Below are positions 1 through 64,000 of a stretch of 64,000 bases of DNA, one piece after another. This DNA comes from an uncultured Methanoregulaceae archaeon. Lineage in GTDB: Archaea > Halobacteriota > Methanomicrobia > Methanomicrobiales > Methanospirillaceae. The stretch spans positions 1 to 64,000 of the forward strand of contig CAWJAX010000003.1 in the NCBI GenBank assembly GCA_963841015.1. Reading direction: 5' to 3'. Positions within the stretch are counted from its first letter, which is position 1, and every line of letters begins with the position of its first letter. Position numbers and translations under genes: made by a program. The notes beneath the pieces are model-generated. The model did not search any database, was not told the origin of the DNA, and saw only the letters and a program-made list of their open reading frames with translations.

Positions 1-138
1 AGAGTTCTCACAAACTTTTATGAAAGATATAACAATTGAAAAATTACAATAAATTATACCACTCTGAAGCACGTGCGGAGCATTGTATTGGTATGTGGCT
101 TTGATTATTTCAGATGGAAATAAGGATAATTATGCCTA

Positions 139-924
139 ATGAGGGAAAAAATGAAGCCGATAATTCTGAATAAGTACTCTACTGCTGCAATTCTTCTCTT
201 TGCACTGGCGGCCGTATTCATTGATATTGCCCTTATTTCCAATCCTGCGGATATCACAACTACTGCATTTGTGATTTCCGGCATGGTCTGCGCGATGGTG
301 GGGATTTTTACCCTGACGTTTTCGGCAGGTGAGCCGAATGATCCTCGTTTTTTCGGGCTCCTTCCTGCTCAGGGTTCTATAAATCTCTCCCGTATCACGC
401 AACATCTGGGAATGTCCGGGCATGCGTATTTTCTTCCTTCCGGTGTTACCGGAGAAGCCAAAGTCATGCAGTTCAACCCGACCTCAACATATGACGGAAA
501 GCAAGGATCTGAAAAGGGATCATTTCGCGAAAAAGGACCAGCCGGCCTTATTACTACTCCCTCCTGCGACCTGTTGATTCAGGACCTTAGGAAGCATAAT
601 GCGCTGGTAATTCCGGATACCGAAGAAAATATTACCCAGCTGCTTCGGGAAATTATCGAAGATGTTTTTAAGTTTGCTCCACATCTTTCTGCCAAGTGGA
701 ACAAAAGCACGGTCACCGTAACGTTTCATGAGTACCCTTCAGTAGAAGGATGCAAGGTTATTGCGCAGGTATCTCCGGATTGTTGTGCCATGAATCCTTG
801 TCCTATGTGCTGCCTCTGCGGGGTACTGATTGCCGAAGGCAGAGACAGGATTGTCACCCTTGACCGGTGTTCAATAACCTCACCAAAAGGTGATGTCACT
901 GCTGTCTTCTCGATATTGCCCTGA
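139..924 (+). CDS. Membrane-anchored hypothetical protein with Cys-rich (V4R-like) C-terminus
   Basis: 261-aa ORF with two N-terminal TM helices and the motif CKVIAQVSPDCCAMNPCPMC; convergent with the DUF1616-type gene. Confidence 0.7.
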   Translation: MREKMKPIILNKYSTAAILLFALAAVFIDIALISNPADITTTAFVISGMVCAMVGIFTLTFSAGEPNDPRFFGLLPAQGSINLSRITQHLGMSGHAYFLPSGVTGEAKVMQFNPTSTYDGKQGSEKGSFREKGPAGLITTPSCDLLIQDLRKHNALVIPDTEENITQLLREIIEDVFKFAPHLSAKWNKSTVTVTFHEYPSVEGCKVIAQVSPDCCAMNPCPMCCLCGVLIAEGRDRIVTLDRCSITSPKGDVTAVFSILP

Positions 925-945
925 TCGGCATGTTCCTGATAATCC

Positions 946-1941
946 CTATCGGACCGTTACCCATAGATGAAGGCTCCGATAGCTTGCGTTGATACGATCT
1001 CTTCCTCTCACCTCAGGACCTGGAATGCTTTCATTAAACAACAGGAACTCTACCCGGTCATACCCGGTTTTTTCAATCGACAGATTATAAGGTATTACCT
1101 TCGTGGAATTATGAGTAAGATTGAGCGACAGTTGGTCTTTTTGATCCATCGCAATAATATTTGAGGAATTTGTCACGTTATCAAATTCTGTGCGCAGGAT
1201 CCACGTCTCAATTGTATAGGAAATATTTCGATATTCATGATTTCCCACACCGATATATAGAGAGTAATTGTTTCCAGCAGTGATCACTTCCGGGTAATCA
1301 GTGACCGTCTGCTTTTCCCCGAGAATAAAAAATTCAGAATATCGCTCCCCCACCTTGGGAAAAGCCAATACATAGGCCGATGTTAATATCGCGACGATAG
1401 CAACGAGAGTGAGAGCACCACTCAGAAACCGGTCGACCCTGCTACCTGAAGATGGTGAAAACTCCCTGAGGATTCTGTTCGAAATTGCGGAGAATGACAC
1501 TCTGAACCGTTCTTCGGATGGGAGAACCGCTCTTCGGTAGTGTGCAACAAGGATCATCATCCACGTGAATAACGTTAATGATATCACGACAGGTTCAAGC
1601 CGGATTCCCCATGGGGTGAAATTTAATCCCAGACCAATAAGGGGAACAACTGCTATTGAAAGTCCGATAGAGAGCAAAATCCGCTCGAGAAGATCAATCT
1701 CGCCTTCTTTGGGAAAGAGGGCTACAATGAGTACGTATCCCGGAATAAAGAGCATTACCGGAAGAAAAAGCACAATTCTCAGTGTCGTATTATTCAGGAT
1801 GGGGAGAGATATTGTTACGATACTTGCTGAAAGCCATAGAACAACGAGAGTCAGATCTAAAGGAGCTTCCTGCTCAAAAAAAGCCGAATAAATCGTTTTG
1901 ATATATGGTTTTTCAGACAAAGGAATCACCTTCCACGACAA
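946..1941 (-). CDS. DUF1616-family membrane protein
   Basis: FIPGY..ALFP, LSIGLSIAVVPLIGLGLNFTPWGI, YSEFFILG and YRSLHLWV motifs typical of the archaeal family; start uncertain. Confidence 0.85.
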   Translation of the reverse strand: MSWKVIPLSEKPYIKTIYSAFFEQEAPLDLTLVVLWLSASIVTISLPILNNTTLRIVLFLPVMLFIPGYVLIVALFPKEGEIDLLERILLSIGLSIAVVPLIGLGLNFTPWGIRLEPVVISLTLFTWMMILVAHYRRAVLPSEERFRVSFSAISNRILREFSPSSGSRVDRFLSGALTLVAIVAILTSAYVLAFPKVGERYSEFFILGEKQTVTDYPEVITAGNNYSLYIGVGNHEYRNISYTIETWILRTEFDNVTNSSNIIAMDQKDQLSLNLTHNSTKVIPYNLSIEKTGYDRVEFLLFNESIPGPEVRGRDRINASYRSLHLWVTVR

Positions 1942-2319
1942 AAACAGATTCCCTGCTTCTTGGCAGACAATAATCGCACCAGCAAAGAGTGCAATAGGCT
2001 GGACTCTTTTTGGGTTTCTGAATTTTTATCATCGTAGTAGAACCGCCATCCTGTCCGGATCTGTTAGTTTTTAATGTTTCTTTAAAGGCGTGTGAGGGCA
2101 GTCGGAACATTTGGTATCCGCATTACTATTAGTATACGAATCATCATTATTATACTGAATGAGGGATTGAGGGTTTTTTTGGCCAGCCATAAAAGATCAG
2201 TCTGTTTTTTATTATTAACTTTACAACCCTCCACATCCCTGATGGTAATCGAGGTTCCTGAAGAATTTGAACTGATGATGAATGCTATCTGCCCTTGAAG
2301 GATTATTCTTTTTTAATTA

Positions 2320-2883
2320 TCAGAGTATTAATTCAATTTTATACTTTTCCGGTCCACACAATTTATTGTTTTTTTCAATAATTTTAAATCCAAATTTTTG
2401 ATGTACAGCTAATGTCTGTTCATTATTTGCGTCAATACATCCATTGACAACGCGGACATTGTTATTTTTTAACTCTTTCAGACTTTCGTTAATCATGGTG
2501 AGAACAATACCTTTACCCCGCATGGATGGATCGATGCATAAGGAAAAACCTGTAGCCTTCTGAACCCGATGCAAACCTACGAACTTTTTGTGAACATAGA
2601 ATCCCATAAAAGCAACAATTTTACCTTTCACTTCGTAAATATAAAATGAATTTCTGAAAAGCCTGGAATATTTGATTATTTGATCATATTTTTTGTTTCC
2701 AAAGCAGGTAGCATGGAGCTCTAAAATTCTTTCAAGATCCCCGTCATTAAATCTTCTTATTATCTTTGATGTGTGTGAATATTTTTTAACAGCTGTACTT
2801 CCACCATAATCCAACATATCACGATAGTGAACCCAACATGCTTCGTATAAGGAAGACAATATTTTTTTGGGTTTGTCAATCAT
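2320..2883 (-). CDS. GNAT-family N-acetyltransferase
   Basis: CIDPSMRGKGI acetyl-CoA motif A, N....VHQKFGF; markedly AT-rich. Confidence 0.8.
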   Translation of the reverse strand: MIDKPKKILSSLYEACWVHYRDMLDYGGSTAVKKYSHTSKIIRRFNDGDLERILELHATCFGNKKYDQIIKYSRLFRNSFYIYEVKGKIVAFMGFYVHKKFVGLHRVQKATGFSLCIDPSMRGKGIVLTMINESLKELKNNNVRVVNGCIDANNEQTLAVHQKFGFKIIEKNNKLCGPEKYKIELIL

Positions 2884-3059
2884 TTTAATTCACATCAATC
2901 ATATCGAATCTTTTCTAAAAAAATAATTGTCGCTGATAACAAAGTATGATTTCAGATTAATTACATTTTTGCTCTACGAAAAGCAATAAGATACCAGATT
3001 TCAGGATAGAAGGAATTTCCCACAGGATTATTTACTCAAAGCAATGAACGCGTACCTGC

Positions 3060-3767
3060 ATGTTTATCTTCGCCCACGTGTTCGCAGGTGCTCTGCTCGG
3101 TCTCATATTCTGGCACCTGACGAATGACCGTCGGGCGATCCTTGTCTGTATTGCTGGATCTATCGTTCCTGATATAATTGATAAATCTCTCGGGTTGCTT
3201 TTCCCTGCAGCGCTTGGGAGTGGCAGAACGGTTTTTCACACCCTCGGTATTGCCTTACTGATCCTCACGATTTCACTCATTTTCATTCTATCAAACCTTC
3301 GGGTGCTCGGTATCGGCTTTGCATGTGCGATCCTCCTTCACCAGATTTTTGATGAGATGTGGCTGCTGCCCGCCAATTGGTTCTATCCTCTTCTGGGCCC
3401 GTTCCAGGGTCAGATGATTCCGGAATATATATATGCATATTTCTGGTTCGAAATTACCAACCCCAGCGAATGGTTGTTTATGTTTGGTTCTGTAGTGATT
3501 TTCGTGAAATCATATCAGTGTATGAAGCTCATTCCTATGCATTTCCTGTCAGATCGCGAAAAAACCGGCGCATACAGTATCATTGTTGTGGTGCTTGGGG
3601 GAATGGGATTGTATCTTGTCTCTGCGGGACTTTCAGGTTCGGTGGGCACATTTATTGCACCCTTATATGATCAGATGACAAATGTCATGGCCGGGCTTCT
3701 TGCTCTGAGTGGGGCAGTTATCATGAGCATCGAAAAATATGCTATCCCTCAAGGTATAGTTCGCTGA
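3060..3767 (+). CDS. Membrane-bound metal-dependent hydrolase (YdjM/DUF457-like)
   Basis: H..., PDIIDK, R.VFHT and LHQIFD motifs; multiple TM helices. Confidence 0.8.
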   Translation: MFIFAHVFAGALLGLIFWHLTNDRRAILVCIAGSIVPDIIDKSLGLLFPAALGSGRTVFHTLGIALLILTISLIFILSNLRVLGIGFACAILLHQIFDEMWLLPANWFYPLLGPFQGQMIPEYIYAYFWFEITNPSEWLFMFGSVVIFVKSYQCMKLIPMHFLSDREKTGAYSIIVVVLGGMGLYLVSAGLSGSVGTFIAPLYDQMTNVMAGLLALSGAVIMSIEKYAIPQGIVR

Positions 3768-3884
3768 ATTCATTGCAGACTACAATCCAGAATACGGGTG
3801 TTATTATTTTTTTTATAAAATCAATGAATGTAAAGCAATACTTATTGTTGATGATAAACCACATTAAAGTAAAGGTGATGTACT

Positions 3885-5945
3885 GTGGGTTATCCTGATC
3901 TTGACAACGATGAACCCATTCTCCTCCAATCGCGAAACGTTAAATTTAAATCCATTTCATTTGATGCAATACTTACCAGTAATCGTATTCATCTTACTGA
4001 CACAAAAAAGAATCTCATTCCTTCGCAGGATATCATTCTCACGACAATCAGGAATGTCGAAACAGGAGAAAATGCCATACGGGACCACTTTTTAATACTT
4101 TCTCTGGTTACCGATGCTGGTGAAAAGTATCAGGCAGTCCTCACATTTGCAAAGCAGTCTGGTGTAGAAAGAAAACGGGAATGCAATGAATGGGCAAAAA
4201 AACTAAAAAGTCTCATCCCCCCGTCAACTCCGCTTACTGACCCTGTTTCAACTCCTGAGTTGGCGAGCGAGTCATCAACTAAACGTGAAGTTCCGACTCA
4301 GGAACAAGGCGATGATAAGAACATTCGTCGAGCAAAAAAAAGATTAGAAATCTCTCCTCCTCTGGGAACTATTACTGAAAAAAAACCTGTTGCATCCGAA
4401 GGTACAGAAACAACTTCCCTTCCGGGTGGTACTTTCTGTTCACAATGCGGGAATCGTGTTCCTCTGAAATCAACATTCTGCAACAAGTGCGGGACACTGA
4501 TTCAGCAGTCTTCAGTCATTAATCTGGAGCCACAACCTGTTGAATCGGAGGCACCGGCACTAGTCACCCCTCCGGCCCCCCCTGACCCCGTCATTAATCC
4601 AGTTCAGGAGACCGTTCCACTGCCACCCCCCTTTCCTGTTGGTGGGAAGGCAGAAGATACGGTTCATCCTCGAGCTGGTTCTTCAGAAGAACGTCAGAGC
4701 AGTTCAGTTGAAAATATAATCCAGCCTGTTAAACCGGTAGTCAGAGACTCAGTGCTCAATACCCAACAATATCCAGCTTTTATTCAAAAACAAACTTCCC
4801 TGCCACTGAGTGAACCTTCGCAAACAGTGTCTCAGGCAGGGTCATCCGCTTCAGGGTCTCAGCAGGTAATTCCTGGTGCGGAATCTCAAACTGTGCCTAC
4901 CCTGATAGCATCCCCGGCCTCTCCCCCACCGCCACGGCCTCCTGTACCAGAAGGAAAAAAAACTGATTTTCGTACGATTGGAATCCTTATCATTGTCATC
5001 ATTCCCATTTTAGTCGGGCTGGTTCTCGCAGCAAACATCATGTCCGGATCATCAGGTTGGCGTACAAATACCACTCCGGTAATACCGGTTACTACAACTA
5101 TCCGCACTCAACTACCGCAAACAACATCACCTGATGTTACTCTGACAATTACTCCTGTCCGCACGGAAAACTCAACAATGATCGAAAAGGGACTGCTGAA
5201 CATTTCTATTGGGGACTATATAGGCTTACTACCTGTCGTTATTGATAATAAAAGCGCTGGAAATGTATCATGGAATAAACCGTTGAACTTGACAATGAAT
5301 GCGGGGCAGCATTCAGTCAGGATCTGTGTTGTTGATGTCTGTAATAATGAGGATGTTATGATATCACCTTCAAGTCCAACAACGGTCGATTTTGGGGATT
5401 GGTTAAAAAAAGAGATCGTCACTGGGCCCTTGACTGTATCTATCGGAGGATATAATGCCGACCTACCAGTCATTCTTGATAATATCAGTATTGGAAATGC
5501 ATCACAGGGAAAACCGCTGAGCCTTATGGTGAGTGAGGGGAACCATACCATAAAAGTCTGTGTAGGATTAATCTGTCAGAACGAAACGGTGAATGTTAAA
5601 TTTGCAAAACCAACGATTATTGATTTTGGGGAACGACTGAAAAAGGTTGCGGAATTCTCAACACCTACCGTACGAATCGTCAATACTCGTCAGGCTGGGG
5701 CAAGGGTTACCGTTGATCTGGAATATATCAACCCCACGAAGAATGACATCACTTTTACATCGACGGTTCAGTGTGCATATACTTATATTGACTCTCAAGG
5801 GAGAAAGGCAAATTTCAAACAAATCACGGTTACAAGATCGGTGAAAGCCGGCAATACCACAAAGCAGAGTTCTGATATTGTACTTGATGGAGGCAGATCA
5901 TACATAATTGAGAGCCCCCACATTCTGGATATTAAGTATACATAA
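3885..5945 (+). CDS. Single-pass membrane protein: PH-like N-domain, zinc ribbon, Pro-rich linker, duplicated extracellular beta-domain
   Basis: FCSQCG...FCNKCG zinc ribbon; TM IGILIIVIIPILVGLVLA; two ~79-aa C-terminal repeats. Confidence 0.75.
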   Translation: MGYPDLDNDEPILLQSRNVKFKSISFDAILTSNRIHLTDTKKNLIPSQDIILTTIRNVETGENAIRDHFLILSLVTDAGEKYQAVLTFAKQSGVERKRECNEWAKKLKSLIPPSTPLTDPVSTPELASESSTKREVPTQEQGDDKNIRRAKKRLEISPPLGTITEKKPVASEGTETTSLPGGTFCSQCGNRVPLKSTFCNKCGTLIQQSSVINLEPQPVESEAPALVTPPAPPDPVINPVQETVPLPPPFPVGGKAEDTVHPRAGSSEERQSSSVENIIQPVKPVVRDSVLNTQQYPAFIQKQTSLPLSEPSQTVSQAGSSASGSQQVIPGAESQTVPTLIASPASPPPPRPPVPEGKKTDFRTIGILIIVIIPILVGLVLAANIMSGSSGWRTNTTPVIPVTTTIRTQLPQTTSPDVTLTITPVRTENSTMIEKGLLNISIGDYIGLLPVVIDNKSAGNVSWNKPLNLTMNAGQHSVRICVVDVCNNEDVMISPSSPTTVDFGDWLKKEIVTGPLTVSIGGYNADLPVILDNISIGNASQGKPLSLMVSEGNHTIKVCVGLICQNETVNVKFAKPTIIDFGERLKKVAEFSTPTVRIVNTRQAGARVTVDLEYINPTKNDITFTSTVQCAYTYIDSQGRKANFKQITVTRSVKAGNTTKQSSDIVLDGGRSYIIESPHILDIKYT

Positions 5946-6143
5946 ATTTCCGAATCCCAAAACCTCCTTTTTTATTCTTCATTTCCATGAAGATTCATCC
6001 GGTTGAGGTTTTTTTTGATTGACTGACATTTCTTTAAATACCTCGTTGTTACCATTGTAATATATTCAAGGCCATTACGGGAATTCCTTAGAACAATCGT
6101 TGCTGGTTATCGAAGTCCTAAAGACCCTTCAGGACCCATAGGT

Positions 6144-6704
6144 ATGCCAATGATTCTCGTGGACTGGCAGCTCCTTGATCGCATTGCACGGGGCTACATA
6201 AAGATTGAGCCGTACGACCCGAAGCTGGTACAACCCAACTCTCTTGACATACGGCTTGGCAGCCATTTCGTATGGTACGAACACAGCAGCGAGGTTATCG
6301 ATCCCTATAACCCGGCCAGTGTTTCTTCCCATGTGGGCGAAGTGCGTGCAGATACGTTCATCCTCAACCCAGGGCAGTTTGTACTCGCTGAAACGCTGGA
6401 GTGCATCGAACTTCCTGATAATATCGTTGCCACAATTGAAGGCAAATCGAGTATTGCCCGGCTCGGGGTCACGCTCCACCAGACCGGGGGCTGGATCGAT
6501 GCCGGTTTCCGGGGCACGATCACACTCGAGATGGCAAACGTCAACACCCGCCCGGTTAAAGTTTATGCCGGCATGCCAATTGGTCAACTGGTTTTTTACA
6601 CGACCGAGCGGGCAGAAAACCCGTATTATAAAAAAGGAGATGCCAAGTATCTCGATCAGCGGCAAGCGACGCTATCGCGGTATCACGCGAATCAAAAGAG
6701 ATGA
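6144..6704 (+). CDS. dcd: dCTP deaminase
   Basis: [35 protein letters not shown] and IGQL motifs. Confidence 0.95.
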
Positions 6705-6737
6705 TCCGTATCTCTGCCTTCAACGGTTTAAATCAAC

Positions 6738-6948
6738 AATCCCGTAACAATATTCACAATATACCTGAACGCTCAACAGGGATTTCACACCGACCGTCAT
6801 AGTTTTCCAAAAAAAAGCGATAAACCTTCAACAGGTATTACCTCACCATCGATCCAAATACAGGGTGTAAAGAGGAACAGGAACGTTCCTTCAGTCACCT
6901 GTAATAAATATTTTTATCAATACACGCTAAGTGAATTTCCACAAAGTA
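6738..6948 (+). mobile_element. Decayed MITE-like element, module A
   Basis: Colinear motifs aacgctca-ggg-tttcac-gcgataa-aacaggt-tacctca-catcg-hairpin shared with the 28918 copy; ends eroded, boundaries approximate. Confidence 0.6.
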
Positions 6949-7022
6949 AAAAAAACTATTAACACTAAATACAATCAACGCTCATTTTATACGGATGATC
7001 TCACCTTATCGGAGATGAATTA

Positions 7023-8858
7023 ATGCGACTTCTTCTCATTCATTCAGATTACATCGAATACGAAGCAAAAAAGCAGACAAAGATGGCAGAGGAGTGTTCA
7101 GTTCTCGCCGATAAAGAGACTGAAGTACTAACTGTTTTCTGTGCTGTGGAATCGATAGATGAGGAAGACCTTGAAGGGGTTATCCTTCAGGCAATAGGGG
7201 AGGTGAAAAAGACTGCAGCCCAGGTGCATGTTGACAAGATCATGGTATACCCGTATGCACACCTCTCCAATGATCTCGCTTCACCCGAGACTGCTATTGC
7301 TACCCTGATAGCACTCAAGGAAGGCCTCGAGGAAGAAGGATTCACGGTCAAGCGGGCACCGTTTGGCTGGTACAAATCGTTTAAGCTCTCCTGCAAGGGT
7401 CACCCCCTCTCTGAACTCTCAAAGACCATTGTGCCCGGTGAAGAGGGGACGGTGAAAAAGGAGAAATCTGAAGTCACGCACGACTGGTTCGTGATGACCC
7501 CGGACGGGCGATCCCATGACTACCATGAGTACCTTGACGATACACCGTTTGGCTGTCTTGTAAAAAAGGAACTGGGTGTCGCGGTTCCGACCGGCGGGGA
7601 ACCTGCTCATGTCGGACTGATGCGTTCAAAGGAGCTGGTCGACTATGAGCCGGCGAGTGATGTCGGCTGCCTGCGCTGGATGCCGAAAGGCAAAATTATC
7701 CGTGACCTCCTTGCGGACTATGTGCTGCGCCTGGTTCTTGACTATGGTGGCACACCTGTTGAGACACCGGTCATGTACGACCTTGGCGACCGGGCGATTT
7801 ATGAACACGCAGAAAAGTTTGGTGAGCGGCAGTACCGCTTCAAGTCAAACAACCGGAACATGATGCTGCGCTTTGCCGCCTGTTTCGGGATGTTTTCCAT
7901 CATGCGGGACATGCACATCTCGCCCCACAACCTGCCGATGAAGATGTACGAGCTCTCCACCTACTCCTTCCGCCACGAACAGAAGGGTGAAGTGATCGGC
8001 CTCAAGCGCCTCAGGGCATTCACCATGCCCGATATGCACTCGCTCTGCACGGATATGCCTGAAGCATTGCAATGCTTTGAAGAGCAGCTTGCGATGGGCT
8101 GGCAGACGGGTAAAGACTTTGAGACAAAGCTCGTCGCCGCATTCCGGTGCACAAAGGACTTCTACGCCGAGAACGAAGCCTGGGTAAGGAAGATCGTTAA
8201 GGAATCCGGCTGCCCGATGCTTATCGAGATCCTGTCAGACCGTGTTCATTACTGGGTTGCCAAGATCGACCTTGCAGCTATTGACGGGCAGATGCGCCCG
8301 ATCGAAAACCCCACTGTCCAGATCGATGTCGAAAGTTCAACCCGGTTCAATATCAAATACCACATGGAAGATGGCACCGTAGTCCACCCCCCGATCCTCC
8401 ACTGCTCCCCCACCGGCAGCGTTGAGCGGGTGATCTGTGCCATTCTTGAAAACATCTCCACACAACCGGTTCCTGCACTCCCTACGTGGCTTTCACCGGT
8501 GCAGGTCCGTGTTGTGCCGGTTGCTGAGCGTCATGGTGGATATGCTGATGAGATCTGCAACGCGATTAATGTGGCACAGATCCGCTGTGATGTTGACGAC
8601 CGTGAAGAGAGTGTGGGCAAAAAAGTCCGCGAAGCCGGTATGGACTGGATACCATTTGTTATCGTTATTGGTGATGAAGAGGTCGCAAGTGGGAAATTAA
8701 CGGTCACCATCCGCAGGAAGTCGCAGCCCAACAAACCCTTCAAGGAGCAGCTCACTCCTGAAACATTGATCGATACTGTGCACAGGGAGACTGCGGGTAA
8801 GCCGTTCAGGCCCCTGTATACGCCGCGGAAACTTTCAAGGAAGGCCCGGTACATCTGA
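7023..8858 (+). CDS. thrS: Threonine--tRNA ligase (archaeal type)
   Basis: N-terminal MRLLLIHSD archaeal editing domain, [26 protein letters not shown]. Confidence 0.97.
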
Positions 8859-8889
8859 TTTCAGATTTTTAATACATTCCCTCTCACTT

Positions 8890-8980
8890 AAGACGGAGGG
8901 GACCGTGCCTGTCCCCCCGCACCGCCCCTGCGCTGAGCGCGATAGTAACATATTACCTGTTCGGGAAGTATTGCATAGTG
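8890..8980 (-). mobile_element. Partial MITE-like module A (inverted) after the thrS stop
   Basis: ggagggaccgtgcctgtcccc-like hairpin, cccctgcgctgagcgcgat, tacctgttcggga; reverse complement of module A. Confidence 0.7.
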
Positions 8981-9084
8981 TTGGGAAATAAGGAGTGAAG
9001 AAGTCCTGAACATTGGGAGGAATTAATTCGGGGAAAGAGAAGAGCGACCCCTCTCTGAAATTGTATGTTTATTGTCCTCGCAAT

Positions 9085-9262
9085 TGAGGAAAATACCGAT
9101 TGAATAAGAAAATTCAGACCATTCTGGTTTTGGGTAATACAGCGTTATCGCATCGGGGGGATGCCCCAGTGGCGGGTGGCGGGAGGACAGCCCCCGAGAA
9201 CGTTTGAAATCTGGAAATAAAAAAAAATTCTTTGGAGGCGTTTTGCCAGATAGACAGAGGCA
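9085..9262 (-). repeat. Module C repeat (shares its head with module A)
   Basis: gttatcgcatcggggggatgcccc...cccccgagaacgttt; related to 23310-23480 and 29380-29470; boundaries approximate. Confidence 0.55.
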
Positions 9263-9275
9263 ATCGCTCTTTGTT

Positions 9276-9641
9276 TTACCCAAGATAGCGTGCGATCCCG
9301 GCTTTCAGTTCATTAAACGAGACAGGCTTGACAAGCACACTGAGATAGGGATCTTTAAGCTGCCCCATCTTTTCATCAACTAAGGGTGAAGCGGTAAAAA
9401 GAATAACCGGCATCTCATGAACTCCGTAATCCCCGCGGAGTTTTTCTAAAAATTCCCACCCGTTGATAGGCACCATCATGATATCCAGCAGGATAAGAGC
9501 CGGTGGCTCCTTTTGAATGAGTTCAAGTGCTTCGAGCCCGTTTGCAATCAGGACAGGTTCGTACCCGAGTTTCCGGATCATCAGATCCATGAGATCGAGG
9601 ATTGGCTGATCATCCTCCACTACCATGATTCTACGTGACAT
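9276..9641 (-). CDS. Single-domain response regulator (CheY-like)
   Basis: IMVVEDD, LILLDIMM, VILFTA, KPV; start MSRRIM overlaps the kinase stop. Confidence 0.92.
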   Translation of the reverse strand: MSRRIMVVEDDQPILDLMDLMIRKLGYEPVLIANGLEALELIQKEPPALILLDIMMVPINGWEFLEKLRGDYGVHEMPVILFTASPLVDEKMGQLKDPYLSVLVKPVSFNELKAGIARYLG

Positions 9642-11433
9642 TGTGCTCTGGCTCCTCTGGTCTTTTTTTCGGGATGTGAATGATGAATGTTGTCTCAAGA
9701 TTCATAATGCTGTCCACGCTGATGTACCCTTCGTGCATTTTGATATATTTTTTTGCAATCGCAAGCGAAAGCCCGATTCGCTCATATTTCTGTGTTTTCT
9801 CCCCGGAATCAGAAACCGGAAATGGATCAAAGATCTCATCAAGCCGTGAGTCCGAAATGCCGATGCCATTGTCCCTGATGGAAAGGCGATCCATGGTATC
9901 ATTGGGTGATGAGATATAGGAGATACGAATCTTCCGGGGAGGTTTTGAGTAATTCACCGCATTGGAGATCATGGTGTCTATCACTGTTGAAATCTTGTTC
10001 TTGTCGGCATCAAACGTGAGATAGTGGGGGATATCAATGGTGATGTCCGCATTACTACGGTATCCCCCGGTATCGATGATCGTGGTAATCAGGTCAACAA
10101 CAGGAAATATCGAGTACTCCAGGGGGATCTTCCCTGCATCGATGACGGAAAGTTCGAGCATCTGGTTGATGATCTGGCGCTCACGGTCAACGCTTTTTGC
10201 GCACCGGTCAAGAATGATCTTGGTCTCTTCCGTGACCCCGTATTTATCAGGATCCTGGGTCAGCAGGTTGATATATCCCATGATCGGCTGGAGGGGTGTG
10301 CGCAGCTCATAGGCAAAGGTGCTGATAATGCCACGCTGTCGTTTGGAATCCTGCTGAATCTGATTCTTTAATCCCTCCTGTCCAGGAATATCAACGAGGT
10401 TAATGAGTACGGCAGGTATCTCACCCTGCAGTATCCGGGTAAAAAACAGGATGGCAGGACGTATCTTGCCGGATTTTATCCGGATACCGACCTCTAACCT
10501 GCCGGGAGGCGGAGACCGGGTTTCTGCAAGATGACAGGAATTCCGGAACTCCTCATGGTCGTCCGGGTGAATGAGCGAGATGGGGTCTTTCCCCATCAGG
10601 TCTTTACGCGAATAGTTGGAAAATACCTCAAATGACGGATTGGTGTATACAATCATCTGGTTCCGGATAATGAGGATACAGGTCGGGAAATTATCAGCAA
10701 CCTGTTTGTACTGGGCATCAATTTCATCAGCTGCCTGCTTGGCAAGTTTGTATTTATTGATATCAATGACCGTGCAACTCACCAGGTTTTCGGTGATCCG
10801 GCTGCTGGAAAGGTTTACCCAGATGGGCCCTTTATCCCTGGTCAAAAAAATGGTCTCGGTATTCCGGGTCTCCTCTCCGGATTTTAAGGATTCAAAGAAT
10901 TTCTGCTGGTCTTCAGTGGAAGAGAAGAGCTGGGGAAATGTCAAGCCGGCAAGTTCTTCTCCGGTGAATCCCAGCATATGTTCAAGGTGGGCGTTTGTCA
11001 GGTGAATTGCCAGCGTATTCTGGTCAAAAAGAATGATGCCTGATTGTGCTTTTTCAACAATGCTCCGACTGCGTGCTTCACTGGAATTCAGTTTTTCACT
11101 TACAAAGGCAACCAGGGCAGCAACGCAGATGAACAGGATCGCTTGTCCGGTAACATAGATTAACGAGCCGGTATCGGGAAACAGATAAAGGTACGCAAAG
11201 CCTTCATAGAAAACGGCACAGGCGCCCGCCAGCCACAATCCACGTCGTGGATAAAAATACGTTGCATAAACGATGGGGAAATAGAAGAGCTGGGCATATA
11301 ATGTTTCAAGAGACTTGGAAAGAGATACCGCGGTAATAAGGATGCATACAAGAGTGAGGGATGCAATAATAATACAACGTGTCAGATCCGTGTGTGAAAC
11401 CGAATGTCCAAAAATCCTGATGTACGGTTTCAT
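9631..11433 (-). CDS. Membrane PAS-PAS histidine kinase-like protein (H-box His replaced by Tyr)
   Basis: 4 TM helices, two PAS domains, HisKA AYELRTPL, N box SNAVNY, G1 DNGIGI. Confidence 0.9.
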   Translation of the reverse strand: MKPYIRIFGHSVSHTDLTRCIIIASLTLVCILITAVSLSKSLETLYAQLFYFPIVYATYFYPRRGLWLAGACAVFYEGFAYLYLFPDTGSLIYVTGQAILFICVAALVAFVSEKLNSSEARSRSIVEKAQSGIILFDQNTLAIHLTNAHLEHMLGFTGEELAGLTFPQLFSSTEDQQKFFESLKSGEETRNTETIFLTRDKGPIWVNLSSSRITENLVSCTVIDINKYKLAKQAADEIDAQYKQVADNFPTCILIIRNQMIVYTNPSFEVFSNYSRKDLMGKDPISLIHPDDHEEFRNSCHLAETRSPPPGRLEVGIRIKSGKIRPAILFFTRILQGEIPAVLINLVDIPGQEGLKNQIQQDSKRQRGIISTFAYELRTPLQPIMGYINLLTQDPDKYGVTEETKIILDRCAKSVDRERQIINQMLELSVIDAGKIPLEYSIFPVVDLITTIIDTGGYRSNADITIDIPHYLTFDADKNKISTVIDTMISNAVNYSKPPRKIRISYISSPNDTMDRLSIRDNGIGISDSRLDEIFDPFPVSDSGEKTQKYERIGLSLAIAKKYIKMHEGYISVDSIMNLETTFIIHIPKKRPEEPEHNVT

Positions 11434-11483
11434 GCCTACACTTTATGTTCATTTTCAGAATTTATAAATATACTATTTTTTTT

Positions 11484-11685
11484 GGCTCTGGAGATCTGTT
11501 TCATGACAAGCTCAACGATTACGGGAGTATCATCACTGCCACGGGTCCTCTCCCGAATGCGATAACTCCTCAAAAAGTAATCATCGTTCCAAAAGCAGGA
11601 GTGAGATGGGGGACGAAGAGTGTCGCTTCCTCGGTCATGCCAGTGCTTTTTATTTCCTGCCCTTGTAAAGGATTTCTCCAGAGCC
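11484..11685 (+). mobile_element. MITE-like element, module A, 202 bp
   Basis: Perfect 11-bp TIR GGCTCTGGAGA/TCTCCAGAGCC; flanks TTTTTTTT and TGTTTTTT (7/8, low complexity). Confidence 0.8.
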
Positions 11686-11761
11686 TGTTTTTTATACCGA
11701 TTGAGTGCTAAAAAAGCTATCATGGAAGTAAGACGAAAAGTGAAAAAAATGTTTTCATGAA

Positions 11762-13102
11762 TTAAAAACACAGCGGTGTAAGTTTCTCTATGACCCGCTC
11801 CACCTGCTGGACAGATGTCCCGATATAGGAATCCGGATTGAGGAGTGCAGCAATATCGGTCCGGGAACAGTAACGCAGCACTTCCGGATCTGCTCCCAGT
11901 ACCTCAGCAAGCGCCCGCTCTTCAACAAGGGCCTGCATACTTGCCATACGGATCCGCTCATGGGCATCCTGGCGGTTCATACCCCGCCGGGTGAGGTCGA
12001 TCATGACGGACTCGGCCATATTGATGCCATGGAGGAAAGCGAGATTACGGCGGATTGCTGCACGGTTGATGACGAGTCCTTCAAGTACGGTTGTCATGAG
12101 CCGGATACAGTGATCCGTGAGGATCGAAGCCTCAGGGAACAGCACCCGCTCGCAGGATGAGTTGGTCAGGTCACGCTCGTCCCAGAGTGTGTTGTTCTGG
12201 AGTGCCGGCTCGACCGCGGACCGCACGATGCGGGCAAGGCCACAGACCTGTTCTGACCTGATGGGATTGCGTTTATGCGGCATGGTGGAGGAGCCTACCT
12301 GATTTGCACCGAATGCTTCTTCCACCTCGCCAATCTCAGTCCGCTGAAGTGAGCGGATCTCAATGCCGATCTTGTCGAGCGTGGTTGCCACATTTGCACA
12401 GAACATGAAATATTCCGCATACCGGTCGCGGGAAATTACCTGATTGGATACGTCCACCGAGCCAATGCCAAGCACCTCCATCATCGTTGCCTGTATCTCC
12501 ATTGCCTTCGGACCGAGTGCCGCCTGGGTGCCCACAGCCCCGGTCATCTGCCCGACAACGACACGCGGACGGAGCTGTTCAAGGCGTTCGATGTGCCGCC
12601 CGATTTCACTTGCCCAGATGGCAAACCGCAGACCATACGTGGTCGGCACCCCGTGCTGCCCGTGGGTCCTGCCGATACAGACCAGCGATTTGGTTTCTTC
12701 TGATCTTTTTATGAGTACCTCAAGCAGGAGACGCAGCTTCTTATCGATGAGCGTGAGCGCCTGCTGGAGCTGCAGCCCGGTTGCGGTATCAAGGATATCG
12801 TTGCTCGTTGCGCCATAGTGGACCCATCGCCCGGAATCACCGCAGACCTCAGAGATCGCTTTTACCATAGCCATCATGTCATGGCTGATCTCGCGTTCGA
12901 TTATTTTTGCCCGCTCCAGCGATGCCTTCGGTGCAAACTGGCCTATTTCAGCTGCTGCACCTGCGGGAATCATGCCGTGCGCTGCTTCGGCTTTTGCCAG
13001 CGCAACTTCTACGGCAACAACACAGGAGAACCGGGTCTTCTCACTCCATACAGCACGCATCTCGGGCGTGCCGTACCGCTCCTCGATGGGGTGGACTGCC
13101 AT
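11762..13102 (-). CDS. purB: Adenylosuccinate lyase
   Basis: HYGATSNDI, GRTHGQH and the GSSTMPHKRNP signature. Confidence 0.97.
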   Translation of the reverse strand: MAVHPIEERYGTPEMRAVWSEKTRFSCVVAVEVALAKAEAAHGMIPAGAAAEIGQFAPKASLERAKIIEREISHDMMAMVKAISEVCGDSGRWVHYGATSNDILDTATGLQLQQALTLIDKKLRLLLEVLIKRSEETKSLVCIGRTHGQHGVPTTYGLRFAIWASEIGRHIERLEQLRPRVVVGQMTGAVGTQAALGPKAMEIQATMMEVLGIGSVDVSNQVISRDRYAEYFMFCANVATTLDKIGIEIRSLQRTEIGEVEEAFGANQVGSSTMPHKRNPIRSEQVCGLARIVRSAVEPALQNNTLWDERDLTNSSCERVLFPEASILTDHCIRLMTTVLEGLVINRAAIRRNLAFLHGINMAESVMIDLTRRGMNRQDAHERIRMASMQALVEERALAEVLGADPEVLRYCSRTDIAALLNPDSYIGTSVQQVERVIEKLTPLCF

Positions 13103-13198
13103 GAGAACTGATCTGTTGTTTATGGATATAGTGTTTCATGATCCGGTTTGAGAATCCTGCCGGCAGCAGTTCGTACTGATTTTTTTAAAGGAAGTTTC

Positions 13199-13634
13199 TG
13201 CTCTGTTGAAACGAGCATGAACTGATCGGGTTCACCCACAAACCATGAAAATCGTATTGTATACGATGGAACCTCGCCTCATGGCCTCACCGAGGCACGG
13301 CGGCCGGGGTTTTTTTTGAATTGTTTGTTCCAGATCCGCCGCGGGGTCGACCGTGTGCGGGGCGGCGGCTATCATCGTACATGGAGAAGTATGAAAAAAT
13401 CTCGTATCATACCTGAATAGTTCAATTTTCATGGGAAATGCTCAATTACAGCTAAACGCTCATGGGGGTTTTACCCCCGCCGCTGTGGCTGTCCTGATGC
13501 GATAACTCCCGAACAGGTGCTCCGTCATCATCTCTCAGCGCAGGGGCGGCATGGGGGGACAGGCTCATGTCCCCTCCTTCATTCGTACCAGCATCCTGAA
13601 TTTCATAGCAAGGGAAAAAGAATTCTCCAGAGCC
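13199..13634 (+). mobile_element. Composite MITE-like element (inverted module B + module A), 436 bp
   Basis: Ends TGCTCTG... and ...CTCCAGAGCC; perfect 8-bp direct repeat GAAGTTTC at 13191-13198 and 13635-13642. Confidence 0.88.
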
Positions 13635-14019
13635 GAAGTTTCAAAATACTATCTATTCTGGAGGAAAATCCTCTTTCAATAAATCCCTGTCATACATTAA
13701 CAGGACTTTACTCAAATCTTTGAAGAATTTTAATCTGATTTTTGCGCTTGATAGCTTTAATCCTGGTGCAGAATAGATTCCTTTTTGCTGCTGATTTACA
13801 AATTCCATAGTGTCTGTAGAGGAATTGCTGATTTAAAGCATACTGATGCTGTAAATTACAACTTCAGAATATTTTGAACACAAGAAAAACTTCAAAAATT
13901 CAGTACTATGTATCAGAAATGTAAAAAAAGAAATCCTGATACGATTCAACTTTGCGGTATGTGTCGGGTTAATGCTTTTTAGAATGGGATTAATAGAGCA
14001 TAGCACGGTGAAAAGTATC

Positions 14020-14163
14020 ATGGCAAAAAAGTCCAAACCATCAGGTAAAGGAGAATCAAAAGCAACAGGAGAAGAAGAGACTATTGCACCAGGAAAAGAA
14101 TTAACTATACCTATAAGCGAAGATGGTGGAATAATTGATTTTTACTTTTTTTTAACGGGTTAG
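14020..14163 (+). CDS. Small hypothetical protein
   Basis: MAKKSKPSGK... short ORF with GGTGA upstream; AT-rich context. Confidence 0.35.
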   Translation: MAKKSKPSGKGESKATGEEETIAPGKELTIPISEDGGIIDFYFFLTG

Positions 14164-14476
14164 GAGTCCTGACCGGATCTTTTTTATCACTATCGGCCTT
14201 CTCCGTTATGTGTTCCATATTTTATAATTTTCACCGATGCATGACAGGGGTATTCCAACCACCCTCCATTCTCTCCTTTCAGACGCGAATATCCGGCTGT
14301 AAAAAAGTGAAAGACCCAATCAAAGGTGATATGGTGTATCCGTCTGGATCTTCTTTCCATTACCTTTTCTGATGAAACAATAGGTCTGGCAAGGCGTCGA
14401 TGCATTGCCAGATTTAATATCTGGATAATAATAATTCTCATTGCTCTGTGAGGGTTTACACTTCCCGGGGGAAAAA

Positions 14477-14788
14477 ATGACACGAAAAGAACAACAAATT
14501 GAACACGTGAAAAACAGAATTGCTGAATCGAAAAGAGCACTTGGAGTTTCAAGGCAGGCTGGTCCTCTGGCGGTTATCGTGCTGGGTATGGGGTTACTTC
14601 TCCTTCCCGCTATAGGTTTTGGTGTTGGATTTTTTGGCATTGGCGTCATCATAGTTTTGTTGGGGATTTTATGGGCATATTCCAAATCAAGAGATTCAAC
14701 CCAACTCAGGAAAGAAATCTACCAATATGAGTGGGAGCTTTATACTATTGAGAGAGACCTTGAGCAAGGGAATAAGAATATAACGTAG
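14477..14788 (+). CDS. Small two-TM membrane protein
   Basis: Hydrophobic hairpin flanked by charged helices; start chosen at MTRKEQQ. Confidence 0.6.
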   Translation: MTRKEQQIEHVKNRIAESKRALGVSRQAGPLAVIVLGMGLLLLPAIGFGVGFFGIGVIIVLLGILWAYSKSRDSTQLRKEIYQYEWELYTIERDLEQGNKNIT

Positions 14789-15058
14789 GGTTCATTTTCC
14801 TCAAGGTCCGATATCTTTTTTTTAAAAAACCTATGCTGGTAATCGGGGTGTATATGGTTAAGGGGAAGACAAAAAACGAAGGGATTTGGGTGTAAATTTA
14901 TCGGGGAACTCAATAGACGATTACCTGTTTATAAATAAATAATACGAACAGCAAGGCATCGGTGCAATGCATGTATTTATCAGTTCCGATTTTTAATACC
15001 CAACGAGTCTGAAAAAAAAATATCCCGTTCCTATCAGGTTATCACCAGAGGCAGGACC

Positions 15059-15550
15059 ATGACGAAACAATTACATTCGATATTTGATAACAAAAAGAAG
15101 TTCTTTCTGATATCAGAAGATGAATTAAAAACGTTCCGCCATTATGTTTTTGACGGACTCAGTGTATTTGATCATCTGGATGCACAAAATTTATTTGATG
15201 ATGTTGGTTCCCGTCAGGCACAACATGATGTGCGCTCATGGCAGCTTGTCTGTAAGTACTGTCCGCTGAATCTCAGATGTGATGTTCTTATTGAAGATAC
15301 GTCGAAATGTGCAATTTTCAATAAATTAACCGTACGGAATTATACATTACATGCAATGGAGGAAATACAATTTCAAAGGCAGAGACTGCATGAAATATTT
15401 GATGGAATAAAAAATGGAGAAACCTGCGATAATAACTGTGAACTCTGTATTCTCTGTGACAATGCCGGGGATTGCGTTGCTGAAAAAGCAATGCGACTGC
15501 TTCGTGAATCAAGGACAGAAGATCCAGGTAGCACGGTCTGTGTAGCATAA
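15059..15550 (+). CDS. Cys-rich hypothetical protein
   Basis: 163 aa with CKYC-x5-C and C-x3-C-x2-C-x2-C-x5-C clusters; GAGG upstream. Confidence 0.7.
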   Translation: MTKQLHSIFDNKKKFFLISEDELKTFRHYVFDGLSVFDHLDAQNLFDDVGSRQAQHDVRSWQLVCKYCPLNLRCDVLIEDTSKCAIFNKLTVRNYTLHAMEEIQFQRQRLHEIFDGIKNGETCDNNCELCILCDNAGDCVAEKAMRLLRESRTEDPGSTVCVA

Positions 15551-15574
15551 GCAGGGAAATAATCCTGCTGTTTT

Positions 15575-16225
15575 TTATCCTTTTTTTAAAGATAAGAAAT
15601 ACCGGCAATAATGGTTGATGGCGCAGATCCCGCACTTTGGTTTTCTGGCATCGCAGATCGTCCTGCCGTGAGCTATCAGGACATCCGTGAGATCGCCCCA
15701 TTGCTCCTGCGGGAATGCTGCCATCAGGTCCCGCTCGATTACACTGACATTATCTGTATCGGAAAAACCGATCCTCCGGGCAAGCCTCCGGACATGCGTA
15801 TCCACCGCAATCCCCTCATTTCTGCCGTGTGCATGGTAGAGGACAATGTTTGCGGTTTTCCTCCCGACCCCGGGGATCTTCAGGAGATCATCCATGGACT
15901 CCGGTACCCTCCCGCCAAAATCTGACAACAGTGCCTGTGAAGCGGCAATGATGTGCTTTGCCTTTGCATGAAAATAGCCAAGGCTGTGAATAATTGTTTC
16001 CACCTCTTCAGGTTTTGCCTGTGCGAGAACTGAAGGTGTCGGGTATTTTGAAAAGAGCGGTTTTTTTACCTGAAGTACCGCACGATCGGTTGTCTGTGCT
16101 GAAAGGATGGTGAGGATAAGCACCTCAAAAGCAGACCCTTTCGAGAGCATGGCGGGGGAATCGCGGGCATCGGGATACTCTTTACAAAGAAGCGAATAGA
16201 TTCTGGCAGCGTCCTGTCTTTTCAT
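15575..16225 (-). CDS. nth: Endonuclease III
   Basis: LSAQTTD, HhH IPGVGRKTAN, AVDTHV, Fe-S motif C-x6-C-x2-C-x5-C. Confidence 0.96.
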   Translation of the reverse strand: MKRQDAARIYSLLCKEYPDARDSPAMLSKGSAFEVLILTILSAQTTDRAVLQVKKPLFSKYPTPSVLAQAKPEEVETIIHSLGYFHAKAKHIIAASQALLSDFGGRVPESMDDLLKIPGVGRKTANIVLYHAHGRNEGIAVDTHVRRLARRIGFSDTDNVSVIERDLMAAFPQEQWGDLTDVLIAHGRTICDARKPKCGICAINHYCRYFLSLKKG

Positions 16226-16266
16226 AAAAAAACATCCGGAAGATTACCGTAACAGTCCAATCCTTA

Positions 16267-16341
16267 TGGGGTAGGGCGGATTCGAACCGCCGTCAAAGCG
16301 TCCCAAACGCTCTAGGATGGACCAGGCTACCCTACTACCCC
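16267..16341 (-). tRNA. tRNA-Pro(TGG)
   Basis: Cloverleaf GGGGTAG...CTACCCC-A, anticodon arm GAGCG-TT TGG GA-CGCTT, GGTTCGAATCC T-arm. Confidence 0.96.
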
Positions 16342-16406
16342 GTGCCATCATACCTGTGTCGGGAACATAAAAATACGTAATGGTTCCCGGGTTCCCCAAC
16401 GAAATG

Positions 16407-17111
16407 TCAGAGGGGAAGAATTTTTCTTTTTCTCTCGCTTACGACCGTTCCGGTGTATTCTCCGGTCAGAATCGCGCGGGAAAGGTTATCAGGGTCACGA
16501 CCATCGAGCACCAGAAGGGGTATGTGGCTACGTTCAACTACCCGGGCGGCGACGATGTCAAGGACAATATTTGAACCAGCCCCAAGTCCTGCCTTTCCGA
16601 CGATTTCCAGCAGCTGCTTTGGCGTGAGGGCATCAAACCGTCGTGCTTTTTTGTCCTTTTTCGGATCTGCAGAATATATACCATCGACAGAAGTTACATT
16701 GATGAATACCGATGCCCCCACGCGTTCAGCAAGAACTGCCGCAACCGCATCAGTTGTCTGGCCGGGGGTAATTCCGCCCATAACAATGATCTTTTTGGAT
16801 TCGGCAAACTTCTTTGCCTCGGCATGGCTCTCTGCCACTTTCGGGTACGCCTGGTCACCCAGCGCAGCAATGAGCAGATTTGCGTTCAGCCGGGTGATTA
16901 ATATGCCAATCTCATCCGATGTCCCCTCATCAATACCGAGATTCCGGGCAACCGTGATGTAGCGACGCGCTTCGCCGCCACCGCCAACAACAACAAACAG
17001 ACGGTGGTGCGCTGCAATCTCTTCAAGCACCGGAACATATTCTTTTATTTTGTGCTTCTCGAGTGCGGGGATAAGGATTGAACCCCCAAGAGAGATAACA
17101 ACGGTCTTCAT
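16407..17111 (-). CDS. pyrH: UMP kinase
   Basis: VISLGGS, VVGGGGEAR and PGQTTDAVAA archaeal PyrH motifs. Confidence 0.96.
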   Translation of the reverse strand: MKTVVISLGGSILIPALEKHKIKEYVPVLEEIAAHHRLFVVVGGGGEARRYITVARNLGIDEGTSDEIGILITRLNANLLIAALGDQAYPKVAESHAEAKKFAESKKIIVMGGITPGQTTDAVAAVLAERVGASVFINVTSVDGIYSADPKKDKKARRFDALTPKQLLEIVGKAGLGAGSNIVLDIVAARVVERSHIPLLVLDGRDPDNLSRAILTGEYTGTVVSERKRKILPL

Positions 17112-17154
17112 TGCACTAGTTTTTGTGCCATATGCTCATATAGAGTTGTTGAAT

Positions 17155-17313
17155 ATGCTGTACTGTCCTGTCTGCAAAAGCCATGATATCTTCCCGGTTG
17201 CCGGTGGGTATATGGGCCAGGTGTATCTTTGCAAGAGCTGTAAATACCGGGGATCATTTGTCCTTGAAACTGATGAAGCGGATGAAACCTCACCTGGGGA
17301 AAAAGAACAATAA
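17155..17313 (+). CDS. Small zinc-finger protein (CPxC...CxxC)
   Basis: MLYCPVCKS...YLCKSCKYRG with an acidic tail; precedes the radical SAM gene. Confidence 0.75.
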   Translation: MLYCPVCKSHDIFPVAGGYMGQVYLCKSCKYRGSFVLETDEADETSPGEKEQ

Positions 17314-17350
17314 CACCTGCCCTGCAATACTTCGGCTGAGGGGATGACGC

Positions 17351-18364
17351 ATGCACGAAGCCCGACTGTACGAGAAGACTGAAAATAATGCAGTGAAATG
17401 CTCTCTCTGCAACCACCGCTGCGCTATTCATGAAGATGGTCACGGGATTTGTGGTGTCCGACTGAACGAACACGGCACCCTGTTTGCTGCAACCTATGGC
17501 AGGATAAGTTCCGAAGCCGTGGACCCTGTCGAGAAAAAACCCCTGTTCCACTATCTGCCCGGTTCGTTATCGTACTCGCTGGGTAGCATCGGCTGTAATT
17601 TCCATTGCCAGCACTGCCAGAACTGGCATATCTCGCGTGCAGCACTGGAAGGTGCACGTTTGCGGAACCTCTCTCCGGAAGAAGGGGTTGAACGGGCAAT
17701 CGCACGTAAAAGCGCGAGCATTTCATGGACGTATAATGAACCAACTATCTGGCACGAGTATGCGCTTGACATGGGAACAATCGCCCGCAGAAAAGGACTC
17801 GGTACCATTTATGTCACCAATGGTTACATCACCGAAGAAGGACTCCGCGAACTTGCACCCATGCTCAGCGCTTATCGTGTGGATATCAAGGCATTCACGG
17901 ATGATTTTTACAAAAAAGTATGCGGTGCCCGTCTTCAGCCGGTTCTTGATTCAGCCGCACTTGCACGGGAGCTCGGGATGCATGTCGAGACTGTTACCCT
18001 TGTTATTCCCGGACTTAATGACAGCAGGGAAGAGATGGAGAAACTGATCCGCTGGGTTATTGACCATCTTGGATCGGCAACCCCTATGCATTTCTCCGCG
18101 TTCCATCCGGATTACAAGATGACAGACCGTGGTGCCACTCCGCTTGCAACACTCGAAAAGATCTACACTCTGGCAAAGGAGCTCGGGCTCCGGTTCCCCT
18201 ATCTTGGCAATGTCTACAATCACCCGTATGAAAACACCTATTGCCCGGTATGTGGTGTGATGCTTATCGGGCGGCAGGGGTTTTCGAGCACAGTTCTGGA
18301 ACTTGACGGGCAGCAGTGCAGGAACTGTGGTGAAAAGATCGAGATTGTGGTCCATGTATCCTGA
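17351..18364 (+). CDS. amrS: AmmeMemoRadiSam-system radical SAM enzyme (PFL-activase-like)
   Basis: N-terminal CxxCxxxC, DPVEKKPLFH, GCNFHCQHCQNW, TYNEP, C-terminal CPxCG..CxxCG. Confidence 0.9.
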   Translation: MHEARLYEKTENNAVKCSLCNHRCAIHEDGHGICGVRLNEHGTLFAATYGRISSEAVDPVEKKPLFHYLPGSLSYSLGSIGCNFHCQHCQNWHISRAALEGARLRNLSPEEGVERAIARKSASISWTYNEPTIWHEYALDMGTIARRKGLGTIYVTNGYITEEGLRELAPMLSAYRVDIKAFTDDFYKKVCGARLQPVLDSAALARELGMHVETVTLVIPGLNDSREEMEKLIRWVIDHLGSATPMHFSAFHPDYKMTDRGATPLATLEKIYTLAKELGLRFPYLGNVYNHPYENTYCPVCGVMLIGRQGFSSTVLELDGQQCRNCGEKIEIVVHVS

Positions 18365-18845
18365 ACCCCGTGATGAGACACGGTTCATTACCGACCGTAT
18401 GCTGGGGACACTGAGCCGGTATTCTCCGGTTTATGGGCTACAATACTGTCAGTGCCAATGGATTTGTCGAGGGGAATGCAAAAGAGGATACCCTTCTTCT
18501 TCACCTTGCAGCACAGGAAAACCGCATCCTGCTCACGCGTGACACCGAGCTTGCACTGCGGGGAAAGGAGCGGGCCGTTTTAGTGAAATCCGATGAGGTG
18601 ATGGACCAGGTGCAGCAGCTTATCGATTGCGGATTGATAGTACGGCGGCTGATGATGACCCGCTGTTCTCTGTGTAACACTGAGTTGAGGGAAGCAACAT
18701 CCGTGAAATTACCCGGACAGAGTATGCTCCACGAAACAAGGACGGGTTTAGTTTTTTCTGGTGCAATCAGTGCAGCAAACTCTACTGGAATGGTTCGCAC
18801 GGGAAGCATATTTCAGAAAGGATTGAGCATAACCTGAAAGGATAA
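18354..18845 (+). CDS. Mut7-C (PIN-like) RNase domain protein, read across two compensating 1-nt indels
   Basis: FITDRMLGTLSRYLRFMGY, ILLTRD, RCSLCN, CNQCSKLYWNGSH; +1 at ~18423 and -1 at ~18703. Confidence 0.8.
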
Positions 18846-19004
18846 TAGTCCAAAAAATCAGCCGAATTCCGTTTTTATGATTTGAGATAACAACCTCAGA
18901 ACCCTGAAGCATGTGGTGTGCCTGAAACATTTCTCCACCGCCGATTGTCATTGCGATAGAACACCGAGGCTGAGGGATACTGCTCAAACGCCGGAAAGAC
19001 GTCA

Positions 19005-20036
19005 TTAGTATCCTATAATCACCCGGATAATCGCAAAAGCAATAAACCCGATAATGGCAGCGAGAGGGATGGTGAGAAGCCATGCCAGCGCGATCGTCCT
19101 TGCAATACCCCATTTTACCGCACTCGTACCCATGGTAGTACCTACTCCCATGATCGATGTGCAGATAATATGCGTAGTGCTCACTGGAATACCCACTGCG
19201 GAAGCCCCGAGGATTGTTGCCGCTCCCGCCGTCTCTGCAGCAAATCCGTGTACCGGGCGGAGTTTTGTGATTTTTGACCCCATCGTCTTGACAATACGCC
19301 ACCCGCCGGACAGGGTGCCGAGCGCAATTGCTGCATGGGCGATCAGGATCACCCACAGGGGGACGGGAAGGTTATTGGGATCGACACTGGCGCCGTAATA
19401 CCCGATTGAATAGAGCAGCGGGGTAATAATCCCCATCGTCTTCTGGGCATCATTCGTCCCATGACTGAAACTATAGGTCCCTGCCGAGACGAGCTGGAGC
19501 TTTCTGAAATAACTGTCGGCAGTTGATTTATGGGCTTTTTTGGTGAGATTGAGCACGACTACCATAAACAAAAATCCACAGGCAAGTCCAATAAGGGGGG
19601 AGATGACCATGAAGGTTACAATCAGTTCAACCGCTGACCATTTTATCGCGGCAATTCCTGCCGCCGAGATTCCCGCTCCCACGAGTCCTCCAATGAGGGC
19701 ATGGGAAGACGAGGTGGGAAGGCCAAAAATCCACGTGATGATATTCCAGGTGATTGCACCGATAAGGGCTGACAGGATAATATAGGGAACTATTTCGGTC
19801 GGCACGATTTCCAGCTGGATAATCTTACTGATAGTACTTGCCACCGCAACGGTGAACGCAAATGCAGCGATAAAATTAAAAAACGCAGCAAAGGCAACGG
19901 CATTGCGGGGGGAAAGGACCTTAGTGGAGACCACCGTTGAAATTGAGTTGGCTGAGTCGTGGAACCCGTTCGTGTAATCAAAGAAGAGCGCGACGCCGAT
20001 AATGAAAACGATAAGTCCCCACGTTGCCTCGATCAT
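19005..20036 (-). CDS. PiT-family inorganic phosphate transporter
   Basis: NGFHDSAN, GLPTSSSH, HGTNDAQK, GIPVSTTH. Confidence 0.95.
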   Translation of the reverse strand: MIEATWGLIVFIIGVALFFDYTNGFHDSANSISTVVSTKVLSPRNAVAFAAFFNFIAAFAFTVAVASTISKIIQLEIVPTEIVPYIILSALIGAITWNIITWIFGLPTSSSHALIGGLVGAGISAAGIAAIKWSAVELIVTFMVISPLIGLACGFLFMVVVLNLTKKAHKSTADSYFRKLQLVSAGTYSFSHGTNDAQKTMGIITPLLYSIGYYGASVDPNNLPVPLWVILIAHAAIALGTLSGGWRIVKTMGSKITKLRPVHGFAAETAGAATILGASAVGIPVSTTHIICTSIMGVGTTMGTSAVKWGIARTIALAWLLTIPLAAIIGFIAFAIIRVIIGY

Positions 20037-20055
20037 TCAGTCATCTCACCTACAC

Positions 20056-20685
20056 TCATGAATGCCGGATTGCGATGTCCGAGAGCACGTTTGCCACATC
20101 CTCGCAATAATCCGTAGCTGTCTCAAGATGCTCGTAGATATCCTTCAGTTTGATGATCGTTATTGCATCATTCGTTTTGAAGAGATCGGTTACCGCATGG
20201 GCAAGCACATCGTCAGCGAGATTTTCAAGACGGTTTACCTCGATACATCGCTCCTCGATATAGCGGGGGTCCTTGATGGAACGGATACCCTTGACCGCAC
20301 TCTCAAGCTCAGTTGTGGACATATGGATTATTTTTGCGAGTTCGATCATATGCGCATCAGTTGCGCCAATATTGTAATAATACATCTTTTCGGTTGCGCC
20401 ATCGATATAGTCCAGCACTTCGTCAAGTGAGGACGCGAGAGCGGAGATCTCTTCAGGATCGATAGGGGTGATGAACGAACTGTTCAGCTGCTTATAGATA
20501 TCATGGGTAATCTGGTCACCCTTATGCTCAAGTTTCTCGATCTCGTGGCGTTTCTCTTTTACATTCGTAAAATCTTCGGTCAGTGCGACCAGCTGCCAGG
20601 CAGCCTCCTTCATCACTCCCGCCTGTTTTTCGAACAGATCGAAATAAATCTTATCGTGCGGTATCAATAACTCGCGAAGACCCAT
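20056..20685 (-). CDS. DUF47/PhoU-like phosphate transport regulator
   Basis: LEHKGD, SFITPIDPEEI, LENLAD, ATDYCED. Confidence 0.92.
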   Translation of the reverse strand: MGLRELLIPHDKIYFDLFEKQAGVMKEAAWQLVALTEDFTNVKEKRHEIEKLEHKGDQITHDIYKQLNSSFITPIDPEEISALASSLDEVLDYIDGATEKMYYYNIGATDAHMIELAKIIHMSTTELESAVKGIRSIKDPRYIEERCIEVNRLENLADDVLAHAVTDLFKTNDAITIIKLKDIYEHLETATDYCEDVANVLSDIAIRHS

Positions 20686-20744
20686 ATCAAACCCAGTGGT
20701 AATCGGTCAAGAACCTTAAAAAATCTAGCGAAATGGGATTGACC

Positions 20745-21935
20745 CTAGATGATTGTCAAAAGGAAGCTGATGATCTGGTAACCGGCATAGGATATTCCCA
20801 GTGCGAGCGGGATCGTGATAACCCATGCTGTCATCATCTCACGGACAACGCTCCATTGAACAGCTGTCCTTCCCCTTGTTGCACCCACTCCGACGATAGA
20901 ACCGTTGATGGCTTGTGTGGAAGAGACGGGAATACCCTGCCGGGTGACCATCACGAGAATGGCACTGCTTGCGGTCGCAGCACAGAATCCCTGGTACGGG
21001 CGGATCTTCGTAATCTCTTTTGCCATCTTGTCGACAACTTTCCAGCCACCAAAACAGGTCCCGAGGCCAATAGCAATAGCGGAGGTGAGGATGACCCAGG
21101 TCGGCACCTCAAATGCGACCAGGATTCCTGAAGAGACGAGCAGGGCTGTAATCAGGCCCACCGCATGCTGCCCGTCATTCGCACCGTGGGCGGTTGCCTG
21201 CCCGAGACATGCGAGTACGTGCAGCGGCTGGAATGTCCGTTTCGCCCGGTTCTGGCGTGCGTGTTTGATCAACTGGGTGACGAGGACATTTAAGAGAAAC
21301 GCACCTGCCATTCCCATGAGCGGCCCGATGAAGATGAAGAGTACGATTCCAAGAAGGCCCTGCAGGTGCAGCACACCGGCAATCATCAGGAGTGGAATGA
21401 TGATCCCTGCGCCGAATACAGCCCCCAGCAGGATACCCAGCCGGATATCCCCTTCGCCCGCGGCACAGATGGCCGCGAGCACGAGTGCCCCAAGAACTGC
21501 ACCTATACACGCAAAGAAAAATACCTGGAGCAGAGAATCTGAGCTCGGGAGGATAATCGCAGAAAGACCAACTGCCCCTATCGCCGCTCCCAGAAGTCCG
21601 CCTACCATTGCGTGACTGCTGGAGACCGGGATCCCCATCCGGGTGGCGACAAACACAAGGGCAATCGATGTCAGCATTGCAACATTGATCGAGAGAGGGG
21701 TTAGACCTTCGGTCGTGACAATTTCCGTCCCTATCGTGACTGCAACTGCCGTCGAAAAGAGAAACGGCCCGATCATATTGCAGACCGCTGTGGAGAACAC
21801 TGCCCGGATGGGGGAGAGCGCTTTTGTTGCAACGACGGTGGCGATGGAATGAGAAGCATCATTAAGCCCGTTGACAAAGTTCAGGGCGAGAGCAAGGATA
21901 ATGCCAAACAGGATGAGAGGTTCCATGCCGGTCAT
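20745..21935 (-). CDS. PiT-family transporter, divergent paralog
   Basis: NGLNDASH, GIPVSSSH, HGANDGQH; extra hydrophobic insertion. Confidence 0.9.
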   Translation of the reverse strand: MTGMEPLILFGIILALALNFVNGLNDASHSIATVVATKALSPIRAVFSTAVCNMIGPFLFSTAVAVTIGTEIVTTEGLTPLSINVAMLTSIALVFVATRMGIPVSSSHAMVGGLLGAAIGAVGLSAIILPSSDSLLQVFFFACIGAVLGALVLAAICAAGEGDIRLGILLGAVFGAGIIIPLLMIAGVLHLQGLLGIVLFIFIGPLMGMAGAFLLNVLVTQLIKHARQNRAKRTFQPLHVLACLGQATAHGANDGQHAVGLITALLVSSGILVAFEVPTWVILTSAIAIGLGTCFGGWKVVDKMAKEITKIRPYQGFCAATASSAILVMVTRQGIPVSSTQAINGSIVGVGATRGRTAVQWSVVREMMTAWVITIPLALGISYAGYQIISFLLTII

Positions 21936-22561
21936 GCGTGGCTCATCGCGATGTCATGCAGGGTATGCCCTACATCATTGCAATCTACCATGACCTTTGC
22001 AAATCCCTCATAGATATCCTTGAGTTTGATGATCATCAGGAGATCCTTGGTCTTGAAGAGTTCCAGGATTGCCCGCGAGAGAAGCTCTGTAGAGAGATTG
22101 TAGAGCCGATTAATTTCATTTGCGTGAGATTTTACCTCCTCGGGTTTCCTGAGTGTCGAGAGCGCTGTGATAGCCTGCTGGATCTCAATCCCGGAAAGCT
22201 TGATAATATAGGAAAATTCCTTGAGAACATCATTGGACTCCGGTATCCCGTAGTTGCAGAGCTGGTGGGTGACCCAGTCAATCCTGTCCAGCACATCGTC
22301 AAGTACCGGAGTGAGCCGTGCAATCTCTTCCGGTTCAAGGGGTGTGATGAGCGATTCGTTGAGCTGTTCGAATATCTTACGGGTAGTATCGTCGCCGAGA
22401 TGCTCAATCTGGCGAACCCTGTGCGCTTTTTCCGTACCGCCGGGAAGTTCATGGGTGATCTCGTTTAAGATAGAGGAAGCCTCGGCAATTTTTTCTGCCA
22501 TCTCTTTAAAAAGGGTAAAGAAAACCTTGTCTTCAGGAAGTATCAGGGTGCGTATTCGCAT
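21932..22561 (-). CDS. DUF47/PhoU-like protein, divergent paralog
   Basis: IEHLGD, LITPLEPEEI, IIKLKDIYE. Confidence 0.88.
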   Translation of the reverse strand: MRIRTLILPEDKVFFTLFKEMAEKIAEASSILNEITHELPGGTEKAHRVRQIEHLGDDTTRKIFEQLNESLITPLEPEEIARLTPVLDDVLDRIDWVTHQLCNYGIPESNDVLKEFSYIIKLSGIEIQQAITALSTLRKPEEVKSHANEINRLYNLSTELLSRAILELFKTKDLLMIIKLKDIYEGFAKVMVDCNDVGHTLHDIAMSHA

Positions 22562-22622
22562 GGTCGTTCTGAATAGTCCCTCTGGTATGCAAGTATAAAA
22601 ATTCACGGGAAAAAGGGACGAG

Positions 22623-22694
22623 TGGACTGGGCGGGAATTGAACCCGCGGCCTCTCCCATGCCAAGGGAGCGATCTACCACTGATCTACCAGCCC
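22623..22694 (-). tRNA. tRNA-Ala(GGC)
   Basis: GGGCTGG...CCAGTCC-A with G3-U70; anticodon arm CTCCC-TT GGC AT-GGGAG. Confidence 0.96.
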
Positions 22695-22779
22695 GCTCTA
22701 CCATTGTTGAACGGCATTGGTTAAAAGAATTGTTTTTGTCTGTTGTGGAGAATTATCTCTTTTTAGCAGGAAGAATTCA

Positions 22780-22990
22780 TACCTGCGAATTATTCAGATA
22801 TATTGTAAGGGTTGTACCTTCTGTTTCAGGAACGATAAACTACCGCCACCCCCGAAAGGACGCCCCCCGCGGCGGTTCTTGACCTGAATCAAAAGAATTC
22901 CCTGCCCGCTGTGTCTCGGAGAGGCCCTGAAGCGGAGGCTCATCGTGTGAAGGACATTTTTATGGTACGGCTATGAACTGAATCAACTTA
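22780..22990 (+). repeat. Module B repeat
   Basis: tattcagatat...ccgccacccccgaaaggacgcc...ccctgcccgc...gagaggcc...tttttatggt; colinear with the 47110-47345 and 50288-50505 copies. Confidence 0.75.
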
Positions 22991-22995
22991 TTTTG

Positions 22996-23221
22996 GGGTC
23001 TGCAGAAGAGATTTTTTGGATGTTTTGACTTCCTTTTATTATTTAACAAATTACTGAAACGATGATGGAGGGGACAGTGCCTGACCCCCCAACACCCCCT
23101 GCGCTTAGAGCGATGATGGTGTATTACCTGTTCTGGAGTTATAGCATTTAGGGGAACTGCTACGGTGGGGGTTGAACCCCCGTGAGCGGTCAGATTTTTA
23201 AAGTTTTTTTTGTATAGAGCC
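22996..23221 (-). mobile_element. MITE-like element, module A (inverted)
   Basis: Ends GGGTCTGCAGAA and TATAGAGCC; internal gggggttgaaccccc and ggggacagtgcctgacccc hairpins; no clean TSD. Confidence 0.75.
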
Positions 23222-23309
23222 ATTTTAACTACTAACTCGTAAAGGAAATAACAAGAAAAAATTGAGTCAGAATAGTGTTCCAGAATTCAGATAGAAAAAG
23301 TGTTCCTGT

Positions 23310-23480
23310 TCAGGAACCAAAAACGCAGACGCTCCAGGGGCTTCGCCCCGCCACTATGGCGCCCCGGTTGCGATGGTGTTGTATAACCAGGGATCATGAA
23401 TACCGGTAATTCAGATGAATCGCATGCGCCCCCACCCCCGAAAGGGGGCAGGGCTGGCGCAAGGGGGGCATTCAATAAAA
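23310..23480 (+). repeat. Module C repeat
   Basis: acgctccaggggcttcgccccgccact...gcgat...cccccgaaggggg-type hairpins; related to 9085-9262. Confidence 0.6.
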
Positions 23481-23524
23481 AAAGAAATTAGTCGCTGAGA
23501 TGTGAATATACCCAATTTTTTTGT

Positions 23525-23750
23525 ATATTATTCAGATCTGATGCAAAAATGTAACCACTTCATGCATCCTGCAGATGATTACCACCGCCCCGGAGTGTCC
23601 CCGCAACGGATTGGTGTGGAATAAATCCAATAAAAATTTCCTCTTCATCGCGCCTCTGAGAAATCCTGAATCGGGAGTTCTTGTGTTGAGCGGACGATTT
23701 TTCATCTTTCGGATATGAACCGAAATTGATTCATGCCTGTTTCCTAAAAC
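23525..23750 (+). repeat. Module B repeat
   Basis: tattcagatctgatg...ccaccgccc...gcctctgaga...cggacgatttttcat...gattcat; abuts the pncB stop. Confidence 0.7.
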
Positions 23751-23765
23751 CGATTATCTACCGTT

Positions 23766-24911
23766 TTATTCGCTGGGAAGAGCGGGTAATTTCTGTAACA
23801 CCCGTTTACGTGCTTCCTGCATATCACAGTTGATCACTTTTTTTCCGTTTTGAATAAAAGGCTCAATCAGGATTTTTCCACCCTTTGGTGCTTTCTGCTT
23901 TTCCGGTACCATGCGGTGTGACCCATCGGGCATCGAGTACACCTGTTTTACTCCGCTCCGCTTCCCCCGCTTGGCTTTGGGTATACCTTCAATCTCCACA
24001 ATATCCATGCCAAAGTCGATTACGGGCGCATTCGCAATAGCCCCCCCAACACCAAAAGCGTCCACAATATCTTTGTATAAGATAATATCCTCCCGGGTAA
24101 CCCCCCCGGATAAGAAGATTTTCACCTCAGGATATCCATGGGCGTCCAGTTCCCAGCGAACCTCTTCAATGATCGAACGCATATTACCGCGCCGCGAGCG
24201 GGGTGTATCGAGCCGGACTGCCATTGCTCCGCATTCAGCTGCCCGTAAAGACTCGGTCTTTTCATCACAGTATGTGTCACAGAGCATGATCCGGGGCACC
24301 TCTTTTGGGGTGTTTTTGTCAAACGACCGCCACGCATCTTCCGGTTTTTTATAACACATCACAAACGCATGTGGCATCGTCCCGACGACTGGCATCCCCT
24401 CAGGAGCACAGATATTCGAGACACCATCAACACCCCCAATCCATGCTGCGCGCTCGATCATCCGGGCGATTGACGGGTGCTGCCGGCGCGAACCAAAGGA
24501 ATAGACGGGACGACCGTGAGCGGCGAGTATTATATGGGCAGCAGCAGAGGCAACACCTGAGGCATGGCAGAGGAATCCGAGGATCGCTGTTTCGTACCGG
24601 CAAAAATCACGGTACTTTCCCGAAATCCTCAATACCGGTTCATTTTTCAAAAAAATGCTGCCCTCCGGCATGGCATCAACCGTGACCGGAATACCCTCCA
24701 GAAGTGCAATGACATCAGAGAGTCCACAGAAAACTGCCCAATCATCCGGAAGTGCAGATGCGGTCACTTCCATGGAAACTACCGGATTGATCTTTGCCAG
24801 TCGCAGTGTTTCTTCTGTACGGACAAAATAGATATCCGTACAATAGCCCTTTTTTATGGTATCATCACTTACGGTCTCGAATCCGGCCATAGAAAAGTAT
24901 GGTTCGTTCAC
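23766..24911 (-). CDS. pncB: Nicotinate phosphoribosyltransferase
   Basis: TDIYF, FGSRRQHP, GTMPHA, VRLDTP, SGG, FGVG. Confidence 0.93.
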   Translation of the reverse strand: MNEPYFSMAGFETVSDDTIKKGYCTDIYFVRTEETLRLAKINPVVSMEVTASALPDDWAVFCGLSDVIALLEGIPVTVDAMPEGSIFLKNEPVLRISGKYRDFCRYETAILGFLCHASGVASAAAHIILAAHGRPVYSFGSRRQHPSIARMIERAAWIGGVDGVSNICAPEGMPVVGTMPHAFVMCYKKPEDAWRSFDKNTPKEVPRIMLCDTYCDEKTESLRAAECGAMAVRLDTPRSRRGNMRSIIEEVRWELDAHGYPEVKIFLSGGVTREDIILYKDIVDAFGVGGAIANAPVIDFGMDIVEIEGIPKAKRGKRSGVKQVYSMPDGSHRMVPEKQKAPKGGKILIEPFIQNGKKVINCDMQEARKRVLQKLPALPSE

Positions 24912-25066
24912 GAATTTACGCTTACTCTAAAAATTATCCAGTGCGGATTTGCGCTAAATATTAGTGGTGACGGAAACAATAATTCTTTAGTGTGCAGGTG
25001 GAGCATGCAGGGTACACAGATAACCGGATTTGACAAGGGATCAGCACTGTATACAAGGTGGTGCCG

Positions 25067-25738
25067 ATGCTGGGTATTATAGGTGGCACGAGTCTTTTAT
25101 TTTCCACGCTCCCCTCACTCGAGAAGCTGACGGTGAGCACACCTTTTGGTTCTGCGGAGATACTCAAAGGGGATATCGTGATGCTGATGCGACACCAGCA
25201 CGGACTTCCCCCCCACCGGATCAATCACCGGGCACATCTGGCTGCACTTGCAATCGCCGGCGTTGACCGGATTGTCGCATTCGGGTCTTCCGGATCACTC
25301 AAACCGAAGATAGCCCCCGGGTCCCTGTTGATCCCGACCGATTATATCTGCCTGTCTGATACCCCCTCGATACACGATCACGATATTGAACATGTCCGCC
25401 CGGAACTCTCCAGGGATCTTTCACAAAAACTTTCAAAACTGGTCCCTTCCGCACGCTTTGGCGGGATATATGTCCAGACCCAGGGCCCCCGGATCGAAAC
25501 GGTTGCTGAAGTCAGTGCACTTGGATGGATAGCTGATGTCGTGGGTATGACCGTTGCCTCAGAGGCAACCCTCGCAGGTGAACTCGGTATGGAATTTGCA
25601 GCGCTCTGCACCGTAGACAACTACGCGAACGGGCTGGGTCGCGAGGTACTAACCTATGAGCACATCCTGTCCACGTCACGGGAGAACCGGGCCCGGACTG
25701 AAGAGATTGTAAATACTATCATCAGGGATATGGGCTGA
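25067..25738 (+). CDS. MTAP-family purine nucleoside phosphorylase (likely 6-oxopurine/MTI-specific)
   Basis: GIIGGT, PPHRINH, GPRIET.AE, VGMT; TVDN carries Asn as in 6-oxopurine phosphorylases. Confidence 0.88.
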   Translation: MLGIIGGTSLLFSTLPSLEKLTVSTPFGSAEILKGDIVMLMRHQHGLPPHRINHRAHLAALAIAGVDRIVAFGSSGSLKPKIAPGSLLIPTDYICLSDTPSIHDHDIEHVRPELSRDLSQKLSKLVPSARFGGIYVQTQGPRIETVAEVSALGWIADVVGMTVASEATLAGELGMEFAALCTVDNYANGLGREVLTYEHILSTSRENRARTEEIVNTIIRDMG

Positions 25739-25743
25739 TATCG

Positions 25744-27069
25744 ATGGCGGACCATGACAGGGAAGACATTTTTGAAAAGAAGTACTCGCTCCTGATTACC
25801 AACGTGACAGCTGATGGCAACCCCGTCGATATCTTTGTTGATGATACGGGGATTATTGCAGGTATTGGTGAAAAGGATAGGAAAAAGCATAAAGGTGAGG
25901 CTGAGTTTATCCTCGATGGGGATGGGGCGATTGCACTCCCGGGTCTCGTGAATACGCATACCCATGCTGCAATGACGCTTTTGCGGGGCTATGCAGATGA
26001 TATGATCCTGCAGGACTGGCTCACCCAGAAGATATGGCCGCTCGAAGCGCACCTTACCAATAAAGACGTATACCATGGTACCCGCCTTGCCTGTATTGAG
26101 ATGATACGGAGTGGGACAACTGCATTCAATGATATGTACTTCTTTATGGATGATGCAGCCCGGGCTGTTGACAAATCCGGTATCCGTGCAGTGCTCTCAT
26201 ACGGGTTTATCGATCTCTTCTCTGAGGAGAAACGTGAGAAGGAGTGTAAAGCAACGGAAAATCTTGCTGCACATATAAAAAGTCTGAACAACCCGCGGAT
26301 CAAAGCCGCTGCAGGCCCGCATGCAATCTACACGGTATCCCGGGAAGGACTGCAGTGGTGTGCTGAATTCGCCCGGGAACAGAAGATCGGTATCCATATC
26401 CATCTTTCTGAGACGGAAGGAGAAGTAAATGAGTGTATAGCCAGGTACGGTAAACGTCCCGGTTTTCTTCTCGAGGAATGCGGTATTCTCACCCCTCATA
26501 CTGTCGCTGCGCATGGCTGCTGGCTGGATGAAACCGAGTGTTCGCTGCTCGGGCGCCGCGGGGTTCATGTATCCCACAATCCGGCAAGCAACATGAAACT
26601 TGCAACCAACCGCGCGATGCCCTTCCACCTGCTTTCCGGTGCTGGCGTAAATGTCTGCCTTGGTACTGATGGCTGTGCCTCGAATAACAATCTCGATATG
26701 TTCGAAGAAAGTAAGATAGCAGCCCTCCTGCAGAAATTTTACTGGAACAACCCGACACTCCTTCCGGCACAGGAAGCACTCAGCATGGCAACAGTGAACG
26801 GTGCAAAGGCGCTGGGTTTCGGAACCGGAAAACTCGCTATCGGTGCACCGGCTGATATTGTACTGGTTACTACGCACTCAGTGTGTAATACACCACTCCA
26901 TCATGCCAGCTCCAATATCGTGTATTCCTGTAATGGCGGGGCAGTCGAAACAACCATCTGCGATGGAAAAGTGTTGATGCTCGAGCGCGAAATCCCCGGG
27001 GAGGCTGAGATCCGAAAGAATGCAGCCCGGGCAGCCCATGAGCTTGTCTGCCGTGCCCAGAGCAGCTGA
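25744..27069 (+). CDS. MTA/SAH/5'-deoxyadenosine deaminase (amidohydrolase)
   Basis: PGLVNTHTH, HIHLSET, AAHG, HNPASNMKL, LGTDG. Confidence 0.9.
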   Translation: MADHDREDIFEKKYSLLITNVTADGNPVDIFVDDTGIIAGIGEKDRKKHKGEAEFILDGDGAIALPGLVNTHTHAAMTLLRGYADDMILQDWLTQKIWPLEAHLTNKDVYHGTRLACIEMIRSGTTAFNDMYFFMDDAARAVDKSGIRAVLSYGFIDLFSEEKREKECKATENLAAHIKSLNNPRIKAAAGPHAIYTVSREGLQWCAEFAREQKIGIHIHLSETEGEVNECIARYGKRPGFLLEECGILTPHTVAAHGCWLDETECSLLGRRGVHVSHNPASNMKLATNRAMPFHLLSGAGVNVCLGTDGCASNNNLDMFEESKIAALLQKFYWNNPTLLPAQEALSMATVNGAKALGFGTGKLAIGAPADIVLVTTHSVCNTPLHHASSNIVYSCNGGAVETTICDGKVLMLEREIPGEAEIRKNAARAAHELVCRAQSS

Positions 27070-27070
27070 T

Positions 27071-28514
27071 ATGGAAAAACAAAAGAGAACGTCCTGGATG
27101 TTCCGGGCATCAGTAGTTGTCGCGATATTTCTTGTCCTGGTATCATGTGTTGTTTCAACCGGGTGCCTTGAGAATGTCATCATTCCCGTTTTTACCAGTG
27201 CCGGTCACACCCACCTCGCCGATAATGAGGGAAATTTATCGGTGTATTTCCTTGATGTCGGGCAGGGAGACTCCACCCTCTTTATGGTTGATGGAAAAAC
27301 GATATTGATCGATGCCGGGGAGGTCGACATGGGTGATCGGGTAGTCCGTGATTTGAGAAAACTCGGTGTTACAAGGATAGATCTTCTGGTTGCCACGCAC
27401 CCGCATTCCGATCATATTGGTGGTTTGCAGACAGTACTTGCATCTTTCCCTGTGGGCCAGGTGCTCGACGCCGGCATACCTTCTCCGTCACCGGTCTATG
27501 AGCATTTTCTCGAAACGATCGACCGGAAAAACATTCCTTACCGGGTAGCAGAGCAGGGGCAGACAATTGATTTTAACCCGGCTTTACGGGTCTTCGTCCT
27601 CTCACCAGCGGCGCAGCGGATTGGTGACGACCCGAATATAAACTCTGTCGTACTTCGCATATCCTATGGCACCATAGACTTCCTGATGACCGGGGACATA
27701 GATGGAGAGGGAGAGGAAGCATTGATCAGGAGTGGTTACCCGCTCGATGCCGAGATCCTGAAAGTTGCGCATCACGGGAGTTCTTCTTCAACCTCAACCG
27801 GTTTCCTCGGTACGTGTCCGTCCGGAAATGGGTGTCCTCTTCGTGGGGGAGGACAACCCCTACGGCCACCCGCACAGGGAGATACTCGATCTCCTGAAAA
27901 AAAGCGGGGTTACGGTCTACCGCACTGACCGTGACAGGACTATCGTAGTCCGGACTGACGGGATGTCGTACTCCGTGAAAACGGAAACGAACGATGATGG
28001 TATCTGGAAGTTTTCAACACCCCGGGAAACAACCCCGGTAAAACCGGTTTTCATCCTCCCGACCTTACCGCTCCTTGAACCTGTTCCTCTCCCGGAAATT
28101 ACCCTGCCCCCTATCCCGGCAAACCTCACCCTCCCGGTTCCGGTGCTCGCTGCTCCCCAGATCGGCAACGCTTCATCGATATATATCAGCGCAACACAGT
28201 TCGATGCACCGGGTGATGACCGCCAGAACCTGAACGGCGAATGGGTGCAGCTGGCCAACAGGGGAGGTGATACCGTGCTCATTGCGGGCTGGACCCTCTC
28301 TGATAATGGGCAACATACCCTCTATACATTTCCGGCTGTTTTCCTCGTTCCTGGTGAATCGGTTCGTGTCTTTACGGGTTCCGGTACGCTGAACAACACC
28401 GCACTCTTTATGGGTAAAACCGATCCAGTCTGGGGCAACAGCGGGGATAAGGCCATCTTAAAAGACGGTCAGGGAGCGATTATCGACCAAAGATCTGAAG
28501 GTGGGAATTCATGA
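27071..28514 (+). CDS. Lipoprotein: ComEC/Rec2-like metallo-beta-lactamase nuclease plus lamin-tail domain (frameshift at ~27810)
   Basis: Lipobox STGC, DVGQGDS, THPHSDHIGG, KVAHHGS, then NPYGHP and EWVQLAN...GWTLSD...WGNSGD in the next frame. Confidence 0.85.
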
Positions 28515-28726
28515 AGGCAACCATCGACCGGATAGAAGGACCCATTGCCGTATTGATCTCACGCGAAGATGAATCAGTACGGGTGGATCTTCCTGTTTCA
28601 CTGCTCCCCCCAGGTTGCCGGGAAGGGGATATACTCATGATCCGGATCGAACGGGATAGGGCGGCAACTGAGGCTGCTCAGGAACGGGTAGCGGGTCTTA
28701 TTGAAAAACTGAAAAAACGGAAATAA
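28511..28726 (+). CDS. DUF3006-family protein
   Basis: IDRIEG.IAV, LLPPGCREGD; overlaps the upstream stop (ATGA). Confidence 0.85.
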   Translation: MKATIDRIEGPIAVLISREDESVRVDLPVSLLPPGCREGDILMIRIERDRAATEAAQERVAGLIEKLKKRK

Positions 28727-28727
28727 G

Positions 28728-28917
28728 GTACGATGAAGAAGGGGGAGGTGCCTGTCTCTCCACAACACCTCAGCAGATAGAGCGATAAATCTGCATTCCT
28801 TTTTTGAGTGGATTTCGCATTTTTTGAGGAGCACAAAGTTGTGAGGATCAAACTTACGGTGAGCATTTAGATTGTTATTGAATATTTCCTATGAAACACG
28901 TAATCTTCAGATATTTT
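28728..28917 (-). mobile_element. Older composite element, left part: inverted module A plus head of module B
   Basis: tacgatgaagaaggggg...gcctgtc...gagcatttag...tttcctatgaaa...ttcagatatttt matches the A/B junction at 47075-47135. Confidence 0.65.
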
Positions 28918-29127
28918 TGCTCTGGAGAAATATTCAATTACATGCTAAACGCTCAAGGGGGTTTCACCCCCTCCACGGGGGGTCCCCCGATGCGATAACT
29001 CCCGAACAGGTGCTACCTCATCATCGCTCAGCGCAGGGGCGGCATGGGGGGACAGGCTCATGTTCACTCCTTCATTCGTACCAGCATCCTGAATTTCATA
29101 TCAAGGAAAAAGAAATTCTACAGAGCC
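28918..29127 (+). mobile_element. MITE-like element, module A, 210 bp, nested insertion
   Basis: TIR TGCTCTGGAGAA/TTCTACAGAGCC; perfect 8-bp TSD GATATTTT at 28910-28917 and 29128-29135; near-identical to 13430-13634. Confidence 0.9.
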
Positions 29128-29135
29128 GATATTTT

Positions 29136-29343
29136 GGGAGATAGTCCATCTTCTACCATTGCGATGAAGGCCGCTGTCCCTGATGGGACGCCCCCGCGGC
29201 TGTTTAAGTGACTATACCCTGCTGAAACCTTCCTACCTCGCCGTGCCTCTGAGAGGCCCCTGGGCGGGAGTCCTTCGTGGAACGGACGATTTTCATGGTT
29301 TGGATGTGAACCGGATCGATTCATTTCTGGTTCTCCGGGAGGC
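29136..29343 (+). repeat. Remainder of the interrupted module B
   Basis: gccgctgtccc...gacgccccc...gccgtgcctctgagaggcc...gacgattttcatggtt...gattcat. Confidence 0.75.
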
Positions 29344-29379
29344 AAATCTTCTGTACACAATAGTTTATTTGATGGATAT

Positions 29380-29470
29380 CACCCACGCAGGGCTTTGAGC
29401 AAAGTCTCCGCTCCGCCATTGTTGCAACTCCCTCAATGCGAGAGTCCTGCATAAAGGGTCCGCCACACCA
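29380..29470 (+). repeat. Decayed module C-like repeat
   Basis: ccgccattgttgcaactccctcaatgcga resembles the C-module core. Confidence 0.35.
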
Positions 29471-29591
29471 AAAGATGATGTCTGAAAATCAGAATTTTTT
29501 TTAATTTTGTTTTCGTTCCGATTTTCTCTTTAAAAAAATGTCATCATGAGAATAAAAAAATTCATGGCGAGATTGGTACTACCAAAAAAAA

Positions 29592-30257
29592 TTATTCCAG
29601 CCACCGCGTGACGTCCTCAACGGGGGGGCGGATTGAGGGAGAGAGCATTTCCTGGGGGTAACCGATTGCACACCCCATCAGTTCCCATTTGCCCGGGGTA
29701 ATCCCAAGAATAGCACAGAAATCAGGGTTTTGTGCCATTTCCGATGTAATCGATACCATCTGGAACCCGAGCTCCAATGCCGTTGCCTTCAGCCACATGT
29801 TTTCCATGCAGTGTGCAAGGGACTGCAGCTCTACCGGGGGATATCCTTTGCGTTCCGCGACCACAATATAGTACGGTGCTGTGCCAATGCCGGGCACAAC
29901 TCCCCGTTTTTTTATCAGTGCGAGTCTTTGGGCAAACCCGATTGCCTGTTCCCGCAGCCGCAGGTTGTTTTTCATATCCTCATGAAGGTTTTCTGCAATC
30001 CGGTGGACTTCTGCCATGACGAGCGGAGCGGCCGCATTCATGCTCTGTGATCCTGTCTTCATCACGAAGAACCGGCGGAAATAATCCGCAGAATTTCCTA
30101 CTGCAACTGCTGCAAAAGGAGCAAGAAGCCCGGCATGAATAATACGCCTTATAGCGTCTTTTGGAGGAAATTCCGTCCTGAACATCCGGTACGAGCGGCG
30201 CTCTGCCAGAATCTGGTCGAGAGTTACATTTTTCTGTTCACTACTATCAGTGCACAT
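29592..30257 (-). CDS. Nitroreductase-family protein
   Basis: RRSYRMF, AGLLAP, ENMWLKATALELG, IGYP. Confidence 0.9.
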   Translation of the reverse strand: MCTDSSEQKNVTLDQILAERRSYRMFRTEFPPKDAIRRIIHAGLLAPFAAVAVGNSADYFRRFFVMKTGSQSMNAAAPLVMAEVHRIAENLHEDMKNNLRLREQAIGFAQRLALIKKRGVVPGIGTAPYYIVVAERKGYPPVELQSLAHCMENMWLKATALELGFQMVSITSEMAQNPDFCAILGITPGKWELMGCAIGYPQEMLSPSIRPPVEDVTRWLE

Positions 30258-30339
30258 ACCTGTTCCCGGAACTGTTTTTACCCGTGCCGGTTCTTGAATC
30301 TTGCTACACCGGCAATTTTTTGCTTACGATAGGAAGGAA

Positions 30340-30528
30340 ATGCAAAATACGATTCATGAGAAATGTATGTTCCCTGCTGCTGCGCCCCCGCAACCGATCG
30401 GTAGTGATAAAAACCTGCTTACGTCTTGTGATCCAGACGAAGCCCTGAATCGGGGATCCCCGGTTTAGTTCGATTTTTTATGGTTCGGCAAAAGAATTGA
30501 ATCGAGTCCTGTCTGTTTTACCGGAACC
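30340..30528 (+). repeat. Decayed module B repeat
   Basis: gcgcccccgcaaccgat...gccctgaatcgggga...cgattttttatggtt...gaatcgagtc. Confidence 0.6.
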
Positions 30529-30565
30529 ATAAATTCAAAAAAAAGCGAAAACCAGAATCATCTTC

Positions 30566-31177
30566 TCACATCTTTTCTGCATGGAGCACACCCATAACCC
30601 CGAGCGCTGTATGAACGGGTCTTCGTTCAATCACGAAATCATAGTGACGGCTTATGTAATCGAGAAGTGCCGGGTTCGGTGGCCCGCTGATGGGAGGAAT
30701 ATGGAGCTCCATTTCAATTCGGCGGACACCCGCGAGATCTTCGGGGACTATCTGCCATTCAGCCCCTTCACAATCGCATTTCAGGAAATCACATCCTCCG
30801 GCCATCCTTATGATTGTGTGGAGCGGATATGTTGGTGAAATAACCTCACAATCATCCCAAACGATTTTTTTTGGATTCCCGTCACCAAGCGCTCCCTCAA
30901 TGACCCTCACAGGAACATCATTCAGCTGGATGTTCTGACGGAGAAGGGATGCAGTCACCGGTTCAACCGCGACTATGTACTGAGAACTGCGGGATGCACG
31001 GATGCAGAACGCTCCCACGTTAGCACCGATGTCGATGACCCGGTCATCCGGACGCATATCATCGAACCGGTATTCCGGCACTTCAACAATCTGCCGGAAT
31101 GTCATATCGTCAATGAAAAAGATCACCTGATCTGATGAGGTAAAAAAAGAGGATTTCTTCACAGAGTCACTTCCCAC
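30566..31177 (-). CDS. FkbM-family methyltransferase
   Basis: VIDIGANVG, AVEP, FLKCDCEGAE. Confidence 0.88.
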   Translation of the reverse strand: MGSDSVKKSSFFTSSDQVIFFIDDMTFRQIVEVPEYRFDDMRPDDRVIDIGANVGAFCIRASRSSQYIVAVEPVTASLLRQNIQLNDVPVRVIEGALGDGNPKKIVWDDCEVISPTYPLHTIIRMAGGCDFLKCDCEGAEWQIVPEDLAGVRRIEMELHIPPISGPPNPALLDYISRHYDFVIERRPVHTALGVMGVLHAEKM

Positions 31178-31191
31178 GGTAAAAAAAACAA

Positions 31192-32049
31192 TCAGGCATT
31201 CTTTTTGATAAACGTTCCTTCTTCATATTCCTGGAATGCCTGACGCAGTTCATCTGTCGTGTTCATGACAATGGGACCCCGCCACGCGACCGGTTCATGA
31301 ATCGGTTTTCCGGAAAAGAAGAGGAAGCGAAAACCCCTTCCGGATGATCGGGCCCATATTGACGTGCCATTGCCAAACAGGACCAGATCCCGGTTATTCA
31401 CCGGGTGTCCGTCCTTTTGATCAAATGTCCCTTCCCCCCCAATAACATAGGCAAAAGCGGTATATCCTTCCTTCACCGGATGAGAGAAAACAGTGTTCGG
31501 ATCCAGGGATACGTCAAAATATTCAGGATCAGCTACAATATCCCGCACCGGACCCTTTTCACCCTGAACGTTCCCGCATATCAACCTGATCGTGACACCT
31601 GTGAGCGGAGAGACAGTTGGAATCTGATTATGCGTTATTTCCTGGTATCGCGGATCCATCATCTTAACTGACCGGGGCAGGTTTACCCAGAGCTGGAATC
31701 CTCCCATCTGCTCCTTCACCGGTTTTGGCATTTCCGAATGAACAATACCGGATCCTGCAGTCATCCATTGCACATCGCCGGCATTAACGCTGCCGGCATT
31801 TCCCATGCTGTCTTTGTGCTTCACTAATCCTTTGAGCATATAGGTGACGGTCTCTATGCCACGGTGAGGGTGCGTGGGAAAACCGGCAAGGTAATCTTCC
31901 GGCCGCGGTGCCCTGAAATCATCAAGCATTAAAAAAGGGTCGAACTGCGGGACCTCATAACTGCCAAATGCCCGGTGCAGACGGACCCCGGCCCCTTCGA
32001 CCGTCGGGTATGCCCTGAGAACGCGTTCAACAGCGCGGACCTGTGTCAT
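31192..32049 (-). CDS. Pirin-family protein
   Basis: DPFLMLD, HPHRGIETVT, WMTAGSGIVHSE, QLWVNLP, GPIVMN. Confidence 0.95.
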   Translation of the reverse strand: MTQVRAVERVLRAYPTVEGAGVRLHRAFGSYEVPQFDPFLMLDDFRAPRPEDYLAGFPTHPHRGIETVTYMLKGLVKHKDSMGNAGSVNAGDVQWMTAGSGIVHSEMPKPVKEQMGGFQLWVNLPRSVKMMDPRYQEITHNQIPTVSPLTGVTIRLICGNVQGEKGPVRDIVADPEYFDVSLDPNTVFSHPVKEGYTAFAYVIGGEGTFDQKDGHPVNNRDLVLFGNGTSIWARSSGRGFRFLFFSGKPIHEPVAWRGPIVMNTTDELRQAFQEYEEGTFIKKNA

Positions 32050-32159
32050 AATGAAGAGAACAAAGGAGTTATGGTTCATTAATATATGGATTCATTGAGA
32101 ATAACCCCAAAATCCCAATCATGGTTATCAGGAAACAACTCATTACATTTCCGGTAATC

Positions 32160-33011
32160 ATGGGTTTGAAGGATCAGATGCGGGGTATCATCCCCGACCG
32201 TGCTCTCTGCCACCTTTCTGACCATTTCGATGTCATAGGGGATATTGCCGTTCTCTCCTTGTCCCCTTACCTAGTGGGGCATGAGGGGACCATTGCCCGA
32301 GCAATCATCTCGAAGCGCCGCACTATCAAAACGGTACTCAATAAAATTTCCCGGCTCAATGGGTGCAACCGCACAGCCTGCTATGAGATTCTTTCGGGAA
32401 AAGAAACCTTTACTGTCCACCATGAATATGGGTCTGCGTATGAGCTCGATGTGGGTGCCGTTTTTTTCAATCCCCGGCTCGCAAGCGAACGCAAAAGGGT
32501 TACTGACCAGGTACAGTCCGGTGAATGTGTTCTTATCCCCTTTTGTGGTGTGGGACCCTTCGTGATTCCGGCAGCAGCGAGGGGTGCTCGTATCATTGCC
32601 GTTGAGAAGAATCCGGACGCATACCGCTCGCTTACCAGGAATATTCGGGTGAACGATGTTGAAGACCAGGTCACTGCCCTTCCAGGTGATGCCTTTGATA
32701 TGTTACCTATCCCGGTTTCCCTGTTCGATCGCGCCATCATCCCGACTCCGTATGGGATGGATACGATCTTTGATGTTCTTGCATCGCGGGTAAAACCCGG
32801 GGGGATGATCCATTTCTATACCTTCAAAAACCGCAACCAGGCGGATGCGCTTGTCAGGGAATTTACCAACACGGGGTTTGAAGTGGTTGTACGGCGACGG
32901 TGTGGTAATGTTGCACCGGGCGTAAGCCGCTGGGTATTTGATCTGGTTAAAAAAAACGCAGGACAGGTGCAGGATGTATTCCGGAAATGTAGTGCGAAAG
33001 AATATTATTGA
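32160..33011 (+). CDS. Trm5/TYW2-like (Met-10+) class I SAM methyltransferase
   Basis: FDVIGDIAV, VFFNPRLASER, PFCGVGPF, EKNPDA. Confidence 0.85.
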   Translation: MGLKDQMRGIIPDRALCHLSDHFDVIGDIAVLSLSPYLVGHEGTIARAIISKRRTIKTVLNKISRLNGCNRTACYEILSGKETFTVHHEYGSAYELDVGAVFFNPRLASERKRVTDQVQSGECVLIPFCGVGPFVIPAAARGARIIAVEKNPDAYRSLTRNIRVNDVEDQVTALPGDAFDMLPIPVSLFDRAIIPTPYGMDTIFDVLASRVKPGGMIHFYTFKNRNQADALVREFTNTGFEVVVRRRCGNVAPGVSRWVFDLVKKNAGQVQDVFRKCSAKEYY

Positions 33012-33276
33012 GAAGTAACGGTTACCCGGTTCAAAGAGAGAATGAAGTCCAGACAAACGTCTATCTGATTCAGCTCACTACGCCATTTGAGGAATTGCTG
33101 ACAGTTGCCATAAATGATACCACCAACGCACTCTTTATCACAGGTATCACAGGGTTTCTCTGTCATCAATCTACATTTAGCCGATTATTGATTTAATATT
33201 CATGTGATTTTTCAGGTTATATCATGTAACCGCATGGTTAGCAAAAAAAGTCCTGGTACAGGCCCGCCATTGACCG

Positions 33277-35504
33277 TTAACGTTTCCACCAGCTTCGTAA
33301 GAGGAGAACTCCAATCCCAATCCCTAATACTCCCATGGTGCTGATGACAAGAGGCAGAAAAGAAAATCCAGTATTCGATTCGTCCGGTGCGGTTTTCACT
33401 GGAATATCTGGAATGACTGAAATGTTCGATTCCCATGAATTTATATCCGGAACTCATTTCCGATACCGTTGATGGAGCAGGCATATTATTGGGTAAAGCG
33501 ATGGAGGTCTCATTCCGAATAGTGATGGCAAAAAGGGAGAATTCCGGACTCTCTGCACGATACAGCGCATTACCGTTTTTCCTACCTGTCATGGTGGTAG
33601 GAAGGCATATCCAGGTTCTGTTATTGAGCATGCACAGGCTGACATTTCTCAATGACTCAGGAGGGTCAGGTATTGAAAAAAGAGGCACATCAAATTCTAT
33701 CAGTACCGATGAAATGGCCGAGTAGCGTGCAGGGATGACATCAATGTACTGGTAAACCGGCTTATCCGGCGGTGCAATACCTGATGGTAAAGAGGGAAGT
33801 ATTGTTGCGGTAACAATAATATCAGCAATATCCTGCCCGTGTACAGTGACGTGACTGATTGCGGAATTCCCTCCAACATTCACCGTCTGGCAAGCTGGCG
33901 ATCCCGCGAGCCGAAGCACAGGTGTTAATGATGGCACCGGAAGTTGGTCATCATTACTTCCTGAACCTTCAAATGCGGCTGGTGTCTGACGCATTGATGA
34001 TGTGAGGGTAGGTGCCGGGGATAAAGTGACGGTAGGTGTAGGTAAGAAGGTAAGAGTAGGTGTAGGTAAGAAAGTAAGAGTAGGTGTAGGTGAGGAGGTA
34101 AGGGTAGGGGTTGGCGACGAAGAAATTGTCGGTGTGGGTGAAGGGGTCGGCACCGTAGTTTCCGGGGGTGCGACAACCGTAATGTAATCTGAACGACCCA
34201 GATTACTTGCGACACCGAAATTCAGAACAGTCAGATTCACATTGTATGTCCCGTGTGTTTCGTATACATGAGACGGATTCCGCAAAGCGATCACGCTGGT
34301 ATTAAACCATGTGCCATCGCCAAATGACCAGTTCCAACCGGCGGGAGATCCCCCCCTGGAAGTGTCTGAAAACTGCACGGTAAGCGGTGCAGTACCATTC
34401 TGTGGTGAAGCGGTAAAATTCAGCAGCAACGGGGGAATGCCAATGGCATATTTGAGGTTACCATTCCCTCCGTCACGGTAACTTATCCGTGGAATCCCTT
34501 CACTATTTAGCGCAAGTGATGAATACTCTCCAACATTCACCGCAGTATCAACGGTTTCGGTTGTCCAGATCGAGCCTGTTTTTGTTGCATATTTCAGACG
34601 ACCATTGGTCTCATCGAAATAACTGATATGGGGATTTCCCGAACTGTCGAGTGCTAGTGAGGTGAACTTCCCGGCCCTTCCGGGGGCGTCTACAATCTCT
34701 TTTATCCATGAGCTTCCTTTTTTTGTCGCATACTTCAGATCCCAGTTCGTGAAATCGTAATAACTGATGTGTGGATTTCCCGTATCATCAAGTGCGATCG
34801 ATGTATAATAACCGACATTTCCGGTACTGTCTACGGTCTGATTGGTCCAGTTCCCCCCGCTCTTTACTGCATATTTCAGATCCCCTTTTGTGCCATCATA
34901 ATAACTGATGTGCGGATTACCGCTGCTATCCAGTGCAAGAGATGAGTAGGCACCAACATTCCCCGCATTGTCCACAGTTTCATGGTTCCATATACCCCCG
35001 CTCTTTGCGGTATATTTCAGTTTCGCATTGATAAGATCCTGGTAACAGATCCGCGGATTTCCTGATCCATCGAGCGCAAGTGACGTATATCTCCCGACAC
35101 CTCCGCTATCTACCACTACGGTGCTCCAGCTGGTTCCGGTTTTCATTGCAAAGGACAGATTTCCACGGTTCCCATCGTAGTAACTTATCAGGGGATGGAA
35201 AGATGCATCAAGTTTCAATGAGGAAAACTCCCCCACAGCGTTGGTTGAATCCGCGGTTTCATTGATCCACTGCCCATTATCTCTGGTTGCATATTTCAAA
35301 TGACGGTTCGTCCAGTCCAGATAGACTTATACGGGGGTTTCCCGAATTATCAAGTGCAAGTGATGTATACCATCCTACGTTCCCCGGGCTGTCAACCGTT
35401 TCAGTTGTCCAGTCCAACGCGGTCACCGGGGATACCAGTACCAGGAAAAATATTGTTTTTACTGCAACGATAATAATCGTCGGTACAGGATTTTTAACTC
35501 TCAT
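33277..35504 (-). CDS. Cell-surface protein: beta-propeller repeats, PKD, PT-rich linker, PGF-pre-PGF-like domain, C-terminal TM anchor (frameshifts at ~35324 and ~33433)
   Basis: Signal peptide; seven ~46-aa W..ETVD..G.VG.Y.SLALD..G.P.ISY repeats; WNWSFGDG; FSLFAI; shifted frame ends ...LGIGIGVLLLRSWWKR*. Confidence 0.8.
34005..34150. repeat. 24-bp coding tandem repeat (PTPTLTxx)
   Basis: gtaagagtaggtgtaggtaagaa units, about 5-6 degenerate copies. Confidence 0.8.
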
Positions 35505-35915
35505 GGAGATCTGATTACCCATTACCGGATATCGGGCACGGTGCTTACCCTTGTGTACAAAAAATCTATTCTTCAAAATACTCATTAAGCCACCACCCGG
35601 ATTTGCATAGTCTGGGTGATGCAGGAATCAATCAGGATGTTCTCGCTGATAAATAAGGCCGATTTGGCAGCAGAGCACCTTTATAGCGATTACCCTGATG
35701 TTTTATAAATATTGTTAAAAACATCCGGAGGTATTTTTGTTTTAAAAAGTAACAGCAGGCAACTAACCAGACCTCTTTTGGGAGGATAAGATCTCCTCGT
35801 ATTCCACAATAAATGAATACGCCCTGAAAAGTCTGATTTTTGGAAGGTCAGGGAATGAAAGGTTATAGGGAGAAGGAACCTCGGATTCCTTTTTCGCAAC
35901 GGATAAAAAATTGGG

Positions 35916-36506
35916 TTATACCGGAAAAATCCGGTTGCCATACACCTCGTTGATGACCTGCCCCATACCCATGTAGAGTGCAAGACCGCCCGCTACGAGA
36001 CCAACGAGACCTCCGATGTTCAGGATCAGGGTATTTCCGGTAAGTTGTGCGGTCACCAGGAGCAAAACCAGGAGTACTACTGCCAGTAACGTAATCTGCA
36101 GTACCCGGTGCATTTTTAATGTACAGATAAAAAGCCCGGCTGCAAAAATTCCCCATACACTCAGGAAAGCAGCCAGTTCAACCGGCTGGGGTGCTTTTGC
36201 CAGATTGAGAGCCGGGAGCAGCAGTAATGCAGCAAAGGAGATCCAGAAGAAACCAAAGCTGCCAAAGGTGACCATGCCAAACGTATTGTTCTTCTTCCAT
36301 TCCATGATGCCAACGATAACCTGGGCTATCCCCCCATAAAAGATTGCCATCGCAAGGATGGGGCTTCCAAGAGCGGTAAGTCCCGCATTGTGGAGGCTCA
36401 GCAATATTGTTGTCATGCCGAATGCGCACAATCCCAGAGGTGCAGGGTTTGCTGTGTTGTCGTTCAGGAAAAGGTTATTCCTGTTTTTTTCTTCACTGAT
36501 TTCCAT
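35916..36506 (-). CDS. Acetate uptake transporter (GPR1/FUN34/YaaH, SatP family)
   Basis: ANPAPLGL, FYGGIAQ, NTFG...SFGFFW. Confidence 0.95.
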   Translation of the reverse strand: MEISEEKNRNNLFLNDNTANPAPLGLCAFGMTTILLSLHNAGLTALGSPILAMAIFYGGIAQVIVGIMEWKKNNTFGMVTFGSFGFFWISFAALLLLPALNLAKAPQPVELAAFLSVWGIFAAGLFICTLKMHRVLQITLLAVVLLVLLLVTAQLTGNTLILNIGGLVGLVAGGLALYMGMGQVINEVYGNRIFPV

Positions 36507-36575
36507 GATAACCTCATTTGTGTTTTAAAAACTGGTGCAGAAAAACACCCGCACATCCATGAAATGCTGTTCAAT

Positions 36576-36603
36576 CGCACCAACCCGTTAAGGTTGTGGT
36601 GCA
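36576..36603. promoter_or_regulatory. Putative operator GCACCA-N14-TGGTGC
   Basis: Inverted repeat with extra half-sites at 36533 and 36650; same geometry at 51764-51791. Confidence 0.55.
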
Positions 36604-36847
36604 CATTATTAAACAATTTGCATCATATGTGCATGGACCTTCATAAAAATGCACCACAATTGAATAGTAGCCTTACCCCACATGCACCCCAGGAGAAGTT
36701 TCCTTTGTACAAGGAATGATTTTAGAGATTCTGCGGTGAATTACATCGGGTCATGTCTGGTTTGTGAGAACTGTTTTTTAAAAAAAAATCTGCAGAGTAT
36801 TATCAAAAAAAAGAAAAGATCTCGAACTCACCCAAATTTCCGACTCT

Positions 36848-37072
36848 CTAATCCTCAAAGAGTGGCTGGTCTTCACTGTCTTTTTCATAAAAGAACATTT
36901 TATCTATCGGGACTTTGAACAACCCGGAAATCCGGAATGCAAGTTCAAGCGATGGATCATATTTTTCTTTCTCAATAGCAAGGATCGTCTGCCGTGTTAC
37001 CCCAAGCTGGTCAGCAAGTGCTTCCTGGGTGAGGTTGCGCAATGCCCGGTAAACTTTAATCCTGTTTTTCAT
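36848..37072 (-). CDS. XRE-family HTH transcriptional regulator
   Basis: LTQEALADQLGVTRQTILAIEKEKYDPSLELA. Confidence 0.93.
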   Translation of the reverse strand: MKNRIKVYRALRNLTQEALADQLGVTRQTILAIEKEKYDPSLELAFRISGLFKVPIDKMFFYEKDSEDQPLFED

Positions 37073-37284
37073 TTTTGGTGTAATCCGGTTTTATTCAAAG
37101 GGAAATACCAAGCAACATTGGCAGCGAGATTAATAGTCAGCAGGTGATGCCAGATTGAGAACAGGATCAGACAAACGAGGTTAAAGGTAAGGGAGAGGTT
37201 TTTTATCACAAGGGACTCTCTATCTGCACAGTTCATTACCCCTTCCTGCAGTACCGGGAACAGGATGAATACTGACACAATCAT
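37069..37284 (-). CDS. Small membrane protein, possibly degenerate
   Basis: Hydrophobic ORF whose stop overlaps the XRE start. Confidence 0.35.
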   Translation of the reverse strand: MIVSVFILFPVLQEGVMNCADRESLVIKNLSLTFNLVCLILFSIWHHLLTINLAANVAWYFPLNKTGLHQK

Positions 37285-37315
37285 GCTATTTGTCTGCATG
37301 GCAATGTCCCTGGGA

Positions 37316-37630
37316 TCAAAGGGCATACATAACGATGATGGCCATGGTTACCGAAACGATCATCGCTATCCAGAGGCCCGGATGACCGATTGCCATATCC
37401 GCCCTTCGTCTTGTAACAAGAGGATAGGATGTTGCAAGCCCTCCTAATATACAGACGTAGAGGATCAGATCCCTGGTGAGCTGCTCTGTTGGAATGTTGA
37501 GAATATTTTTGAGAGCAATTACGAGGGCAAGAAGGCACGCGCCTGCAGTAAGCACAACCAGTGTCTGATTATCCCGCCATTCGGTGGAATGATCTGAATG
37601 GGTTAGTTTTCCATATTCAATTCGATCCAT
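37316..37630 (-). CDS. Small three-TM membrane protein
   Basis: Three hydrophobic segments; first gene of a probable XRE operon. Confidence 0.6.
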   Translation of the reverse strand: MDRIEYGKLTHSDHSTEWRDNQTLVVLTAGACLLALVIALKNILNIPTEQLTRDLILYVCILGGLATSYPLVTRRRADMAIGHPGLWIAMIVSVTMAIIVMYAL

Positions 37631-37652
37631 AACTGTTCAACTTCTAATACTT

Positions 37653-37674
37653 AATGTAAGTTATATTTTACATT
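37653..37674. promoter_or_regulatory. Putative XRE autoregulatory operator AATGTAA-N8-TTACATT
   Basis: Perfect 7-bp inverted repeat 22 bp upstream of the operon start, spanning an AT-rich TATA-like stretch. Confidence 0.5.
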
Positions 37675-37986
37675 TTAGAATATAAAGTTTACTTTTTGTT
37701 GGATTTATTTTCCTATTGAAATGTGTAAGACAATCAAAAAAATGGTACGATTCCGGCATTATTCCTCTACCGGTTGTCCTATCAGGAGGAATAGCGCATG
37801 ACTGTGAGCATATCCATAAACATATCGAACACCAGGATTTTTTTGCGTTCACTGATCTTACCCGTCAGCATTTTTCTTATCGATGATGCGGAAAGACCCG
37901 TGCAGACATTGTACCAGAGCACCGCACTCAATTCGTTTGGATAGCATGATATCCCAGTAAGAAAAAACTCGTATATCAAGAGGCGT

Positions 37987-39909
37987 ATGGAGCAAAAAAA
38001 CGTACGAGTCGGTCTCATCCAGATGGCAGTTGGTCCGGATCCGAACGAGAATCTCAAAAAAGCATTATCGAAGGTTGAGCTTGCGGCAGAAAAGGGATCA
38101 CAGATAATCTGTCTGCCAGAACTTTTCCGGACGCGTTACTTCCCCCAGGGAATTGGCGTGAATGCTTCACCCCTCGCAGAAACGATTCCCGGAGATTCAA
38201 CCCGGGTATTTTCTGAGATTGCACGCCGGAACAATGTTGTCATTATCGTCCCGATCTTTGAACAGTCATCAGATGGGAGATACTACAACACTGCAGTTGT
38301 CATCGATGCTGACGGGACACTCCATACCTCATATCACAAAGTCCATATCCCGCAGGACCCCGGTTTCTTTGAAAAAGGGTACTTCTATCCCGGGGACGGG
38401 TATCACGTTCATACTACACGGTACGGGCGCATAGCGGTGCTTATCTGCTATGACCAGTGGTTTCCTGAAGCAGCTCGCTGTGTTGCTCTTGAAGGAGCCC
38501 AGATCATTTTTTATCCGACGGCAATCGGGCATCCCACCAGCGAAGAACCTGCAGAAGGTAACTGGCACGAAGCATGGGCACTTATCCAGCGGGGCCATGC
38601 TGTTGCAAACAGTGTCCATGTTGCGGCGATAAACCGGGTTGGCAAGGAAGCGGATATAAAATTTTTCGGGGGTTCGTTTATCTGCGATGCATTTGGCAAG
38701 ATCATCGTGCAGGGTGGAGATACGGAAGAAACGCTGATTGCCACGCTCGACTTATCAATGAACCATGCAGTCAGGGAATCCTGGGGTTTCTTCCGGAACC
38801 GTCGCCCGGACACGTATGGTCTGACCTGCACCCTGTTCCCGGGAAATGATGGGGTATTTCCGGAAATCCGTCCTGGCGATACACCAAGAAACCGGGGGTT
38901 CCATATGCCGGCTGAATGGGAACCCCATGATGCAGTATGGCTCTCGTGGCCGCATAACAAGACTACCTTCCCAAAACTCTCTGCAGTCGAAGAGGCGTTT
39001 TTTGAGTTTGTTACTGCAATTCACCCATCTGAACGGATTGAGCTGTTTATTCCCACTGCAGCTGTGCACCGAAGAGTCAAAACCCGGCTCAGGGAAAGCC
39101 AGATCGATCTTTCATTTGTTAAACTTCATACAACTGAGTTCTCGGATGTCTGGATTCGGGATTATGGCCCTACGTTTGTTATCAACCGTGCATTGAAGCG
39201 GTCTGCGATAGTACGATGGAATTTCAATGCCTGGGGCGGGAAATATGAAGATCAGGTCAGCGATGGCAGGATTCCCACCCTCATGAACCGCTGGTTAGAG
39301 CTTCCCCAGTTCGCTCCTGGCATCGTTCTCGAAGGAGGATCGATTGATGTCAATGGAAGAGGAACGGTGCTGACCACCCGCTCCTGCCTGTTAAATCCGA
39401 ACCGGAACCCTTCGTTATCTTCTGATACAATTGAGGAGTTCTTAAAAGAATATCTCGGGATTGTAAAGGTGATCTGGCTGAATGACGGGATCGTGGGTGA
39501 CGATACGGATGGTCATATTGATGATATTGCACGTTTTGTCGCCCCGGCAACAGTTGTATGTGCGTACGAAAACGATACTGCGGATGCAAATTACCGGGCC
39601 CTGCACGAAAATTATGAAATCCTCAAACAATCAAGCAATCAGGACGGAACACCTCTCACGGTCGTGAAACTCCCAATGCCGTCAAAAATCGCTGATGGGG
39701 ATGAGCGGTACCCGGCAAGCTACACAAATTTCTATATAGGAAATACTGTAGTAATCGTACCGGTTTTTAAAGACCCGAATGATACCGAGGCGTTGCGGAT
39801 TTTGCAGGGTCTTTTCCCCGGCCGCAAGGTAATCGGGATTGATGCCCGTGCAATGGTTGAAGGATTCGGTACGTTCCATTGTGCCACACAGCAGCAGCCA
39901 CGGGTTTAA
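37987..39909 (+). CDS. Fused N-carbamoylputrescine amidase (nitrilase fold) and agmatine deiminase
   Basis: E-K-C triad (LPELF, YHKVHIP, ICYDQW), then MPAEWEPH, WIRDYGP, DTDGHID, FHCATQQQP. Confidence 0.93.
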   Translation: MEQKNVRVGLIQMAVGPDPNENLKKALSKVELAAEKGSQIICLPELFRTRYFPQGIGVNASPLAETIPGDSTRVFSEIARRNNVVIIVPIFEQSSDGRYYNTAVVIDADGTLHTSYHKVHIPQDPGFFEKGYFYPGDGYHVHTTRYGRIAVLICYDQWFPEAARCVALEGAQIIFYPTAIGHPTSEEPAEGNWHEAWALIQRGHAVANSVHVAAINRVGKEADIKFFGGSFICDAFGKIIVQGGDTEETLIATLDLSMNHAVRESWGFFRNRRPDTYGLTCTLFPGNDGVFPEIRPGDTPRNRGFHMPAEWEPHDAVWLSWPHNKTTFPKLSAVEEAFFEFVTAIHPSERIELFIPTAAVHRRVKTRLRESQIDLSFVKLHTTEFSDVWIRDYGPTFVINRALKRSAIVRWNFNAWGGKYEDQVSDGRIPTLMNRWLELPQFAPGIVLEGGSIDVNGRGTVLTTRSCLLNPNRNPSLSSDTIEEFLKEYLGIVKVIWLNDGIVGDDTDGHIDDIARFVAPATVVCAYENDTADANYRALHENYEILKQSSNQDGTPLTVVKLPMPSKIADGDERYPASYTNFYIGNTVVIVPVFKDPNDTEALRILQGLFPGRKVIGIDARAMVEGFGTFHCATQQQPRV

Positions 39910-40137
39910 GTGTCAGGAATACCCCTCGTCTTACCCTGTCTGATGGTTTCTGGTGTGCCCTGATGAGGTCGATCGGCCGCCCTCTTTTGGACACCGCTTA
40001 TCAGGATTACACGATCCTTTTCCTGATCGCAGACATTTTTTAAGGATCTTACAACCAGGGTGGGAAAACTCTTATATCCTGACCGGACAATGGTCGGGTG
40101 ATCAAAGAGGAGATGAATCATGCCGGAATGTACCTGT

Positions 40138-40521
40138 ATGAGCATAACCCCGATACAGGAAGAAAAACTGAAAATTGCTGTCGAGAACACCTGCGAACTC
40201 TGCCATGATTATTTTTCTACACTGTTTCTTGAAATCCATAGCATCTCCCGGCACCCGACAAAGGAGATGAAACATGACCTGTCAACACGAATCCTGATAG
40301 TCTGCCAGATGTGTCACGCCCATATTCACCAGCTCCCGGTATCGATTGGAAAGCAGCGGGCATTGGTGAAACACCGTTCATTTTATATCCGAAGGGATAT
40401 TCGAAGAATCCTGGGATACGTACCAAAACCCTACCGGGCTCCGGATGACATTAATCTGTATGTGGTCTATGAAGAATACTTTGGCCGTGGTTCTCCGGGA
40501 TCGTATCGCCTGAGCGGGTAA
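40138..40521 (+). CDS. Degenerate HNH-like zinc-binding protein
   Basis: CELC...LEIHSI...VCQMCHAHIH. Confidence 0.7.
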   Translation: MSITPIQEEKLKIAVENTCELCHDYFSTLFLEIHSISRHPTKEMKHDLSTRILIVCQMCHAHIHQLPVSIGKQRALVKHRSFYIRRDIRRILGYVPKPYRAPDDINLYVVYEEYFGRGSPGSYRLSG

Positions 40522-40634
40522 ATCGGTTGGTGATATTGCCTCTTGCAGGACGGATGCCCCTGGATCTTACCCCCCTGTCGTACCCTCTCCCTCCATGCGA
40601 TGGTTAATAAGATCCGGGGCACAGTTATCCGGTA

Positions 40635-41330
40635 ATGAACTCAAAAAATCTTGCTATCCTCGTGATTGGGGTTATTATCCTCATTGTAGCTGTATTTTTC
40701 CTCATTGGCGGAACAGGAAGCCGATCCATCCCACCCCCGGGGGGTCCTAATGCACTCCCTGCTGTTGAAGTGAGGGCGTACCAGGGCAGCGATCTCTCTT
40801 CAATGAATGATTTCCGTGAAAATTCTATCCGGGGTCCCCAGTATGTCAACACATCCGAGTACCGGCTCACGGTGACCGGTCTGACGAACAAAACCGATGT
40901 ATACACCTATCAGGAAATTCTTTCCGGATACCCCCATTATACCAAGGCAGTCACACTCTTCTGCGTGGAAGGCTGGGATGCAACGATCCTCTGGGAGGGT
41001 GTGCTGGTCCGCGACCTGATCCAGGAAGCGGGCATCGATCCCCGTGCAAATACCGTGATATTCACGGCACATGATGGTTATACAACATCCTTCCCGCTGG
41101 ATTACCTGATGAACCATGATATTATCATGGCCTATAAAATGAACAATGTCACACTCCCTGCCGAACGAGGCTATCCTTTCCAGCTGGTAGCACAAGACAA
41201 ATGGGGATACAAATGGATCAAGTGGATCGAAAAGATTCAGTTAACTGATGACCCGGGTTACCGGGGCTACTGGGAGCAGCGGGGATATTCCAATATTGGG
41301 GACCTGGACAAGAATTTTTTCTCGAATTAA
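40635..41330 (+). CDS. Membrane-anchored molybdopterin oxidoreductase (sulfite oxidase family)
   Basis: CVEGW...WEGV, GYPFQLV..WGYKWIKW, GYWEQRGY; N-terminal TM helix. Confidence 0.9.
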   Translation: MNSKNLAILVIGVIILIVAVFFLIGGTGSRSIPPPGGPNALPAVEVRAYQGSDLSSMNDFRENSIRGPQYVNTSEYRLTVTGLTNKTDVYTYQEILSGYPHYTKAVTLFCVEGWDATILWEGVLVRDLIQEAGIDPRANTVIFTAHDGYTTSFPLDYLMNHDIIMAYKMNNVTLPAERGYPFQLVAQDKWGYKWIKWIEKIQLTDDPGYRGYWEQRGYSNIGDLDKNFFSN

Positions 41331-41376
41331 AAAAATTCTTTTTAGAAGGAGTGAGCATCTTTTTTTTGATTGAGCA

Positions 41377-41646
41377 TCAGTTCGTCTCTGGTGCCCTGGA
41401 AATGATTTTTCTTGTCATTGTTATGATCCATGCACGGTTTAAAAACAGGTGCGCAGCAACAAAAAAACCCAGTGCGAGACCGGCCCAGTCGTGGATATCA
41501 CTCATCAATGCGATTGGAAGTACGAGATCGACGAGACCGAACATTCGCATGAGGTGGGTGAACTTGAAGAACCCGGTGATAAAACTAACCAGAAAAGCAA
41601 TTCCCATCCCGAGATCTAAGCACCATTTGACAACTTGTCCGTTCAT
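41377..41646 (-). CDS. DUF4405-like small membrane protein
   Basis: ITG...IHDWAG...HLFLN.W (two His, cytochrome-b-like). Confidence 0.75.
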   Translation of the reverse strand: MNGQVVKWCLDLGMGIAFLVSFITGFFKFTHLMRMFGLVDLVLPIALMSDIHDWAGLALGFFVAAHLFLNRAWIITMTRKIISRAPETN

Positions 41647-41732
41647 GACTACCTCATCCCTTTGTGATGTCCCTGCCTGTATTTAAGATGATGGAACACA
41701 GGTAACCTGAGCCGGAGTCAGTAATTACCTCC

Positions 41733-42590
41733 TCACTTGTCTTTTTCTGACTTTTGTTGCATCGCTTTTTCAAGAAGCGCCTTCACCTTCTCTGGATCGC
41801 GTATTCCATACAAACTGACAAGTGGATTGTGTAATCCTTGTTCCCAACGCACGGTAGATGACGAATCGGTATCGGGATAGACTTTGTCACCGGTTACATG
41901 TCGACCTCTCATATCTATCTGAGAAATCCCGAATACTAATCCCGCAGGGACGATGGTCCCGAAATGGAAAAAGTGTCCCAGACGACCCTGTACAAGAACT
42001 AATCGTTCGATCTGGTGGAGGGGGATTAAATTCTCTACCAGGTTCCAGAGACCTCCAGTAATTATCACGACGTCCCGGGTGATTGTGTAGGTTACGGACC
42101 GCCGGAATAATTCGATTCCTGTAATTACAATCAGCGAAGCAATAACACTAAAAGGCTGGATCAGGTATGCTATCCAACGGAAAAGGTCAAACAGGTAACT
42201 GGTTGAAAGTGTCGGAATTCCCATGTATACCAGTCCGCTGATTACACTCATTATTAATGCAAGGCCTGCGCCTATCCATATTTCCGGACGGTTCAATATA
42301 TCGCCAAGAAAGATAAAAAAAAGGAAGATACAGATGGGCGCTATCAGATACGCGAAGAGCTGGACAAATATATCCAGATCAGGAACAATCGTCCCCAGGG
42401 GACCTACAAGCGAATGAGGAAATGACTTACCTGCACCGAGCATAATATTCAGGATAATCCCCGAGAGGGCTGCCAGAAAGATGGGTGTGAAGCCCAGGAT
42501 ATATTTGTGTATGAATCCTCGTGGAGCCGGATGGGTAATGAAAAGGACCGGTCCATATACTCCAACCATCTCCTTTGCTGGTCTTACCAT
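41733..42590 (-). CDS. Membrane protein with bacterial PH (bPH_2) domain
   Basis: TM helices, then YTIT..VIITGG, VQG.LG..FHFGTI, LYGIRDP. Confidence 0.75.
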   Translation of the reverse strand: MVRPAKEMVGVYGPVLFITHPAPRGFIHKYILGFTPIFLAALSGIILNIMLGAGKSFPHSLVGPLGTIVPDLDIFVQLFAYLIAPICIFLFFIFLGDILNRPEIWIGAGLALIMSVISGLVYMGIPTLSTSYLFDLFRWIAYLIQPFSVIASLIVITGIELFRRSVTYTITRDVVIITGGLWNLVENLIPLHQIERLVLVQGRLGHFFHFGTIVPAGLVFGISQIDMRGRHVTGDKVYPDTDSSSTVRWEQGLHNPLVSLYGIRDPEKVKALLEKAMQQKSEKDK

Positions 42591-42867
42591 ATACCGGCTC
42601 TTTATTTTATTATATATTTAAATATATCTATTTACGGATACGCTCATTTAAACATTAAATTGAGAAAAAATTATCATTATTGTTACATTTTCAGGAAATA
42701 TTTCATAAACCATCCAGATGCACAGATCTGAGAATATTTATGCATTGCCTCCATATTGTCCACGGTCAGTGAGAGGAATCGTTCCGTGGAGTTTTTTTGT
42801 TTTTTAAAAATCCTGAAGAGTGTACTTGGCAAATTTTTTTATCCGAAAACACTATTCAATTCTCTTC

Positions 42868-43044
42868 ATGGGAACAGACATTGATTGTTACGAGTGTCTT
42901 GTTTGCGGCTATATCTATGACCCTGAAGCCGGAGATCCGACAGGAAGTATCCCGTCAGGTGTGAATTTTTTAAGCCTGCCCGACGACTGGCTCTGCCCGG
43001 AGTGCAGCGCCGGGAAAGATGAGTTTGCACTTGTGGAACTCTAA
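42868..43044 (+). CDS. Rubredoxin
   Basis: CLVCGYIYDP..GD...F..LPDDWLCPEC. Confidence 0.93.
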   Translation: MGTDIDCYECLVCGYIYDPEAGDPTGSIPSGVNFLSLPDDWLCPECSAGKDEFALVEL

Positions 43045-43275
43045 TCCAGTTTACCCGCGATACAAAATTACCCCTATGCGATGGTAAACGTGTCCTGAGT
43101 TCATTTCCGGGATAGGCAAAATGTCGTGAGGCAGCGATCGAACAGCCACGGTAAAGGTACTCTTTTTCTCAAACTCGGTATCCGCTTGCATAAATACCTC
43201 CGACATACCAGATACCGATCGGTGGGCTGATTGTGGAGAACAAAGAAACAATGCAAGGAAAATACCTGTCCCTTG

Positions 43276-44682
43276 TTACCCCTTTTTATTTGGACAGGTT
43301 CCTTCACAGTTTTCCCGGACCGATCCCCGTACCAGGGAGAAAAAGATACCACAGCAGCACAGCAGGGCAAAGAAGGTGAAACCTGTCTGTATACTCATGA
43401 GAATCTGGGTACCAACTTCCGGTGTAATCATGACACGGCCGACGAAAACAGAGATGATCACCATTGCAATACCCATGGACAACATCTGGCCAACAAGACG
43501 CATCGTGCCCAGGGTGCCGGACGCCACACCGTAATACGGTTTTGTCACCGAACTCATGATCGCATTGGTGTTGGGTGATGAAAAGAAAGCAAAACCCAGC
43601 CCGAGCAGGATGAGCGTGCCGATCAGGTACGTAAGGGATGTGTCAGCTGAAAGGAACGAGAGAAGAAACAACCCGCCGGCAGTTATTGCCATCCCCACTG
43701 ATGCAATCCAGCCCGGCTCAATGCGGTCCGAGAGCCTGCCGGCAAAGGATGAGAACAGAGCCTGCACAACCGGCTGGGTAACAAGGATGGTCCCGGCAAC
43801 CGCAGGTGAAAATAATCTGATATACTGCAGGTAAAAGGAGAGGAAAAACGTAACGGAAAAAGTGGCACTGTAATTGATAAGGGCTGCAAGATTGGAAAAC
43901 GCAAATACCCGGTTTTTCAAAAACAGTGACAGGTTAATAAGCGGGCTTGGGATATGGTGCTCCCACCAGATAAACGCGGCGAGGACCAGTGTGCCCGCAA
44001 CGACAAGGACGACACCGGAAACATTTGGCAGGTGAGAGAACCCGTACATTACGCAGACCAGTGCAAATCCATATAACAGTGCCCCAGGAATGTCAAATGA
44101 TTCTCCGCGAGCATCAGCCCATTCACCCTCAAGTTTTGTGCGGATGATGGCAAGTATCAGGATACCCAGCGGAACGTTCACCAAAAAAATACTGCGCCAG
44201 CCGAAACTGGTGACAAGAAAACCGCCAAGGAACGGTCCCATTGAAAGGCCGAGATAGACCGCTGTTGTGTAGATCCCGAGCGCTTTTCCCCGTTCCTGGG
44301 GTGGTGTCACTGATGTCAGGATAGCAACAGCAGTGCCAAAGATGAGTGCCGCTCCCATTCCCTGCACGATGCGGAGGAAGATGATCATGGCAGGTGACAC
44401 AGAAAATACGATGGCGAATGAGGCCAGGGTAAAAATCATAAGCCCGGCAGAAAAGATTTTTTTCCTCCCGTGAATATCTGCGATTCTGCCGAACGGTACT
44501 AAAAAGACCGCGGATGCAAGCAGATAGGCGGATGCAACCCAACCGATCGTAACAGCGTCAATAGAAAATTCGCTGGCGATGGTTGGCAGGGCGATATTGA
44601 CCGCGGAAAGGTCAAAAGGGGTCAAAAAACCAGCAAGCACTGCGATTAAAAGGGCAATCTTTTTTGGTTCCAGTATTACCAT
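43276..44682 (-). CDS. MFS transporter (DHA2/EmrB-QacA type)
   Basis: VNIALPTI, GRIADIHGRK, GPFLGG..WRSIF; about 14 TM helices. Confidence 0.93.
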   Translation of the reverse strand: MVILEPKKIALLIAVLAGFLTPFDLSAVNIALPTIASEFSIDAVTIGWVASAYLLASAVFLVPFGRIADIHGRKKIFSAGLMIFTLASFAIVFSVSPAMIIFLRIVQGMGAALIFGTAVAILTSVTPPQERGKALGIYTTAVYLGLSMGPFLGGFLVTSFGWRSIFLVNVPLGILILAIIRTKLEGEWADARGESFDIPGALLYGFALVCVMYGFSHLPNVSGVVLVVAGTLVLAAFIWWEHHIPSPLINLSLFLKNRVFAFSNLAALINYSATFSVTFFLSFYLQYIRLFSPAVAGTILVTQPVVQALFSSFAGRLSDRIEPGWIASVGMAITAGGLFLLSFLSADTSLTYLIGTLILLGLGFAFFSSPNTNAIMSSVTKPYYGVASGTLGTMRLVGQMLSMGIAMVIISVFVGRVMITPEVGTQILMSIQTGFTFFALLCCCGIFFSLVRGSVRENCEGTCPNKKG

Positions 44683-44745
44683 AAAAAAATCCTTACGGGT
44701 AGGTGGGAGCTCTCAGCGCAATTAAGGTAACGAAGGGAAACGGAT

Positions 44746-45200
44746 TTATTCGCCCCGTTGTGCCTTCATGTCAGCTATGGTAAGCGACGGGTGGTGATAG
44801 CGCCCGCGTTTTTTGGTTTTCGGTCCGTACTGGATCGCTTCGACCGGGCAGATGTGGATACAGGCACAACAGAGTTCGCAGTGGTGTTTCCAGACCGGTT
44901 TTTCCGCTATCATTTCTATGTTCTTCACCGGGCAGACTGCGGCACAGGTTCCGCAGGAAGTGCATCTCCCGTCTGCAATAAAGTTCTTGTCGGCATCATG
45001 GATGCTTCTGATAAAACCCTCATACATAAACCGTTTCAGAAGCGCTGAAAGGAGGGGAATGTCTGGTCGCACAATAAGTCATTTGTAGATACTGGCTGCA
45101 ATCTCCCTGAAACGCTGATCTGCATCTTCAAGAAGTTTTTCCCTTTTTGCCCCTTTCACAGGATCATAGAGCGGAACAAAGTTTCCTATCATCCTGACAA
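44746..45200 (-). pseudogene. 5'-truncated EFR1-type flavodoxin-ferredoxin remnant with an in-frame TGA
   Basis: VRMIGNFVPLY...IYK*LIVRP...CTSCGTCAAVCP...CELCCACIHICP; TGA at 45079-45081. Confidence 0.75.
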
Positions 45201-45242
45201 CAATTTCTCCAGAGGTAAAAAATAATTGATTTTCCAGATTCC

Positions 45243-46124
45243 TCAGACGTTGATATTCAGCACCGTTCTTATGAGTACACCGATAATAAAGGATATCGCG
45301 GCAATCCCAAGACTGATGACGAGCATCTCAGCAAAGCGTCTCCAGAAAGGAAGATCCTTGGCCACGGATATGTAGAACGTAAACAGGAATATTACCATTA
45401 CAGCACCGAGCAGGGTAAGCATAAGAGCATAAAACGGGCTGGTAAAGATAAGAAATGGCAGGATAAGCAGGGCTACCGTTACAATATAAGCAACTCCGGT
45501 ATACACTGATGCCTTGACCGGGTCTGTTGGTCCCCCGTCCGATCTTTGCGAAAGGTACTCAGATGCCCCCATCGAAAGCGAGGCTGCAACTCCCATGATC
45601 AGGCCAACAACCGCAATGATCTGCGTGTTCTGGATGGCAAACGTGAGCCCGGCAAGCGTTCCGGTAAATTCAACAAGAGCATCATTGAGTCCGAGCACAA
45701 CCGAACCAACATATTTTAAACGCTCTTCATCGATGAGAGCAATGAGTTCGCGCTCGTGGGTTTCTTCATTTATAAGAATCGTCTGTATTTCGGGAATTGT
45801 TCCGACGAGGGCTTTGTCATACGACTGGGCACTCTTTTCCACCCCTTCCATGAGTTTAATTGCAAAGGTGATGCCCAAAATACGGGCGATCAGGTAATAG
45901 AACCAGATGCGGCTGGTACTGGGTGCCACATCCTGGTGAGTATACTGTTTCCATATCCCGTAATGCCCAAGTTCATCCTGAGCAATTCGGTTCAAAACTT
46001 CACGGTTGTGGGGATCTTTTTGCGCCGCAGCGATTTTTGAATAAATATGGTATTCACTGATCTCACCCTGTTGCATGATGAGGAGGTTTTGTAAAAGGGC
46101 CGGTTCCATGGGGGATTCAGTCAT
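45243..46124 (-). CDS. Ferritin-like + VIT1/CCC1 iron exporter-type protein
   Basis: E..E..IY, DELGH, EETHE; VLGLNDALVE, SLSMGASEYLS; start uncertain. Confidence 0.9.
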   Translation of the reverse strand: MTESPMEPALLQNLLIMQQGEISEYHIYSKIAAAQKDPHNREVLNRIAQDELGHYGIWKQYTHQDVAPSTSRIWFYYLIARILGITFAIKLMEGVEKSAQSYDKALVGTIPEIQTILINEETHERELIALIDEERLKYVGSVVLGLNDALVEFTGTLAGLTFAIQNTQIIAVVGLIMGVAASLSMGASEYLSQRSDGGPTDPVKASVYTGVAYIVTVALLILPFLIFTSPFYALMLTLLGAVMVIFLFTFYISVAKDLPFWRRFAEMLVISLGIAAISFIIGVLIRTVLNINV

Positions 46125-46289
46125 GAACACTATCCGATATGCAGGACAGGTCTTTAAACTCTGCGACATTATGTGCCGGATGGTTTAAAAGACCAGCATG
46201 ACAGAAGCGGATATTGCTACATTGGATGCAATAAATGAAATACCGGAAACGAACTAATACACCCTTATTACCAAAGGAGGTTAGAAAGC

Positions 46290-46910
46290 ATGGAAGCAGG
46301 CAAGGGATATTCTCTACCAAAACTTCCCTATGGGTATAAGGCTCTGGCTCCTTATATCTCGGAAGAACAACTTACATTGCACCACCAGAAACATCACCAG
46401 GCATATGTAACGGGTGCAAATGCTCTCCTGGAAAAACTCGACAAGGCGCGAAAGGACAATACCGATCTGGACATGAAAGCAACTTTGAAAGAACTTTCCT
46501 TTCATATCGGGGGTTACCGGCTGCATACACTGTTCTGGGAAAATCTCGCACCGGCCGGTGTTGGTGGCGGAGGAGTACCCAAGGACGAACTTGCACAAGC
46601 CATAGATGCAGAGTTCGGGAAATTTGACCGGTTCAAAAAGGAGTTTTCCCAGGCTGCGTCAAGTGCCGAAGGATCGGGTTGGGCAGTATTAACCTATTGC
46701 ATGAATACCGGGCGGCTCTTCATCATGCAGCTTGAGAAGCACAATGTCAACGTGATACCTGGATACCGGATCCTTATGGCACTCGATGTCTGGGAGCACG
46801 CTTACTATCTTGATTACAAGAATGACCGGGCGAAGTTTATCGATGCATTCTGGAGTCTTGTGAACTGGGAAGAAGTGAATGCCCGGTTTGTGACGCATTT
46901 GAAAAAGTAA
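46290..46910 (+). CDS. sod: Fe/Mn superoxide dismutase
   Basis: [27 protein letters not shown]. Confidence 0.97.
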
Positions 46911-46944
46911 TTTTTTTTTAGTTTGTGGTATCTCTTTTTCAAAC

Positions 46945-47345
46945 GATATATGAAGGAGGGCGCAGTGCCTGTCCACTTTTACTGCCCCAGCGCTCAAGAA
47001 GCGATGATGACGAATTATCTGTTCAGGAGTCAGAGCATTCGGGGAAGCCAAAGCGGCGGGCATGAAACCTCTGTTAAGCGTTTTGCTTTTTCATTGAGCA
47101 TTTCCCTATGAAAATCGTAGTATTCGGATATGATGCGGGGATTGTTACCCCTCTGTCCATTAGTTACGATGTATGCCGCCGCCCTTGACCGGGCGCCCCC
47201 GGGGCGGATCGTTGACTGAAATGGAAAAAAACACTTCATGCCCGCCGTGCCTTAGAGAGGTCATAAGTCAGGTGTCCTTTGTATTGGGAATGATTTTCAT
47301 GGATCGGTGTGACCCAACTCGATTCATATCAGTTACTGCAGAGCC
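46945..47345 (-). mobile_element. Composite element (module A + module B), inverted relative to 13199-13634
   Basis: Same A/B junction (agcgttt..ttgagcatttccc.atgaaaat..tattc.g.tatgat); right end CTGCAGAGCC; left end eroded. Confidence 0.78.
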
Positions 47346-47444
47346 GACATATGTGCCAAAGGCAAGTGTACTGGACCCTACCATGGCGTAACTGGATACT
47401 ACTCTCAGAGAATGGATTTAAAAAGGAAGGAGAGATCCGGCATT

Positions 47445-49433
47445 TTACCGGATTTTCGATCCGGGTTCTACAGGTTTTAAGGGTGTGAGCAGTGATGCCG
47501 AATCCCCGGCGGCAAGGATCATGCCATTGCTCTCTACACCGAATATTTTTACCGGTGCAAGGTTGGTGACAACAACCACATGCCTGCCTGTCAGTTCATC
47601 AGGTTTGTAGAACTGCTGCATACCTGCCACGATCTGGCGGGTTTCACCCCCGATATCGACCTGTAATTTCAGGAGCTTGTTCGATTTCGGAACAGGTTCT
47701 GCGGACAGCACTTTTCCCGTCCTGATATCAAGTTTCTGGAATTCCTCGATAGTAACCATGGGTGTCTTCTCCCTCTTTTTATTGGCTTCTGCCACACGCT
47801 TCTGGAGCAGTGCATCGAGTTCCTTTACCTGATCCTCTTCCATCTTTGCAAAGAGTGGTACTGGAACCCGGATGCCTGTTTCAGGAATCTGCCGGACTGC
47901 CTCGCTGATGGGGTGCTCTGAGATATTGTCGTTACACCCCAGCATTGACCAGCATTCCTGCGCTTTTGCCGGGATGACCGGTTCGATGAGAAGGGCGACG
48001 GCTTTCACTATCTGAATGCAGTTCTTGATCACCTGTGACGCTGCTTCACGGTCTGTCTTGATAAGCTTCCAGGGTGCGTTTGTCTGGATGTACGTATTGC
48101 CAAACGCAGCCAGCGCCATTATCGCATCCACCGCTCCCTTGAACTCATACTCCCGCATAAGCCGGTCAACGTTCACCAGGCTCTTTTCGATCTCTGCAAT
48201 AATGGCAGGATCGGCCGGGCAGGAAGGAACACCGTTGAACTCTTTGTGAGCGAAGAACAGCGTACGGTACACAAAGTTTCCAAAGATGTTGACAACTTCA
48301 TTATTGATCCTCTCTGAGAAGACCTTCCAGGAAAAATTCAGTTCTTTGGTGTGGCTTGTATACGCAAGCAGGTAGTAGCGGAGGTAGTCTGCAGGTAACC
48401 CCTTATCGAGGTAGTCATCATTCGTCCAGACAACATATCCCCGGGATTTTGAGAACTTGTGATCATCGACCTTGACCATCCCGCTGGCAACGATCGCATG
48501 CGGTACACCGTACCCTGCTGCTTTTAAGAGGGCCGGCCAGAAAATGCTGTGGTGATAGATAATATCACCACCAATGAAATGGGTGACCCTGTTTTCACCG
48601 CACCAGTACCGCTTCCAGTCTTTGCCCGCCTTCTTTGCCCACTCCTCGGTGAATGCAATATATCCAATCGGAGCGTCGACCCAGACATAGACCACGAGAT
48701 CGTCGCGGCCAGGGAACTTCACTCCCCATTCAAGCGTGCGGGTGATGCACCAGTCGTGGAGTTCATCTTTTATCCAGCCGATCGCATAGTTCTTCGCGTT
48801 GCTTGTTCCCCGCAGCGTGTCAAGATAGGGAAGAAGGAACTCCTTGAACTCCGAGAGTTTAAAAAAATAATGTTCCTGGTCCCGGAACTCCGCTTTCGTC
48901 CCGCAAACCTTGCAGATCGGATCTTTGATTTCTCCGGGCTCAAGGTGCTTACCGCATCCCTGATCACATTCGTCGCCCCGTGCCTGCGTCCCGCAGTGTG
49001 GACAGATGCCTTCCACGTACCTGTCGGGGAGAAATCTCCTGCATTTCGTGCAATATGCCTGGTGAACAACCTGTTTATAGATATAGCCTTTTTTGATGAG
49101 TTCGGATACAATTGATGTTGTCCGGTAGTGGGTCGCAGGGTCATCGGTCATTCCAAACCTGTCGAATAATACCTCCATCCGTTTGAAAGTCTCATCGAAA
49201 TGCTGGTGATACCGTTCAGAAAGTGCTCGCGGGGAGACCCCTGCTTCCTCAGCCGAGACGACAATAGGGGTCCCATGATTGTCCGAACCGCAGACAAAGA
49301 CAACCTCCTCGCCTGCCCGCCGCATGTAGCGGACGTAAGCGTCAGCAGGCACGTACGTTCGCAGATGTCCGAGATGGCAGGGGCCGTTGGTGTAAGGCAA
49401 CCCGCAGGTGACCAGCAGCGGTGGTGGATTCAT
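47445..49433 (-). CDS. metG: Methionine--tRNA ligase
   Basis: LPYTNGPCHLGH, zinc knuckles, YVWVDA, KFSKS, C-terminal Trbp111-like domain. Confidence 0.97.
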   Translation of the reverse strand: MNPPPLLVTCGLPYTNGPCHLGHLRTYVPADAYVRYMRRAGEEVVFVCGSDNHGTPIVVSAEEAGVSPRALSERYHQHFDETFKRMEVLFDRFGMTDDPATHYRTTSIVSELIKKGYIYKQVVHQAYCTKCRRFLPDRYVEGICPHCGTQARGDECDQGCGKHLEPGEIKDPICKVCGTKAEFRDQEHYFFKLSEFKEFLLPYLDTLRGTSNAKNYAIGWIKDELHDWCITRTLEWGVKFPGRDDLVVYVWVDAPIGYIAFTEEWAKKAGKDWKRYWCGENRVTHFIGGDIIYHHSIFWPALLKAAGYGVPHAIVASGMVKVDDHKFSKSRGYVVWTNDDYLDKGLPADYLRYYLLAYTSHTKELNFSWKVFSERINNEVVNIFGNFVYRTLFFAHKEFNGVPSCPADPAIIAEIEKSLVNVDRLMREYEFKGAVDAIMALAAFGNTYIQTNAPWKLIKTDREAASQVIKNCIQIVKAVALLIEPVIPAKAQECWSMLGCNDNISEHPISEAVRQIPETGIRVPVPLFAKMEEDQVKELDALLQKRVAEANKKREKTPMVTIEEFQKLDIRTGKVLSAEPVPKSNKLLKLQVDIGGETRQIVAGMQQFYKPDELTGRHVVVVTNLAPVKIFGVESNGMILAAGDSASLLTPLKPVEPGSKIR

Positions 49434-49472
49434 CAGTACTTTTTAGATGCTTATGAGTAATAATATCTGTAT

Positions 49473-50264
49473 ATGGTAAAGCGGCTGAAACTGGCAACCC
49501 GGGCTTTTGGGGCAGAGCCAGGTTTGCCGGAGGTTATCGCACTCGCAGCATGGATTGCAGCGAATCGAGGAACCGCCGCAGATATCATTACCTACCTTCT
49601 TGACCAGTCGCTTGAACCGCAGGTATCTGCAGGAATTATGGCACCCTGCGCAGGGGGCCGGTTCTATAAAAACCGGATTCTGCACTGCCTGCTCGGCGTA
49701 AAAGGTGGGAAGGCAACCGGTGAAATTGGCCTGGATTCTCACACAATCAGTGAGGATGCTGCGGGTATTCTTGTACAGAAAAAAGGTGTCTGGTGCGCCC
49801 TGCCTGCCCCTCATGTCCTTGGGATCACTGATGCGTACTATGATGATGAATATGAGTGGAATGATGCAATCACCAGCACGTACCGGACTCTGATGCGCTC
49901 GATGAGGGATGTGGGTATCAGTGGGCATGTGCTTATCTGTGATTGTATATCCGAACCTGAGATCACCTCACTCGTCCGGCAGAATGTCTTCTTTTTCCAG
50001 CCAAAGCCAGACAGAGAAAGTCTTGTATGCCTGCTGGAACACCAGCGGCAGATCGCAGTTCGCAGGGATCAGCTCGACACCCTGATCGATCTTTCCAGCG
50101 AGTACGATCTCCGGAAGATTATTCTCATCGATCCTGACCAGGAATCCATAACGGATGCACTTGCGAGTCTTGATCCGGATCAGGTCAGTGTTGGCGGATA
50201 CTGTACGGACCTGTGCGAAAATTACTGGAAAAATCTGGTGGATGTGGCAGTCTACTCTAAGTGA
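49473..50264 (+). CDS. Hypothetical protein, possibly MetE/UROD-like barrel
   Basis: LPAPHVL..DAYY, Y..LMRSMRDVG...LICD resemble the MetE core; inferred by eye only. Confidence 0.65.
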   Translation: MVKRLKLATRAFGAEPGLPEVIALAAWIAANRGTAADIITYLLDQSLEPQVSAGIMAPCAGGRFYKNRILHCLLGVKGGKATGEIGLDSHTISEDAAGILVQKKGVWCALPAPHVLGITDAYYDDEYEWNDAITSTYRTLMRSMRDVGISGHVLICDCISEPEITSLVRQNVFFFQPKPDRESLVCLLEHQRQIAVRRDQLDTLIDLSSEYDLRKIILIDPDQESITDALASLDPDQVSVGGYCTDLCENYWKNLVDVAVYSK

Positions 50265-50287
50265 CACAGCTTCCTGATGATTTTTTA

Positions 50288-50505
50288 GGGAAATAGTAGT
50301 TTTCAGATTTTATGTGGGGATTGTTACCCGTCTAATCATTCATCATGATTATTGCCACAGCCCCCGAAAGGGCGCACCCGCTGCGGTTCGGCGAGTGAAA
50401 ATTTGAAAATCCCTGCCCGCCATGCCCGGGAGAGGCCAGGAACCCGTAGTCATTCGTTTAATGACGATTTTCATGGTTCAGGGTGTGAATCAATTCGGTT
50501 TGGGT
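50288..50505 (+). repeat. Module B repeat
   Basis: gaaatagtagttttcaga...ggggattgttaccc...cccccgaaagggcg...gagaggcc...gacgattttcatggtt. Confidence 0.78.
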
Positions 50506-50531
50506 ATGTTTTCTGGTGATATTATCGAAGA

Positions 50532-51503
50532 TCAATGCGCATCAGCAATTGTCACGAACTCTTTAAAGTACCTGCTCTTCTTGAACAGCCACCAGGTGAA
50601 ACGCTCAATCATGGTAAAGTTGAAGGAGCCTCCCGCAGCGTTCGGGTGACCTCCCCCTCCGAATTCCCGTGCAATCAGGTGGCTTACCGGGGGGACTGAA
50701 CGGAGCGAGAACTTACCGTCTTTGCTGATTATCACCTCGATATCGGTCTGCCTTTCTGCGCGGATGAAATGTGCCGTCTCGCTCGGGTAACCATAGAGCG
50801 GGGCAAAGGCAATTCTGTACTTGCTTCCGGTGATGGTCGCGTATCTCAGGCTCTGGTGCATCATCGAGTCCATCTCGGCTTTGATCTCCGCATATTCCTG
50901 TTCGATGAATGCGTCACTGAATATCCCGGCAACGAGGCAGTCCCGCACGTGGTCCCGGTTTTTCTTGCGCTGGAGCACCTGGCCAAGAACTGCTGACCGG
51001 GGATCGGCATGCTTCCAGAGATCATAATCGCAGACAACGCGTGCAACCTCAGCGGCAACTGAGTTTTCCGGTGTAAGATCGCGTGCAACAATTCCACATG
51101 CGCACACTTCGGTATCAATGCGGAGCAAAGTCACCTCCCGGGTGACTTTTTTTATTTCATCCTCACGCCAGCGGTGATGGTCCCGCCATTCTACGTCCCA
51201 TCCATTTGCCCGCGCCTTTCCTGCAATTGTTTCAGTATCCTTCTGATAGCCGAGATCCGAAATAGAGAGCAGATCTCCTTTCCCTTTACAGGATGCAACC
51301 AGGGAAAACAACCTGGCAAATTTTCCCACCGAACTCCAGATGGTGAACACATCATCACTGCCGTATTTTATGCGGTGGATCGCATCTGCTCCAACGGCAT
51401 CCAAATCATTGTGTGTAAGGTGAACAATATGGGCTGAACGGTTTTTAACCGCGTTTACAAGACCGGAGTCTTCACCATTGGCACTCTTATCCGGGAGCGG
51501 CAT
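50532..51503 (-). CDS. DHH/DHHA1-family phosphoesterase
   Basis: THNDLDA, ISDL, RDHH, GGGGHPNAAG. Confidence 0.92.
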   Translation of the reverse strand: MPLPDKSANGEDSGLVNAVKNRSAHIVHLTHNDLDAVGADAIHRIKYGSDDVFTIWSSVGKFARLFSLVASCKGKGDLLSISDLGYQKDTETIAGKARANGWDVEWRDHHRWREDEIKKVTREVTLLRIDTEVCACGIVARDLTPENSVAAEVARVVCDYDLWKHADPRSAVLGQVLQRKKNRDHVRDCLVAGIFSDAFIEQEYAEIKAEMDSMMHQSLRYATITGSKYRIAFAPLYGYPSETAHFIRAERQTDIEVIISKDGKFSLRSVPPVSHLIAREFGGGGHPNAAGGSFNFTMIERFTWWLFKKSRYFKEFVTIADAH

Positions 51504-51610
51504 CTGTTAATACTGTCATTGCAGCATATAAAAAAGAACGGTCACGTAATTTTCTGTGAGGGATACTTGCATATCATTTATTAGTCACCAGCGACAACAA
51601 TTGTACTCCT

Positions 51611-51684
51611 GCCCTAGTAGCTCAGCTTGGGAGAGCGCCAGACTGAAGATCTGGTTGTCGCCTGTTCAAATCAGGCCTGGGGCA
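51611..51684 (+). tRNA. tRNA-Phe(GAA)
   Basis: GCCCTAG...CTGGGGC-A, anticodon arm CCAGA-CT GAA GA-TCTGG; T-rich tail downstream. Confidence 0.96.
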
Positions 51685-51763
51685 CTTTTGATTTTCATAT
51701 TTTTTTCTTTCTGACAAAATGCGTCAGTGCTGCACCATAAATCGATCACTCTTGCAGAATTTT

Positions 51764-51791
51764 TGCACCACTTGCCATAACTTCTGGTGCA
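51764..51791. promoter_or_regulatory. Putative operator TGCACCA-N14-TGGTGCA
   Basis: Perfect 7-bp inverted repeat; extra half-sites at 51731 and 51852. Confidence 0.55.
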
Positions 51792-51857
51792 TTTTTGGAA
51801 AGGAATAAGTCCTTTCCTCTCAATTTTCTAGTATATACGTCTGGGAGAGCGTGGTGC

Positions 51858-53753
51858 ATGAGCGGTGAGTACGAACGGGCATTCCGGGAATCTGTTTCTG
51901 ATCCGGAACGTTTCTGGGGAGCGGCTGCAGAAAAAGTCCACTGGTACAGAACCTGTGACCGGGTGCTTACGAGCGAAAAACCGCCATTTTACCGCTGGTT
52001 TGAAGGAGGGATTGTCAATTCATGTTACAATGCCCTGGATTATCATGTCGAAAACGGGCTAAAAAACAATATTGCCCTGATCTATGACAGCCCGGTTACA
52101 AAAACCGTAAAACGTTATACTTATGGTGAACTTCGGGACCTTGTGGCACGATGCGCAGGGGGGCTACAGCAGCTTGGAGTCGGGAAAGGTGACCGTGTTG
52201 TTATCTACATGCCCATGATCCCCGAAGCGGTAATCGCGATGCTTGCCTGTGCACGCATCGGGGCTATTCACTCGGTGGTCTTCGGGGGTTTTGCGGCACG
52301 GGAACTTGCCACCCGCATCGAGGACGCAAAACCTCATGTTGTCATATCCGCGTCATGCGGGATCGAAGTCAACCGTATCATTCAGTACCAGCCACTCCTG
52401 GAGTCTGCTATCGATATGTGCATCTTCAAACCCACATTCTGCGTAATTGTGCAACGACCTGAAGCACCCGCGATTCTCCGTGATGGCAGGGATATTCTGT
52501 GGGATAAACTTCTGGATGCCGATCCGGTTGCGTGCATTCCCGTGCATGCGACCGATCCGCTCTATCTCCTGTATACTTCCGGTACCACGGGGAAACCTAA
52601 AGGAGTAGTGCGGGATAATGGGGGGCATCTCGTTGCGCTGACCTGGACAATGAAAAATATTTATGATATACGTCCCGGCGAAGTTTATTGGGCAGCATCC
52701 GATATCGGCTGGGTAGTCGGGCATTCTTATATCGTGTACGGACCCCTGTTTTACGGATGTACCACCATCCTCTATGAAGGAAAATCTGTTGGTACTCCGG
52801 ATGCCGGTGCATTCTGGCGGGTCATTGCGGAGCATGGTGTTTCTGTGCTTTTTTGTGCCCCTACGGCATTTCGTGCTATCCGGAAGGAGGATCCCGAAGG
52901 TGAGAAGATCCGGGCCTATGATCTCAAAACATTCCGGATGCTTTTTCTGGCAGGCGAACGGTGTGATCCTGACACCCTGATCTGGGCACAACAGCAACTG
53001 AAGATTCCGGTTATCGATCACTGGTGGCAGACAGAGACCGGGTGGGCTATTGGTGCGAACTGTGTCGGCCTTGAACTGCTTCCCGTCAGGCCCGGTTCAT
53101 GTACAAAGCCGGTTCCGGGATTCGATATCCGTGTTCTTGATGCCCAGGGAAAAGATGTTCCCGCAGGAGAAACCGGAAATATTGTGGTCAGGCTACCCCT
53201 TCCCCCGGGATGTTTCACCACACTCTGGCAAAATGAGCTGGATTTTGTCAAGACCTATTTTTCAGCGTATCCCGGGTATTACCTGACCTCTGATGCCGGG
53301 TATATCGATACTGAGGGTTACCTCTGGATTATGGGCAGGACTGATGACATCATTAATATTGCCGGGCACCGGCTCTCCACTGGTGCAATGGAGGAGGTGC
53401 TGGCATCGCACCCGGATGTTGCGGAATGTGCAGTTGCCGGGGTGTATGATCCGGTAAAAGGAGAAGTACCCCTGGGCTTTGTCGTCCTGAAGGCCGGGGT
53501 AAATAAAAACCCGGACATCATCAGGGCTGAACTTATTGCTCTTGTACGGCAAAAAATCGGCCCGATTGCGTCATTCAAAGCAGCAGCAGTAGTAAACCGG
53601 TTACCCAAAACACGATCCGGCAAGATCCTGCGGGGTACTATTAAAAAAATCGCAGATGGTGTTTCCTATACGGTTCCTGCCACCATTGATGATCCGGCAA
53701 TTCTGGATGAGATAAAAGTAACATTAAAAGAGATGGGATATCCGAAAACCTGA
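51858..53753 (+). CDS. Propionate/acetate--CoA ligase (AMP-forming, PrpE-like)
   Basis: YTSGTTGKPKG.VRD, DHWWQTETG, LPKTRSGKI. Confidence 0.93.
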   Translation: MSGEYERAFRESVSDPERFWGAAAEKVHWYRTCDRVLTSEKPPFYRWFEGGIVNSCYNALDYHVENGLKNNIALIYDSPVTKTVKRYTYGELRDLVARCAGGLQQLGVGKGDRVVIYMPMIPEAVIAMLACARIGAIHSVVFGGFAARELATRIEDAKPHVVISASCGIEVNRIIQYQPLLESAIDMCIFKPTFCVIVQRPEAPAILRDGRDILWDKLLDADPVACIPVHATDPLYLLYTSGTTGKPKGVVRDNGGHLVALTWTMKNIYDIRPGEVYWAASDIGWVVGHSYIVYGPLFYGCTTILYEGKSVGTPDAGAFWRVIAEHGVSVLFCAPTAFRAIRKEDPEGEKIRAYDLKTFRMLFLAGERCDPDTLIWAQQQLKIPVIDHWWQTETGWAIGANCVGLELLPVRPGSCTKPVPGFDIRVLDAQGKDVPAGETGNIVVRLPLPPGCFTTLWQNELDFVKTYFSAYPGYYLTSDAGYIDTEGYLWIMGRTDDIINIAGHRLSTGAMEEVLASHPDVAECAVAGVYDPVKGEVPLGFVVLKAGVNKNPDIIRAELIALVRQKIGPIASFKAAAVVNRLPKTRSGKILRGTIKKIADGVSYTVPATIDDPAILDEIKVTLKEMGYPKT

Positions 53754-53789
53754 ACGTCGAAATGTATTGATAAAGGAATTATCAGGAAA

Positions 53790-53849
53790 AACCAACGGTT
53801 ATTCATCATGTTTGCTGAGTCCGCGACTCATGTACGGTTCTCCAGAGTC
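53790..53849 (+). repeat. Tail fragment of module B with TIR
   Basis: gactcat...TTCTCCAGAGTC (11/12 match to the TIR). Confidence 0.45.
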
Positions 53850-53981
53850 TTTGTTGTTCATTAACCCAGGAAAGATAAATGCCTGAAAATTACGGCCTGC
53901 GACACTAATCTCAGTATTTTACCCTGAACTTTTGCAATCACGTTGATATAGTGCCAAGGCAATAGCACTGATGTGAATACC

Positions 53982-54380
53982 ATGTCGGCTGAACAGATGT
54001 TAACTGAAACGGCCTCACAACTTAAGGGATTCCTTTCAACAGATAATGTGATAGGTACACCCATGGATTTTGGCGAGAAAGTTGTGATCCCGGTAGCGAG
54101 GTTTGGTTTTGGGTTTGGTACCGGAAGCGGCGGGGGAAAAGAAGGCAGCGGCCAGGGAGCGGGTGCAGGCGGGGGCCTTGATCCCGTTGCCCTCATCATT
54201 CTCCACAAGGATGTCAAAGGCCCCGAGGGCGTTCAGGTAATGTCTCTTAAAAAGGACAGCGCGATAGCCCAAATCATTTCGGCATTGAGCGAAACGATTG
54301 CTCCCCAAGTCATTGACGCAATCAAATCCATGAACCAGAACAAGGCACAGGATTCTCCGGCAAAAAAAGAAGATCTCTGA
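53982..54380 (+). CDS. YtfJ/GerW-family protein
   Basis: VIGTP...VIPVA.FGFGFG.G...GAGGG..PVA. Confidence 0.9.
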   Translation: MSAEQMLTETASQLKGFLSTDNVIGTPMDFGEKVVIPVARFGFGFGTGSGGGKEGSGQGAGAGGGLDPVALIILHKDVKGPEGVQVMSLKKDSAIAQIISALSETIAPQVIDAIKSMNQNKAQDSPAKKEDL

Positions 54381-54402
54381 TCCTTACCTCACCATTTTTT
54401 TT

Positions 54403-55077
54403 ATGGATACACTCCTCATCCCCGCATTTATCATTGCATGCTTAATCCTTTTCTGTGAATGTAGTGCAGTTCTTCTCTATGTGATCCCGGTGCGCTTTGT
54501 TCTGCGGTTGTTTCATACGGAAGGGCACGATGAACAATCGGTCCTGGTTTCCTGGGGATTGATTGGATTATGGATCACCAATGATACCCATCAGCAAAAA
54601 ATAACGATTTACCTCGGACGTCGAAATATCCTCTGCCGCCCGATTGAACGTGGACCAAAGAAGGGTGATGAGAAAAAAATACCCCTATTGGCAGATTTCC
54701 GATCCGGTGAGCGGTATTTTGCCCTTTTTTCCGGGATGATAAAACCGGCCGGAAGATTTGTATCGGTCCTATGGCACGAATGCAGGTTTGAGAATTGTAC
54801 CGGAAATATCCGGATCGGTACGAAAGATCCGGTTGCGACCGGCATCCTGTATGGCGGGTACTGGGCCACCCGCTCCGGGCTTCAGGCCGCCCGTATTTTT
54901 ATCGAAATGAAACCGGAGTTCACTCATGAGGTATTCGAGATGGACGTGGCAATCCGCGTCCGGATCAATCATCCCCTCCGTATCATAATTGCTGGAATCC
55001 GGTTGATGAGAAACCGTGCTGTCCGGGACACGATGAATCCTGAAAAATCCCATCCTGGTGGTGCGGTAAAAGTATGA
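54403..55077 (+). CDS. DUF2953-family protein
   Basis: IG..DPVATGILYG...PEF motif; N-terminal TM helix; next to ytfJ. Confidence 0.8.
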   Translation: MDTLLIPAFIIACLILFCECSAVLLYVIPVRFVLRLFHTEGHDEQSVLVSWGLIGLWITNDTHQQKITIYLGRRNILCRPIERGPKKGDEKKIPLLADFRSGERYFALFSGMIKPAGRFVSVLWHECRFENCTGNIRIGTKDPVATGILYGGYWATRSGLQAARIFIEMKPEFTHEVFEMDVAIRVRINHPLRIIIAGIRLMRNRAVRDTMNPEKSHPGGAVKV

Positions 55078-55280
55078 CAGCAGATATCAGGATGCTGGAA
55101 GCGGTAACCTGCGGTGAACGCATAATTGTTGCGCTCGTTCGTCATACACAGGTCTTGTCTGACCAGGGTATTGTTATGATGGCAAACCCTGTTGCGTTAC
55201 TTATTTCTGAGGCAGGGAAGTGGATGTTTTTCCCGCTTGAAGAGAAGACAGGGCCTGACATTCTTTCAAACTTTTCCTGA
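55074..55280 (+). CDS. Small YtfJ-like protein
   Basis: 68 aa, I.ALV...PVALLI; overlaps the upstream stop (ATGA). Confidence 0.6.
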   Translation: MTADIRMLEAVTCGERIIVALVRHTQVLSDQGIVMMANPVALLISEAGKWMFFPLEEKTGPDILSNFS

Positions 55281-55416
55281 ACGAATGAATTTTTAATTAT
55301 TTATAAATTATATTTTATATAAATTAATCCGGTAGCGATACAAAACAATATTTTTTTATAATGTTAATTGCTGTAATTTAATATGATATGCTATAACATA
55401 GCATAGCAGGTATACC

Positions 55417-56733
55417 ATGAAGTACACAGCCCTTTTCATAGCATTAATGCTTATTACAGCATTCTTTGCCGGATGCACCCAGCAGGCTCAGGCTCCGGCA
55501 CAGCCAAAGGAGATCAAGATTGGTGCAATTGTATCCATGACCGGTCCGAACAGCAATATTGGAAAAAACATGTGGCAGTCAGCAGTTCTTGCGACTGAGG
55601 AGATAAATGCAAACGGCGGGATTTTTGTCAAACAATACAATGCAAAAATACCCATTAAACTCGTACAGGGAGATGACGAGTCCACGCGTGAAGGTGGCCA
55701 GAAAGCGGCAACCAAGCTCATCACCGATGACAAGGTCGATATTCTTGTCGGTGGGTATTCCAGCGCTGTAACGTCTGCCTATGAACAGACCGTTGCAGAG
55801 TTCAAAGTTCCGTATATTGTGACCGGTGCATCGAGCCCGATTATTACCCACAGGACGGATATTGATACAAGTTATGTCTTCCACCACTGCCCGACAACGG
55901 ACGCGTATGGGATGTATACTACCAACTTCATTGACCAGGTAATTCGCCCGGCAGTCAACAAGAAATTTAATTTCGGTGCTGACCGCCCGTTCCGTCTTGC
56001 CCTGCTGTACCAGGATACAGGTTTTGGGATTGGTGTGAAGACCGCGGTAAATGACACGATTGTCAAGAATAATTTAAACATCCAGCTGGTCTCCCAGCAG
56101 AGTTACAAGATGGGAGAGAGCGATTTCAGGACTGTGTTGACCAACATCAAGGCAACGAATCCTGATGCAGTCTACCTGGCAGCAGCGCCCAACGAGGGAG
56201 CCCAGATCATTCCCCAGGCAAGGAGAGATGTGGGGCTCAACACGATCTTCCTTAATGTTGAGAACAACGACGCTCCGGAATTTTATAAGGGGATCGGGCA
56301 GTACGGTGAATATGCCATTATCGAGAGCCGGTTCTCTCCCTACGTCACACCCACTGGCGTCCTGTCCAGTGCCCAGACCTCATTCAAGAACAACTACTAC
56401 ACTAAATGGGGTGCATATCCCGATATGATGGGTGCCTCGACGTATGATGGTACCTATATTGCTGCAAAAGCGATTGAAAATGCCGGGACCCTTAATAAGC
56501 CAGATATCCGGCAGGCTCTTGTAGACCTCAAGATGCCGCAGGTAGTCGAATACATGAAAGACGCAACCATCTCGTTTTCCAAGGATTTCCGTGAATCCCA
56601 GTTTGATCTCTGGATGGAGCAGCTGTATTATAATGCAACTATCGGCGAGACCCGGCCAACTGTGGTCTGGCCCGACAACATAAAAACAAAGGATTTCGTC
56701 CTCCCCGACTGGTATAAGCCTGGGAGTCCATAA
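55417..56733 (+). CDS. Branched-chain amino acid-type ABC substrate-binding lipoprotein
   Basis: Lipobox FAGC, IKIGAIVSMTG, EINANGG, GGYSS. Confidence 0.92.
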   Translation: MKYTALFIALMLITAFFAGCTQQAQAPAQPKEIKIGAIVSMTGPNSNIGKNMWQSAVLATEEINANGGIFVKQYNAKIPIKLVQGDDESTREGGQKAATKLITDDKVDILVGGYSSAVTSAYEQTVAEFKVPYIVTGASSPIITHRTDIDTSYVFHHCPTTDAYGMYTTNFIDQVIRPAVNKKFNFGADRPFRLALLYQDTGFGIGVKTAVNDTIVKNNLNIQLVSQQSYKMGESDFRTVLTNIKATNPDAVYLAAAPNEGAQIIPQARRDVGLNTIFLNVENNDAPEFYKGIGQYGEYAIIESRFSPYVTPTGVLSSAQTSFKNNYYTKWGAYPDMMGASTYDGTYIAAKAIENAGTLNKPDIRQALVDLKMPQVVEYMKDATISFSKDFRESQFDLWMEQLYYNATIGETRPTVVWPDNIKTKDFVLPDWYKPGSP

Positions 56734-56785
56734 CAAATAATAATTCTTTTTATAACAGCCCGGCGAATAAGGAACTGATTACTGC

Positions 56786-57664
56786 ATGTACGATCCTGGG
56801 ACCCTGTTACAGATTATTTTCTGGGGACTGTATGCCGGCTGCATCTACATCCTGCTGGCAACCGGGCTCAACCTGATCTTCGGGGTCATGAAAATTGTCA
56901 ACTTCGCGCATGGCGAATTTCTCATGATTGGTGCCTATATCACGGCAACCATCTTTTTCCTCACCGGTTTCAATCCCTATGCAATTATCCTGGTGTCCAT
57001 GCTCGCGCTGGTCGGCATCGGTGCAGTGGTGGAACGCTTATGTTTCCGGCCTATCCTTGGCACGAGCAAACTCAATGAAATATTTCTCTCCATAGGTCTC
57101 ATCTATATTTTTACCAATAGTGCTGCGATGATCTGGGGAGACGAGTGGCAGAGCATCAAAAGTCCTTATGCAGGTATAACAGTTCCCATCGGTTCACTCA
57201 ATGTACCGCTTGATTATATTATTATCATCATTACGACGGCGGCCATTCTCTGCGGGCTCTACGTGTTTTTGAAAAAGACGAAAACCGGGCGGGAGATGCG
57301 GGCGACGAGCCAGAACCGGAAAGGAGCAATGCTTGTCGGTATCAATGTCGAGCGGATGGATATCCTGAGTTTTGGTATCGGGTGTGCCCTTGCTGCTGCA
57401 GCCGGGACCCTCTGGGTGGTAAGCGGGCAGGTATTCAATCCTTACATGGGGTCGATACCTGCAGTAAAGGCATTTGCAATCATTATTCTTGGCGGACTGG
57501 GGAGCATTCCGGGTGCGATTATAGGGGGGCTAATCTACGGAATCGCAGAGAATGGTGCTGCTTATTTCCTGGGGGGTGTCTGGAAGGACGCGATCTCGTT
57601 TATTATCCTGATTGTAGTCCTTGTTCTCAGGCCTACCGGTCTCTTTGGCGAGGAGAGTGAGTGA
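56786..57664 (+). CDS. LivH-like ABC permease
   Basis: GLNLIFGVMKIVNFAHGE, GGLGSIPGA. Confidence 0.93.
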   Translation: MYDPGTLLQIIFWGLYAGCIYILLATGLNLIFGVMKIVNFAHGEFLMIGAYITATIFFLTGFNPYAIILVSMLALVGIGAVVERLCFRPILGTSKLNEIFLSIGLIYIFTNSAAMIWGDEWQSIKSPYAGITVPIGSLNVPLDYIIIIITTAAILCGLYVFLKKTKTGREMRATSQNRKGAMLVGINVERMDILSFGIGCALAAAAGTLWVVSGQVFNPYMGSIPAVKAFAIIILGGLGSIPGAIIGGLIYGIAENGAAYFLGGVWKDAISFIILIVVLVLRPTGLFGEESE

Positions 57665-58659
57665 GCATTATGAAATTTAATCGGGCTGATATTACCCGGT
57701 ACGGGACTATTGCCGTACTTGCCATTGCTGCCGTTGCCCCGTTCCTGTTAGACAGCCGGTACATCCTAAACCTCCTCTGCCTGATGCTGATCTTTATCAT
57801 CTTTGCTTCGGCATGGAACCTGCTTGCCTATTCCGGCCAGGGCTCACTTGGCCATGCTGCATTCCTTGGCATCGGGGCATATGCTTCAACCATTATAGCG
57901 ACAAAAAGCGGCATTACTCCCTATATTACGATCTTCCTTGGCGCTGCTGTGGCTGCCTTAATCGGGATCCTGATCGGGCTTACCTGTGTCCGGCTCAAGG
58001 AATGGTTCCTTGCCATGGTCACGTTCGGGTTTGCAATCATTGTCCAGACCGTTGCAGTGAGTATCCTTACCCCGGTTACCGGTGGCTGGGACGGGATTGC
58101 ATCTCCCCGCCTCGTGAGCCCGGACATACCCTATTACCAGCTGATAGAATATTACTCGATCCTGCTGATCACCATTGCATCAATTGTGTTTATCTGGTAT
58201 ATCCTGAGATCCAGGATCGGTCTTGCATTTGCTGCAATCCGTGAAAACGAGATCGAGGCTCGTGCAGCAGGGGTCGATCCCGTACGCTACCGTCTCCTTG
58301 CGTTTGGATTAAGCGCCTACCTCGCCGGCGTTGCCGGGGCTCTTGAGATCGCACACATCGGGTACATCACGCCGGAAATATTCGGGGTCGATCTCTCGTT
58401 CTGGCCAGTGACGTATGTCATACTGGGTGGCCTGTGCACCCTTGCCGGACCAATTATCGGTACCGTCGTCCTCACCATTATCTGGGAAGGGCTGAAAATG
58501 GCCGGGCTTACGTTTGGCCGCTATGTCATTGTCGGGGTGCTCCTGATCCTGGTGATCATATTCCTGCCAAAAGGGCTTGTGGACCTTCCCAACCAGGTTC
58601 ACAAATGGTGGAAGCAGTATAAAAAATCAAAACCTGACACGGCTGTTGTGCAGGAATAA
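57661..58659 (+). CDS. LivM-like ABC permease
   Basis: WNLL..SGQ.SLGHA, AIRENE, FLPKGL. Confidence 0.92.
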   Translation: MSIMKFNRADITRYGTIAVLAIAAVAPFLLDSRYILNLLCLMLIFIIFASAWNLLAYSGQGSLGHAAFLGIGAYASTIIATKSGITPYITIFLGAAVAALIGILIGLTCVRLKEWFLAMVTFGFAIIVQTVAVSILTPVTGGWDGIASPRLVSPDIPYYQLIEYYSILLITIASIVFIWYILRSRIGLAFAAIRENEIEARAAGVDPVRYRLLAFGLSAYLAGVAGALEIAHIGYITPEIFGVDLSFWPVTYVILGGLCTLAGPIIGTVVLTIIWEGLKMAGLTFGRYVIVGVLLILVIIFLPKGLVDLPNQVHKWWKQYKKSKPDTAVVQE

Positions 58660-58714
58660 TTAATAAGTTCCTTTACATCGCTTTTTAATAAAGATAACAA
58701 TCCAGATGATGTTT

Positions 58715-59410
58715 TTAAAATCCCAGATAAGCTTTCTGGATATGCGGGTCGTGCATGAGCTCTTTTGCCTTTCCCTCTTTTATGATTCTCCCGTTTTCAA
58801 GAACATAGCCCCGATGGCACATGTTGAGCGCATGCCGGACATTCTGCTCAAGAAGTAAAACCGTGATCCCTTCACGACCGAGCTGTTCGAGTGACCTGAA
58901 TACCTGGCCAACAAGCAGCGGGGAAAGCCCGGTTGAGGGTTCATCGAGAATGAGCAGTTTGGGGTTGGACATGAGAGCCCGGCCAATGGTCAGCATCTGC
59001 TGTTCCCCTCCGCTTAGTGTACCTGCCATCTGTCGCTCCCGCTCCTGCAGGATGGGAAAGAGTGAATAGACATGCTTAAGAGCGGCAGAATAGTCAGTAT
59101 CATCCCGTGCACCGAGTAAGAGGTTTTCAACCACGGGCATTTTTGGGAAGATCTCGCGTTTTTCAGGCACTAGAGCAAGACCTTTATCGAAGAGATCATA
59201 CGGGTGCATCCCCAGAATATTTTCTCCAAGAAAGGTAATGGATCCGGTGGCCTTTTTGTTCAAACCAACAATTGTCTCCACGGTTGTAGTTTTCCCGGCA
59301 CCGTTTGGCCCGATAAGGGTGACCAGTTCCCCCTTGTTGACATGAAGCGAGAGATCCCAGACGACCTGGAGGTTTGCGTGAAATACATTCAGCCCCGAAA
59401 CTGACAGCAT
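58715..59410 (-). CDS. LivF-like ABC ATPase
   Basis: GPNGAGKT, LSGGEQQM, LDEPS, LEQN; start could be up to 59443. Confidence 0.93.
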   Translation of the reverse strand: MLSVSGLNVFHANLQVVWDLSLHVNKGELVTLIGPNGAGKTTTVETIVGLNKKATGSITFLGENILGMHPYDLFDKGLALVPEKREIFPKMPVVENLLLGARDDTDYSAALKHVYSLFPILQERERQMAGTLSGGEQQMLTIGRALMSNPKLLILDEPSTGLSPLLVGQVFRSLEQLGREGITVLLLEQNVRHALNMCHRGYVLENGRIIKEGKAKELMHDPHIQKAYLGF

Positions 59411-59423
59411 AGGGGTGGAATTT

Positions 59424-60152
59424 TCAGAATGCATGCATGTCACCGAGATAGGTATCGATCACTTTCTGGTTGTTTACCACTTCATACGGGTGCCCTTCTG
59501 CTATCTTCTCACCGTGATCCAGCACAACAATGCGGTTCGACACACCCATGATGACACTCATTACGTGCTCGATGATCAGAATAGAAACACCATTATCACG
59601 GATTTTTTTGATAAGATCAACTGCCTCGTTACTCTCCTTCGGGTTAAGACCGGTAGTGAGCTCATCCAGCAGGAGCAATTTTGGTTTTGAGGCAAGCGCC
59701 CGGGCAAGTTGCACCTTTTTTAATTCAACCACATTTAAATTTTTAATAATTGTTTCCCGTTTTTCCTGAGGGAAACTTACAAAATCAAGTATCTTTATCG
59801 CATCAGTTTTTGCCTCCCCCATGCTGATCTTCCGGGGGTTACCAAATAATGCACCAATCATCGTGCATTCGAGGGCGGTAAGTCCGGGAAAGGATTCTGC
59901 GATCTGGAATGTTTTTGCGATTCCTTTCCTGCAGATCTGGTGGGCTTTGAGCCCGGTGATATCTTCACCGAAAAAGGTTATTGTTCCCCTTGTTGGGACA
60001 CTGATGCCGGAAATCATATTGAGGAGGGTGGTTTTTCCCGCACCGTTCGGGCCGACGAGTCCGACGATTTCATTGTCCCCTAAAAAGAGATCTACGCCGT
60101 TAACGGCACAGAGGCCCCCGATTTGCTTGGTCAGATCCTTGGTAGTGAGCAT
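59424..60152 (-). CDS. LivG-like ABC ATPase
   Basis: GPNGAGKT, TFQ, LLLLDE, IEH, YLG. Confidence 0.92.
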   Translation of the reverse strand: MLTTKDLTKQIGGLCAVNGVDLFLGDNEIVGLVGPNGAGKTTLLNMISGISVPTRGTITFFGEDITGLKAHQICRKGIAKTFQIAESFPGLTALECTMIGALFGNPRKISMGEAKTDAIKILDFVSFPQEKRETIIKNLNVVELKKVQLARALASKPKLLLLDELTTGLNPKESNEAVDLIKKIRDNGVSILIIEHVMSVIMGVSNRIVVLDHGEKIAEGHPYEVVNNQKVIDTYLGDMHAF

Positions 60153-60391
60153 AGGAACACGTTGCTGGCAATTATCATGCTAAAATTAGCACGGAGCAGT
60201 CTTAAAGATAATGATAATTTCTCTCAAGAATTATTATAAGATTGGTGAGTGGAGACCAATTTATGAAAAGCAGAGAAGTTACTTTTTAAAAATCAGGAGA
60301 ATATTTGCTACATATTCTTATTATAAGAGGACTTACGGGCAAGAATAAATGTTGAAAATCTGCCGGGATTTTCACACTCTTTTGTTATTTA

Positions 60392-61460
60392 TTAGGTATT
60401 TCGGGCATCTTTTGGCAGGTGAAGAGTAAATGTGCTTCCGACATTCACGGTACTCTCCACGGTGATATCCCCCCCATGCATCTGCATGATCTTTTTTGTT
60501 ATCGAAAGCGAGAGCCCGATACGATCATACCTGCGGGACAGTTTTGCTGCATCTGCAAGTTGGAACGGTTCAAAAATTGATGAAAATGCACTTTCAGAAA
60601 TCCCTGCCCCATTATCCCTGACAGAAATATGGTGGTATCCGTCATCGATTTCTGAATGGTAAAAAATGGTGATTTCACGGGGTGGTTTAGAGAAATTAAT
60701 CGCATTTGACAGAAGGGAATCAAAAACGCCAAAAAGCCGGTCCATATCTGCAGTGATGCTCAGGGTATCAGGAATATCCATGGTTATCTCAGCTTTTGAG
60801 AAATATCCGTTGATGTCCAGCACACTCTTAACCAGTATTATGAGGGGGAATTTCGAGTAGTTCAGACGAAGCCTCCCGCTTTCGAGTACCCGAGAGCTCA
60901 AGCATCTGGTTAATAATCTGGCGCTCCCGCTCTACGCTCACCAGGCAACGCTCGAGAATCTTTTTTGTATCATCAGTTATGCCGAATCCCTTTGGGTCCT
61001 GAACAAGCAGGTTAAGGTAACCAAGGATTGGCTGGAGTGGTGTGCGCAGCTCGTGAGCGACCGTAATGATAATCCCCCGGCGCCTTTCATTGTCAAGCTG
61101 TATCTTATCTTCAAACCGCTGTTTTTCTGAAATGTCTACCAGATTTATAAGGATAGCCGGTTCGGTACGATGCATGATCGGCATTGTTAAGAGTAAAGCC
61201 ACCCGTGCCTTTCCGGATTTTGTGACAAACCGGAACTCACCCTGTTCTGCTATCGGAGTCACATTTGCCCGGTGTTTCGCAAACTTTGTAAATTCTTCAT
61301 GATCTGATTGATTAACAAAGGAAATGAGATCTTTTCCGATAATCTCCTTTTCATTATACCCGGAAAAAAAGGAAAATGCCGGGTTTGTATAGAGGATACT
61401 ACCATTCCTGACAACCAGTATACTGGTTGGCGAATGTTCGGCGAGTTCGCGATAGTCCAT
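60392..61460 (-). CDS. Soluble PAS histidine kinase (frameshift at ~60890)
   Basis: PAS and AHELRTPL in one frame, HATPase (SNAINF, DNGAGI) in the next; paralog of 9631-11433. Confidence 0.85.
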
Positions 61461-61810
61461 CAGTATGGCGCTCCGGGACAGGTCAACTCATCAGCTGTCC
61501 TCATTGTCTGGCATATAGCATTCTGGAATATCTGGCCTATCATCCTATCCATATTATCTAGGCCATTTGAATTTCTTGTTATTTTAAGATATATACCTCT
61601 GAAAAATCATGGGAGACCTGAAGGGTATTTAAAAAAGGTGCTTTTTTAGAGAAACTGGATACGATTGAATAAGTCCTGGCCTATCAGGTACTGTATTATG
61701 TTCTTTGGATTTCCCTGTAGGTTTCCCCCGCTCGTTTTTAGAGATTTTCCTGTTTTTCCCGATGAGAGATCAGTGGGTTGAAATAACAGGGCGGGCAAAA
61801 ACGGTACGCA

Positions 61811-62518
61811 ATGCACCCGTATGTTATAGTCAACGTCGCCATGAGCGCTGATGGTAAGATCTCCACCCGGGAACGCCGACAGGTCAGGATATCGGGTTCG
61901 CAGGATTTTACCCGGGTTGATCACCTCAAAGCCGGGTGTGATGCGATCATGGTAGGTATCGGTACCATCCTTGCTGATGATCCTTCACTTACGGTAAAAT
62001 CAGAAGAGTGCCGAACATATCGCAGAAAACAGGGCTGGAACGTCAATCCTGTTCGCATTGCTGTGGACAGTTCAGGCCGTATTCCTCCTGAAGCATCGAT
62101 CCTGAATAAGGGTGAGGGAAAGCGTGTGATTGCAGTATCAAAAAGAGCAGATGCCTCAAAGATATCCATGCTGGAAAAAAAAGCGACAATAATTATTGCC
62201 GGGGAGGACGAAGTAGATCTCCACGTTCTCATGAACGAACTTGGCGCAATGGGGATCCATCGTATTATGGTAGAAGGTGGCGGGACCCTCATCGCAGGAT
62301 TGATTGAGGCTGGCCTTGTTAGCGAGATCTATACATTCATTGGAAATATCATCATCGGAGGAAAGGATTCACCAACATTTGCTGATGGGGAAGGGTTCAT
62401 TCTGGAATCGGCGTTTCCCCGTCTCACACTTCAGGAAGTCCGCAGGATCGAACAGGGTATCCTCCTGCACTGGATCTTTGAGAATCCGGATCAGAAAGAG
62501 ACCAATGGGGTTTTTTAG
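61811..62518 (+). CDS. 2,5-diamino-6-ribosylamino-4(3H)-pyrimidinone 5'-phosphate reductase (RibD C-terminal/ArfC type)
   Basis: AMSADGKI, AIMVGIGTILADDPSL, MVEGGG. Confidence 0.92.
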   Translation: MHPYVIVNVAMSADGKISTRERRQVRISGSQDFTRVDHLKAGCDAIMVGIGTILADDPSLTVKSEECRTYRRKQGWNVNPVRIAVDSSGRIPPEASILNKGEGKRVIAVSKRADASKISMLEKKATIIIAGEDEVDLHVLMNELGAMGIHRIMVEGGGTLIAGLIEAGLVSEIYTFIGNIIIGGKDSPTFADGEGFILESAFPRLTLQEVRRIEQGILLHWIFENPDQKETNGVF

Positions 62519-62602
62519 AGAAACGCACATGAATCGGTTCACACCGGAACAATGAAAATCGTCCTCTTTGCAAGAAGGCAGAGTGTTGTTTTGAATTTTT
62601 TA

Positions 62603-62811
62603 GGATCTGCAGAATTACGTTTTCTATGATGCATGTTACAAAGCAATGGGACACGAAGGAGGGTGCAGTTCCTGTCCCCCCAGTCCGCTGCGTTCAAGAC
62701 CGATGATGGCGCATTCCCTGTTCTGGTAATATCGCATTTTGAGGATATGAAAATGAGAGAGTGTAATTCCTATCATACACTTTCCTGATTACTGGGCATT
62801 TCTCCAAATCA
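62603..62811 (-). mobile_element. Decayed MITE-like module A (inverted)
   Basis: Ends GGATCTGCAGAA and TTCTCCAAATCA; internal gaaggaggg..cctgtcccc..cgatgatgg..cctgttc..tatcgcat. Confidence 0.65.
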
Positions 62812-62841
62812 AAAAATCCCCTGAATGAAAAGCCTGCATGA

Positions 62842-64000
62842 ATGCCAAGGCTCATCAACCATCACAAAAAACATTGCTTCACGTATATTCCGATAATCGT
62901 TCTTGCTGCAGTGTTTGCTCTTATAGCTATCCGGCAGGCAGGGAGATATAATCTTAAAATCTGGCAGATCATGCTTGGCGGAGCCATAGCAGTCCTCATA
63001 TCCGGGCAGATTTCCCTTCCCGACGCATTACGTGCTATCAATATCGATGTCATGCTCTTTTTATTTGGTATGTTCATTGTCGGTTCGGCACTTGTGGAAA
63101 GCGGTTACCTGTCCACGCTTTCCCACCGGTTTTTCTCGTATGCCCGCACTCCGGGCGAGATGATTTTTCTCATACTTTTTGGGACAGGATTCCTTTCCGC
63201 CCTCCTGATGAATGATACGCTTGCGATCATCGGGACACCCCTGGTCCTGGGACTTGCGACGAAATTCCGGATCTCTCCAAAACTGATGCTTCTTTCTCTT
63301 GCGATTGCGATTACGACGGGTAGCGTGATGAGTCCTGTCGGCAACCCCCAGAACCTGCTTATTGCACTCAACAGTGGAATGGAAACGCCGTTTGTCACGT
63401 TTGCCCTGTACCTTCTCATCCCTTCACTCATCAGTCTCGGTGCTGCATTTATCCTTCTCCGGTTTTATTTCCGCACAGATTTTTCAACCCGGGTTCTTGA
63501 CCATGATCCAATCCTGCCCGGCGATAATAAAATGTATTTTCCGGTGAAATGTTCGCTTGCAATTATTCTGATCCTTGCTGCCGCAAATATCATCGGATCC
63601 CTGTATGGCGGAAAAATTCTCGTACCCCTCCCTCTGATTGCCTTGTGCGCTGCATTCCCGGTAATCCTGTTCGGTCCAGACAGGATGCGACTGCTGAAAA
63701 ACATTGACTGGTTTACCCTTGTCTTCTTTGCCGCGATGTTTGTACTGATGGAGAGTGTCTGGCAGACCGGATTTTTCCAGTCATTTGTTGACCCGGGCAG
63801 GATTACTTCTGTCGCGATGATTCTTGTGACGAGTGTTGTTACCAGCCAGTTCATCTCCAATGTTCCTTTTGTTGCCCTGTTCCAGCCGATAATTCTGCAG
63901 ACTGGCGGAACAACCGTTCAGCTTATGGCACTTGCGGCGGGGAGCACAATTGCCGGAAACCTGACAATCCTTGGTGCCGCAAGCAATGTAATCATCATCC
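62842..64000 (+). CDS. ArsB/NhaD/SLC13-superfamily anion transporter, runs off the window
   Basis: Open frame to the window end; LMNDT, SPVGNPQNL, ISNVPF, STIAGNLTILGAASN; start uncertain. Confidence 0.9.
   Translation, partial: MPRLINHHKKHCFTYIPIIVLAAVFALIAIRQAGRYNLKIWQIMLGGAIAVLISGQISLPDALRAINIDVMLFLFGMFIVGSALVESGYLSTLSHRFFSYARTPGEMIFLILFGTGFLSALLMNDTLAIIGTPLVLGLATKFRISPKLMLLSLAIAITTGSVMSPVGNPQNLLIALNSGMETPFVTFALYLLIPSLISLGAAFILLRFYFRTDFSTRVLDHDPILPGDNKMYFPVKCSLAIILILAAANIIGSLYGGKILVPLPLIALCAAFPVILFGPDRMRLLKNIDWFTLVFFAAMFVLMESVWQTGFFQSFVDPGRITSVAMILVTSVVTSQFISNVPFVALFQPIILQTGGTTVQLMALAAGSTIAGNLTILGAASNVIII

Follow-up and report, generated by a model that had tools for sequence, protein, structure and literature searches.

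A Methanoregula MITE family with composite members that shares its ends with a co-resident IS5-family insertion sequence

The MITEs nearest in kind to those described here are the IS5-family-derived elements of methanogenic archaea listed by Kamoun et al. 2013 (PMC3852290, Table 4), whose partner insertion sequences (ISs) include, for example, ISMac15, ISMma12, ISMba19, and ISMbu10. They are short, non-coding, and multi-copy, and have 15–17-bp inverted ends that match IS5-family ISs of their own genome; in these traits they resemble the present family. As listed in that table, they occur in Methanosarcinales, measure 140–252 bp, and carry duplications of 0–3 bp, whereas the family described here resides in Methanoregula, makes 8-bp duplications, reaches ~160 loci in one genome, and has a two-part build, the two being set apart by description only. 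IS5-derived MITEs of methanogens are, as a kind, already in print (PMC3852290), and what is newly defined here is the particular pair of IS and MITE. The MITEs of Sulfolobus, Halobacterium, and Haloquadratum, covered in a 2024 review (PMC10969869), are likewise IS-dependent miniature elements with terminal inverted repeats (TIRs) and target-site duplications (TSDs) and are mostly intergenic, but they belong to other IS families and hosts. The review's account of archaeal MITEs names no member of the Methanomicrobiales. We found no relevant publication on MITEs in Methanoregula; the family may be listed in the supplements of a large automated survey of archaeal MITEs (bioRxiv 10.1101/2024.01.18.576219).

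In an earlier note, made from the sequence alone, the locus had been likened to the REP/BIME mosaics of enterobacteria, with which it has in common a high copy number, an intergenic position, a wealth of hairpins, and a mosaic look. REP/BIME elements are not known to carry TIRs or TSDs, and their spread relies on RAYT transposases of the Y1 type. The present family has both TIRs and TSDs, and a Y1 transposase was not found in its own genome, so that the analogy does not hold beyond appearance. Chimeric non-autonomous elements that arise by abortive gap repair or template switching, a eukaryotic mechanism, are known as maize Ds and P-element derivatives. These share with our family unrelated interiors between conserved ends and joints with a few bases of microhomology, the difference being that gap repair is here suggested by a single trait, the GAA(A) microhomology at the junctions.

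The window analyzed here is a 64-kb stretch (C3:1–64000) of a genome of five contigs, 2.28 Mb, and 48% GC that is 94% complete; coordinates prefixed C2, C3, and C5 refer to contigs of this genome. Two copies of GAAGTTTC, both read directly and as previously described, enclose a 436-bp segment whose first bases are TGCTCTG and whose last bases are CAGAGCC. The parts of the segment, in window coordinates, are as follows.

13191–13198, no strand: left target-site duplication, GAAGTTTC, identical to 13635–13642
13199–13634, plus strand: composite MITE, 436 bp, consisting of a B cassette and an A core; full-length copies elsewhere have their own TSDs
13199–13211, plus strand: left TIR, TGCTCTGTTGAAA, family consensus GGCTCTG(T/G)AGAAA (sequence reading, motif count)
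13212–13434, plus strand: body of end cassette B (nhmmer B match at 13216–13431, fold, junction census)
13435–13634, plus strand: core A, extending from base 10 of an A-type left end (GAAATGCTCAA) through the right TIR of A (blastn, query 237–436)
13622–13634, minus strand: right TIR, reading inward GGCTCTGGAGAAT (sequence reading, metagenome loose ends)
13635–13642, no strand: right target-site duplication, GAAGTTTC (sequence reading)

The composite thus consists of a 236-bp end cassette B (query 1–236) and a 200-bp core A (query 237–436). The B body contains two GC-rich hairpins, one of them followed by a T-run, and its tail, TTTTCATGG (13426–13434), pairs with CCATGAAAA near the start of B; A, like B, bears GC-rich hairpins. 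When the 436 bp were compared with their own genome by blastn, 110 HSPs were obtained, and no other copy in the genome was more than 90.7% identical to the one in the window. The two parts also occur separately. The A part is found solitary at ~30 loci, where it is preceded by TGCTCTGNA, and the sum of TGCTCTGNA and A is a complete element of 207–212 bp with inverted ends and 8-bp flanking repeats; query 1–236 likewise occurs on its own. Full-length copies of 431–444 bp lie at other loci with flanking repeats of their own. Besides the window copy, the full-length composites at C2:474884, C2:576771, and C3:465040 have a perfect TSD, and those at C3:478418 and C3:517961 have a TSD with seven of eight positions matching. 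Among the 12 composites with both TIRs, six show no more than one mismatch between their TSD copies, and the TSD differs from case to case. Because these six carry their own, differing TSDs, the B+A form transposes as one unit, as the earlier note had proposed; the 436-bp segment was moved whole.

Iterated nhmmer profiles were used for a genome-wide census, in which C stands for a short end cassette that is an internal-deletion form of B and is distinct from the “module C” of the earlier note. The profiles matched A 134 times, B 62 times, and C 9 times; together the matches group into 158 loci and cover 30,179 bp, or 1.3% of the genome. A alone accounts for 92 loci and B alone for 24; the combined architectures are B>A> (22 loci), A>B< (5 loci), A>C< (4 loci), and B>A>C< (3 loci), with other arrangements at the remaining 8 loci. 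Both TIRs, defined by at most two mismatches in 10 scored positions, are kept at 49 of the 158 loci, one is lacking at 57, and both are lacking at 52; since 109 loci are thus without one or both TIRs, most copies are old and immobile. The 49 loci with both TIRs include 13 with a perfect 8-bp TSD and 10 with a TSD matching at seven of eight positions, that is, 23/49 with no more than one mismatch, compared with 1/49 in an offset control in which the 8-mers were taken 10 bp further out. The end motif GCTCTGNAGAA has 66 exact matches in the genome versus 6, 2, and 3 in three block shuffles. The ends of the family read GGCTCTGNAGAA(A/T)T, and the duplicated target sites are A/T-rich.

These numbers agree with the former description of a high-copy, non-autonomous system bounded by TIRs and 8-bp duplications. 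The statement that all pieces are intergenic, made for the window, is borne out genome-wide: only 625 of the 30,179 module bases (2.1%) lie within crude genes (ORFs of at least 150 aa), which cover 75.8% of the genome. The elements measure 202–212 bp or 431–445 bp and have no conserved coding capacity. A conserved small ORF in B was considered and ruled out, as the sole long frame in B is not conserved when 41 copies are compared.

Within the window, the profiles gave 18 module matches. They include the four places where A (11484, ~22996, 28918, and ~62603) and the six where B (22780, 23525, 29136, 30340, 47110, and 50288) had been noted earlier. Apart from the composite at 13199–13634, the window holds the following family members.

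11484–11685, plus strand: divergent A-type MITE, 202 bp, both TIRs, TSD TTTTTTTT/TGTTTTTT (seven of eight)
28918–29127, plus strand: A-type MITE, 210 bp, perfect TSD GATATTTT, inside an older B cassette
28718–29324, minus strand: old, decayed B+A composite (A at 28718–28873; B at 28880–28917 and 29136–29324), split by the younger A
46949–47327, minus strand: decayed B+A composite (blastn and nhmmer)
22787–23735, minus strand: decayed cluster beside a tRNA-Ala gene, with B at 22787–22990, A at 23046–23196, and B at 23526–23735, and an unrelated 302-bp repeat among them
50290–50500, minus strand: solitary decayed B cassette with a degraded TIR (nhmmer)
62529–62743, no overall strand: B fragment (62529–62573, plus) and A fragment (62621–62743, minus) (nhmmer)
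53783–53836, minus strand: short end cassette C, the internal-deletion form of B (nhmmer)

The A element at 28918–29127 is direct evidence of insertion. When this element and one copy of its TSD were removed in silico, the B profile aligned unbroken across the site, with 137.9 bits as compared with 131.4 bits for the filled state; the nested site thereby acts as a paralogous empty site.

The absence of a transposase, one of the features noted earlier, holds for the window and fails for the genome. A scan of the own genome for pairs of family TIRs up to 3 kb apart revealed three elements of 1007 bp, each flanked by a perfect 8-bp TSD, at C2:353343, C3:194783, and C5:79673, which encode a DDE transposase. 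The only other long pairs were two with one mismatch, 2.5–3 kb in length, which have in common a left end located in GC-rich sequence. The protein matches the Pfam family DDE_Tnp_1 (PF01609; 6.6e-24, 85 bits, cut-off 23) and the NCBIfam model transpos_IS5_2 (NF033579; 217 bits, cut-off 140), and its close relatives are titled “IS5 family transposase [Methanoregula sp.]” in the sources. ISL3, IS6, and IS1595 models, the families to which the ends had been attributed, are absent among its NCBIfam matches. The copies at C3:194783–195789 and C5:79673–80679 differ at one position in 1007 nt, which points to recent transposition, and the C2 copy is 87% identical to both. The open frames of the three copies are 305, 325, and 392 aa long. 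Within the element the transposase frame meets no stop codon, and it reads through the right end into the flank, so that the C terminus of the protein depends on the flanking sequence.

The IS5 family has a subgroup with 8-bp duplications, the ISH1 group, a trait given in ISfinder. The 1007-bp IS resembles this group, by that trait, in having a single DDE_Tnp_1 transposase, a length of ~1 kb, short TIRs, and 8-bp TSDs, and is set apart from it by the frame that lacks an internal stop and runs through the right end. The 8-bp TSDs were seen in 3/3 copies in the own genome and, in perfect form and together with GGCTCTGTAGAA ends and a length of ~1 kb, in 32 of 80 examined loci of related ISs. The loci come from Methanoregula (75–89% protein identity) and from Methanolobus, Methanosarcina, Methanococcoides, and others (~47–60%). 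None of these 80 loci contains a convincing A or B cassette within the IS. A related Methanoregulaceae copy (L030:1394–2476) has a right end that resembles an A-type left end, 64 positions of the A profile being matched; it is possibly an IS–MITE chimera or a nested insertion.

The two ends of the IS differ beyond position 12, one beginning GAAATGCT and the other GAATTCCT, and this asymmetry is kept in the MITEs: over the first 17 bases of each end, the A consensus agrees with the IS at 16 positions, on the left and on the right alike. Beyond the ends, the interiors of the MITEs have no similarity to the interior of the IS. At the level of sequence, the basic element of the family is the ~209-bp A form, whose ends copy the two unlike ends of the IS. 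The 436-bp segment is very probably a MITE from a family that is genus-wide in Methanoregula, a non-autonomous DNA transposon mobilized in trans by the DDE transposase of the co-resident 1007-bp IS. From the shared ends, the transposase is predicted to act in trans. By analogy with DDE elements of the IS5 family, it would recognize the 13–18-bp TIRs (GGCTCTGNAGAAA...) and cut at their tips, the tips would be joined to A/T-rich intergenic DNA that is cut with an 8-bp stagger, and repair of the stagger would leave the 8-bp duplication. The MITEs appear to be selfish.

Methanoregula is an environmentally important methanogen of peat and freshwater that is mostly represented by metagenome bins, and it gains here an IS/MITE pair defined by exact ends, duplication length, and a copy census. 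The pair is useful for annotation, because spurious ORFs overlap the MITEs, and for assembly and binning, since word depth over the elements rises to several hundred-fold in metagenomes. Individual copies also supply strain markers. The arrangement with an end cassette is mildly unusual, and the two-part build provides a modest case study of chimeric MITE formation rather than a new class of element.

Filled and empty versions of the same site had been called for as a check, and at the level of strains the comparison gave nothing for the 436-bp copy, the nested A at 28918–29127 being the instance that was found. No such polymorphism for the 436-bp copy appeared in the closest genome, in the own genome, or in four metagenome runs. 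In the closest genome (G017), no orthologous empty site was found; the alignment ends at ~13165, and synteny is gone ~34 bp before the site. When 33 loci with a TSD (at most two mismatches) were emptied in silico, none had a paralogous match in the own genome. The four runs of metagenome contigs, compared with the window between 9300 and 22700, contained no contig joint that skips 13199–13634, where uncovered parts count neither way. A 30-nt pattern from the left flank had no match in the metagenomes, and a 20-nt flank pattern had four, which we take as chance matches because these loci have no BLAST similarity to the window.

The metagenomes nevertheless mark the borders of the element in other copies. 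Loose ends of contigs fall exactly at 13634/13635 in three runs, and a loose end at 13435 carries GGCTCTGGA. Relative to most flanking bins, word depth over the 436-bp element is ~5- to 25-fold in the four runs. Joints from 11481 to 11762/11763, which skip 280/281 bp (sides 25–42), were found in three of the four runs (X1, X2, and X10). The skipped stretch takes in the 202-bp MITE at 11484–11685 and 76 bp more; because the borders of the MITE are not matched, this is no clean empty site, and it may represent an intergenic region that was replaced in other strains.

Matches to the MITEs were found in 22 of 24 other genomes of the same genus; of 16 genomes that belong to other genera in the order, 2 had matches. 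G017 contains a B+A composite that is 84% identical to ours. In another species of the genus (G007), B joins a different core at a ...TTTTCATGG|GAAAT junction or flanks this core on both sides, with 8-bp TSDs. Relatives of the transposase at E<=1e-40 are present in 13 of the 24 same-genus genomes, and none was found at this threshold in the MITE-rich G007 (63% complete) and G017 (56% complete). This leaves two readings, namely orphan MITEs in some lineages or an IS that is missing from the assemblies.

In every composite, the outer end positions 1–13 (GGCTCTGNAGAAA) are followed by the B body, which closes with TTTTCATGG, and then by A from position 10, an order that implies that B takes the place of just the outermost nine bases at one end of A. 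In other words, the 223-bp cassette is preceded by TIR positions 1–13 and followed once more by the TIR from position 10 on, and GAA(A) stands on both sides of B because positions 10–13 are repeated after it. The outer 13 bases of the TIR are intact in the 436-bp form. The A portion after B begins either with GAAATGCTCAA, which is the left interior of A, or with GAATTCC, which is the right interior. Among 39 inner-end matches of B, a strict motif shows 15 joined to the left interior, to which several near-matches can be added by eye. A loose motif flags five B matches as joined to the right interior; one of these (29106) is an artefact of the nested A, and another is doubtful by eye. All 48 outer-end matches of B adjoin an end, which is a TIR with at most two mismatches in 30 cases and decayed TIR-like sequence in 18, so that B is never free of an end. 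Cassette C has the head of B (GAAACGnnCATGA...) and its tail (TGAATA...TTTTCATGG) and is read as an internal deletion of B because these are common to both and the ~170 bp between them are missing.

One composite departs from this pattern. In the 454-bp copy at C3:344587–345040, whose outer TSD matches at seven of eight positions, a complete inner A TIR directly follows the ...GAAATG of B, and a deletion between its two GAAATG repeats would yield the standard junction. The copy is possibly an intermediate of the B+A fusion; it fits fusion followed by deletion, and a secondary event is also conceivable.

Taken as a whole, the junctions are of two types, each of them uniform, as a small number of fusions with later amplification would leave them; the continuing free shuffling of cassettes that the earlier note had envisaged is not supported. 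The modularity of the family is real and is consistent with a small number of old joining events at the GAA(A) microhomology within the inverted end, whose products were later amplified, in part deleted, and degraded. As to how the fusions came about, we tentatively suggest that the B/A joints might have formed a few times at GAA(A), either through microhomology-mediated joining or through template switching, as when an excision gap is repaired; insertion into the end is another candidate route. The joints would later have been amplified, in part deleted (C would be the outcome of an internal deletion in B), and allowed to decay.

A more dynamic version of this history is that B is a portable sub-terminal module that has moved repeatedly between the ends of different MITE cores via the conserved GAA(A) joint, by targeted insertion or by template switching during excision-gap repair in a polyploid archaeon. 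The cores in question would be A here and another core in G007; we consider this idea rather unlikely. If it were true, such ends would be a natural birthplace of chimeric MITEs, and B would be kept by a benefit to the element or to the host, for example as a transcription stop.

B could instead be a second, independent mobile element that parasitizes the MITE by inserting, with site and orientation specificity, in the inverted end of the first family and duplicating GAA(A). The GAA(A) bracketing both sides of B would then be its duplication, and B does have an inverted repeat of its own of 9–10 bp, CCATGAAAA(T)/(A)TTTTCATGG, occupies the symmetrical position at either end of A, and stands beside different cores in other species. 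This repeat, however, encloses only the inner ~190 bp and not the whole insert, and 0 of the 48 outer-end matches place B away from TIR-like sequence. The junctions are uniform per type, as expected from one or two events followed by amplification, and we know of no candidate enzyme for independent mobility of B. We regard a separate B element as improbable.

The structured interiors raise the question of whether the modules are primarily functional RNAs or regulatory DNA (terminators or small RNAs) that spread between genes, their inverted ends being incidental. The 436-bp element does fold better than shuffled versions of itself (z = -2.5 for the plus strand and -3.3 for the minus strand), B has GC-rich hairpins, one with a T-run after it, and the hairpin sequences persist across species at ~68–78% identity. 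Compensatory changes do not exceed those in slid-partner controls, with 94 versus 89–105 in B and 90 versus 119–136 in A, and departures from pairing are mostly single pair-breaking changes. The T-run after the B hairpin is not kept in G007. RNAalifold predicted almost nothing on the gappy B alignment, and Rfam gave no match at E<=1 for 13100–13750 on either strand. As the dispersal of the modules is already explained by TIRs and TSDs, a primary function as RNA or regulatory DNA seems very unlikely. Mobilization by an ISL3-, IS6-, or IS1595-type transposase, to which GG(C/T)TCT-type ends and 8-bp duplications bear a resemblance, or REP/BIME-like spread by a Y1 (RAYT) transposase is scarcely credible, given three coding-sized elements with family ends and perfect TSDs that encode an IS5-family protein, TIRs and TSDs that REP/BIME elements are not known to have, and 0 matches to PF01797 (Y1_Tnp) in the 94%-complete genome where control genomes were positive.

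Several other repeats lie close to the MITEs in the window. What had been described as a “module C” sharing the head of A, at 9085, 23310, and 29380, resolves into three different low-copy repeats with 4, 7, and 4 further copies, respectively, which have no matches to one another; two of them match A weakly (best E 0.02). The repeats at 9106–9234 and 29344–29567 are intergenic, have four other copies each at 67–77% identity, and are unrelated to each other and to the MITE family. The 302-bp repeat at 23212–23513 has seven further copies with 82–90% identity and is likewise unrelated to the MITEs; it has inverted ends of its own, about GGTATAG... / ...TATACCC, and three of its eight copies lie within ~25 bp of a member of the main MITE family. 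The tRNA-Ala gene (22622–22694, minus strand) is directly adjoined by four decayed repeat modules, a pile-up that suggests a favored landing zone. Elsewhere in the window, five to six tandem 24-bp units at 34002–34145 lie within a 695-aa ORF on the minus strand (33212–35299), which probably encodes a repeat-containing protein.
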